Positions 1-64,000 of a stretch of DNA of 64,000 bases are shown here, one piece after another. The DNA lies in the NCBI GenBank assembly GCA_013239625.1, contig MU055922.1, forward strand, positions 3,442,439 through 3,506,438, given 5' to 3'. This DNA is from Lama guanicoe (Eukaryota). The notes under the pieces are model-generated. The model did no database searches and was not told where the DNA came from. It saw only the letters and a list, made by a program, of their open reading frames with translations. The translations under genes were made by a program, and so were the position numbers. Numbering within the stretch: position 1 is the first letter of the stretch; the number at the start of each line of letters is the position of its first letter.

Positions 1-297
1 ACCAGGAAATGGCACACACCACAGCCACATTCAGGATGGGAAAGGGGAGCATACAGGTCAGCAGCCTGAACGGGGACGGGACAGGGGTACGGGGGCGAAG
101 GGCTCCTGGGGAAGAAGCAGACAACTTGGAAGACGCACAGGACAGATGGCAGGCACCGAACCCCATCATCCAGACTGTCCGAGCTTTGCCAAAAGAACGC
201 AGCTCAGCAACTGCTCACATTTGCTGCCAGCCCAGGGACCTCTCTACTGGGACGGGGGCAGGAGATGACAAGAGTCCACCTCTGCTGCCTTCATCAC

Positions 298-558
298 CTG
301 AGTGATTGTAGTGATGCCGCAGCTGCTTCAGTTCCACCGTGAACGTCTGCTGCCAGCCCCGCAGCAGCTGCGTGTACCTCTCCCAGTGATCGGGCGCCAG
401 GTTCTCCGCCACCCACGGGGCCCGGGGCTCCTTCCGCCGAGAGACACTGTCATATGTGGTGATGGGGTGAGAATCCACGTACCCAACTGAAATAAATTCG
501 GGGATCCCATGGCCGGGATCTGAAACGCCCAGGCGAAAGTATCTCAGAGAGTGAGACC
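298..558 (-). CDS. MR1: MR1 alpha-1 domain exon (coding exon 2, 261 nt)
   Basis: Minus strand reads (R)[86 protein letters not shown](G), near-identical to MR1 alpha-1. Acceptor cctcccag (AG at 560-559) and donor G|gtgatg (GT at 297-296). Phase 1 at both ends, as in MHC-I-like genes. Confidence 0.97.
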
Positions 559-1046
559 CTGGGAGGGAGGCAAAGAAGACAGAAATTTAGAGTCACAGAC
601 GACCCCGACCTACAAGCTGCGTTGCGTTTAATCCCCGCGTTAGTCCTCCGTGTTCGGCCGCACCCGTTCCTCCCGGGACCCAGCTGCTGCTTCCTCTGAC
701 AGAATCACCGAGCCCAGGGACGGGGGCCTGGAGAGGACTCGAGAGCTTTAGCAGAGACTTGAAGCCTGTTTTGTTCAGGTTTGGAAACCTTAGGAAGCAA
801 TTTTACAGGTAACTCAGCTCGGAAGTGAAGTAGAGTGTTCTGGGGGGGGGGGNNNNNNNNNNNNNNNNNNNNNGGGGGGAGAGCCAGGACCCCTCCCTGG
901 AGCCCCCAGGCAGAGCTGTCCCTGAGGGACTCTGAGGGTTTGAAAACCTTGAAAACCTAACACCACCGCCTCGCCATTTTACCAACAAAGGCTCCAGTGG
1001 ATAAATGAGGGCCCCCACCTCTCCACTGTGCATGCACATGGGTGTA

Positions 1047-1077
1047 CGTGCGCGCACACACACACACACACACACAC
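1047..1077. repeat. (CA)n microsatellite preceded by TACGTGCGCG
   Basis: Directly visible alternating purine-pyrimidine tract. Confidence 0.95.
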
Positions 1078-3709
1078 AAAGTCTCCTTGACTGACCCACA
1101 GTGAAAACCCACATAAGGACTCAGGTGTCCCAAAGAAAATTTTTTAAAAGCATAGCACTTTTCCTGTTATACCAAACCAGCACTGTCAACCATTTTCCTA
1201 TACTTTCTACTTTTTCCTTTGTCCACACGTCATGATAAAAATCGTGAGAATCACTCAGGGTCAAAGGAGGCTAAAATGGAACAAAATTGTTTGGCCCTCT
1301 CTGCCGCTTCTGCACTGAACGTCTCTTGGCTTGTCCAGGAAGCTCCTGGGCTGGCGGAGACAGATGAGGCAGTTTCCAGGTAGTGGGATGGGTGTCATGA
1401 TCAGGTCAGTGCAGGGTGTGGGCCCTCAGGGAAGACTTTCCAGAGAAGAAACATCTTAGGGGGGATCTCGGGACAGGTGGGAGGTGAGCAGGCAACAAGG
1501 CTGGGAAGGGACCACAGGAGGGAGGATGTGGGGACCACGTGTGCAGACAGGATGTGGGACAGTGTGGCCCGTGGAGGGAACCAATGGCCCAGGACCGCTG
1601 GAGCACAGCAAGCATCACAGAGAAGACTGGGACAGACGACACCCAAGAGGCAAGCAGAGCCCAGGCTGAGAAGGCCAAGGGCCTCCCGGCCGTGCCAAGA
1701 AGCTGCAGGGATAAGGCGCTTGGCACGATGCCCTTCTTCCCCTACTCTGCTCAGTGCTGTCTGGAAATGCCCATAGCCCAGCCTTTTGTCTGGCTGCCTC
1801 CTGCCATCCTGACCCATCTAAATCCTCCCCAGTCAAAAACCATCTCCAAAGACACTCCCAGGACCAGCCCTGACATTTGCATGCTCGAGTCAAGAGGATA
1901 AAGGAGGCCCACAGTCCAGAGATCCAAATATTTAAAAGGGATAAATCAAGCTAACAAACTGCTAAATAACTTGTATCTTCCTACCTTGACAAATATCCTT
2001 TCATATGACCTCAAAGGCCAAGTTCAAATTTAAAACTCTCAGACTTTGCGGTGGCACAGAGAAAGCTGGCCTGAGACCCCTGGCCTGAGTCCCAGCTCTT
2101 TCTCCATCTACCCCAGCTCCTCCCAGCCCTGCTACAGGCCTTGTGCCCACATGCAGACATCTCTGCTCTCTCATTCAAGCTCCAGCCACAAACACTGCCT
2201 CTTTGCTACCTCTTGGGCCGACTAGAACCCTCACCAGCAGCCTAGTCCAGCCTTAGGCGAATGGACCAAAGGAAGAGGCCTGTGTAAACCCAAACAGCCC
2301 CAAGTCATCCAGGCAGCCAACTGCAAGCTCCCGGACACCTGCAGTTTGGGCTGGAGCAAGGCCCTCTAAAGTGTGAGGCCACATTCACAACTTCTCTTGC
2401 CCATGTCTAAGGGCTGGACTTAGACATCACTTCTCCTGATTTTTTCCAGGCAGCCCATACCGACGCTGTTGTCCCTTTTGTGAGCTCCCTGAGTACTTAG
2501 ACCTTTGGGCATGGCTCTTGTCACTGCGGAGAACTTTGGAGGGGTGTCAGGCCCCCATTCCCCAGGCTGAATACCACTTAATGATGTTCACGCCTTCCTC
2601 TTCAGTTATAAATACATATTTAAGAAGAAAGCCAAACTAAAAGAAAACCAGTTCACAAAATGGTTGGGTAAGTTTTGTTCACGAAAGTCTATAATTTTCT
2701 TTTTTCTAAAACTGTTTCTGAAAGAATTCATAACGGCAGATTATCTTTTAGAACTGACTGCCCTAAGGCCAGGGAACGCTTACCTTAATTACGAGGGGAG
2801 ATAGGGTTCCCTGAGACTGAACCAGGCCTGCTGGCCCCTTCCAACAGAAGACATCAGGTCTGTAAACACAGCGCAAGCTCCCCGTTCTCCCTGCTCCTTT
2901 AGCTGGGGAAGGGGCAGTGTGGCAGGGTTCAGAGCAGGCACTAACCCTAGAGGTTGTATCCTGCATGTCAGCTGCAGAGCTGAGCAAGACAGAGGCTGGT
3001 CTCCCCCAGGCCTGGGCTGAGCATAAGGGCCCCAAAGTCCTTCTACTCAGCTTTGATCTTTTATTCCGCACCCCTTTCCCTCCCTGTGGGGTAGCAGCTG
3101 GGGTGGGGAGGCAACTCAGTGGAAGCCTCTGAGGCTGGATATAAGATCATCGTAAAAGTGTTGGTTCTTATGAAAACAAGAGCCAGGTAAAGCAGAAGCA
3201 CCAATTCTCTCCCCAAAACAACAGCTGCCTCTGTTCTCTTAATCTTTATTCACCCTCTGCCCACTTCTCAGTCCTAAGGTACTGAAAACTGGGACTCGGC
3301 TTCTTCCCTCTGTACTTCCCGCAAGGCCTAGCACAGGGAGCCTGGCCCATGGCGGGAGCTTCTTAAATATTTGTGAATTAAACTGTCGGTAAAACACTTT
3401 GTTTCTCTCCTTCAAAACAGTGAAATATGCTGAAATGAATAAGAATCTATTTGATCTGGAACTTATATTTCTAAAAAAGTACTTTTCATAAAGACCAGGC
3501 TGGTGACTGGGGAGCAGAGCTGAAATTTGATTTACATCCAGTCCAAAGTCTGCAAAAGGTATGTATGCTTGAGTCTGCAACTGATTTTACAAACAGTTCT
3601 ATTTCTCCCCGTCTGGAAAGGTTTGGTGGCTGCTCTGCAGATACACACGTGTTTAAAGATGGAGGCCAAAGGAAGAGCAAGTCATGAAGATCAGTTCCCA
3701 CACTCTCTT

Positions 3710-4190
3710 ATTATTCGTCTGTGTATTCAACAAACACGTGAGCACCTCCTCTGTGCCACATGCTGTTCCAGGCCCTGAACACACCCTTGACAAAACAGAT
3801 AAAAATGTGTGCCCTTCTGGAGCCTACATCCTCATGGAGGAGGGGAGGAGGGCAGACGATATAAAATACATACATATAACATGTCTTTTTTAAAGCAATG
3901 GAGAAAAACAAAACAGCAACGAGGACTAGGCATTATGATTTTAACCATCAGTACTTAAGGAAGGCATCCTGAGACGGTGACTTCTGAACGAGTGCCTGCA
4001 GGGAGTGAGGGGGCAGGCAGACATCTGGGGACCGCAGCCCAGGCGGGGGGTGGGGGTGGGGGCTGTCCAGAGGCCCAGCAGAAAGGACATGCCTGGCACA
4101 ATCCGGGGAGCAGCAGTGAGGCCCGGGGCCGGAGCGAGGGAGTGAGGGGAAGAGAAGGAGACAGGAATGCTTCCACAGTTACTGATAGCA
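3710..4190 (-). mobile_element. L2 3' fragment
   Basis: attcaacaaacacgtgagcacctcctctgtgcca..., the antisense L2 3' end. Similar fragments at ~6865-7250 and ~35670-36050. Confidence 0.65.
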
Positions 4191-5017
4191 GAAACGTCAC
4201 AGAAATCTAACTCCAGGGACAGAATGGGAGAGGGGAGGGAAGAAGGAATTTGAAAGGAGACTGTTGCTGATTGGGATAGCCCTTGCCTTGGAGTCCGGGT
4301 TTCCTTTTATGCCATCTGAGGTCTACATGCTTGGTAGATGCCAACAAACGAAATAAAATAAAATAAAACAAAAGTGTTAACAACTTGGGGCATTACTGCT
4401 CAACAGGATTTATTCTAAGCGAGTATCACTGACATCATCTCTACTCATATTGCTTAGAATTTGTGTAATTTCGCTTCCTTGTAAAAATGTAACTTCATAA
4501 AAATCTGCATTATCCAGCGTTTATAAGAGATAAATAGAGAGACACATGGTCTGTTGCCAACACTGTCCAAGGACAGTGGAATGCCCTTTTCTCCAGCCTC
4601 CATCTCAGTCTAATTCCTGGTGTAGGAGCAGTTTTTCTCCACTAGCCAGCCCTGACTTCAAAGGCTGCTCTGCCCCTGAAGGCTGGCCTCCATCTGCCGG
4701 TCATCTGCCCGTCCGCCCTCGTGCAGCCGCGGCATGGCTCTGCTCCAGGAATCACAGCCCTGTCCACTTCGTTTGCCATGGACCCAATTACCCATCTGGT
4801 GTGTCCACAGGTACAAGTCATGCTTGCTCCTTAGCTGGGCTTCCAAAATGCTCCCTCAGCTGTGACAGGAAGCTGGCTGACAGATGTGAATTCAGTAACT
4901 CAGAACAGCAAAGGCAGGGGAAGCCGGTGGTACCCTTTCTCTCACGGTACATCAGACCTTGTGATAAGTTATATCCTACGGCCATGCTGCCCGGATGACA
5001 AGATTTCCACTATAACT

Positions 5018-5100
5018 ATGAAGGTTGAATCATCTGAAAAGACCTGTATTTGACCATTTTTAATCTACCAAAATGGCAATTTCGTATGATTCCATCTAAC
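5018..5100. mobile_element. MADE2-like mariner MITE (~80 bp)
   Basis: Imperfect terminal inverted repeats aggttgaatcatctgaaa ... atttcgtatgattccatct. Confidence 0.6.
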
Positions 5101-5647
5101 CTGACTCTTTCTTCTTGCTGCAATAATTATGAAATTAGGTTTCTCTCTCCCTTTCCATGAACAGATTATCAGCAGCAACTCACTTATGGAACTGAAATTT
5201 ACAATTTCGAATTTGGTCCAGGCCAGTCAAGCGGCTTCTCAAAGAACACCTGCTGCCCTGTCCCAATAGCCCGTGACAGACATTGCTGGAACGCCCAAAC
5301 CACACAGCCTAACAGCAGTTAGACCAGACGCAGCGGTGACTGTATGTCCTCAGTGATGTGCCCTTTAACCTGGACCATTTTGACAAAAGGCTGTGAAAAT
5401 CACTGGATTATAAAATAACTGATAAAGTGTTTTCAGGTATTCGTTGATTGGGGCAACTGATATTTACTGAGTTCCTACAAACATGAACAAGGAATCATGA
5501 GACAGTGTGAGGAAGGGAACAGACCAGACACCAGTCACTTCCTCCAGGAACTTAAGTATTATCGGACAGCTAAAGCACATGACATAAACGAATGCAACAT
5601 GAGAACACGTGACAGCAGACAGTAAGTGCCACAAAAGAGGTACCCAT

Positions 5648-5745
5648 AGGGGTAGGGGGTATAGCTCAATGGTAGATCGTGGACTTGGCGTGCACGAGGT
5701 CCTGGGTTCAATTCCCAGTACCTCTGTTAAGGGGAGCGGGTGAAG
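5648..5745 (+). mobile_element. tRNA-derived SINE (vic-1-like)
   Basis: A box tatagctcaatggtag and B box ggttcaattccc; target-site duplication (TSD) AAGAGGTACC at 5635-5644 and 5746-5755. Confidence 0.85.
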
Positions 5746-5921
5746 AAGAGGTACCACCGGAGTACTCCAGCAGCTAGAGGAGAGAGAGCCTACTCTCACA
5801 TGGAGGAATCCAGAAATGCCACAAGGAGGAGGTGGAAAACCTTCTGGAAAGTTGGGCCTTCCGTGAACTGTGAAGGGCAGCAAAATCAGAGTCAAAACCC
5901 TCAGAACTGCACCGATTTCTT

Positions 5922-6075
5922 CTTTTTTTCCTTTTTGTATTATTTAATTATTTTACTTTGGCTGGAGGGCAGGTAACTAATTTGTTTTTACAGGAGGTAC
6001 TGGGGCTTGAACCCAGGACCTCGTGTGTCCTAAGCATGTGCTCTACCACTTGAACTAGAGCTCTACCCTCTCCCC
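5922..6075 (-). mobile_element. tRNA-derived SINE (vic-1-like)
   Basis: Reverse-complement SINE body with a T-rich tail; 20-bp TSD CAGAA(C/T)TGCAC(C/T)GATTTCTT at 5902-5921 and 6076-6095. Confidence 0.85.
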
Positions 6076-6599
6076 CAGAATTGCACTGATTTCTTGAGCA
6101 CATGCCATATAGTAGCTACCATGCTAAGCCTTTGATAAACTTGAGTTACATTTATTTACTCCTCACAGCAACCCTTTGAGGTAGGTCTCAAATTTCCTGT
6201 TGCACAGATAGAAAAGGGGTGCAGAGAGATGAAGAAAATTGCCCAAGAGCATCCTCAGAATCCTTAAGTGAAGGACCCGGCAATTACACTCCGACCTCTC
6301 AGGCGGGAAGCCCCTCTGCCTTAGACTACCCAGCTGGTCCTAAGCAGAGGCACTGCCCCATCCCAGGCTCTGTTTCAGGCTCCTGGGCCGGATCACCATT
6401 GCTCTCTGCCGCCCCCTTGTGTCAAGGATGACTCACTGTCTTGGATTTCCCAGTTGCTGGGGGCCCCCAGGGCCCAGACCTTCCTACAAGTGTGTGTGGG
6501 TCCTGATTGGATAACTGGTTCAACAAAGTCCCAATTATTTGCTGGCCCTCCCAAGTAGCCCAAAGCCTTAATACAGTCAAAATGATTGTGATTCCTGGG

Positions 6600-8060
6600 A
6601 ACCGCTCTCTGGAATTCAAGGCATCGTGAGAATGAGGGGGAGAAGTGGAGGGTGATATTTTTAGTCAAGAGGGCCTTTGGACACTTCTCAAACTATGCAG
6701 TGATGTGGGCGGTTCTATGCGCATTAAGAGCTGCCAGTCCCTCTCCTAACCCCTCCTCTCACTACAGGCCAGGAAGTGCTGAATATGGCAGTTTGACTTC
6801 TTGGTTACTCTTTTGAGGCTACCCTTCGGAGGTTACCAAAGTCTCCTTTCATTTAAGATTTATTCTTTTCTGAATTTCCAGTAGGCACAGTCCTAGCTGC
6901 TAGGGATACGGCGATGAACACACCGAAGCCCCAACCCTCTGAGCTCCTTTCTAGAAGGAATACTGGCAATAGATAAATATCTGATATAAGATTAGCTGAT
7001 AGTGGTTGTGGAGTGAAATAAAGCAGGGAAAGGAGACAGAGTATGAAGAGGACCGATCTTTTAGGTAGAAGGACCAGGGATGGCCTCTCCGAGCAGGTGG
7101 CATTTGAGCAGCGATGTGAATGAAGTAAGGAAGTGAGCCATGAAAGAAGGACCTTCCAGACACAACAGCAAGCCCACGTCCTCAAGGTTGCTGCGTGCTC
7201 CGCGTGATGAGGAGCGGTCCCCAAGGAGACCACTGGGGGCCACACAAAGCTTTGGAGAAGCTGGTGGGCTTTTTTCTCAGTTCTCTCTGTATACAAGGAT
7301 GACCATACGTCTCCTATTTCCCTGAAGAACTGCAATTTTATGAGTTTTATTCTTTTTAAATGATTCGTTGAAATTGCAACCAAAAGTGATCTGGTACTTA
7401 TACTCTTGAAAGGTTTTCCATAATAAATATAAATTTGGACGTCAGAAAGAATGTCCTTTCTCATCTGTCTCAATTTGGGTTTCATAAAGCAAGTGTTTAA
7501 AGAGCCATGTGTTTGATCTTTAACCTAGGCCCCCTCCTTCCAGCTCTTGGCAAATCCTCTGGGGTAAGAGCATGATTGAGGTCAATGGATTTTAGTGAGA
7601 ATAGACAGATACTCCAATTAGTTAGGAGAAAATCTACAAATTAGTTGAATTGCTCAGATTTAGATGGATTCAATGTCAACCAAGAAGAAGACGGCCTTAG
7701 GGGAGTAAAACATTATCTTGGAGAAATTTCCACTGCACATACCTTGGCAACAGCTCCATGGAAACAGACTGAAGTCTAGTAGAGTCTACAGCAAATGCCC
7801 ATATTTTCGCATGTTAACTCTTTGAACTCAAGGTCATTTCTAAGCAGATCATCCTCAAGTCTGTCTTTTAACACTAGCCTGGTTGACAATTTAGGGGGCT
7901 TATCCATCATCAGTCCTTGTCTGTGAAGGACTCTGTCATTCATGAAGCAGACTGATACATCCATGGAGTGATGAGTCGTATCAAGAGACTGGCCTTGGCT
8001 ATTTCAGGATCAAACACAGAAGCCACATATGGCTCTGCAAGAGAGATCCCCCTGTGTGCT
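6600..8060 (+). mobile_element. Probable ancient Gypsy-type pol remnant (RNase H and integrase), interrupted by L2 and a MITE
   Basis: Degenerate collinear motifs across frames: PLLSL...GYQ, NGILVR.DR, TAPWKQ, YSKCP, LKSVF, VDN.G, EAD*YI, PHMALQ.RSP. Confidence 0.4.
7295..7460. mobile_element. hAT-Blackjack-type MITE (MER63/MER94-like)
   Basis: Terminus aggatgaccatacgtctcc resembles the Blackjack terminal repeat agggtgaccatacgtcc. Confidence 0.45.
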
Positions 8061-10422
8061 CCACCCTGACTACACCCATCTACATCACTAGCTCAGTTTC
8101 CCACGGGCTGAAATGAAGAACAAGATGAGTTGTAAAACATGAAATATCTTTCTTTTTCATACAAACTCCACACTGGAGTAAACCACATTTGTGAGTTTGC
8201 AGCCACTGTTGCTGCCCACGTTCTCCAGGCCTCACGGTCAGGTCACTTTAATTTCTTAGGGACGTCACCTTGGAATATAAATTTACTCAGAAGTCAACTA
8301 TTAAATGCCAACTGGTCACTAGGGAATGCCAGGGAAGTAAAGAAGAGAAAACTGAGGGGCTCTCTCCCCATGTTTAACAGAGCCTTGAAGGAGAGATTCT
8401 TGTAAACAGAGAATTATAACACTGTGAGCAGGAGCCGTGGGGGGACAAAGGAAAGCGTGGCCTCCTGCAGGCTGTGGAGTCAATGAAAGCAACGCACTGG
8501 AGGTGATGTCGGCGTGATCTTGACATTGAACTGTGATCCCAAGTCCTCTGGTGTCTCCTCCCTGCATTTCCATGTCTAGAAGCTCCTACTCAGGGCCAGC
8601 ATTAGACTGAAATATCAAGCAGACCGAGTCTTTTTTCATAACCTCATCTTCCTTCCCTGTCAGCATCCCTCAGTGCTCAGGAACGCTCAGTCAGTGCCCT
8701 GGCAGGTAACAGCCTTTGCTCCAGATGAGTCACATGAAGAAACTTTAATGAAGGTATGGGCCAGGTTAAGGGAACAAATGAGGGATGATGGGGCACCCCA
8801 AAGCCAGCAGCTATAGGAAGCCACTCCTACCCCTAGGGTTGCAGAGATAAGAGCAGCAACTAGTGTTACTGAAGCCCAGTGGGAGCTAGAACCGTGAAGA
8901 AGGGGCTATTCCGAGAAAACAACAATGCAGAAGGACGCAGCTACTACCAGAGACGCTAGAGAAGGAGGGAAAGGAGGAAGAAGGAAACAATACCCCAGCC
9001 TCTCTGATCGCTCTCCTTTCAGTGTCTCCTGTTGGGTGAATCCAAACAGAAATCGGCTTGTAGCAGTCAGTGGCCCAAGGCACAAGACAGGACCGAGAAG
9101 GATGAAGTTGAAGGAGTCAAAGGAAGAATAAACAACACAAAGTGACCTCCCCTGCCCTTTATACTTGACTGGTTTTATTTCTCATTCCACTAGTCATCTA
9201 TGTGCCAAGCATTCACATCCAGAGGGGCTGTGATGTTGTGGGAGAGCCCTGGACCGCGGGCTAGGAGACCTGCGCGCACTTCCAAGTCTGCTTATCCTGT
9301 GAGCTGAGTCAGCCTCTCCGGGCCTGGGTCTCCTCCTCGTGAAATGGGAATATTTTCTTAGCCTGCCACAGGGTTAGAGAGACCGTCACGTTAAACGTGT
9401 ATAGGGGACATTGTGGTCACCTTAGTGGAGAGTCCTTTAAGGATCAAATACAGGTAATATATAGGGTTTTCGACCTTCTAGAAATATCACCCTTTACCTC
9501 TCTCCTCCTTTCCTGTTTTCATCCTGTGTCTCTTACCCTCATCCCTAGTCCTTCCCATTTCTGACCTGAATGGTGGGACTTTTCTGGATTAAATTTCTAT
9601 ACAAACAGAACCCACGTCTGTCTTGTTCAGTGTCATATCCACAACAGTGTCTGGCACATAGTAGGCCATCAACCAATATTTGTGCAATTAACACACAGCT
9701 GATTTGAAAGAGCTCCTTCCTGTCCTGTTCATGGATCACCGCCTATGTAGGTGGCCCAGGCCCACCCGGCCCCTGGGAGTGCGGCCCCTAACTGGGCAAG
9801 TGGTCGCTTAGGGCAGAGAAGCCCGGCGCTTCCAGCCTAGAGGCCTTCTTATGTGCTTGGGGCAACAGAGGGCCTCTGCTTCCCTGCTAACGTGGGTCTC
9901 CTGAACGGTGAGGAGCTCCTTCTACTCAGTTGATACCGCTTACACCCAGTCAACAAGTGCAGAACTGTGGTTCTGTCTTTCTGGGAACCTGTGCTACAGG
10001 TAGGGCTTGTGGTGAGGAGGGAAAACAAGTAACCCTGAACAGTGGATCTGCTCCCTGTTCAATGGCCCTGAAACCCTGACTGCATCCTCATGAGACTTGC
10101 CAAGCTAGTGGAGAGAAAAAACAAAAGTGAAAGATATAAGCAGAAAAGAAAGAGAGCATGCTCAGAAGGGGAGCAGGAAGTTACCCGAAGGATCTTTCCA
10201 GAATGGCTCCCATCCCCTCAGAAGGTGGGTGACATCAAAATCCTGCCCAACACGAGCTGGAAAATCGCGCAGCTAGTCTATCACTCCGACAATTCCTGGG
10301 TTTAATAAACACACTTTTCCGCCCCTGGCTTCTTTATTTCACCAGAAGTTTTAGGAAGTTGCTGGTTCCCCGAGGCTGCCTCAGCTGCGGGCTTGGGAGC
10401 AAAGAGAACTTGGGGTACTCAC

Positions 10423-10498
10423 GAGCGTTGCTGTGCTTCGCAGTTAATACAACGATGAGAGGTAACAGGAGCCCCTCTGAAGTCCTTCTCTTTCCCAT
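10423..10498 (-). CDS. MR1: MR1 signal-peptide exon (coding exon 1)
   Basis: Reads MGKRRTSEGLLLPLIVVLTAKHSNA+C|gtgagt. LLPLIVVL..KHS.A matches MR1 leaders, and C plus GG from exon 2 makes Arg1 of the mature protein. The start codon position is inferred (see findings). Confidence 0.88.
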
Positions 10499-10499
10499 T

Positions 10500-10700
10500 C
10501 TTTTCACCAAAGCACTGACAGATCCCTGCTGATCTTTCAAGAACCTATACAGGCGGCTCTGGAGTGATTCAGCGACTGAGTGACACTCAGGGCTCTCTCC
10601 CAGTAAAAACAGGGGAAATCGCGTTGTCAGTTGCTAGGTAGAATAGAGAGAAAACAAAGTACCGCCTTCTGCAGTGCTCTTTAACCCTTTGTTGGTCTTA
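10500..10700 (-). promoter_or_regulatory. Putative MR1 5'UTR and proximal promoter
   Basis: Directly upstream of MR1 exon 1. Contains an RFX/X-box-like GTTGCTAGGTAG (10630-10641) and an imperfect kB-like GGGGAAATC (~10612-10620). Motif matches only. Confidence 0.4.
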
Positions 10701-10760
10701 GACTCTGCTTGCTCCTTTTGCTGTGTCCATCTTGATTCTGTTCCCAACTTGTTTTGTTTG

Positions 10761-10870
10761 TTTTTTATTGAGTTATAGCCAGTTTACAATGTTGTGTCAA
10801 TTTCTGGTGTACAGCACAATTTTTCAGTCATACATGAATATACATTTATTCGTTTTCGTATTTTTTTCAC
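10761..10870 (-). mobile_element. 5'-truncated L1 3' end (younger family)
   Basis: ttttattgag..tttacaatgttgtgtcaatttctggtgtacagc; same motif at 32727, 39700 and 41340, and reversed at ~15840-15915. Confidence 0.7.
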
Positions 10871-11609
10871 TCAACTTTTTAATATTGATGGAGCACAGCT
10901 ATGTGAAAGACACAGGGAACACAAAGATTAATTATATCTGGTCCCTCAGGGAGCTCAGGAGAAAAGAAGCCTTTGCTTGTTGGCTGGAGCTTAGATTTCA
11001 CCCCAAGGTCCATGAGAAAGAGTCACACACAGCTTCTAGGACATGGAACTCCCTGCTCTGGCTTCCTACAGTGCCACAGTCTGATACAGTCTGTCTCACA
11101 GCGACTGTCCTGTCGTTCTTAGCACAGGTCTTTCCTGCTGCTCTAGCACCCAGCACAATAGCTCAAAAAATGCTTGTGGAATTTAAAAGAGCAAGAAAAA
11201 GCCTAAAAGAGGATTTTGAGGGGCAGCTGCTTGGCTTGCTTGGTTAGCAACCCTCAGCGCCAAGCCATGGCTACATTGTCATCAGGAGAGCATGATGAAT
11301 TGGGAAACAGAAGCTTAAACTTGTCCAGGGAGGTGGAGGACAGGCTCAGACAGGAAAGAGGAAGCGGAGGTGAATGGGAGGGATGAGGGGAAGGTAAGCC
11401 CACCAGGCAGGCTGGCTTGCTCTCTGGTTCAGGGACATGGGCTTGCATCCCAGCTACCTGACCTTGGGCAGAGTCCCAGATTGCACTGGGGCTCAGTTTT
11501 CTCAACTATGAAAGCAAATCCTGGCATCTATTTCACACAGTTGTTGAAGAATTAGATGAGAGTATGTTTATGATGTACCAGTAGGTTGTAGAACGTATTG
11601 GTTTCCTTC

Positions 11610-12003
11610 TGTGGGAGACTGGATAACGTCCCCTTCCCTGCCCTAAACATGTCCACATCCTAATCTCCAGAATCTGTGAATATGTTACCTTATGTGGCAA
11701 AAGGGACTTAGCAGGTAAGAGTAAATTAAAAATCTTGAGATGGGGAGATTATCCAGGATTATCTGGTGGGTCCAATCACAAGGGTCTTGTAAGAGGGAGG
11801 CAAACAGGCTCTAGAACTGGAAAGAGAAGGAGCAGATTCTCCCCAGAGCCTCCAGAGGGAACAAAACCCTGCCAACACTTTAGTTTTAGCCCATGGAACC
11901 CACCTAGGGAGGTCTGACCTCTAGAATTGTAAGAAATACATTTGTGTTGTTTTAGGGCACTTGGTTCGTGGTGATTTGTTATAGCAGCAATAGGAAACTG
12001 TAT
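11610..12003 (+). mobile_element. ERVL-MaLR solo LTR (MLT1D-like)
   Basis: gtccacatcctaatctccagaatctgtgaatatgttacctta...gattctccccagagcctccagaggg...atttgttatagcagcaataggaaact. Confidence 0.8.
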
Positions 12004-12496
12004 GTCTTCCATTTCCCAAAACAGAGAAAGAAGCCAAATAATGAAATTAATATTTGACACCCTCTCGGCATCTCCCAGCACCTTCACTTCTCAGATTTCT
12101 TTCCTCCTTCCCTCCTTTGCTCTTCCCTTACTTCTTCACTTAGCAAATGTGGGGCACCCATGTGCCCCTCCCAGGGCCCCCAGTAGCCCCAGGTAGCTCT
12201 CACTGGCACTGGGGGTCCATGGCAGTGTATTTGTTCCTCTGAATTGCTGTTCATATCTTGTTCCAAAACTGCCAACTGTATTTTGACCTCCTACATTTAC
12301 ATTAAAAAAGTAAGTATGGTGACGATGTCTTTCATTCTTAAAGTCATTTTATCCTAAGTGCAAATTAGCAAATACAATGCAAAACACTTGAAAAAAAAAA
12401 ACCAAAAAACAGAGTAATAAGGTAAAAAAATCACTCCTCAAGAAGGCCACTGTTAACATTTTAGTATATGTCTTTTCAGTGCTTTTGCTATGACTA

Positions 12497-12520
12497 CACA
12501 CACACACACACACACACACA
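12497..12520. repeat. (CA)n microsatellite
   Basis: Directly visible. Confidence 0.95.
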
Positions 12521-13312
12521 TTTTGGGGGTTCATTTTACCAAAACAGGAATTCATGTTCTAATCTTTTTTGTAATTTATTTTTCACTTAGCAATTTCCTA
12601 ATATCAACCTGCATTTTTTATGGCGTAGCTTTAATAGTCCTTAAATTTCTAAATAAACAGATTTGATAACAATCAAGATCTTCAGGGACAAGTGAAGACT
12701 GCGCCACTAGGCCGGGAGACATTGGGGTGGGGAGTGTCATGTGCTTTCTCCCTGCGAACCAGCTCTACCTCTGAGCAATCGTCTATCCTTGAATCTCAAG
12801 CTGTCTTTTTGAAAGTGGCTTGTGTTTACCTAGTTTATTACGGATCCCTTTAATTACATCTTTGGCTTTTAATACTTGCTTTATTATATATATCTTAAGG
12901 CCCTTCTGAAGAATTTGACCCATTTACAAATGGGACAAGTCATCCTCAAAAATTAGAAGACAAATTATTAAGTTAGCAAGAGAGTCTTTTTCATTAATTC
13001 TGTTGTGTTCAATATACTGTAATTGTATTTTATCATGTTCAATAAGTAGTTTCCTCTGGGCTGTTTTAAAAAAAGATTCAATAGGGTGCATAATAATAAG
13101 ACACATGGCGTGTGCACGTGTCTGTGAAATCTGATTTGAGCCACTTTCTGGGCTTAGGTAAAATCCATTCCCCAGTTTGGGGGCAAGGTTAGCCCATATA
13201 CAAACGGGCAGTAGAGTTCTGTCAAAGAACATGGGTTCTTACAAAGAACATGGGTTTAGGAGTCAGACAAACATTTCAAACGGGGCTCTGTCACTTCCTA
13301 CCTATGAGACTT

Positions 13313-13498
13313 AAAAAAATTTTTTTTCTTCCAGTTTAATTGAGATATAATTGACATATAGGACTGTGTACTTTTGGGGGGAGGGAGTGAGATGTAATAA
13401 GGTTGTATTTATTTATCTAAATGAAGATACTGGGAACTGAACCCAGGACCCCATGCTTGCTAAGCATGCATTCTACCACTGACCTAAACCATCCCCCT
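13313..13498 (-). mobile_element. tRNA-derived SINE (vic-1-like) with an L1-like 3' tail, inserted in a MIR
   Basis: SINE body ~13370-13498; TSD CTACCTATGAGA at 13298-13309 and 13499-13510; MIR sequence on both flanks (~13250-13620). Confidence 0.8.
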
Positions 13499-13675
13499 CT
13501 ACCTATGAGAGACTTTGGGCAAATTATTAACCTCTCTAAGCCTCAGATTTCTCTTGTGGAAAATGGGGATTATAACAATATCTGCCTTGCAGAGCTGTTG
13601 AGAGGGTTCAATGAAATCAGCAGTGGTGGAACCAAGAGGTGACTTGTCACTTCTTGGGACTTTACAGCATCATCA

Positions 13676-13676
<1 letters not shown>

Positions 13677-13712
<36 letters not shown>
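13677..13712. repeat. (CA)n microsatellite
   Basis: Directly visible. Confidence 0.95.
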
Positions 13713-13715
<3 letters not shown>

Positions 13716-14798
13716 GCCATCCCAAATAAACCGGTAATTTAAGAAAATACCGTGGGTCTGCCATGTAACCTCAGTTCAAACCTCCTAGCCCTGCTGTCCA
13801 AACAGGTTACATGCTAAAACCAGCCCCGTGTAGAAATTCTGGAGCCACTTCTGAAGAGTATGCGTGTATATCACTTAGCACCGGGTCTGGTACATCATAA
13901 GTAAATGTTAGCAATCGTTATGACTATTATTATCACTCCCTAGTTTGCGGAGGGAGATTGTGGTTTTTCCTTCCCTGAGCGCTGGCAAATTCATAGAGGA
14001 TGGTAAAGGTCATACCTGCCCTCCTATAATGGTCCAAATTCACTGTTTTGTCAAGAAGTTCACTAAATTTCAATCATGTATTTTAACTTTTAGCGCTCAC
14101 TAATATCCATTCATTCATATGTTTCTAACTTGCCTTATTCTAAAAAGGATTTAAAACTGCTAACCTTTGATGTATTTTTTTATACATGGTCACTTGGCTC
14201 TCTCACTTATCTTTCTTCAATTTTTCTTCTCTTTTTTTACTTTTTATATTTCTGATTATCCAAGTAAATATTTCATTGTCAAAAACTGCCAAACTTTAAG
14301 TAGAAATCATGTCATAGATACAATTTTGTGTCTTGCTATTTTCAATACATGTCATTACACACTTTTAAGCAGCATTTCTAGTGACCATCAAGTGGACAGT
14401 CCATAAATTTTTAATCACTTCCTAGTGCTGGATATATAAATTGACGAAAATTCCTGTTGGTTTATTTTAATCAGTGAGTAGATATGGGTGGAGGTGTTGG
14501 TAGCAACCAAGGAGAGGAAAGAAAACATGACCAGTGTGCAGATATTTCCTGTGGTAGGTTCTGGGAAATGTAGACAGCCAGAGCCAGGTCAGTGGAAGCC
14601 AACCAGAGCGAGCGTTTCCTGGAGTGTTCCAGAACACAGACATGCGTAGCAGGACTTTGAGAAGACTGGGATAATGATGAAGAGTATAATATCTAACTTC
14701 TACATCACACTTTTCTTTCTGACTCTGTCTTGTTTCAAAAAGAATTTAGGGGACCTCCACAACAAAAAGACAAACAACACAATTTAAAAATGAGCCAA

Positions 14799-14911
14799 GG
14801 GGGGAGGGTATGGCTCAGTGGTAGAGCACATGCTTAGCATGCACAAAGTCCTGGGTTCAATTCCCAGTACTCCCATTAAAAAATTACCCACCCTGCCAAA
14901 AACAAACAAAA
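14799..14911 (+). mobile_element. tRNA-derived SINE (vic-1-like), inserted in an L1
   Basis: ggggagggtatggctcagtggtagagc...ggttcaattccc; TSD TAAAAATGAGC(C/A)AAGG at ~14785 and ~14912. Confidence 0.85.
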
Positions 14912-15397
14912 TAAAAATGAGCAAAGGACTTGAGGAGACATTTCTCCAAAGAAGATATACAAATGGCCAATAAGCCGTTTGTTTTTATAGAGAGAAATTT
15001 CTCAAAAAAAAGTATTTAAAGTTTGGCAATATTCTACAATGAAAATGTTTACATGAAAAGATGCTTGACATTGCTAATTATTATGGAACAGCAAATCAAA
15101 ACCACAGAGACAACACTTCACACTCATTAGGATGGCTACTCGAGAAACAAAACCACACATACAGAAAATAACAGGCGCTGACAAAGACGTGAATAAATTG
15201 AAATCCTTGTGCACTGTTACTGGGAATGTAAAATGGTGCAGCCGCTATAGAAAACAGTCTGGGAGTTCCTGAAAAAATTAAAAACAGAATTGCCATATGC
15301 TCCAGCAATTCCGAGTATATACCCCAAAGGATTGAAAACAAGGTTTCAAAGAGAAATTGGTACAGCCACGTTCATAGCAGCATTATTCACAGTTGTC

Positions 15398-15667
15398 NNN
15401 NNNNNNNNNNNNNNNNNNNNNNNNNNNNNNNNNNNNNNNNNNNNNNNNNNNNNNNNNNNNNNNNNNNNNNNNNNNNNNNNNNNNNNNNNNNNNNNNNNNN
15501 NNNNNNNNNNNNNNNNNNNNNNNNNNNNNNNNNNNNNNNNNNNNNNNNNNNNNNNNNNNNNNNNNNNNNNNNNNNNNNNNNNNNNNNNNNNNNNNNNNNN
15601 NNNNNNNNNNNNNNNNNNNNNNNNNNNNNNNNNNNNNNNNNNNNNNNNNNNNNNNNNNNNNNNNNNN
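15398..15667. other. Assembly gap (others at 853-873, 16637-16895, 37119-37250 and 59909-60048)
   Basis: Runs of N. Confidence 1.
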
Positions 15668-18600
15668 GGGGAGAAGAGGGAGGTGTTTAATGGGTACAGA
15701 GTTTCAGTTTTGCAAATGAAAAGTTTTGGAGGTTGGATGAGCAACAGTGTGAACATACTTAACACTAACGAATAGTATGTTTTAAAATGGTTAAGATGGT
15801 AAATTTATGTCGTGTGTATTTTACCACAATTAAAAAATCTAATGTATATATATATGCATGACTGGGACATTATGCTGTATACCATAAATTGACACATGGT
15901 ATTCCAATTTAAAAAAGAAAGAGAGATAACCTGAAAAAAAATCTAAATCTAAATCTCAGTTGATCCTTCAAATGACCTAGTGAGGGAGCAGGTTTGGTGT
16001 TACTCCCACTTGAGAGTAAAAGATATTCCCTTGCAGGGGGGTTATGGAACTCGAATAGCTTTGAGGAGATAGGGGTGGCTCGGGTCTACCCTGGCATCCT
16101 TAGCAGTAGGGTGTGATTTGATCCTTTCCGATGTTCATCTTCACAGGATCCGGGGTCTTGTGGCCTGTGCCCTGTTCTCTGCATTGGCATTTCCTGTTTC
16201 AGCACAAGAGGCTGTGCAGGACCCCAGTAAGCTCCCTCATCACTCACTCTCCTAACTTTGGAGACTCACTCAGAGATCCGAGGTTCTCGTGGATGCCCTC
16301 TCAGGACTCAACACAAAATTCAAGAGTTGCAAAATTAGCCTTCTCCAGCAAAGTGGACAGAATCTAAATGTTACAGCTTAATAAGCTCTGACAGGCTCAT
16401 ACACCTGGATAACCCTCGCTTCTATCAGGATATAAAATATTTCTATCACCCAGGAAAGTTTCCTTTCCTAGTCAATACTCCCCATCCCAAGGCAACTACT
16501 GTTCTGACTTTTTTTTTAACTCCACGGAAATTTTTAATTTTTTTTTGGAGGGGGAGGTGGGGGGGATAGAGGAGATGTTTTTTTGCTGAGTATTCTTCCT
16601 GAGTTATTGTGGTGTTGTTTATACCAGGATCTGTGGNNNNNNNNNNNNNNNNNNNNNNNNNNNNNNNNNNNNNNNNNNNNNNNNNNNNNNNNNNNNNNNN
16701 NNNNNNNNNNNNNNNNNNNNNNNNNNNNNNNNNNNNNNNNNNNNNNNNNNNNNNNNNNNNNNNNNNNNNNNNNNNNNNNNNNNNNNNNNNNNNNNNNNNN
16801 NNNNNNNNNNNNNNNNNNNNNNNNNNNNNNNNNNNNNNNNNNNNNNNNNNNNNNNNNNNNNNNNNNNNNNNNNNNNNNNNNNNNNNNNNNNNNNNTCCTT
16901 GCATTTTAGCTATACTTCCCTTTCCCTGCGGCAGCGGAGGCCAAGGTCTAGGTTGGTTTGAGAGATGGTGATGGAGGGTGACATATTAAAGAAAGGGAGA
17001 ACCACCCCTCCCACACATACATTTTGCATCTCAACCCTCCACTAACTCCACAGTTGGTACTTTTTCCAACCCCCTAATGATGGGACTTCTCCGAGCCTCT
17101 GTCCTCCATCCCCTCTATTTCTGCTTATAAAACTCTGACCTCTCATTTGTGGTTTGATTAATACGTTCATGGAATAGATAATAAGAGATGATACCAGATA
17201 CTGAGATGATAACTAGTCTCCTTCCCTCCAAGAGTTTACAGTTTAGTGGGGAAAACCAACACACTAGCAGCTAATTTATATCCACCCTAAATCTAATCCT
17301 CCTGTGTTCTCTTTCTTAGGGACTGAAACTAACAACCACCCACTTCTAACCCCAGAACCCTCCCTCTTTGTTCTTCAACCCTCCAATACCCTGAACAATT
17401 CATTCACCAAGTCCCTGGATTCTGCCTCTCAAGTGTTTCTCAAATGTGTCCCTCCTCTCCATCCTAGTTGCTGTGAGCCTATTTCAGGACACCCTTATCC
17501 CTCCTCTGAACCGTGACCTTCCAGCTGATCTTTCAGCCACCTCAGCACCTGTCTCAAATGCCAGGATTATCCTGGCAATTCCCTCAGCTGCCACGATCTA
17601 CAGTAGAGAGTCCACAGTTCAACCTCACAATCAAGGGCCCCGATAAACTGGCCCTGCCCATTTCCAGCCTTAGTTTCTGCTGCCACAATCTCTTTCTTTC
17701 TGTTCCAGCAATGCCCCCTGCCATGGCTCTTCCCCTACAGGCTTCCATGCTGTCTCCCAGCTGCCTCTAGTCATTGTTTAAATGACTCCCCCGCACACCT
17801 CCTGGCTCCAAATAAACTGGTAGCTTGTCTTTGTGTTTCTATGGCAACCCATGCCCTTCTCTCTTTGTGTATAATGGCCTGTCTCTCCCACCAGTCTGAG
17901 AGTTCCTGAAGGCAAGGACCACGCCTGTTCATGTGTGTCCTCACTACCTAGCACATAGTAAAGAGTACAGTATGTGTCAAGCACTGTCCTAAGCACTTCT
18001 CACACATCAATTCATTTAATCCTCAGGCCACTATGTGGAAGGTGTTTTTATTGTGTCCATTTCATGGTTGAGGACTGTAGAGATTAAGCAGCTTGCTCAG
18101 GACACGATAGTCAGGGAGGGAAGTAGCAGAATTGGGATTTGAACTCAGGTAACCTGACTGCAGCTATTGCAAGAGCTGATCTCATCTGCTCCTCAATTTC
18201 CATGTGTGTGTTGAATGAATAAAAGATGATTCGTTTTTACTTCCCCATTTCAATATGTCCAGAACCAAAACAAATAGTTTTCTCCCAATAGCTTCTCTTT
18301 TCCCCACATCTGCCCCGCACTGCCCCTGCAGGGTCTCAGAGAAGCCTGGAGTCTTCGACTTTCACGTCTCTCCTTCCTAACCCCATTCGATCTCTCATCA
18401 TGTCTAGGTGTTTTGTTTTGTTTTGTTTTTCCTTGGAAACATCTATCAGATTCTCTCCATTGACAACTGCTGTCATCCTGGTCTGGTCTTCATCCCTTCA
18501 GGCCAGATGACCACAGCATCCTCCAGACTGGTTTCCCTGATTTCACTGCCTCACTCTGTCGGGCCCTTGGAGTTTCCATGCATTTTTATTCAACCTTCAC

Positions 18601-19479
18601 AGCAATCCATGAACGAAATATGACTATTCATGTTTTATAGATGAGGAACTGAACAACAGAATTCAGGTTCAAACAGGGTTTGACGGGCTCCACGGACTGT
18701 TTCATCGCTAAGAAGACTAGTGACTTTAAGCAAGCCACTTAGACTCCAAGAGTCTCAGATTTCTCATTTGTCAAATGGGAATAACAACAGTAATTACCTC
18801 ATTGTGAGAACAAACGAGACGACACTTAGCACAATGCCTGGCACACGGTGAGTGCTCAACGGTAATCAGCAATTAAAGTTCCCCTCCCCCCCACATATGT
18901 AGCATACGAGTTCAATAACTGTTGTAACCAAAACGTTTTCTGGAAGACCTCTTAAACCATAGAGCAGAAGTTGCCATACCCGGCCCCTTCTCTGTCCCCG
19001 AAAGGTGTCTCTTCCTGGGAAGCACCATATGCTGTAAGAAAAAATTACCTTAACGGTCACTTGAAGAATGCACAGCAAAAGAAAAACACACCCCAGTCTA
19101 GAAGACAGTGCACAGAATTTGTGAGCACACAAAATCTTGAAACCTCTCTGACCTTTTCTTATCTACAAAATGGGAATAGTAACATCTTCCCACCCAAGAA
19201 TATTGAGACAGTGCACATACAGCCTTCGGCGCATTGCTGGATACAGTTAAGAGCTGCAGAAAGGAGTTGTGCAACATCATTATAGTCAGACAATGTATAC
19301 CAGCAGGCTTTGTAAGTCGTGGACGAAATGGATTTCTAAATCAACATGTTATCAAAATCAAGAATTAAAAGTAGAGGAAAGGTGAAAGGATTATGCAAAG
19401 CAGGTATTACTGCGTATCTTGGAAACCTGATGGCCTTTCCAGCAAGGGAACTAGAAGATCCTACCCCTGAATCTTGAGG

Positions 19480-19990
19480 GGCGAGTCGAGCCGCTGATGG
19501 CGTTCGTGATTGGCCGAGGCTGAGAGACCCAGGGGGCGTGGCCAGGCGGCCGGACGCGCCGGGAGGAGCTGCAGGAGGGGGCAGCCGCGGGGGCCGGCGC
19601 TGGAGTCAGGGATTCGGGCTGCAGTTCCCACCTAGCGCTGGATCCGCGGCCGGCCGGCGCACCCCGGCCTGCGCGCGCCGCTGCTCCGGGTCCCCCAGGC
19701 CGAGGCGCCGGCAGCTGCGCGAGGCAGGTGGGGTGGGCAGAGGGAGGTTCGCCGGGCGCGGGCGCCCTGTGCGCGGAGCAGGCGTGAGGCGGCCGGGGGC
19801 CGGGACGCCATGTCCATGGAGGACCCCTTCTTTGTGGTGAAAGGGTGAGTGTCGCCGAGGGCTCCGCTGGAGGAGGAGGTGGCCGTGCTGCATGCCCGCA
19901 CCTCCCCGCTCTCCTCGCTGTAGGGGGAGGGGAGACAAGTAGAGGCTGGTGAGGGGACCGGGGGGACTGGGCTTAGCCTTGAGGGCCATG
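19480..19990 (+). promoter_or_regulatory. CpG island: STX6 promoter and 5'UTR
   Basis: Very GC- and CpG-rich stretch around the STX6 ATG, with an inverted CCAAT box (GATTGG, ~19508) and GC-box-like GGGGCGTGGC (~19533). Confidence 0.88.
19810..19844 (+). CDS. STX6: STX6 coding exon 1 (MSMEDPFFVVKG)
   Basis: gccATGTCCATGGAGGACCCCTTCTTTGTGGTGAAAGG|gtgagt, the syntaxin-6 N-terminus; 35 nt. Confidence 0.97.
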
Positions 19991-22039
19991 ATCAAGCATC
20001 CAGGGACATCTCTTCACTGTCCTACCTGTACTTTGAAATCCTTGTCCCCAATCAGGCTCCTGGGGAGGGGGTCCCCTTGGGTCTGTGCCCTGCCCTACAA
20101 CTTATTTGTGGGAGTGGTGGGGTTCAGCAGCTCTGCAGGTGGGGAGGGAGACATGCGTCCCAGCCCAAACTGGGGCTGTTGTGGAGCACGGGGCCCTGCT
20201 TCGAAGGGGGAAAAACAGCATCTGGGCAGGAAAAGGGAAATGGCTCTCCTGAGCTTTGTAGTTGGCGTGGACGGGGGTGAGTTCCCATTGTCCATTGAGT
20301 TTGGAGCGCCGGCCCGCAGACTGGTGAGGCCACAACATGCCCAGAGGCGTCTGAGCACGTTTGCAGGCAGGGAGGCGGGGGCGCGAGGCTCCGGAAGACA
20401 TCTCAATTCAGTGGGGGAGTTTTTACTGAGTAATGGGAGGGAGGAAAGCAGCCGTTCAGGCTCAGTGATGATGTTGGAAGGAAAACAAAATGAAATCAGC
20501 CAAACTAAACTTTCCTTAGCCTCCTGTTAGTACCGGGATTTTCCCACAGTGCTAAAGGAAATGAGTGGTTTCTTTTTAACTCCCTGATTTCATCCAGGCT
20601 CTTTGACAGGTTTCCCCCATTTCTTCTGCCTTTCAGACTACAGCTGCCTTGACTTATTTTTCCCTGTGAGCTGTCGTGACTCCATCTTTGATTGCTCAGT
20701 TGTTTGGAGATGGAAACTTTAATAGCACTGTGTTATATAGGTTTTGTAGCCTTTAAACAAAGGCGGTTTGTTGTTATAACTTGTCAGCTTTTGTTTAAAA
20801 TATCAAATAAATATAAAAAACCTGAGAACTGCAAAATTCCCGGAAGATCAGTGCTTCTAACTTTGAAAGTGTCCATTTGCTTTCAACTAGTTGCTACTAG
20901 CTTCTTATTTCTCTAGGGGTAAGAGCTGACCCGTTGCTTGAGTGATTTTTTTTTTCTTTCCAGGGCCCGCCTCAGAAAATTTAAATGGTACTTTAGGTGA
21001 AATACTTTATTATCTATGATACAGTAAAATATATATATATATTTTAACATTTCCCTAAAAAGGTTTTTCTTCAGTTTGCCTTAATTTAGATGGGAAAATG
21101 CTGTTCAGATTATTCGTAATGTGTGGCTCTCTACTTGGAAAATGTGCTGTTTATTAGAACGATTTTTAGGCGTTAATTTTTAAATGCGAAAGCCGTGTGT
21201 TTTTTCCCTGAATGAATGTCCTTAATGCTTAGGTTGCAAAGGTTATCTCTGTCAGTGGAGACTGTAGACAAGAGTTTTTTTTTTTAATGGGATTTGTGAA
21301 AATGCTAAATTCCTCTGCCATCTTGACATTTTTTTCTAATAGTATCCAATACAGTTTACCTGTGCTTTTTCACTGGTTTGATACCACTGGTTTATTGGAG
21401 CATTGGCCTGGAGTTAACTTTTACATCATTTAGCTCATGTCCTTAAGATGTCTGCAGGAAAAGAGACTCTCCAAACCTTCTGTGTTGGAAAAGTAAAATT
21501 AGCTATATGATTGTCTCCCAGACTGTGTGATGGATATGCGGAGCCATGTACTTCTGTTTACTAAAAGGTTTAAAAATGCACCACACAATATGGAAAAATT
21601 AAAGATGCCTACATTGTGGCCCTTGGCCTAGGAGCTGATAGTCTAATCTAAGAAACAGCTCACCCCAAAATTAAAAATGACAAGTGGTAAATGATGAAGT
21701 TTTGCAGTGAGTGCTACAGAAGATTGAGTCCCCCGATATTTTGGAGAAAGGCATCTCACTGGGAATGGTTCTCACTGGCAAAGCTTTTTGGAGGCAGCAG
21801 CAGGTCTTGAATTAGGTTTTGAAGATGGGTGGAACTTAGATTCAGGCCTGTACCTTCTCTGGACTCTTATCAGAAAGAGTCTCTTAGTTGGTCTTCCTGC
21901 TTCCAGTCTTTGTTCTCTTTCGTCTGCCTGGGTTTCTTGGATGGTGCTCTTCAAGATGCAGTGCGAGCCCTGCCTGCCATTGTACACTTCCTAATAGACA
22001 TGGTCAAAGGAAAAAAAACAGGTGAGGTTAATGTCATCT

Positions 22040-22397
22040 TTAACCTAGTATAGTCACAGTCCTTTAACACGTGATTCATATGAAGACTATTAATGAAAGG
22101 TTTTACCCTTTTCATACTAAGTCTTCAAAATCTGGTGTCTTTTACGCTTAAAGCACATCTCAATTTGGACGCTAAATCATCAGTAACACTTCATCCGTAT
22201 TTAGAGTTCGTTAAACTTACAGTTGAAAAAGTGGATTCACAGACCCAAATTGTTCCAAACATACTTTAAAAATTTTCGGTAACTAAATTGCATATCAGTT
22301 TTTAAATTTAAATTAATTAAAATTTAAAATTTAGTTCCATAGTCACACTAGCACAGTTCAGCAGTTGCATGTGGCCTACGTATTGGGCAGCACAGGT
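22040..22397. mobile_element. hAT-Charlie non-autonomous element (MER3/MER33-like)
   Basis: aagcacatctcaatt.....tttagttcc..agtcacactagc...tattgggcagcacag; a related copy lies at 40111-40597. Confidence 0.65.
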
Positions 22398-22949
22398 GTA
22401 GCTCTTCCAGAACCCAAGTAGGCGGTCCCTACTTAACATCATTTAGAGGCCACCCTCTACAGAATAAAGTCTAAACACCTCATGACTCCATGATGCAGCT
22501 GTCCTCTCCCCTCCTCTCACTCCGCCTGCCCTTAGCTCAGAGCTCCAGCAATGGGAGACTCAGCATAGTGACTGTGACCGCAGTGCTGGGTGCTGTTACT
22601 CCACATGCACCCACTCAGCTACCAAGATTCAGTGTCAGCGTCTCCACTGCCTCCGGGAAGTTCTTCTGTTGGCACCTGTAACACATTATTGCACCTCTTC
22701 CTCTGGCTGTCCTTCAGGATTAGACTAGGAGCTCTGAGGGTTGGGAACGGTTTGTTTTTCCTGTATTTCCAGCTCAGCGCCCTGAATATATAGTGTAAGT
22801 GTTGAATACGTTTTCTTTGGTGGTTGTGATGGTGGTTAAGGAGTGGTAGATGGGAACACCACCAGCAAAGACATTGAGATGGGCATTGTGTGTTTAGAAA
22901 TCATCAAGGGGAGCATCCTAGGTGGAGTAGGAAGTTTATTTAGAGAAAT

Positions 22950-23190
22950 AACAATAATAGCTAACATTTAAAGGACGCACCTCTTGTGCAAGGCGTTGTG
23001 TGCTGAGTAAGCAGTTTATAAGAATTTTCACTTTTTAAGAACAACTCTATGAAGTGGATATTAGCCCCATTTTACAGATGAGGAGCTCAGGGAGCACAGA
23101 GGGGTTGTTACTTCCCCAGGGTCACACAGCTAATAAGTGGTGGACCCAGGATTCAAATTTCAGCTGCCTAATTCTACTCATACTGTTAAC
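22950..23190 (-). mobile_element. MIR SINE (representative copy)
   Basis: ccccattttacagatgagg..cccagggtcacacagcta. Other MIRs at ~11440, 13250, 17985, 18700, 24270, 34830, 40630, 43990 and 53800. Confidence 0.75.
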
Positions 23191-26100
23191 ACTTCACAGT
23201 ACAGGTAGAATAGGGTCAGGAAGAGGTTCATCTTAAGGCCACTGGAGATTTTTAAAGCAGGGAAATGACATGAGATTAGGGTTTCAGGAGTATTGATTTG
23301 GTAGTAGTGTTGGATGCATCAGTGTGAAGAAAGGCTAAAAAGGAGACCAGTTAGAAAGCTGTTTTGATTTAAATACGCAGTGATTCGTGCCCAAGTGTGT
23401 GAAGCTCGTTTTGTGAGGTTTGACCCTGTCAATACCTTCTTCGTGTTCAGAGCAGGATCCCAGAACACAGGAGAAAACCAGCACAGTTGGGCACCTGGGT
23501 TCTTGGGGCAGATGTGGCCCTGCCTGGCGCAGACATTCGCAGCAGTGCTTCCACTCCCACAACTCCCAGCTCTGCTGAATCACCTCGGGCCTGCCCTTAA
23601 GTTGTCGTTTGTCTAGTTGACGCTATCTTGTGTGTTCTTACCGGGGGAGCCTGATGCTCCCATTGAGTCAGATCCCCCCAGTGTATCTGTGCATACCCCA
23701 TACCCCAGTCACTCGGATCCAACTCTTTCCCGAGTGTTCCTCTGTGTTTTGTGCTAATTACTTGACATTCCCCATACTGTGGGGTGGATATCTTACCTTT
23801 TTCTCTTTTTCTTTTCCTTCCCCCTCTTAGCCCTCCTCACTTCTGACTCTGCACTCCCCTTCAGTCCTGTGTCCCCTAGGTCATCGGGTCCTATCAGTGC
23901 ACCCCCTGGATATGTCTGGAGTCTTCTCTTCCTCTCTGGTTTTGGTTCCTCCACCCTCGTTCTTGTCCTTTCCCACCTGGACTCCTGTCACCGCTGCCAC
24001 ATGTGACCACACAGACACTATCAAGTCATAACTCTGCTGAAATCCTTCATTCTAAAATACTTACCGAGTGTCTGTTTCCTATGTGCCAGGAGCTAAGGGT
24101 ACAGCAGTGAACAACATCCCCGTCCTTATTAAGCTTACATTCTAGGGACAGACAGCAAACAAGTGAACAGATATATGGTGTGTCAGGCGGTGGTAACTCT
24201 TGTAAGAAGAGTAAAGCTGGGTAAAGGAAACGAGTGTTCTGGGTGTAATTTTTCTTTTAATGTGATTTCCAGAGGCAGTGAGGTTTGGTGAAAGAACTGA
24301 GACGATCCGGCTGACCCAAGGTTGGAATCTCATCTCTGTCAATTACTTGGTGTAACTTTTGCCACGTTAATTATCCTCTCTGAACCTGTTTCTTTATGTA
24401 CAAAATTGGCTTAACAATGTCTGCTGTACCAGTTATGAGTTAATTCATGTAAATGGCCACAGCACAGTTTGGGGGCACATATTAAGTGCTCAGTAAACGT
24501 TTTTTAAAAAAAATCTACTTCTGTTTCTCCTAAAAATATCCAAGCTGGCTGCCCTTTCTGAGAGGAAAGACGGTGTCTTACTAGTTTTGGAGGTTGGTTG
24601 GTTGGTTGGTTTTAGAGTAACATTTAAAGTCATATATGCTCATTTTAGAAAACTTAGGAAATAAAACTATTTAAAAAAGAGGATTAAAAATTGATTGCAG
24701 TGCCACCGTCTAGAAATAATTAGTTAAAATGTTGATGTCTTTTTGATCTGTATTTCTACTAGTGATTTTATGTAATACTGTCCATCAATTTCTGATCTCT
24801 TATAGATCAGGCACTGTGCTGAGAACCTAACTGGGATGGTTTTTTTAATCCTATGAAGTAGGTACCAGTTCTATGATTACTATCATTTTACAAAAAAAGA
24901 AAATGAAACTTAGAGAATTAAAAAAAAAAACGCAAACTTCCAAGTTCATAACCTGTAAGTGGAAAGGCCAGGCTTTATATAAATGGGTGTGATTATTATT
25001 AATCATTTAAGAAATTGAGATGATGCTATCTTACAATCTTTTCATCTGTATGTCTTTATATCTTTAAAATGCCTTAGGTGGGGAGGCTTTTTGATGACTT
25101 CCTTGTATTTTGTCATATAAATGTAATATAATTTACCATCCAGGTTGACATTTATGATGTTTCTAACTTTCTCACTATTACAGTTAATATAGTCGCAAGC
25201 CTGCTTGTCACAGGTGTTCGCTGCTGCTTCTGACTATTTCCATAGCCTGTATTCCTGTAGCAGAATTGCTCATTCAGAGGGCATGCACATTTCAAAGCTT
25301 CTGGTGTGTATTACCAAATTGCCCTCCAGGTACACCCCTGTCTCCACTCTGCTCCTCACACCATCACCCCAAAAGTTTGAGGGATCCACTTCCCTCGATC
25401 CCTTGCCAGTACTGAGATTCTCATTTTAAGAAATCTCGACTAATGAGCTAGGTGAAAAAAATGCCATATTTGAATCATGTCCTTTTCATCATTGTGTTCA
25501 GAAAGCACTTACACAGTATTTAATGAGTGAACTCATTCCAGGTATTGGGTTCCATAGTATTTTTCCCCCTCTCTGGTTTACAGCTTCTAATTTGAACAAG
25601 CCATTAAGAAATTGAGCTTTGGAATATGGGAGTATTTCAGTACCACGTGAGCCTCTCCTATAGGTAGAAGGCAAGAATGTTGTGATTCTTTAATGTTTTG
25701 CTGGTTTGGAGGCCTAGTGTCTGAGCAAGGATAGTTTTATTTCCTGGTTCTTGGCTGTGGATCAGTGTTGAAATAATGGGGTAAGTAAGCCGTGAGCAGG
25801 ATGGTATCTGTTACATTGTATTATCTTCTGACCATCTCTGGTCTGCATGTAAAGCCTTTTAAACACTAGATTATGAGCTCCTGGAAGGCAAGCATTGTGC
25901 ATTTTATTCACAATGTTGAGAAACCTTTGTTTATTGCTATAGTCACTGAGAGAAAAAGTTATCCTTGTTATGCACAGTAATTTTATCCAGTAGAATTGAA
26001 TATAGGTCAGATCTCATTTTCTACTTTTTAAAAACCAGTCAGATGTTGCATTGTAAAAGCAACTTTGCAGACATTTGTTACAAATTGATCAAATGCTTCA

Positions 26101-27753
26101 TGCTCTGTTTGGCTCCTGAAATTAAAGTCTGCTTTGGAGAACACTATGCAGGTATGTGAAAGTGTAGCTGAAAGACATTGTGCACTGTGTGTAAGATTTT
26201 GGAAGAGAGCTGAGACGCTGTGGAGATCAAAAAAGCTTGGAAAAGCCCCAGTGGAAATACTGGTCAGGGACACTTTAGGGAAGCAAGTAGGGTCTCAGTC
26301 TGGGCCTTAAAGGAAACGTCTGCTTTTCATGCGCAGGGGTGTGAGGAGTCTTCCTGCTGGGGGAGGGGGCAGGGAGCGAAAGTCTAGAACCAGGAATGAG
26401 AAGAGGGAGGATGGAAAGAAGACCTGCCAACTGAAACAGATTTTGTTTCAGGGAGAAATCGGGTTGGAGATAAAAGTTGGCCAGTTTTAGAGGAGGAGGA
26501 GGCAGTGTGGAGCAGACACCCAGCTGAGGAGTTTAAGTTTAATCTTTCCTGTTGTAAATTCTTAAACAGGAGGCAGTTTTTAACTCGCAGTTTCTACTCA
26601 CTTGCCTGTGGTTAAACAACTTTTAAGGGCTCAGACTCAGGTCTTCTGATTCTGCAAAGAAAATCAGTTTGTCTGGAGACTTTGCAAAGATGGGGTTGAA
26701 TAGGTCTTGGTGCTGGAAGGTGCCTCATACTCTGGGCCAGAAGAGGCTGGCAGCCCAGAGGTCTGAGCCTCTGCTCTCTTACTTGGCTCAGTGAGTGCAG
26801 ACTAGCTATCCTGAAAGTTCCTTCCAGATCTAAAATGCAGTGATTGGGCTTAAGTAGAGGTTGTGCAAGGTGAGAAGTAAGAAGAACAGCCAGACAATGC
26901 TTGTCTAGACAAGTTTCGAATCTTGGAAAATAGTGTCACTATTGACTAAAATGGGGAAGTTAGAGAAAGAAGCAGGGTTTTTTTTCTTTTTTGTTTTATT
27001 TTGTTGTCTGAATGCTTGTTTTTTGTTTTGTTTTGTAAGGAGGATATGATTGGTTTGGCTTTAGACAAATGGAACGATCCTATAGGCAGCTAAAAATAGA
27101 GGAATTAGGCCTGGGGGAGTGGTTAGGGTTGGAAGTGCTGTTGGAGAGTCGTCAGCTTCAAGGGGCCTTTTGAACCTGCCAGTGTTGATGAGCACCTCGA
27201 AGCTATAAAGAGTGCTGAGAAGCCTCGGGACCAGGTGAAGGAAGAAGAAAGAGAAAACTGGTAGAAACTAGAAGAGCACAGTGTCACAAAAACAAGAAAG
27301 TGAGAGTTTCAAGAAAATAAGGCTGTAGTGTCAAGTACATGGGAAATGCAGACGAGTTCAAGTCACCCCTGACCTTGACCTGCAGTGTCATTGGTGGCAG
27401 CAGTGCTGACCCAGGGGAGTTGTGGAAGCAGCAGCAGGCTGAGGTCAAAATTGTGTGTCACTGTAGGTAACTAAGTAAAGACTGCCCCCCACCTCGCCCC
27501 CTGAGGATAATTGCGAAAGATACCACAGTGCAGTTGAATTTGGAAATGGCAGTAAGGTCAAGTGAAAGGCGTGTGTGTTTTTCCCCTTAAGTACAAGCGA
27601 TGTGAGTGTGCAAGTCAAACAGTAAAAAGAGCTCCTCCTCCCCTAGCCTGAGGGATTGGTGGCGGAACAGGTTGATGGGATGTGGGCTGGTGATAGGGCT
27701 GCAGAGGCTTGCACAGCCTGGGCTTTTCAGGTTTCGTAAGTAGAATGAAACCA

Positions 27754-29640
27754 TCTGCCTTCACTAGCCTCTCAGTACATGGATGGAACTGGGACCTCTG
27801 TAAAGAGCCGTGGAGGATGGGTGCTGCCCCGGGTATAGGGATTGAGGCATATTGTGTTTTTTTTCTAAAGATGGCCACCCCAATTACATCCTGTCCCATT
27901 TGCTCTTCTTAAATTGTGAAGCTGGGGTTCTTCTATCAAGCTGGGATCCTCGTTCCTTTCCCTTGAACCTGGGCAGACCTTTGTAACTGCCTCAACTAAC
28001 AGAATGAGGCAGAAATGACACTGCTTGACTCCTGAAGCCTAAATCACAAAAGACAACCAATTCAGCTTCCGCCTGCATCTTTCTGACTTGGGATGCAAGC
28101 CTTGGGAGCCCTGACTTCACGTGTCAGAAGTCCAGCTATACTGAAGCCTCTCTGCTAGAGAGCTCACGTGGAGAGGCCACATAGGGACAGTTACTTACGA
28201 GGAGCACCTGCTCCGACAGCCCCAGCCTGTTGAGGTTTCAGCTGAGACCCCAGACATTGTGGAGTAGGGACAAGCCACCCCTTCTGTGTTCTGCATGAAT
28301 TCCCGACCCACAGAATCCACGCACATGATAAGTGGTTGTTTGATGCCATTAAGTTTGGGGGTAATTGTTACACAGCCGCAGTAACTGGGACAGATACATG
28401 CCAATTCAGAGCCTATCAGTGTGGTCAGAGAAGAAGGGGAAAATCACAAGGCTGAGGGAGGTTGTAGCTACGATCATCCTGCAGTTTTGTTGGCACAACT
28501 GAATTCTGGGAAACAAAAGCTTCCTGATGGCTGAAGTACTTCTTCCTCCCATTTTACTGACAAATTTGGTGACATCTAGATAAGAAAACTTTGATTTTAT
28601 GGGCATCTGGATGTACTGCCTGAAGCCCTCGGGGTTGGCTGGGTTGGTGAGCCCTCCTCCGTGGTGGAACAGACTGGAACACTGCAAAGGAGAGGTTCAG
28701 CTAGCAGTGACCAGGAGTTAGTGCTGGGCTGGCTTCAAAAGCTAACTGGGTTGGTTAGTCTTGCCAGTGTCAACTTTTTATTTATAAGGAATGGAAGAAT
28801 CTGATTTTGACTTTATTTTTGCCAGAAAGATACGTTCTTCAAAGATGTGGATTGTGTTTTCACTTTTGACAGTTGCTTACTGAGAAAGATGGTCTGTGTT
28901 ACAGCTCGTCCCATGGGCATTGGCATGGATTGCGATGAAGGACCTTCATTCTGATGTTCATAGGGAGTTCATATCCATGAGGATACGATGGGTCCCATGA
29001 TTCTGATGGTCCATTTGCTGGACAACAAGGGAAAGAACCTCATCCCTGGTGTTTCCAACCCTGTGACTCTTGTTACCCATGGAATGTATGAAACAAAACT
29101 GACTTTGGAAGCATCTGCAACAGATGTGGGAGCAGAACATCTGCTTGACTGTTGTGGGAGATAGCCATCTCTCTCCTTCAAGGAACTGAAAGATTTCTCT
29201 GGGTCAGGAGCTAAACCTGTACTTCCTAGGAAAACAGTTAGCAGGTTTAGGGTGAAATGGTGTCAGACATGATACCCAAAGCTGTCTGTGAGCAGATTAT
29301 TATTTACCAAGACGTTTGCCAAGCTGAAGAGCTCCATAAAGTCAAGGTATACTCGGCCCCTCATGGGAAGTTCTGGGTGTCAGACTTTAATCATTCCCAT
29401 TATGTAGTTGGAAGAAAAACCTGAAAATGTCTAAACCAAACTCTACAGGGAAAAGAGGCGGGATCTTGTGACTTTGACCTTTCTGGGACCACAGATGAAA
29501 GTGGATCGCCGTTGATTGAGTCATCAGCCACGGCCCCTCGCGGGGTGCAGCAGGCTCCCTTGGGCCAGCTGAGCGCTGGGCACCGGCTGGGGGAGTGGAC
29601 GATGGTGGGCGTGCGGGAAGCGCCTGGCCAGTTCATGCAG
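27754..29640 (+). pseudogene. Processed pseudogene of CNDP2 (cytosolic non-specific dipeptidase, M20A family), interrupted by an MLT1 LTR
   Basis: Collinear intronless motifs with stops and frameshifts: SAFTSL..YMD..WV (27754-27823), IQSLSVWSEKKGKI (from 28404), GKQKLPDG* (28508-28534), YGHLDVLP (28598-28621), GMEES (28788-28802), DTFFKDVD (28829-28852), KDLHS (28938-28952), FSGSGAKPVLPRK (29195-29233), WVSDFNHSHY (29374-29403), VTLTF (29468-29482). The 3' limit is approximate. Confidence 0.9.
27843..28392 (+). mobile_element. ERVL-MaLR solo LTR (MLT1 family)
   Basis: Starts TG..ttctaaagatggccacc and ends ttaagtttgggggtaattgttacacagc..taactgggaCA, typical MLT1 termini. Confidence 0.75.
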
Positions 29641-30830
29641 AAACACCTCCCTTCCCTTTCCTGAGAAAGTAGGTGAAGAAAACTGGATCAGCTCTTTTTC
29701 TGTTAAAACCTTCACAAATCCCAGACAGCTGACTTGGTTACATTCTCCTCTGTCCTGTTCATTGATTTATTTGGACTGCCAGGTGATTCTAAATACTTAG
29801 TCCCAGGTATTTCCAGATAGTTCTGAATTGAGCGGGTTAGAGTCTTGTACATTATGACATGTGTCTTATGTTTCTTGAAACTCTTCAGAAATCCCAAGTT
29901 CTTTTGGATATTCTGGTTACCATGAATATTTGGCTTAAAAATAGGCTTTTGTTTGTGACACAGGTTTTCTCTCCATTCATGCCTACTTTTTTAGGCCAAT
30001 GCTAAGCTAAAATGATAATTTGAAGAAGAAATGTTGGGGGATGCTTTAAACTTTTAAACCATTTGTTGCTGTAACGATAAAATTCCTTGACACACTGCGG
30101 ATTCTGGCTTTCCAAGATCTGAACCATTGCTGACAGTTCCCACCTTTGTGAACCCTTCAGACAGATCTTAGAAATGCAAAATAAGACTACTTTGACTTTC
30201 TTATGTCTATGCTATTAAATGAAAACTAAAAATGAACCCCCTTTTACAAACGAGATTGAGAGTGAAATAAACCAGGTCTCCAGCCAGGCCTGTGGGGGTG
30301 TTGAATGTTATCCTGGGGTTGCTCTGTAGCATTTTTCTAATTCCTGCCATTTCTTTCATTTCTTCTTTAGGACATGCTCAAGTTCTTGCATGCTGAAGAA
30401 CTCTTTGATTTCACTTTGTGCTGCTAGAATTGAATCCACCCACATGCCGCCTTCCCCCTCAAATCTGAGTGCCAGTGCCTTAAGAGTTGTGGTTATGAAA
30501 GTGTGCCTTTTGGATTGCAGGGGGGTTTCAAGATCCTTTCTTAGAGGAGCGCCTCAGCTAAAGATGCTTTTCCTGATAGTACTCAGATGTTATTTGCATT
30601 TTTTTCATCGTGTTGACATTTACCTTGATGGTGCAGAGGCTGTGGCAGATCAAACTGCTGGTGCCTTAGCCTAACTCAGGGCAGTGGCACCAAACCATAC
30701 TGATAGTCACTGTAGTCCTCCCTCACAGTGAAAAAGAGAAAAGAGAGTCGTATTCCCTTAAGAGTGTTCATGAAACAGTTAAAAAAAAACTTATCAAATC
30801 TTGGTTCTCGAGAACACTTTTCCTTACTTT

Positions 30831-31750
30831 ATTAAAGTTATAATTTACTTACAGTAAAATTGACCCTTTTTAGTGTATACTTCTGTGAAATATGACAAAT
30901 GCATATAGTCGGTAACCATCATTGCCACAAATAAGTTACAGGGCAGATCAGTCACCCCTAAAAGTTTCTCTGTGTTCCTTCTAGCCCCTTCCCCCATGCC
31001 CAGCACCCGGCAACTACTGATCTGCCTTGTGTCCCTATAAAGTTCTGCCTTCTCCAGCATGTTACAGAAATGGAATCATACAGTGTGTGGCCTTCTGACT
31101 CTAGCTTCTCACACTTTGCATAATACATTTGAGAGCTGTCCATATTGTTGCATGTATCTGTGCTGTGTTCCTTTTTATTGCTGAGTGGTATTCCATTGTG
31201 CAGGTGTACCACAGTTTGTCCATTCCTTAGTTGAAGAATACTTGGATTGTTTCCCATTTTTGGCCGATATGACTAAAACTAATATAAGAATGTGCAGCTC
31301 GTTGTGTGAACCTGTGTGTTTCTGTGTCACCCTGAAGTGGGGTTGTTGGGTCATATGGTAGGTGTATGTTTTCTACGTTTAATTTTAAGAAATAGTCACA
31401 CTGTTTTCCAAAGTGCCTGTATAGTTTTGCATTCCCACCAGTAATGCATGAGATTTCTGCATGCTCTACTGAGTGGTCAGCACTTGGCATTGTCAGCTGG
31501 TAGGTTCTGAGTTTATAGTGATTTCTCATTGTGGATTTAATTTGCATTTTTCTAAATGACTGATGGTATTGGGCATTTTTTCCTGTCCTTGGTTGTCATT
31601 TGTACGTCATCTTTGGTGAAGTGACTGTTTAGATCTTTTGCCCACTTTTAAATTGGGTTTGTTTTCTTAAGTTTTGAATGTTTTAAAAATATATGTATTT
31701 TAGATACAAGTCATTAATCATGCAAGTAATTCACAAATGTTTTCTCTACT
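30831..31750 (-). mobile_element. Old L1 (L1M) 3' fragment
   Basis: tttttattgctgagtggtattccattgtg, gttgggtcatatggta, ttttgcattcccaccagtaatg, gatttaatttgcattt: antisense L1 ORF2/3'UTR. Confidence 0.85.
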
Positions 31751-32726
31751 TGTAATTGTGATTGATTGTAATACTCTACATGATGAAATGAGAGTGTCCA
31801 TCGTGAGACAAGGTGTCTGACTCCAGGGAAAGCCCTTCTGTGATGGAGTTGCGAGCTGAAATAGCTCATTTTTTCCTCCACGGAATCTCATTTTTTTTCT
31901 TTAAAGAATCACTGGCAGGCTGGCTGTTGAGACTCGCTTATGTTCTCAAATCTCAGAATTATCTAAACAATACTTGGAATTTTCTCAAAAAATGAGGTGA
32001 ACCTGTCACTTCTTGGGAAACAACTATTTTTTTGTGGATGATGAAATTAGAATCTTTTTTTTAAAAAAGCAGAATTTTGTAAAGCTTATTCCAACTACTG
32101 TCGTCTTACAGATTCACAGTAGTTAACTTTTTCTGATAATGAGATTGGTGGTGGTATTGTCATATGATTTTGGATATTGTATAATAAAATGAGTCAGTAT
32201 TTGGAAGACCTCTGATACTCATAAGCCAGTACTTTATAAATGAGCAGTACATGAAGTTATAAAATCACACGTGGGTAAAAGATCCGTTCGGAACACAAGA
32301 TAGAGCAATGGGTTGTAATGTATGAGAGTTTGCAGTCTTTGGTACAGTTTCAGCTTCCACACTGCAACTAACCTTTAAGAAATGGCCCCTTTTGAGTTTT
32401 GGTAGAGTGTCAAGAAAGAAGATCCATAATTATCTGAAAAGACTATTAAAATACTCCTTGCTTTCCCAACTATGTATGTATGAGGCTGGATTTCCATTGT
32501 ATACTTTAACCAAAACCTGTGTGTCAGCAGGCTGAATGTGGACACAGACATGAGAAACCACCTCTTTACTATTAAACCGGATATTAAAGAGATTTGCAAA
32601 AATCTGAAACAGTACCACTTCTTTTGTTTTAGAAATTTTTTCAAAAACAGTAACATATAATAATTTCATTGTTATGCTTGATTAGTTGATGCATTTTTTT
32701 GAGCATTTTGATTCTCTAAGGAGTCT

Positions 32727-32931
32727 ACTTTTTTTTTATTGAAGTATAATCGGTTTATAATGTGTTAATTTCTGGTGTACAGTATAGTGATTCAGTTATA
32801 CATACATATTCCTTTTCATATTCTTTTTCATTATAGGCTATTACAAGCTACTGAATATAGTTCCCTGTGCTGTACAGTAGGACCTTGTTTATTTTATATA
32901 TAGTAGTTAGTATCTGCAAATCTCGAACCCC
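32727..32931 (-). mobile_element. 5'-truncated L1 3' end (younger family)
   Basis: Poly-T followed by attgaagtataat..tttctggtgtacag..atagttccctgtgc. Confidence 0.75.
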
Positions 32932-34429
32932 CAGTGTCTGTTTGAATGTCTAATATGGTAAATGGCAATAAACAACCCACATCTGTCTAAGTTCTTTGGG
33001 GTTCCTTTACAGAGTTAATAAGTTTTATATTCTTCAGAACGAAATACCATTATAGAATCCTCTGTAACTTTGTCTTCTGTTATCGTAGACGATATTCAAC
33101 ACTTAGGAATAAACCAAGCACCTCACATTATGGGAAAATGTACACCTCTTTACCAAATCAGCCAGACACCTCAACAAAGAGTAAAAAGAGTAAAACGTAG
33201 TGGATTTACGTGTCACTTACTTAGGCCTTCCTTTTTTTGCCTCATATGGAGTTTCTCTTTAGCACTGAAAGCACAAGGCTGATGTGAGAGAAACAAGGAG
33301 GGGGCTTGCCTAACCCAGGAGCTGGGTGTGAACATACCTCGGGAGAGTCCTTGGGGGTCATACACTCAGTGCTTTATTCCGCTTGGCCCAGTGACTATAT
33401 TCTCTGTCTAACACTTGGCTTTTCAGCTCTCATCAGTCTCCACAGTCCAAGGTATTGTAAGTCCCCTTTCTTCATTTTGCTAATGCTGTCTCTTCTGTAC
33501 TCGAAATGTCACAGGGAGTAGGGTGGATGCAGTTACTCCTTTAAAGACAACAAGCACCTGATTGAACACCCAGAAGAATTGGTTAAGAAATCACAGATCA
33601 AAACAGATCTCTTATAATCTTTGTACACAAGAGGCTATGACTATAAAATGACACCTTTTTGGCTGTTATATGTAGTAATGCTAGATTATAGCATTTAAAT
33701 AGTGGGTATTGGTCCAGTGGAGGGGAAGGGGAAGTTTTTAAGGCCTTTTGACTGTATCTGATCTAAAAGCATAATAAACCATAGCACTTAATGGCCTAGT
33801 CTCACTCTCTACCCATGAAACTCACTAATCTGCTATACAGAGTCACTTAATCCAGGGAAGTAGATATATTTAAAGCTAATAATGTTTGGAAATCTTCTAA
33901 TGAGATTTTGGATTTTAAAATGTCTCAGATTAAAATACTTATCTTCTAAAAGACTAACTGTGTAAGAGTGACCCTTCCCCACCCTTTTTACCCCCCCTTC
34001 CTACACCAGCCTCCCCAAGAAAAGGAAAGCTGTATTAGGGCTTTTTCATCTGAACACAAATTATTTCACCCGAAGTGGCAATGTATGTGCATGTTAAGAG
34101 CCCTTTAGTTAATTTGTATTATAGCTTCTTATACTACTTTTAAGTATAGTCTGTTCAGAGAAAAATTTGTCCTCAAACTTTATATCATAGCTGCTTAATA
34201 ATGGCTGTTTTATTTTAAAATCAGCTGAGAACATAATACTGAGACTATTATTTTAAAGTGTTGAACTTCGGTGTTTGTCCATGAAGAGCCTTCTATAACG
34301 ACTCAGACACTTCTGGGAATGGTGGTTCCTGAGGGTGGTGTCTGATCAGAAAGGTTTACTTAAGTCCTGCGCTAAGTTGTTCATGGAACGTGTCTGTGGT
34401 TTCTCTCCTTTCCCTTCGCCTGACTACAG

Positions 34430-34599
34430 AGAGGTACAGAAGGCAGTCAACACCGCGCAGGGGTTGTTTCAGAGATGGACGGAGCTCCTCCAGGACCCCT
34501 CCACAGCCACGAGGGAGGAAATCGACTGGACCACCAACGAGCTGAGAAACAACCTCCGGAGCATAGAGTGGGATCTAGAGGACCTTGATGAAACCATCA
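34430..34599 (+). CDS. STX6: STX6 exon 2 (Habc domain)
   Basis: cag|A GAG GTA... reads [56 protein letters not shown]; 170 nt; ends at the U12 donor |ATATCCTTTT. Confidence 0.97.
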
Positions 34600-36319
34600 A
34601 TATCCTTTTCTGTGGTGTCTCTGCTGTGCGAGGCAGACAAATGAACATGTTTTTTTGTCCCGATCTCTCAAGTACACGGATTCGACATTTCCTTTTTGTC
34701 ATCGATTGATGTTGCTCCTATTTGTACCGTGACACACTTAAAATAGGTGCCCAGTAAGCTAAGATAGGGTTGCCAAATTCCACAATATCCCGCGACATAG
34801 AGGAGGCGTGGCATGACGGTTATCTTGAACTTGGATCCTGGACCCTGAAGTCAGACTGGGTGTTCAAGTCCTGGCCCTGCCAGTTACTGAGTGACTTCGG
34901 GCCATTGCTCTCCAGTTTCCTCTTCAGTAGAAAATCAGGGTGACAGTTGTACCTAGTTCATAGGGTTGTTGAAAAGTTTGACAGGAACGATGCCTTGGGC
35001 CAGTGAGCCTCTTTGAAAGTGATAGCAGACATTATTACGGAGCGGTATAGACACCAGTGTTCTACAGTGGTGATTAGAGGTCAAAAGAAAGTCCTTTTCC
35101 AGGTGTTTTCCTGTTCAGGAAGTGGCGTTGCAGTGTCCCTGTCCGCTGGAGAGGCGTCTGTGCCGTGAAGGTGCGCTCCCCGCAGCGGGGCTGTCGTGCT
35201 AAGCCATGCTGTTGGTTTTGACTAAATCCACCGACCTGCCTGATGAAGCCGAGAACTGTAAAAGCTGAGTTATTTGGCCTTTTTTTCAACTGGAAAAATC
35301 CCATTTAGCCAACTTTAGATTGAAGATATGCCAGATGCATGTTCTAAGTTCTGTTTGGTTTTTTTTCTTTTCTAAGTGTGGTAAAACATCACAGAAACCA
35401 GCTTTTGTCAGGATCCCTCTGTAGTCAGCACACAGGTTCATATGCAGTTGATGTGTGGAATGTAGCGTTTCTATTAATCATAATGACCCCGAGGTACCTT
35501 TTAAATTATTAAAAAAACAAATATGTTCTCTAAAATCAGTGAAACAAAATATGTGAGGGGGTGGGATCAAAAGCAGAGTTGCAGGGGGATATGTCTTCCC
35601 TTGAGATAGGAGGGAAGAGAAGAAGATTGAAGGAGATGAGAGAAATTGTGAGATAAAGGGGACAAAAGTTCACCGAGCTAATAGTTACTGAGTGCTTTGT
35701 GCTGGACGTTTTGTTGGTTACTGAGGTTGGACTGGTAAGCAAAACTACCAACTCCCGTGGAATTTATGGTGGGGGTAGAATGGGGGTTGGGGGTGGGAGA
35801 GCAGACATCAAATAATAGCACAAATGTGTACTTGCAGACTATGAGAGAAAAGTAGAGAGAGCTATGTGAGGGACATGGGGCGGCAGAACCAGGCTGGAGG
35901 GCGGGAGCGCAGGAAGCTTCACTGAAGAAGCCTTGATTTCTAAGATGCAGAGTTAGCTTCTTGACGGAGATGAAATGGTTTGGAATGACAGATGAAAATG
36001 GCTTGCAAAAGCCGCCATGGGAAAGGTGACCTGAAGTCAAAAAAGTGCTGACAGGCATCTGGAAGAGCCCAGCTCAGCTGTGGTCAGACACCGTGGGTTT
36101 GTAGTGAACCAGGCAGGTCGTCTCTGCCTCGGAGTGCACGGATCCCCATCTAGCTGTGGGCCGAACAAGTCTGAGAATGATTAGTGTCAGGCTGACTGTG
36201 TGTTCAGAAATGCTGGACCAGATTTTACTGCTTACCTGTGAGAGACCCTGTGGTTTAACATCATGTTGGTTGTTAGTCTTTTGATGATGAAATTGCTTTA
36301 CCTTGACTTTTTGACCCAC
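34600..36319 (+). other. U12-type (minor spliceosome) AT-AC intron, STX6 intron 2
   Basis: 5' end ATATCCTTTT, branch site ACCTTGAC at 36300-36307, 3' end ...CCCAC. Splicing here keeps the frame (A+GC = Ser). Confidence 0.95.
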
Positions 36320-36414
36320 GCATAGTTGAAGCAAATCCTAGAAAATTCAACCTGGACGCAACCGAATTGAGTATAAGAAAAGCCTTCATCACAAGTACTC
36401 GGCAAGTCGTCCGG
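36320..36414 (+). CDS. STX6: STX6 exon 3
   Basis: ac|GC ATA GTT... reads (S)[31 protein letters not shown]|gtaagg; 95 nt. Confidence 0.97.
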
Positions 36415-39400
36415 GTAAGGAATGCGGTCTTAGTTGTGTTATTTGTACAAGAAATAGCCAGACTTCTCAGGACTCTGTCCCTTAATATAAACTAAGAGGT
36501 CAACCCTGAAACCACTTTTTAATATGAATTAAATGCCAGGTTTCTACATATAATTTCTCTGAAAAGAAACCTGTTTTTAGTATCATCAGGCTTATTTCTC
36601 AGAGCAAAAATAAGAGTAGACTGTTGGCTTCGGAGAGGTTACTATAATGGTATCCTTCTTGTCCATACATCTCATGCCTCCATACCAGTGATCTTGTTCC
36701 CGCTTTATTTCTTAGTATACTGTGTCTGGACACAAGGAAGAATTGCTATTGTAGAAACCATTTGGTTTCTTGATTGATTGGTTGTTACTTTGCATTGTGT
36801 GGAGTGACTCTTACTGGGATTGGATGGCGGCCTCTTCCACCATCTGAATTGCTTCTGGAACTTTTGCAACCCAGTAACTGACATTTCCATATACAACTGC
36901 CTGACAGCCCTCCGGGAGTTATCCAGAGCAAGCAGGCATCTATCGGCGTGTAAAAAAATCAGTCCAAGTGAACAAATCTTTAGTCTCAAATTATTCAGAT
37001 AATAACCTATTGTTAAAAAAAAAAACCTAAGAGAAAACAGCATTTAAGTGAAATCTTGTATCGTTAAGCTATGTTTGTATTTTGAAACTATATGGCTAAG
37101 GCAGTTGATTAACATAACNNNNNNNNNNNNNNNNNNNNNNNNNNNNNNNNNNNNNNNNNNNNNNNNNNNNNNNNNNNNNNNNNNNNNNNNNNNNNNNNNN
37201 NNNNNNNNNNNNNNNNNNNNNNNNNNNNNNNNNNNNNNNNNNNNNNNNNNGTTTGCCAAAGACTCCGTGTCATGTGACTTCCTTTTGAAATTATTTCAAA
37301 TGGTAGGTTATCACTGAACTTGAAATACTCTTGTTCCTTGTTTTACTCATTAGTTGCCTTCCTATACATATATGTATAAACTCACATTTTAATGGGGCAG
37401 TAACCTTTTTAGACTTAGGTGCCCCGTCTATACAGTGAATATTTGGATTAGACACCTCTAATTTCCAGCCAGTTCAGAGGGTATTCTGATAAGGAAGCCC
37501 TGTTGTTAGGTGCTGTGTTTTTTTGGTGAGGTAAAGTTTTCCAATTACTTATTTTATAAATGTGTGCTCTTTTATTTCTTGTGATAAAAGATTTTTCTGA
37601 AGGACACTTCTGTAGATGTTGGTATTTGAATGGTGCCTTGCAGTGAAGTGTGTGTTCTTGACTTCAATCATTGTATTTGTTCTTTTTGCAAGGTAGTACT
37701 TGTAAATTTTGGAAGTTGAAATTCAGAGGTCAGTATAGTAAAGGTTGAATGAGTTGGTATAGTTGGAAGTTTAATCCAGAGTTTGTTTTCTAATATTTGA
37801 AAAGCTTTTTAAAGTATATTTTTTGAAAGAAGTATTCTAAATCAAGTCCATACTTCACAATGTTGCAGTCCTTTTAGAGTTGAGATCTAAACTAGATGCA
37901 ACTGTGTGATCCAACTGAGTGTTTTAGAGTTTTTAATCACTCTTCTTTTAATTTATGACCCCTTTGTGGAAGCTGTTGCTCTTTGCCAGTGGTGAGTTAT
38001 AGTACCTAACTGAGTTTTTGCTCATCTGATTTTAATAAATTCTAACTGAGGTTTGTGGACTAGAAGGAAGTCATAATTGATACTAACTTGATTTTTTTTT
38101 TCAAGCACTTTGTGTTGATTCAGTATCATTGCATTCTGCTGAACAGTATTTGTATCCAAAACTCTCTGGGTTCCACATGGAAGAGATTGATAGCGTGGAA
38201 TCAGAGAGTTAGCAGATTAGGGACATGAAACAGAAGACCGTGCTCAGATTAGGAATTTGTACATCACAAGCTTATCTAAGCTTCTCTGTCACCATTATCA
38301 GTGGAGTTTCATTTAGTTGCTTAAGGGAATGTATTTTGATCCGCATTTATGCCAATTGTGCTTCCTCCTCCTCAGGGCAGCCAGTGATGCATTATGTGTT
38401 TTTTGTTGTTGTTATCTCTGAAGAACTAAATCTTTTCTCCTGTGTTTCTTCTCAATTAATGTCCAATGGTTTTGCTTTTTAGTAAGCTGTTTTTGCTTAA
38501 AGTGTCTCGTATATGTTTTTCCAACCGTCTTTTAAGTTTGTGCAATTTTTATTGAGTTTGCTGGCAGTTTTTACTAAAGAAAGCAAAATAATTCTTATTT
38601 TTGTGTATATAGCCTTGGTATTCTTGAGGTGATCATTTTTGCCTTTGTGGTAAAATACATCAGAGATTTCACGTGTGAAATGTTTGTTATGGGAATCTAT
38701 TCCAGAAGTGACTTTGGGTTAATTTAGTAGTGAAAGGTCTTGCAATGCGTGGCCGAATGGTGAATGAGAGGTGAAGGGGCCTTAGAACATTTCCATTGTG
38801 GCAAGTCATATAGCCTCTCTGGGTCTCAGTGTTCTTTATCAATGAAATGACCCTCACTAACATTCTCCAACTTTGTTTTAACTTTCAAAGGCAATCAGAA
38901 CTATCCCACCCTCCCCCCAAAATCCAACCTCTTTAAACCCAAAAATTGTTCACAGTCAATCATAAGTCAAGATAGAAATGGCTTTGGTTAATTAAAAAGG
39001 GTGAGGGATGTTGTGTGGGCACAGATGACTCTGGGATGTGAGACCTCTTGAGTGAAGCACTGGGATTTACTGTCTCATTCACTCAGCCTGGAGGACGGCT
39101 TAAAATGGGAACAGAAACATAAATAACCTGGACATTTGTTCTTTTAGCAGGTGAACCATGTTTTATCAGTACTGACTGCTTGTTCTAAACTTCATGTCTT
39201 AGAAAGAAGATGAGTAATTATGTTTTTGGTAGCACAGATTGTTACAAAATGCTCAACACCGTTTAGTGACATGGCCTAAAATTCCAAATCCTAGTAGAAG
39301 GTAATGTGTGGACAGTGTCTGGCAGCCTTTATCCTGTGTAGGAGAAATGCCATCCTGAAAGTGAAAGCCACAGCTCTTTGCCTTCTGTTGTGGCCACGTA

Positions 39401-39699
39401 CAGGGTGCACGCCACGCAGCTGAGGTTCACTGACCACCAGAGCTAACACACCCACACATTTTATTAAACAGAAAATGTACAAACTGGAACTTTTAAATGT
39501 GTATTTCATTATAGTAATGTGTGCTCATTAAAGAAAATTAGAAAAATTTTGCAGTCAGGAAAAAAAGAAAAATCTAGGCCCAAAATAATACACAAACACA
39601 AAACTTTGTTGTATTTTTACATGGTTGTGATCGTACTATGATGCAGTCATAAGCATTTTTATTTTAATTTTTAAAACTAAAAATGATGCATACTTTCTA

Positions 39700-39880
39700 T
39701 TTTTATTTATTTTATTTCTTGTTTATTATTAAAATATAGTCAGTTTACAGTTTGTCACTTTCCAGTGTACAGCACAATGTTTCAGTCATACATATACATA
39801 CACATACTCCTTTCCATTTTCTTTTTTGTTATAGGTTACTATAAGATACTGAATATAGTTCCCTGTGCTATATATACTTA
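39700..39880 (-). mobile_element. 5'-truncated L1 3' end (younger family)
   Basis: Same 3' L1 motif: cagtgtacagcac..gaatatagttccctgtgcta. Confidence 0.7.
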
Positions 39881-40110
39881 CCTTTTTTAAAAAGCAAATA
39901 ATTCTGATGAGTAAGAAAGATGAAAATGTCCCTCCATTCTGTAGTTCCACTCCTTAGAAATAATCACTGTTAACAGTTTTATATATTTTTTTCTATCCAT
40001 TTTATGAATATTGAAGTACATTCTTAAAAGAAATGACCTGTTGGTCTGTAATTTTTTTCTGTGGAAAAATATTGTGGACATAGTCTTTATCAATACAAAT
40101 ACAGTGAGAG

Positions 40111-40597
40111 CAGTACTGTCCAATAGAAATACTAAAATGCAAGCTATCTTTATTTTTCTGTAGTCATAGTAAAAAAGTAAAAAAAACAGGTGAACTTACT
40201 ATATTTCATTTAACCTAGCATATCCAGAAGATTATCATTTAAATGTGTAATCATTGTAAAAACACTGAGATTTTGAACAAATTTTTTTAAACTTTTTTTT
40301 ACTAAAACTTAAATCTGACATATTTGTTGCACTTAAGCACATCTCAATTCAGACATGTACTTCCCATTGGAGATACTTGATCTGTATTTAGAGTTTAGAA
40401 AACTTACAATTGAAAAGATTGATTTGCAAACTGAGTGTTTTCCAGACATATGTAAAAGTTTTCCAATAACTGAATATAAATCTAAATTAATTAAAATTAA
40501 ATAAAATTAAAATTTTCATTCCTCAGTTGCACTAACTCCATTTCAAGTGGTCAATATGTAATTGTAGTTGGCTGATAGCTACTATATTGGACAGAGG
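40111..40597. mobile_element. hAT-Charlie non-autonomous element (MER3/MER33-like)
   Basis: Terminal inverted repeats cagtactgtccaata ... tattggacag. Confidence 0.7.
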
Positions 40598-41339
40598 AGA
40601 TTTAGATGATCCTTTTTAATGGCTGCATACTTTATTAATCCCTACAGTGACCCTATAAAATATTACTTACACAGAAGAAATAGGCACTTAGAAAAATTGA
40701 GTAATTTGCCCAACTTTGCATAGCTAGTAAAAAGCATAACTAAGGCATGAACCCAGGTCTTTGACGTGAAAGACCATGTCTTAACCTCTCCCCTAGCCTG
40801 GGACTATCATGACTTGTTTGATCGTTGACCCTGTTGGTAGTTATTTAGGTGGTGGTTAATTTTTGGCAATTGCAAACCATACTTCAGTACCATCTTTGTG
40901 AGCATATCCTAGATATTTAAGTACTAAAAAGCTCAATAAATATATACATTTTAAATATTGGTTAATATTTTCAAAGTATCCTTATAAATTATATTTCTAA
41001 TAACAGAGTGTCAGATTATGTAATATTTCTTAATACCTTCAACATTAAGTGGTGTCAGTCTTTTTCATCTTTCCCAATCTAATTAGGAAAAATATCTCTT
41101 CACTTGCACTTTGTTGATTATTAGTGGGTTAGTGCAACTTTTCATGTTTGATCATTTGTGTTTTTCTGTGAATTGTTGTACTGAACTCTCCTCGTAAGCT
41201 TAATGTCTAGTACACAGTATTGTTATGTGGGTTTACGGTAAATTACTCTTCTTTTGCTTGGATGTGATGATTATTTCTGCTTTTATTTTATAAATAACAG
41301 TGCAGTGTACATATTTGCATATTTGTTTTGAGGTATATT

Positions 41340-41945
41340 TATTTATTTTTATTGAAGTACAGTCAGTTACAATGTGTCAGTTCCTGGTGTACAGCATAAT
41401 GTCCCCAGTCATGTATATACATATATATATTTGTTTTCATATTTTTTTATTGAAAGTTATTACAAGATACTGAACATAGTTCCCTGTGCTATACAGAAGA
41501 AACTTTTAAATCTATTTTTATATATAGTGGCTAACATTTGTAAATCTCAAACTCCCAAATTTATCCCTTCCCACCCGCTTTCCCAGGTAACCATAAGATT
41601 GTTTACTATGTCTGTGAGTCTGTTTTTGTTTTGTAGATAAGTTAATAGTGTCCTTTTTTCTTTTTTTTTAGATTCTACATATGCGTGATAGCATATGGTA
41701 TTTTTCTTCTCTTTCTGGCTTACTTCACTTAGGATGATGATCTCCAGGTCCATCCATGTTGCTGCAAATGGCATTATTTTATTGTTTATGACTGAGTAGT
41801 AAATATACCACAACTTCTTTATCTGGTTATCTCTCAGTGGACATTTGGGTTGTTTCCACGTCTTGGCTATTGTATATAGTGCTGCTTTGAACATTGGGAT
41901 GCATGTGTCTTTTCAAATTAGAGTTCCCTCCAGATACATGTTTTG
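41340..41945 (-). mobile_element. L1 3' fragment (younger family)
   Basis: Minus-strand ORF remnant AALYTIAKTWKQPKCP...IMPFAATWMDLEIIILSEVSQ is the L1 ORF2 C-terminus, followed by 3'UTR. Confidence 0.9.
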
Positions 41946-42224
41946 GTATGTATTTTATATTATTTCCTTAAAAGAAATCTTGTTATTAGAATCACTGGGT
42001 CAAGGCCGTGGATATTTGATATCAAATATCAAAGCTCTTAATACAGAATGTCAAATTTATTTTCAAAGGGTTTGTCTAGTTTACCTTCCAGCTATTGCTC
42101 AGGAGCAGCAGTGTTTTAAAAGACATTTTTATTAAATTATAACAGTACAGGAAAGTGCAAGCATCCCAAGTGTATAGCAACAGCATCATGGTCTCATTTG
42201 AAGGCTGCCAGCATTTGTGCGGAT

Positions 42225-42390
42225 CAGAGTTTCTCAAGCTTGAGCGTCTGTGAGACTCACCTGGGAGACTTGTTAAACTATGCCTTAGAGTCTGACTTAG
42301 TGGGTCTGGGTGGGGTCCAGGGACCTGCATTTTTGATAACGCCTCAAGTGACTGACTCAGGTGAATCTCATACATTTAAGAAACATGGCT
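42225..42390. mobile_element. MER5A-like hAT-Charlie MITE
   Basis: cagagtttctcaagcttgag..tcacctggg..cttgttaaa..ggtctgggtgggg..tgcattt..taagaaac. Confidence 0.7.
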
Positions 42391-42859
42391 TATATCACTG
42401 AGTTTCCCTTGGTTTAAATATACCAATAACTGTATCTTTATTTTTATGGTGAATACTTCTTTTTGACCAAGTAAATTTTTCTCAGTTTCCATGGGTGGCA
42501 GTCTTAGATTTTTTTGTCTTTGGAGGTTTATGAACAGATGAAAATAGGTAGAGAATCCTAGAATTTACGTGTCAGCTGGAGCACCCTCAGATGCCCCACC
42601 TACCTGCCCAGTGTCATTTCCAAGGACTCACATAGCCCTCTTGTTGAAGGCCCCCAACATCAGATCGCTTGTTCCTACAGCAGCCTTTCCCATCCTGGGC
42701 AGCACTGGTACCTTCTGACAAGTGGCGGTAAAATGATCTCTTTACTTCTGCTTAATTGCCAACATTTTTCACAGAGTAACCAAAGCGATCTTTTAAAACA
42801 TGAAACAGAATACACCACGGCCCTAGTCAAAATATTTTAAGGGCTTCCCATTGCCTTAG

Positions 42860-42995
42860 AACAGGGGGCCTGCAATCTGTGGCCCATGAGATGTAAGGAT
42901 GGTTTTATATTTTTTAAAGAGTAGTTTAAAAAAAAATGTGACAGAGGCTGAATATTTAATATCACTCCTTTACAGACAAAGTTTGCCAACCAGGC
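42860..42995. mobile_element. MER58-like element inside an L2 (~42540-43420)
   Basis: gcaatctgtggccca ... ctttacagacaaagtttgccaacc. Confidence 0.55.
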
Positions 42996-44398
42996 ACTGC
43001 CTTGGAATAAAATCCCAGCAGCTTTGGCCAGCCTTGTCCTACCTCCTCCTGCCAGCACCCAACACAGTGGCTCCTTCTCAAAAGATAAAGCATCCAGCCT
43101 TTCCTGCCTCCAGGCTTTTGTGCTTGCTATTCCCTCTGCCTGGAGTTCTTGCCCTCGCTCTTTCTGTGGTGGGCTGTTCTCAGCCCTCAGGTCTCGATCA
43201 GATCTCCCCGCCATCCTTCTCAGGGGTATTCACCCCCTGGATTTCAGCCTGGTTGAATCCCTGCCTTCCCAGCACAGTAACCACCTTGTTGAAGTGTGCG
43301 TGTGATTGCTCTCTGCCTCTCCACCACGGTGTGAGCTCCGTCGGCCAAGGCCCCGGTCTCCACCATCTCTGCTGTCTGCAGGCACACACTGGGCATTAGT
43401 TAAGTATTTGCTGAATGAAGGAGCGGGTGATTCGAAGGTTGAAGCCAGGTGGTTACTATTCACACTTACCACGGTGAGAATTACAGAAGCGTGTCCCTGT
43501 CTTACCTACCATTCGCTTGTCAGGGGTCTTGGAAGAAGTTTCTAAAAGCCAAATACCTCAGCATTTGCATCTGTAAAATAGCCTACCTGCCAACAGAAAA
43601 TTATAAAGTATTTTGGCAGCCTTTTGTTTAAAGAAAGATAGTATTACGATAATCATGTACTCCACTGAAATCATTTTAAGGCACGTGGGTTGTAGTTAAA
43701 TAAGATGCAGGTGGCTCATGTTTAATAAAGTGTTTTGTTTTAGATGAAATAATGGACCCATTCATTTTTCTTCCCGTTACAGAGTGGTTTTTGATACCAC
43801 TCTGGAAATTCTGGTGTTAGAAATGGTCTATACTTCACATGAATCCAACTCAGACACAAAATAAGTGACCTGTTTATCACTATTTGAAAGCATTCTCTGG
43901 TGTTTAATAGTAAATATACTTCATTTTAAAGTGTGTGGATTTTTGCATGTTTCATCCTTGAAGATACTAGCCCTTGAGCACGAGCTTCTATGTTTGTACC
44001 CCAGGGCTGTGTGACCTTGAGAAAGTATCTCAGTCTTTCTAGGTCTTAAGTCTCCTCAACTGTAAAATGAAGTTAATGCCAGCTTCACAGTCACTGTGAA
44101 AAGTCAGCGATCATGTGTGTAAGTGTTTAATAGTTTCTGGCCAATGGTAGGTACCCAGGAAATGCTCCCTCTTTGCTCGTATTTAAATTTAGTATCCAGG
44201 TTAACTTCTTTTTAAGGGTACGTCCTTCTCTTTATTTCCTTTATTTTTGAGACTGAAAATAAAAGTCAAAGGAAGCTGTCTTTGTGTTTAAAAAAATTAA
44301 TAATAAATTATGGGTATTTTGCCAACATGCAAAAATATTAACCACAGTTTTGTTTAGGGGTGTTCATTTGTTTTCTGGTCTTCTACTTACGTCATTAG

Positions 44399-44461
44399 GA
44401 CATGAAGGATCAGATGTCCACCTCATCTGTGCAGGCATTAGCTGAAAGGAAAAACAGACAG
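44399..44461 (+). CDS. STX6: STX6 exon 4
   Basis: ttag|DMKDQMSTSSVQALAERKNRQ|gtaagt; 63 nt. Confidence 0.97.
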
Positions 44462-47298
44462 GTAAGTAAACATCAGAAATATATAGTATCAGTCAAAGAA
44501 AATACACAGATACTTGGAATTTAAATATTCCGACATCCGTGTATCACGTGTTCAAGCAGAAGACCTTGCGTGCTGAGCCCAGAGCAATGTTGGCAGGTTT
44601 TGTGAAAGTCCCGTCAGCCTCGTCCCGTCAGCCTCACTTCGCCTCCCCCCCCTCCTGGTTCTCTCCTCTGGGCTCCCACTGAACCCTCTGCGGACCTTAC
44701 AGCCCTTGCCCCACAGCCATTTATTCTGCACCTGTTGAGCACATTCTGTGCCAGGCGCTCTGTTCAGGGCGGTAATTGCTTAGTTTCTCGTCTGTTTCTC
44801 TGCTGGACCCCAGGCTCCTTTGTGAGGGAGGAGGGATTGTGTTGTGGTCTTTTTTTTCCTTTTTTTTTTTTTTTTATAGCTGCTATTACATTGTCTGTGC
44901 ATAGAACTCACTAGACATTTAATGATTGAAATTTTATGTAAAGCAGTTGAGGAACCTTAAATTTGTGTTAATTTGAAGTGTTAAATCTTTCATCGTTTTA
45001 AGTATCTTGTTTTTGATGCGAGGTCTAGTTTTTATTAGTTATTACAAGTAAATTAGAAACCTAGTACATTTCAGAAACCAAAGCCCAGATATTGACACAT
45101 CAAAAATAGGAGCTCCAAGAGACCCAGTCCCTGAATTTAATAGACCCTTAAGAAATCAGCTCACCGTTTTAAACTATCTAGGAATCAGCAGTTATGATGT
45201 AAATCCTCACTTTATATCTGTGGGTGTTTCTGGACCCACTTAATTTTGGAAAACAGGTAATACGAAAGCTTGAAGAAGGGGAGAGGACTCTCCAAATATC
45301 ACCCGAGTTTTCCTTTTCCCTTCCCTGCATCTCATTTTCCAAGTCATCGCTGTTGTTTTTTCCTCCCTGTCTGCCTCCCTTGCTCTGCACAGTGCAGCTA
45401 GGAAAAACCGCTAGCTAGTCCATTCCATCTGGCCCTGACTCTGGAAAAGAAGCTGCTGAATGACCACGGGCTGGCAGCTTGGGAGTTCTCTTTTCCACTT
45501 CAGCTCACAGGCGCTAAGTGATACCGTACTGAAAGTGGACAGTGTGTAGGTGACACCTGTCCTCTGTAACTCCTATTTGAATTTTATTCTCTAGATAGTC
45601 TAGTTGAGCTGACATAAATGTGGATTTATATGTAGCCTTTCCAAGTATGACTTGGAATTTTGTTTGAGGCAGTGAGTGAAATGTAGAGTTACAGATTTTC
45701 CAGGAATAGCGGGCAGAGTCCGCCTCGCTGCGTGCCCCAGTCCCGGGGCTGTGCGGCTGCCCGCTCAGCCGGGACCTCCTGCTCTGGCACCTACACACAG
45801 CTGGCCTTCCGGTGCTCTGGGCCCTCTCTCCATCTTCTTTCCCACTAAACAGACTGTTGGAGGTCAGACTGAGGCCCCAGGTGCTCCAGTCCTCTGTTCG
45901 TGGCCTCGTGATGCTCTACAGCCTTTCTCTGACCTTGAAAAGGTTGTCACTAGTCCCTGGTACCCTCCACAGAGTCCTTAAGGTCTTTGCATCAGAATAA
46001 GCAGGGCCTTTTAAATCTTGACAGCCCTACAACCAGGCTGCGGCAGAGCCATCCTCAAAAAGCCTTGGGTCTGCTTTATACCAAGACAGTCACCATCCAA
46101 ACTCCTGATGGAGGCCCTGGGCTGCTGGAAGCTTGTGGGCATCCTGATCCTCTTATAACTACCTCAGGACTTACGACATGTCCTGGACTTCTCCAGACCT
46201 CACCCCTGAAGGGTGGCCATTTGCCTGAGTTCATGGCTGAAAGTCAGGCAAGATCTGTGTCAGTATTGAGGGGCTATTGGAGGACTTTTCAGACAGAGAA
46301 CCAAGTGATCAGGTAGACTTAACAGTTCCAGAACTGGAAAGTACCTGGTGAGAAGATTTGGCAACTCTTCAGTGAAGAATCCTAGTTGCCAGTGTCTTCT
46401 GGTTCTTTGTGCCTGGCTGGTTTAAGCAGGTGCTTTGACCAGCTAGTCAGGAGGGCTTATGGGGACCCCAGGCAGAGGCTGCTGCTGAGACTGACCACTC
46501 ACATTTCTGGGTGGCCTCTTCAAGGAAGGCGTTCCCAGATTTATCCTCTTCTGGCTTGAAATGTCCTCAGATTTACAGTGGGAAACCTCACCCTGGCGTC
46601 TGGGGGCCCAGGTAGAGAACTCTGACTTTCGGGGCCAGCACTTGGCATGGTTATCAGGGTCAGGCACCCACGTGGCCATGCCTGCCTGGGGAAGCAGCCC
46701 CTAGTTCCATCTGGGAAGCCTGTAGCCTTGTCATTCATCTGAAGGGCAGTGGGATTTACTTGTGGGCTACATCGAGTGGACATTGGTGGTTCTTGTGCCT
46801 TCTGTAGGGGCTCTGACTTAGCTTTCTGTCAGTGTGGGGAACTCTCTCCTCCCCCTCTTCAAAAAACCAAAACCTTCCCTGGGTCATACTTAAATAAAGA
46901 GGACTCTGGAAGTCTGGAAGCAGCTAGACTAGAACCTACAGCAGGTCTCTGGTGAACTTCCAAGGGTGCTAGGAAGAGCTGGCCTAAAGAAACCAAGCGC
47001 TTTCAGTAAAGCAGTGTACAGGTGGGCGTTTGTTGATTTAAAGTTGACATTTATTTGCATTTTAATGGGACAAAGCCCATTTGTGAGTCCTGTTGGGAGA
47101 GCTTGGAGACAGGAGAGTGCCCTTCCTGGCGTTCCTTACATTGTACCACGCAGGCACCAACCTGCTCCCCTGGTAAAAGGCTGCCTCGGGTGAAGACAGA
47201 TGATGAGCAGTAGGAGAACCCTTTACGTCATGGTGATGGAGCCCTCGTTCAGAGATGGTAACTGTTTGTTCCTCCTGCTCCCTGGCCCGCTCTTGCAG

Positions 47299-47424
47299 GC
47301 GCTGCTCGGAGACAGTGGCGGACAGAACTGGAGCACTGGAACGACAGATAAATACGGGCGCCTCGACCGGGAGCTCCAGCTGGCCAACTCCCACTTCATC
47401 GAGGAGCAGCAGGCACAGCAGCAG
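47299..47424 (+). CDS. STX6: STX6 exon 5, containing the YGRL sorting motif
   Basis: gcag|[42 protein letters not shown]|gtaccg; 126 nt; YGRL at 47353-47364. Confidence 0.97.
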
Positions 47425-48629
47425 GTACCGGGGAGCCCACCCGCCGAGGCCGGGCGCCTCCCCGCACTCCTCTGCCAGCGGGGCTTTGTTGCTGATGACA
47501 GGCAGGCTGGACCAGAGCTCGCCTGTAGCTGCCTGTGTATACCTGTGTGATGACTGCATCTCTACAGGGTCTTTAAAACCTCCTTCAAATCATGGCTAGC
47601 TCTCTTAGGACAAGCAGACCAGACACCTGAAACTGACAGAGGAGGCCGTTGACTTAAAGACACAGCAGCCTCTTCCCCAGCCTCCACTGGTGTACTCAGG
47701 TTTTTGTTCATTTCAACAAAGGCACTTTGAGAAAAATTGAGTCCTTGTTTTTTCTCTGAAAATTAGTGTTGGTTCCATTATACATAAAAATGATTGCTTT
47801 GGCGGAGGCTAAGGGGTAGAAGGAAGCTGGGGTTGATGACACCTGCATTGTTGCTCCTGGTACATAGTTGTATTAATAAAAGGAAGCTAATAAAGTATCT
47901 GGGGGTTTGAGGATTATCTCTCCATCGAAACTATTGGCTCTTAAATACTGTGTTTTATTTATGCATGTCGGTTATGTGTTTTTTGGTTCTTTTTCCATTA
48001 GCACATCTGCTTAACTAGTTGTCTACTTAAATCACTGTTAACCGAGTGAACCTTTTTTTTTTTTCAATAAAAAGTGAGGCAGCTGCAACACAATTTAAAA
48101 AAGTAGCTATCGCTCAGAGGTTGTCCTCGAGGTAACTGGCTCCCACAGAGCCCCTTCTCGTTTGTCCTTGAGGACCCGGTGAAGGACTCTGTTTTCCCAT
48201 GTACAGAAAGCGGCCAAACTTTCTCTTGTAGTTAAGCTGTGTCCAGCTGTTGCGGATTGAGACCTTGACCCTGGCAGCAGGCTTCCTCTTCCTAGGCATC
48301 CGCATGTGTCCGTGGTCACAGCACAGGTGCTCTCGGCCATTGTCTGTCCCTTGCTGGACTTCAGCCAACCAGAGTAAAGCTCTCTGGGTGGTTTCAAGCC
48401 CCGCTGACTGTTCACAAGTTGGATCAGCGGGAGATATCGGTAGCTTGACAACCCAGCCTTTTGAGCAGCGTGTTCTGGGAGGCGACGGTCTGGTCCTTTG
48501 ATTTCTGGGCTTTGCTTCTGAATGCGAATTGTCCCGAGTTGGCAAAGAAGCTAGCAGCTGCTAGAGTGCCGGGCTTGGAACCAGGTAAGATGGATTTTAA
48601 TTGCTTATTTCCCATTTCCCTGGCACCAG

Positions 48630-48736
48630 CTGATTGTGGAACAGCAGGATGAGCAGTTGGAGCTGGTCTCTGGCAGCATCGGGGTGCTGAAGAACATGTC
48701 CCAGCGCATTGGAGGGGAGCTGGAGGAGCAGGCAGT
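48630..48736 (+). CDS. STX6: STX6 exon 6 (Qc-SNARE motif, first half)
   Basis: ccag|[35 protein letters not shown](V)|gtgagt; 107 nt. Confidence 0.97.
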
Positions 48737-49254
48737 GTGAGTACCAAGACGCCCCTCTTGCTGCAGAGGAATGGAGGGAAAGCCATCTTACGGGAGCCCT
48801 GAAAGCCTGACAGTTACGTGGCTAGTAAAACCAAAAGCTGTTTTGTTTATAGCTGCATCTTTATTCTGTTGTACAGCCTAACCCTTCCAAAAGAAGCAAA
48901 TCTATCAGATAAAATTTTCAACAGGGTTTAAGCAAAGTTATTATTATTAATATGCTTAAACACCGTCAGAAATAGTTACAAATTCCTTGAACAGATAATC
49001 AAAGTGTTGCTGTGAATGGGAATGTAAAACCAATACGGCTCTGTAACCTCTGTGGAGACTCTTGTTGCAAAGAGGGTAGGACACGGAGTCATCATCCCAT
49101 GACTTCCACGCTACACGGAACAGAACTTTTTGCTCTGCATCTTAAATCTGAATTTTATGGGGAAAAAAGTATAAGTTTAATTCCAATTAATAAAACAGTC
49201 TTTTCCCCTCAAAAATAAAAAGTAAAAGCACAAGCACAAGAAAGCATAATTAGA

Positions 49255-49314
49255 TTTATTTGTTCTTCATTAAGTTTATTTGTTCTTCATTAAGTTTATT
49301 TGTTCTTCGTTAAG
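49255..49314. repeat. Three-copy 20-bp tandem repeat TTTATTTGTTCTTCATTAAG
   Basis: Three units with one A>G change in the third. Confidence 0.95.
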
Positions 49315-50816
49315 AACGATCTCTTTTTGCAATCCTGAAGTATGACACCAAAAACAGTGAGAAATGCTACCACATAATAGCTTTACTATTTTACAGATAT
49401 TTTTTCTGGGGTGGGGGGGAAGACACAGTTCCACTGGGATATTTCGGGAACTCTCCTACCTCAATTTTGTGTTCAGCGTTATAGATTCATTTATTATAAA
49501 TTCAAACCAGGCATCTTGTTCTGGGAGGCCATTGCGTGTCCATGGAGGAGGGAAGGGAACAGCGTCTCTGCCGGCAGAGAGTTTACTGTTCAGTGGGTGG
49601 AGTGGACATTACATAGATGATGCAAGTCCTGGAGTGGTGACAGAAGGGGAGGGCTGCCGTATGGGGGAAGCGCGTGGTGCCTTGAGGGCCCTGGCAGACT
49701 ATACTGCAAACCTAGCTCAGTCTGAAGTCCCTGAGAAGAGAAGAGAAAAGACAAGAGAAGAGAAGAGAGGTTTAACTGGAGCTGGCAGAAGAGTGGAAGG
49801 CAGCGGGTGGGGTGATACGGAGGGTTGGAAGGGGGCTGAGGGAAGGGTCTATTGGGAAGAAGAAAGAGCATCCAACAGGGAGGTTTCGAGTGACTGGAGT
49901 GTGGGGATGGGGAGGGAAGTTGCAGAAGTCAAGTCAGGGAGGCAGGCTGTTCAGGGAAGGCCTTAGAAGCCATGAACAGGAGTTACAACTATTTATTCAA
50001 AGGGCGGTGGGGAACACACCCCAAGCGAAGGTTGTGTTGGAAGTAGTGCCATGGTCAGGTTTCCATTTTGGGAGGAAGAACCACAGTGGCACAAGACTGG
50101 AAGCAGGGAGACCAGGTAGGAAAGCTGGGAGAATGGGAATGTAAGCATGCAGTTTAATTTCTTTCTAAAATGCATTCTTGCCCTAAAGTTTGTTTTGGGA
50201 CTGGGAGAGGACTGAATGCTTAAGCACTTCCCCTGGGTGGGTGGACGATAGAGTCTGCAGGCTTCCAGTTATAAACGGTGGATTGAGCACAGCCTTCATC
50301 TCTGCTCCTCCTCTGGAGTCTGTTAGAACAATATTAGAGTTGTTTTTTTTTTTTAATGGCATGAAATCTCTGGGGACATAGAGCTTGGAATAAGAAACAG
50401 TGACCAAATTTTAAAAAGGAAGAGAGAAAGAAAGAAAAATAAAGAAAGGAAAGACAGACAGACAGACAGAAAGACCGACCAGACCAGAACACTTTAAGAT
50501 CCTGGCAAGTAGAAAGCCGAATGGTTACTGACTCAACAGACCAGAGAAAGCTGACTCCTAGGCCACAGACCCCCGAGCTGGGAAGAGTGTTTACTCACCC
50601 ATGATAGTGTAAACCTTGAGTGTTGACCTTATCAAACTGTGACACAGTTACATTGAAAGAAAGGGGGAAGAGAGGTGGGAAGGATGCAGAGATGGGGAAT
50701 GAAATGGGAGGAGGGCTGAGCCCTAGCCTTCCGTACTGCGGAGTCAGCAGGAGCAGGAGTCAGCAGGAGCAGGACTCTAAGGTGTGAGCCTGTTACTTCA
50801 AAAACTGGAGAGAGAC

Positions 50817-50978
50817 GGGGGAGAGTATAGCTCAGTGGTAGAGTGTGTGCTTGGCATGCACAAGGTCCTGGGTTCAATCCCCAGTACCTCCAGTGAAATA
50901 AATGAATAAATAAACCTAGTTACTACCCCTCCCCCCAAAAGAAAAGAAACTATTAAAAAAAAGAGAGAGAGAGAAAAG
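50817..50978 (+). mobile_element. tRNA-derived SINE (vic-1-like)
   Basis: ggggagagtatagctcagtggtagag...ggttcaatccccagtacc with an A-rich tail; perfect 15-bp TSD CAAAAACTGGAGAGA at 50799-50813 and 50979-50993. Confidence 0.9.
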
Positions 50979-51167
50979 CAAAAACTGGAGAGAACCAGGA
51001 GCATGACGTGAGGGGCTGAAAGCAGTTGCCGCAGAGGAGGGGCAACTGTGGTTTTTATACACAGAAAAAGACTTGTAGGACCGTTTAGCTCTACAAACTG
51101 TGTATGTGTATAACTAATAAAAGTTACAAGTAAATTAAAAGGAAAAACCATGGGTCTTGGACTTAAA

Positions 51168-51445
51168 CCTGTGCTGTCCAAAAAGCCACTAGCACACGTG
51201 GCCATTGAATACATGAAATGCGGCCAGTCTGGACTGAGATGGGTCCTGAGCATAAATTGCACACCAGATTCTGAAGATTCAGACTGGAAAAAAAAAGTAA
51301 TATTATATGTTGAAATGATGTTTTAGATACACTGGGTTAAATAAAACATTAGAATTAATTTTGCCCATTTTTACTTTGATATGTATGACTAGAAAATACT
51401 CAGTGACATGTATGACTCACATTCTGTTTCTTTTGGGCAGCCCTG
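51168..51445. mobile_element. MER33-like hAT-Charlie element
   Basis: ctgtgctgtcca..gccactagcacacgtggcc ... ttgggcagccctg. Confidence 0.65.
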
Positions 51446-51612
51446 GGTGAGTTAGATCTGGGCTAGAAGCTTGGTTAGTGGGTGTCCTTGGGCTGGAAGT
51501 TGGATGACTTGCCCAGTTTGTTTTCAGCGAGAAAAGTCAGGCCCAGCACACAGAGGTAGCTCTTGTCAGCACTTGGCTCTGCCTGGACAGGTCTGCCAGC
51601 TGAAGGCAGGAT

Positions 51613-51682
51613 GCTACCAGGATCTGAAATGAGCTAAAAATGTTTTAGCTACCAGGATCTGAAATGAGCTAAAAATATTTTA
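51613..51682. repeat. 35-bp tandem duplication
   Basis: GCTACCAGGATCTGAAATGAGCTAAAAAT(G/A)TTTTA twice. Confidence 0.95.
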
Positions 51683-52395
51683 ATTTGAAAATTTAGGTAA
51701 GGGACAAAGACTTGTTTGTTTAGTTGTCAACGTGGAGTTTTTAATGATTGGCTTAATGAGGAGTTTGTCACCTGAATGAATCCTGCAGGGCTGTCAGGTG
51801 CCTCATGTGTGCACAGGCCAAGACCAGTAGTTTCTAGCTGCCGTTAATGCTGGCAGAGTAACAGAGCCTTTTTAGTAAGACCTTTGGTGCTAATTGGTAT
51901 GTTACTCTGTCCTCGGGATAATCATATATTAGTCCAAAGATGAAAAGTCTGGAATGCTTAGTAATTTATGAAATAACAACTGTTGAAATAAGAGTATTTT
52001 GGTGTTTTCTTTCCCAGCTGCACTTCGGACAGCAAATAGTGTTAGCCTCAGGGAGCCCGTCCTCTGCGGGTATAGAGGAGGAGTCCTCTGTCTGACATCA
52101 GCCTGAGGCCGCCCAGCTCTGTGATAAAGCACAGGGTACCTTAAAGGAGATGATTGTTTGATTAAAGTGCATTTCTTAACTCACTTTGCTGTAAAGCGCT
52201 TTATGTATTACATGCTGCTCACAAGAACCCTGGCGGGGAAGCTGCACTGATTGGACTGCCCCGTTTTACAGATGAGGAAACAGCTCCCGCGATTGTAGGG
52301 TCCCTTGTCCAGGGTAGCAAGTGGCAAGGCCTGGTTGGCTTCGCATAGCCTTCTTTCTGCTACACTGCACTGCTGCTGAGTTTGTGTTACATGGT

Positions 52396-52690
52396 CAGGT
52401 CAACGTTGCCTTGTCTGCCATTCTGAAATCTAAAAAGCTCAAAAAATTAATGTTTAAAAATTTCGCAGCAAGCTCATGTTACAGAAAAACCAGACTTGAG
52501 CCGACTGCAACTGTGACTCCACATAGTTTTCTGAGCAGAAATATTAAGGTGTTTGATGATGGGGACTGCCCCAGACCCTGCTGAGGGGACTAGCTTAATA
52601 CACAATGCATATATAACTTACTACTTTTAAAAATTTCCACAATTCTGACATCAAAAACGTATCCTGGTTCCAAGGATAAAAGATTGGGGG
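52396..52690. mobile_element. Tigger-type element (MER46-like)
   Basis: cattctgaaatctaaaaagctc ... ccaaggataaaagatt. Confidence 0.5.
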
Positions 52691-52819
52691 TTTGAATCCC
52701 AACGTTGCCTGTTTGATGTGTGCTGCAACCCAGCCCTGGGTCCCAATTTAGCTCCACGGCAAATGCATCACAAGACTTTGTGCTGACCAGCTACCTGCTG
52801 CGTCTGCTTGTCTTTCTAG

Positions 52820-52914
52820 CATGTTGGATGATTTCTCCCACGAGCTGGAGAGCACTCAGTCTCGACTGGACAACGTGATGAAGAAACTCGCAAAAGTATC
52901 TCACATGACCAGTG
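52820..52914 (+). CDS. STX6: STX6 exon 7 (SNARE motif, second half)
   Basis: ctag|[33 protein letters not shown]|gtatgt; 95 nt. Confidence 0.97.
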
Positions 52915-55900
52915 GTATGTATGTGCTTCCAGGCTCCAGGGTTCTTGCTTAATTCCAGAAGCACAGTCTGAGGGCTCTCTCATGGGTGTGCCCATTCAGA
53001 CCCCTTTCCTCTGGCACATTTCTGTCTTGCCTTGGGGTCAGAGACGGAAGCCTAGCACGCACAGGCTTGTCTTTTGCTTCTAGCCTTTACCTGGAAAGAG
53101 TCTGTGGTTCCCACCGGGCAAGGCTGGCGGGGTTGGGTGGCCTTTCTTCCGGGGGAGTAACTCTCTTTGCACTTAAAACATCCTCTTTTCTTTTCTTCCT
53201 GTTTCCTTGCCAAAATGGGGGATTTATTTTAAAACAGTAATTAAGAAGCCAGTTATTGTTTCTCATGGACTGACTTTTCATTGAAAGAAAAATCCCTACC
53301 ATTTCAGAATAAGATGGCCTTGCAGATCTCATTGTACCTGTTTGTTTTTTTTAATCCGTAGTGAACTGCTGCTGCAAATTTCTACCAGGCTGGGAATGAA
53401 GAAGTAATATTTTTCAAGTTGGTTACTGTGTAGGCAGATGTGTTCCAATGACTCTGGTTTTTGTTGTTGTTAATACAACACGTCTTCCCTGTTACATGGG
53501 AAATAATACATTTTAAGTCAAAGAAAATCCAGTATCTCTTTTTTCTCTTTATTTGGTACAGGGAGGAACTGAGACCGTCTTTGAGGTAACTTTAGTGTTC
53601 TTGAGCCATGGCACCCCTCCCCCAGCAGAACATCCTGTTATTTTTTAATTTCTTTTCGTAAGTTGCAAGAGTATCCCCTGTTTCTTGACACTTTGTTCTC
53701 CTGTTGGTTTCCTCCTGCCAGGTACGTGTTACAGCGTCTAATAGTTTAGCCTTTTGAGGCAAGATTTAAATACACATGTATATGTGATTTCCAGCAATTT
53801 AACTCATAGTCAAGTTACATAACACTTCTGTGGGGCTTATATTTTTCCTTATATATTTAGATAAGGTTGATGCCTACCTCTCAAGATCATTGTGAGGATT
53901 AAATGAAGTAATAATAATTAATGTACAAGTGTTTAACAGTGTCTCCCATGTATTAGTGCACAGTAAATGTTTGTTGGGGGGGGGACGTAAGGCAGAAGAT
54001 GGCCCTGGACCTGTTACATCCAAAACAAAGGGAAGCTCCTAGCCAGGTGAGTTTCCTTCTTTGTCTCCAGGGGCAAGTATCTCCATGCTTCTAGCAGGCT
54101 TCTCACTGCCAGCGGCAGGCGCAGCTTAGTCCATCTTCCACGCACCTGGAGAATGGTTTGCACAGTCCTCTTCCTGCTTCCCTCTGTTCTCTTCCGCCCC
54201 GCCCCTCTTCGCAAAAAAACACAAAGCTTTAATGAAGTATTATATAACCAGTTTAAACACCAGACCTCTCACTAGTGTGTATATGAGTTGCAAAGTCAAG
54301 TAGCTACTTCAGCACCAGTTTGTTTAGGGAAGAGCGACTGAACAAAGATGCCCTGTGTCCTTGCTCCCAGCATTCCAGGGGTGAATAATTTAGAAAAGCC
54401 ACTCACATTGTGATAAGCGGCTCAGTGTGTATAAATAGCACTGAGGCCGCCTTATGCTTTCTTCTCCTTTCTCCTGAAAGAAAAGTTTGGGGAGCAAAGT
54501 AAGAATTTTAGTTATATTTGTCTAAGAATGAGAGCCAGGAAAGAGAGCATTTAGCCTGAAAGGGCCCTTCGGTTGGGACAGCTTGCCTGTGGTGTTCATT
54601 TTAAATCTCTGCTCCCAGAAGAGAGATGGCTTGGGGCCTCCTGCTTGGCTGTGTTGGCTTCTGTTTGATGACGAGGCAATTTGTATTTGTCCCTGTTCTC
54701 CTCCGTAACTTTTGGGACGGTTCACTGCTTTTCAGTCAAACGTGTACATAAAGACTGACGTATATGATTAGGCAGTAACTGAGCGCACGCGCTGCACGTG
54801 TCTGGAGCGGCGGGACCCTGTCCCCCCCGGGGCTGGTGCTTCCTGGGCAGAAATCGGCCAAGACACCAGCCTTACTTTTTTGAATGATCCAAGAGAGACA
54901 CTCATCTCGTCATTCTCCCACCCAAAGAAAGTGTATTCTTTTGAGTAGATACCAAGGTGTTCTCCCCTCAGTTTCTAAAATTCTGTGGTTCCTCTTTTCT
55001 CTCTAGGGGAGGAGAGTCTATTGGGGGGGGGCCTCCCTATGGAGCCCCCTTTGTTCCCCCTGACTTTTTGAGGCAGGTCCTGAGCTTGCAAAAAGCTGTT
55101 TAGAACTTTTCACTTGAGGTCACAAAAGCCCCTCGTGTTAACACCCGCCCCGTGTGGGGAAACGTCTGCTAGGGTAACAGTTCCCCGGGGGTTGCCCGGT
55201 ACATGCCTCATAGAGGCAGCTTCCCACTTCAAAGTAAAGTGGATTTAAAAGCGCATTCCTGGTTTGTGCTAGCTTGTGTGATGGCTGTTCTCCTGGACGA
55301 AAACCTCTATTTAGTGCAGTTGCAGACGAGAAGGTGATGGAGGTGGGAGGAGGGTTGGGCAGGGCTGATGGAAAGCTGGTTCAGTATGGGAAATCTGGGC
55401 CTGACTGGAAGGTGCCTCCGGCAGGGCACTTAGGAAGCATTTACCTTGACTGTACCATCCTAGAAGAATAGCGACTAATCATTTCAATGAGGGGTTTTAG
55501 ATTATTGTAAACACTTTTAAATACATGAAGGAATGCTAGATGTTTGAGTTTCCTGAGCCATTGAAGTGATACTTAAACTGATTAATAATGTTACCTGGAA
55601 TCGATCCACTCGGCCTTCCCACGCCCTTTGGCCTCGTCCTGCTTCAGAAAAGGAGCAGGTGGACTTGAGGTCTCTCCCCGAATCCCAGCCACTACGTGAG
55701 CGCCTAGCCTGTCTGGCAGAGAGCAGGGTGAGCCACGAAGAAGGCTTTACTCACTCTTGTTTAATTGCAGTTCTCTCGGCCAGTTCTAAGGCTTGGCTCT
55801 CCATCACGTGGAAACCATTCAAGCGCATGTTTTGTGGACTTAGCATTGCTTCGTGTAAAGTCTTGCAGGCTATTTTCCTAGATTCTGATCTTTTTTACGT

Positions 55901-56945
55901 GACTCTGTGGTGTGCTAAAATCTGCTTTTAAGTAAACTTCTGATGAACTGGTATATGTGCCTTTGTATTTCTGGCTCCATGGAGCTCGCACTTCTGTCAG
56001 TTGAGCTGCGCTGTCACAGGCCTTCTGTCAGCCTGACCGTCTTCAGGAAACGGCAGGGCTCCTCTGCGTGGAGGCTGCTTGTTCCTGCGTCTGCCCGGTG
56101 ACGGACGCGTCCTGACCGGGACAGCGCTCTGTGCCCCGGCTGTGGGCCCGCGTGTGAGGGGGTGTCCGCGTTGTGTAGCTCTCACAGCCGCCCTGAGAGC
56201 TGGGGGTTGCGGCAGCTCTGTGGGCAGGAGCCTGTGCGGGCCCTTCTCCTGTCCCTCAGGGCCTCCTCATCTCGGCCGTTTAGATGGACTCTGGCCACTT
56301 TTTCCTGCACCTGTTCTCAATTGTGAGGAGGGCAGGAAGTTTCAGAAAAGGCATTCATTCCCCTGTCATTTGCAGATAAGCTGTCCGTTACTTTAACGCG
56401 GTTGCTGGTTAAGTGACCTTTCTCGCCCAGGGGTGATGTGAAGTTCATCGTGCCTGGTCACCGCGGCTGGCATTTTCAGCTGTTTCCTAACATGACCAGC
56501 AGTAGCTTTCATCTCCTTTCCATCCTCCCATTGCTCTCATTGAGAAAAGAACATGATTATTGTTGAATTAAGTGATTTGACTTTGGTGGGAGATGAAAGC
56601 AGACGAGCTTTGATCTGTGATACCACCAACACCTTTCCTAGGGATGTGGCACCTGCCAGCGGAAAGCTGCTGTCCACAGATCTTCCTTAATTAGAGACTC
56701 AAGACACAAAGCAAGCACTTATGACAAGCCCGGCTTTCAGGGGACGGGCAGGGTTGTGAACGCGCGTGCCTGCAGGCCAGGCGCAGAGCAGCAGTAAAGT
56801 TACCCGGCGCCCAGGCAGGTTCACAGCCTCTCTGCCTGGCATTGCCCATCCTGTCCCATCTGCGTCCAGGTGTTGCCTCAAGTCCAGGTGTGTCCCGGGG
56901 GATACAGAATCTTGGGAGAGCTCACCCTCGTGTCCTGCCTTCCAG

Positions 56946-57022
56946 ATCGGCGCCAGTGGTGTGCCATCGCTGTCCTCTTCGTGGTCCTGCTGGTCGTGCT
57001 GATCCTCTTCTTGGTGCTGTGA
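56946..57022 (+). CDS. STX6: STX6 exon 8 coding part (C-terminal transmembrane anchor and stop)
   Basis: ccag|(D)RRQWCAIAVLFVVLLVVLILFLVL*, TGA at 57020-57022. The eight exons sum to 768 nt = 255 aa plus stop. Confidence 0.97.
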
Positions 57023-58500
57023 CGGCGGGGCCTGGGGCCGCCGCCTCCTGCATGGGGACCTGGTGGAGAGGGAGCAGCAGCACGCATGGTGTGGCCGGCT
57101 CCTCGCGTCCCGCTCCTGGAAACCAAGCCTGCGCTGACTTTTCTCTCTGTGACCCCACCATCGAGACAGCGCCTCCGTCCCCACGCCAAGAAGGCCGGTG
57201 GGGAGAGGAAGCCGATGACTGCACACTCCTGGTGCCTCTGCCTTGTTCCCCTGGAGGGCCTCCAAGGAATCCAGAAAAATTCAGACTCGGCTCGTGTTGG
57301 CTATTGCTCATTCCATCCGTCTTTGGCAGCTCTTTTCTCCCGCTCAGACCCTTCGCCCCGTCAGATGGCATGCGCTGTCCCGTCCAGAAGCGCTGGCTCC
57401 TGGGTATGTTTTGTGTCCCGCCCCAGGAGCGCCCTTCACTCCTGAGAGCTGGTGGTTAATGGGGACCCAGGGCTCAGAAGCACTTTGTGACAGAAGATGC
57501 CGTGATTGGCTTTTCAGGGATAAGTGCTGGTGTGAAAGTGCTTTTACAGGCCCATTATTTGGTGGGAGGAATAACTAATGAAAAAGAATGACAAGCAAAA
57601 AAAAAAAAAGAATGAAAAGCACTGGGCTTCGGGGGATGCTGGCAACTTGTGGCTTGAATGGGGAGGACAGGGCAGCGGGACACAGCTGTGGGAGGGTGGG
57701 CTGAGTGCCGGGGTCGGGGCCTTGGTGGATTCACGCCACTGTCCTATAGCCTCCTCTCTAGAGGTGCAGCTTGCATTTTCAGGGTGACCTTTACGTGAGC
57801 AGCTCAGTGGCTCATGAGTGTCTGAGATTCCAAAGTAGTGTCACTGGCAGTAATTTTATTCTGGTAGCACCCTGCCTTGGGGGCTACGGGTGGTCAGTAC
57901 ATTTAATTATATGTACTCAGAAACTGGAATGTCAAAAGAAGGCTAGTTCTGGTCCGGATTTTTCTTACCTTGTGAGTAACTACAAGGATGGGTAGGTGAA
58001 CTGGGTTCTTTTTTCTCCCCTAAGATGATAACCCGATTATGTCATCCATTTAGATAACTGAGCCAATCCAAATTTAAATGACAGATGCTGTATGAGACAC
58101 TGTACACTGCAAGCTCCTGATGGCTTGTAAGAGGCCTCCCGTGTACACATGTATATAGGATATTTTTATAACCTCCCTGATGAAAACCTGATACTGAAGT
58201 AACAGCTGAAGCCAGAGCCAGCGCCTGGCGGGGAGGCTGCCGGTCTCTGCCTCACCTCCCTCTTTTGCACTTGGAAAGCACAGCAGTGTCTGGGTAGACT
58301 TCTAGCTCTGGCTTTTATCTCATCTTTTGGGGTCCATTCCTCAGCACGCTTTTTTTTCTTGTTTTGTTTATAGCTCTTGTTTTTCGGTTTGTGTTGGGCT
58401 CTTGCCCCCCCCCCACCTTTTTTGTGTATGATTTGCAATGATATGCTTGCCCAGCTAACCTCTGAATTGCACTTTTTAATAAATATTTTTAACAATTTTT
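57023..58500 (+). other. STX6 3'UTR (minimum extent) with candidate poly(A) signal AATAAA at 58478-58483
   Basis: Follows the stop codon, with AATAAA followed by U-rich sequence. Further candidates are ATTAAA (~58733, ~58782) and AATAAA (62029-62034). The true 3' end cannot be determined from sequence alone. Confidence 0.55.
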
Positions 58501-61500
58501 TTAAAGAAAGGTATTTTCTCACGTTTCGGATCATGTTAAGGAAATCTGCCTGTTGATGAGAGCTAAAAGCAGATTCATAAAACTAAAAGGGTGATTGACA
58601 TCCACGTTTACACTCAATTCTCTATTTGATAAAGAAATGTTATTATTTTTCAAATTAGAAAAAAAGTGATTATTACAAAGGGCTTCAGATGTAGGGTAGT
58701 AGATTATTTGTTTTACAAAGTTTTGAGACTTATTAAAATAGCCTTTTATAAACTGAGGACAGGGCTGGTCCTTAGATTTGCATTAAAATATACGCGTCTT
58801 TGTTAACCATACACGTGGCCCTTGTCACAGTACTGTGACCCCCCGCTCTCCACGTTACACAAAGCAGCCGACGTCTTGATGAAGTCCAGGCTCGCCCTGT
58901 TTAAACGCCGTTCTGTTCTCTGGGTGGTAGGTTTACTGTGCCCCTCGAAACCGTCACGCGTGGCAGGGCCTGTTGGGAACATGCCTGGTCATTAGTAGGA
59001 TTCTCCCCAGACTTTAGGGACCAAGTTTTGTGATGCTAGGGTGATGTGATATGAGGGTTAATTACTAAATGGGGACATTTGGAGTTGGCCTGCTCACTGA
59101 TTCAAGGTGTTTGCTAAACGGTGGTTATTGTAGACCAGACTGGACTGAAGCTAAGGAGCAAGCTAGTTAGGAGAAAGTTTACTTAAAATCCAGGCACTGT
59201 TCCATTCTCCCTGTAGGCCCACTGCTTTTCTAGCCTCCAAAGAGTTATTTGATAAGCTGCCTCTTAAACTGTTACCAGAGCCACTCTGTCCCAGGTGTCA
59301 CTTCCGGTCCAGGCTGGCTTGATCATGGGTCCGACTCCATTGTACCTGGACTGGGCAGTCGCTACAGACCAGTGTTCATTTGAAGGCTCCCCTCTCAGAC
59401 TCCAGCCCGTGGCAGAGAGCATGCCAAGAGCTTAGGTTTATTTTTAAGGACAAATGTTTCCTCATCAGTGATCCTACTGCTACTGGTCCTTTGCACGCGG
59501 TCCCCTCACCCTGAGGGGTGGCACGGGGGGAGGCGGGGAGGCCAGCACAGCCCCGCTGGGCTCAGAAGCATGTCCCATAGCCACAGGTTTCCCTTCAGCC
59601 TCTGCACCTCGTGCCGCGCTCCTTGTCGCTAAAGGACTGGCAGGATGTGATGGGTAACAGAGCTCGATTTCTGTTTATTGGAAGAACAGTTTACTCATCA
59701 GCTGATTTTAGGGGGTGAACGGGGGAGTGAACTGTTGAATTTGCCAGAGTGGGAATCCAGCTGGAAAAGCAAAATACCTTTAGTTTTTAGTCCTGATTTT
59801 TGATCTTGTCTTTGTGTGAGCAGTGAAAAATCACAATGCTCTCCGTGTGCCACTGCCGTGTGGCAATTGGAAGTTGCAGCGTGTGTGTGACAGGAGGGTC
59901 TTCCCGCCNNNNNNNNNNNNNNNNNNNNNNNNNNNNNNNNNNNNNNNNNNNNNNNNNNNNNNNNNNNNNNNNNNNNNNNNNNNNNNNNNNNNNNNNNNNN
60001 NNNNNNNNNNNNNNNNNNNNNNNNNNNNNNNNNNNNNNNNNNNNNNNNTGTAGTCTTAACAGAGACAGATTTCTGCTGGAGTTAAGTGTTTTACCTTCTG
60101 TAAGTGAAGGTGGTGGAGCCAAGATTTTTCTTTTGGTAATTTCCCTGACTGTCAAGTGAGATCATGTTACCACCTTTCTAGAGAATTCGTAGCATTTGAA
60201 GATCTAAAACCAAGTGATAAATATGAGTTGCTTTTCCACCCTGTAATTTGGACCATTTGGCGTTACCTTATACTGCAGGACAAATTTGTAAACAAAACAG
60301 AATTCGGATTGTCTGAAAAGTGAAAGTTCCAAAATACAGAACGCCCTACCGCCAGCCCTCCCTCTTTGTCTTCCTCTGGCTGGCATTTCTTTCCCTCCTG
60401 GGTTTTTTAAGAATAATTTTTTTAAAAAAGAATATTCTTTGTCCGTGAAGGGCAGAGAGGTGAGGCCAGAGGGCCCGTGGTCACGTTGCGCTGTCCCGAC
60501 CATGGAGGCAGCGCCCGGGGAAGGCGCTGGGAGGCCTCCTTTCTGTCCTGTCCAGATGCCCATCCCCAGCTCCCAGCCTTCACACGCTTCTGCTGGAAAT
60601 GAGGAGCCCCAGTTCTTGCAGGGCCCCTGCCGGCCAGTCATGTGAAACGTGGGTGCTGCCCCTGATCAGTCGTGCTCACAAGGAACCTGCTGTATTGCTG
60701 TTGCAAGAGAGTCCTGAGTAGAGAGAACTGCCATTCAGCCCAGAAGCGACTGGAACAGCCCTGCTGTGAGCCTGGGGGCTAGGCCTGGGACTGAAGCTCC
60801 AAGCTGACGGACTTCTGGGGTTCGCGTCCTTAATGGTAGACTCAGAAGGACTTGGGGTCCCTCAGCTCAGCCCTCTTGTTTTAGGGATGAAACCCGGCTC
60901 CCCCAGCTGGCAGGGGAGTCCCTTGGTGCACTGCATCCTGGACTCGGCCCTGGGAGCCCACATTCGGTGGGACCAGCTGACCTCAGTGACCTCCCATGAG
61001 GTAGCTGACGGGGTCTCGTGCTCCCCCCTTAGCCCCGACACCGAAGCTCTGAAAGTTACAGTGGCGTTCTGGTTGTGTTGCTGCCATCTCTGTGCATCTG
61101 CGAGTTCCTGTCATATAATGAGATAGTCTCTACTACTGTAGACACGTGGGGAGGTGAGGAAGAAAGAAAAAGAACTTGGTTTCCCTCTGACGTAAGCTAA
61201 CGTGTTGGTGCTGTTTTCCTTCGGACACGACCTTTGTCCAGAAACGCCCTCCCTGGGGCCGTGCAGGTGGGACTGGCTTACACAGTGATTGTCCCAGTCC
61301 CCTGCCCTGTTGCTTGGTTTCACATGAACATTTAATGGACCTGGTTTGCCAGCTGCAGCTAGACCCTTGTGAGAAAGTGTATTTTACCCTTTTTGTTTTT
61401 TTTTAAGGTTATGAGTTACCAAACCTAGAAGCCACTTGCTTATCTTGGGGTGGGGGGTGGGGGGGTTAGAAGCGAGACCACCCGGCTTTGTTATTCGCTG

Positions 61501-62234
61501 ACCAGAGCTCTCTGGCCTGTTCCCTGGCGGCAGCCCAGAGCTCCGCTCCAGTCTGGCTTTCTGTCAGCCCGGGGTGGGAGCACTTCCAGGGTGGTTCTTC
61601 CCTGCTCTGCAGAAAGTAGACTTCGGCTGTGACCCTGCAGTTAGTCTGTTCTGGGAGAGGCAGCTGTCCTGATCCTCAGGACAAAAAAGGAAAATAGTGT
61701 GTCTCTGCCCTGCTGTCTATGGGGGCGAGGAGAGGCCAGGCAGGTGTCCCACGAAGAGGTTATTGGAACTGTTTGTGAGCACCATGCAACGTCGTCCTGA
61801 CTGACCCAGGCTGGGAGAATGCCCAGGGTGGGGGGGCCTGAAAACCAGGAAAGGGCCAAAGAAAGCAAGCTGCAAACGATGATGAATTCAGTTTTTGCAA
61901 GTGGAAATATGCTTTCACCGGCTCATTTGTAATCAGAAATTAGTGTAATTAAAAAAACACAATGTGTAGTATGTGGCAGTACTCAGCAGGACGAAGCCAT
62001 TGTATTTTTCTTCCAAGTATAATTAAAAAATAAAACGCTGGAAGGTTATTTAACTAGAAGGTACAAACTGAAGAGGTGAGATCAGAGATTAGAAATGCAA
62101 ACGCCACAGTGAGTTCCAGATGGTGCTCTCCCCCCCCTCCTCCCACCCACGAGAACAGGCCAGAGCCCTAGGCCAGGAGTTTACAGCCCTCCCCAGAGGC
62201 AGAGAGATCTTGCTTCCTCTACGAAGGGGGCCTC

Positions 62235-62412
62235 CCTCCCAGCGTGGTGTGTGACCAGCAGTGGTAGCATCCCCTGGGAACTTGCTAGAAACACACATTC
62301 TCAGCCCACCCGCCCCCAGACCTGCTGAATCAGACTAGGGTGAGGCCAGCGCGCTGTGTTTTACAAGCCCTCCAGGGGAGTCTGAGGGCCCCTCGCATTG
62401 GAAACCCACTGC
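62235..62412. mobile_element. MER5A-like hAT-Charlie MITE
   Basis: gcatcccctgggaacttgctagaaa..cccagacctgctgaatcaga..tgtgttttacaagccctccagg. Confidence 0.7.
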
Positions 62413-64000
62413 CCCCGCATTGTGGACTTAGGCTCCAGTAGACCACCTCTGTAAAACCATTTTCATGGCCTTGACTGTAATCCTGACATTAAAATTTGAT
62501 GACACTATAAACTTGAAAACTTTTAAAGATACTTGTATTTCATGAAGCCTCAACTAACCCTCGTTAAAAGTGGTATTTTTACACCCTGAAGTCTATCAGT
62601 AATGTTTCTTCTACTCTTGAAATCATGTTACAGCTGTATAAGGAATACTGTTCAGTATTAAAGAGAAATGGAGGGACCATGAACTTTGTCCTGGTTTTTT
62701 GTTTGGTTGGTTTTGGTTTTTAGTTCTTTTCATACCTAAGCACGGCTTCCTCCCCGCCTTCCTCCTCCACCAGTAAACATGGACACGTGCATGTGCCCAC
62801 AGTGGGGAAGGTTTGTGGCTGGTGGAAGATAAGCATTCTTAAACTCCAAACAGCCACACCGGACATTCACAGTGTTGTGCTGCACAGTGTCAGCTGGGCG
62901 AGGAACTTAGAAAGACTGGACCACAAAAGGAACTGAGTCCCGCATTGCCCTCACTGGAGGGTTGGCAAACAAGAACGCTGCCCATTGGAATCGGCAGCTG
63001 AAAGCTCCTGCCTTTAGCTCTGTATGGGGCCACCGGACCAGGCTACTTCCCTTAAGGGTGGGCGTCCTCACTCAGAGGAACTGAGCGCCTCCTATGTGCC
63101 AGGCGCTGATCTAGGAACTGAATTAACGCATACGGTACTGTAAACGGCTCTGGGAAGCAGTGAAGTTTCTCTCCTAATGTCTCAGATCTGCACATGAGGA
63201 AACTGGGACACAGAAGGGGTTTCTTAAAGTCCAGCTTCTTAAGAAGCAAGTCATTTCTGAAGGGGCAGAGCCGCTTCCTGTGCCCCCGAGCCTCACTCAG
63301 AAATTGGCTCAGCAGTGCCTCCCAGGTCCTCAGCTTGATACCCCTGACGGAACAGCCAGAAGGGGCAGAAGCATCAGCATCCGCACAGCCTCGCTGGAGG
63401 AATAAGTGATGATTTTGAGGGTAATGGTTGCTATTTCAGGAGGAGGAGATGGTTCTGTGTGTCTCCTGATGAAGCCCATCACCGCCCTGCATGCTGAGCA
63501 CGGTGTGGCCTGGGGCGTGGACCAGGGAGGGCAGTTGCGTTCCCCCTAGCACCTTGCCTCCACTTGCGGCTCTGCTGAGCAGCACGAGTGCTGTCGTTCC
63601 AAGTCCTCCTGGCTCCAAGTCTGACATTAAACTTGTTGGAGATGTTAAAAGGCAAGGCCCAAGGCAAAAGTGGAATTCATAGGAAGGGAAGACTGGTCCA
63701 CGCTGCCAGTGTCTTCACTGTCCAGGACGACACATTCAAATCAGTACGCACCCCCCATCCTTGGAGGGCCCCTCCTCCAAGGCGCTGACAGCCAGACGCA
63801 GCAGTGGCTCCTGTCTGGTGCTGGCACAAGCAGAGCCCGAGCACAAATGTCCCCACTGATACCTCCCAGAGGGAGTGATGAGCCCCCGAAGCTGCCTTGG
63901 ACTTGGATGTGGACTCCTGAAGCCAGCCTCTGACCTCAGCAGTGCTGCTTCCTCCAACCCGCTCCCCCATCCTCCCTCACATACACCGTTAAACACTTGG

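Follow-up and report, generated by a model that had tools for sequence, protein, structure and literature searches.

Intron 1 of STX6 in Lama guanicoe holds an old processed pseudogene of the dipeptidase gene CNDP2, a fossil of a kind typical of mammals. Its main body occupies positions 28399..29528 (+ strand) of the window, by which we mean the whole stretch of DNA analyzed (64,000 nucleotides), and corresponds to bases 77-1319 of the CNDP2 coding sequence without introns 2-9, with 754 of 1109 bases identical. We hold with considerable confidence that this broken copy derives from a spliced mRNA, likely reverse-transcribed by LINE-1 enzymes in germ cells of an early placental ancestor, and that it has likely been functionless since.

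Location, parentage and intron loss

The host gene was identified from its first two coding exons. STX6 coding exon 1 runs from the start codon to a GT donor at 19810..19844 (+), as judged from its translation and donor, and exon 2 (34430..34599, +) follows an AG acceptor. All 56 of 56 exon 2 residues are the same as in syntaxin-6 chain 4j2c_A, and the exon matches Pfam PF09177 (E 2.8e-17). The retrocopy therefore lies within STX6 intron 1 in sense orientation, as the preliminary description had claimed. No tandem repeats were found in window positions 24000-34500. As a separate observation, STX6 intron 2 (window 34600-36318) starts with ATATCCTTTT and ends with AC, as do introns of the U12 (AT-AC) type that the minor spliceosome removes. 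STX6 is named once in the available part of a paper on U12 introns (PMC2831892), and intron 2 is probably already known to be of this type.

Aligned to the spliced parental coding sequence (1428 bases), 28399-29528 gives one collinear match over bases 77-1319 with a DNA score of 408, against a maximum of 34 both for 200 shuffles and for 76 other stretches of the window. The CNDP1 coding sequence scores 32 against the same copy. In the frameshift-aware protein alignment that the preliminary description had proposed for both dipeptidases, CNDP2 scores 503 and CNDP1 scores 180 (100 shuffles, maximum 46; reverse strand, 35), so that its preference for CNDP2 holds at both the DNA and the protein level. 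All 13 groups of motifs that it had read by eye were recovered in the order given, spread over the three + frames from 28404 to about 29480. The best PDB matches of a stop-free fragment (28595-28801) are two chains of cytosolic non-specific dipeptidase (E 7.8e-8 and 1.3e-7), followed by beta-Ala-His dipeptidase (E 1.9e-5). A Pfam search of three read-through frames returned nothing, with one fragment at E 0.11. CNDP2, also known as carnosinase CN2, belongs to the M20 family (PF01546, PF07687; PMC6271292). Taken at the level of sequence, these comparisons support CNDP2 rather than CNDP1 as the parent.

When the guanaco genome was searched with the DNA of the copy, one other match was returned, on contig C4972, and this is the parent gene. 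Parental CNDP2 has 11 coding exons with AG/GT borders except for one GC donor, keeps an open frame of 475 codons, is adjoined by CNDP1, and is 99% identical in exon 5 to Camelus CNDP2. The GC donor, in place of GT, belongs to coding intron 8 (G000:C4972:751289-751290, L006). The copy lies on a different contig (C6462), away from its parent.

The copy is collinear with the spliced mRNA, and the parental introns are gone. Within the main block, 1243 coding bases are represented in 1130 window bases, while the eight parental introns of the same span amount to 10,629 bases. The spliced form is clearly the best fit at junctions 2, 3, 6, 8 and 9 (five of eight), and junctions 4, 5 and 7 (three of eight) are too decayed to tell spliced from unspliced. 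None of the 10 introns of the parental coding region matches the copy region (scores 27-35). The preliminary description had called the stretch an intronless processed pseudogene over most of the coding sequence, and had named as its check a collinear match that crosses parental junctions without introns. Both points stand: the copy spans coding bases 4-1319 of 1428, though without the open frame of the enzyme gene, and the spliced form is recovered at the five junctions above and at junction 1, with eight introns absent.

The inserted repeat and the two ends of the copy

Near codon 26 the copy is interrupted by a dispersed, LTR-like repeat of 550 bp with TG...CA ends (27843..28392, +). Genome-wide it has 41 matches, itself among them, and the rest are 71-88% identical. 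Among 29 other copies aligned to it, none reaches left of 27843, five stop exactly at 28392, and one covers the entire interval. Ten long alignments have a mean identity of 0.69, corresponding to K = 0.40 (SD 0.05). The insert thus shows the traits of a solo LTR, being dispersed, several hundred base pairs long and sharply bounded by TG...CA. It may be an MLT1/MaLR solo LTR, a name assigned from the look of the sequence and not from a repeat library. It resembles MLT1 (ERVL-MaLR) solo LTRs in its dispersal, its ends and its old divergence, but no clear target duplication was found (the five bases on each side differ, and the repeat is bordered by 19 unaligned bases on one side and 6 on the other). 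According to the parts available of PMC3836709 and PMC5753468, subtypes of MLT1 were already active when the mammals had yet to radiate, and the former dates examples to at least 90-98 million years.

Upstream of the repeat, a short 5' piece (27754..27823, +) matches coding bases 4-78 across coding junction 1 with a score of 31, a value reached by none of 300 shuffles (maximum 30) and none of 1602 real 150-nt stretches (maximum 26). At junction 1 the spliced form scores 31 and the unspliced form 9. With a longer query that included the 5' UTR, 6 of 952 controls also reached 31, which makes the match modest by itself, and we accept it because its coding coordinates abut those of the main block. 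Joining the two brings no gain in local score (38 versus 38), since the repeat is flanked by unaligned bases. Of the extent first claimed for the copy, 27754-29640, the alignable part ends at 29528, and the 27843-28392 interval is repeat, not CNDP2; the preliminary description had mentioned neither this repeat nor the other CNDP2 copies in the genome.

A 29-nt match between 27631-27659 and the DNA that precedes the parent gene was considered as a remnant of the 5' UTR and judged unproven; its score was reached by 0 of 30 shuffles in one test and 1 of 300 in another. The matched parental sequence falls about 270 bases before the non-coding exon that a younger CNDP2 copy (see below) delimits, and the joined UTR did not align.

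At the other end, the last 109 coding bases (1320-1428) and the 3' UTR gave alignment scores no better than background. No poly(A) tail was found at the copy, whose 3' end is itself undetectable, so that a tail has no placeable site. A search for a target-site duplication of the copy returned 18 overlapping pairs of 12-mers with two mismatches and none better, and genome searches with 29500-29760 and 27000-27760 returned only self-matches. Directly after the last alignable CNDP2 base lies a GC- and CpG-richer patch (29529-29650) that is single-copy and does not align to the 3' end of the parent.

LINE-1 is the standard route for retrocopies according to the available text of PMC4772013. Like the LINE-1 processed pseudogenes treated there, the STX6 copy is intronless, away from its parent and disabled; it differs from them in lacking a visible poly(A) tail or target duplication and in being split by an old repeat. 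We propose that, in an early placental ancestor, LINE-1 enzymes active in the germ line reverse-transcribed a spliced CNDP2 mRNA into STX6 intron 1. Presumably the new copy lacked a promoter and was decaying as soon as it arose; an LTR element would have landed in it afterwards, and its 3' end was deleted or eroded. Today the copy would be removed together with the STX6 intron and do nothing.

Decay, possible roles and other CNDP2 copies

The many stops and frameshifts noted earlier are borne out by the alignment of the main block, which holds 47 indels, 37 of them frameshifting, and five further stops among 337 readable codons. The longest ATG-started + frame within 27600-29800 is 58 amino acids, and no intact reading frame is left. 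Three of 53 parental CpGs are kept, and GC3 has fallen to 0.49 from 0.79 in the parent. The metal ligands of CNDP2 are given as His99, Asp132, Glu167, Asp195 and His445 in the part available of PMC6271292. Codons for three of the five are kept in the copy; Asp132 reads Ser beside an indel, a reading that depends on the alignment, and His445 falls in the missing 3' end. Judged by these features, namely no open frame, one ligand altered and one missing, the copy cannot encode the enzyme, and it has likely been functionless since insertion.

The copy is a real part of the genome, and related animals have it too. At least 0.90 of its words (0.90-1.00) are present in 14 of the 24 sequencing runs listed, under five organism codes; nine of the 14 carry a flag as possible sources, and a tenth was made from a flagged sample. 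With the remaining four runs, from three studies, this argues that the copy is not an assembly artefact. Four runs recorded as RNA (two studies) hold 0.33-0.34 of the words of the stretch, a fifth holds 0.13, and one run guessed to be RNA holds 0.31. These shares were set aside as evidence of expression, as they carry no placement on the stretch and do not distinguish pre-mRNA or DNA carry-over. When proteins were searched for annotated products that orthologous copies might have, 0 of 171 candidates matched at E 0.001, which is weak evidence.

A dead protein gene could still serve at the RNA or regulatory level, for example in an LTR-driven or STX6-chimeric transcript. The copy is sense to STX6 and holds an LTR-like repeat; chimeric transcripts can arise from retrocopies within introns, with 13 cases in human and 14 in mouse in the available text of PMC4772013, and MLT1 elements can act as promoters according to the part available of PMC3836709. 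Positions 29401-29600 also hold 8 CpGs against 0-4 in each of the 17 other 200-nt bins. Such cases are, however, rare among the several thousand retrocopies per genome (PMC4772013, in the same available text), and we consider a use of this kind quite unlikely.

It is very unlikely that the copy was once a retrogene serving as a second, working CNDP2 and decayed only later. Codons for His99, Glu166, Glu167, Asp195 and His228 are kept, and divergence from the parent is lower at first and second codon positions (K = 0.34 and 0.28) than at third positions (0.75). The excess at third positions is, however, expected from synonymous change in the parent itself, and the other two long CNDP2 copies show it likewise. 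Five kept codons are unremarkable in a copy in which 174 of 337 readable codons still give the parental residue (52% amino-acid identity). Invariance was scored over 53 vertebrate CNDP2 proteins, which share 253 invariant positions, and second-position differences between copy and parent occur in 50 of 194 codons for invariant residues and in 34 of 143 codons for variable ones. Invariant residues have thus changed as often as variable ones, and no protein selection is seen.

The copy had also been described as hidden, which it is not: a plain search with the camel CNDP2 protein yields 29 matches in the genome, of which this copy is the third best (E 1.1e-31), and brings up three other CNDP2-derived stretches. 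The first of these, at G000:C1339 about 6330.4-6332.6 kb (L044:3950-6050), is a younger, full-length processed pseudogene, 84% identical to the parent across 10 junctions, with a spliced 5' UTR exon, a 3' UTR and poly(A), and it places the non-coding first exon of the parent at about C4972:736841-736886. The second, an old processed pseudogene at G000:C3348 about 4237.6-4238.7 kb (L045:3557-4748), is 64% identical over coding bases 25-1302 and has 11 stops in 344 readable codons. The third is a CNDP-like fragment of 103 nt on the minus strand (G000:C747:1583088-1583243, L046) that crosses one exon junction and whose parent is uncertain (CNDP2 61 versus CNDP1 47). All three are intronless and frameshifted like the STX6 copy, and that on C3348 is of similar age. 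The C1339 copy, in contrast, is much younger and complete with UTRs and poly(A), and the C747 stretch is a mere fragment. Pairwise comparison of the STX6 copy with the three other loci found similarity in the coding sequence and in short scattered stretches in either orientation, and no collinear flanks in common; the CNDP2 copies therefore look like separate insertions. Although further CNDP2-derived stretches exist in the genome and neither poly(A) nor a target duplication is visible, it is extremely unlikely that the copy arose by DNA-level duplication, whether from the parent gene or from a different CNDP2 retrocopy, given that no parental intron matches and that no collinear flanks are shared with the other loci.

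Age, phylogenetic placement and significance

For a processed pseudogene of CNDP2, the STX6 copy is far from recent. Its second-position divergence (K = 0.28) compares with 0.10 in the younger, poly(A)-bearing C1339 copy and 0.34 in the C3348 copy. Neutral sites change at about 2-3 substitutions per billion site-years, and on this rate the divergence would put the copy very roughly 90-140 million years back. In the available text of PMC4772013, most retrocopies have a dS of about 0.1, and by comparison the STX6 copy, with a third-position K of 0.75 and a second-position K of 0.28, is older. If the insert is indeed an MLT1 element, the copy predates a class of elements described as active ahead of the radiation of mammals. 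The word ancient in the preliminary description is thus upheld by the divergence of the copy and by the nested old repeat, even if the age is not exact. These lines of evidence suggest that the copy is likely older than the placental orders, and we think it fairly probable that it was in place before Laurasiatheria and Euarchontoglires separated.

Individual residues are consistent with an early origin. At 10 sites the camelid parent departs from other placentals; four of these are readable in the copy, all four with the older residue, and six are unreadable. Sixteen sites split placentals from the majority of other amniotes, and of the eight that are readable, four have the placental residue, two (138, and 347, which is variable) have the non-placental residue, and two have neither. 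Placental residues are found at 337, 355 and 362. The copy has Leu138, a position at which all 32 placentals with data (which include no xenarthran) have Ala and all 17 non-placentals have Leu, and its Lys369 is the state of marsupials and monotremes. The position of the copy in the tree is not fixed, as the two methods disagree: FastTree (57 rows) places it inside Laurasiatheria, and IQ-TREE (25 rows, namely the copy, its parent and 23 of the 53 proteins) has it branch off outside the starred placental clade with a branch length of 2.88. AU tests do not reject a grouping with camelids (p 0.39) or with cetartiodactyls (p 0.39). It is less likely, though possible, that the copy was made on the stem lineage before the living placentals diverged; it would then record an intermediate CNDP2.

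No publication on the copy appears among the literature matches listed, as far as their titles and the starts of their abstracts go, and none of the listed matches has both gene names, STX6 and CNDP2; Table S1 of PMC4772013 may list an orthologue. By itself the copy matters little, being one more old processed pseudogene among the thousands in each genome (several thousand are annotated per therian genome in the available text of PMC4772013). As a case it shows that decayed retrocopies can be read by eye. Its presence or absence could be of modest use as a marker for deep branches of the mammalian tree, and the three long CNDP2 copies, of two ages and one with a nested repeat, could provide a yardstick of the neutral rate. 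The copy is possibly a fossil of a stem-placental enzyme. If a stem-placental origin were true, this would be an overlooked insertion common to all placentals, present in intron 1 of human STX6 as well, and the copy would order substitutions in CNDP2 along the eutherian stem.
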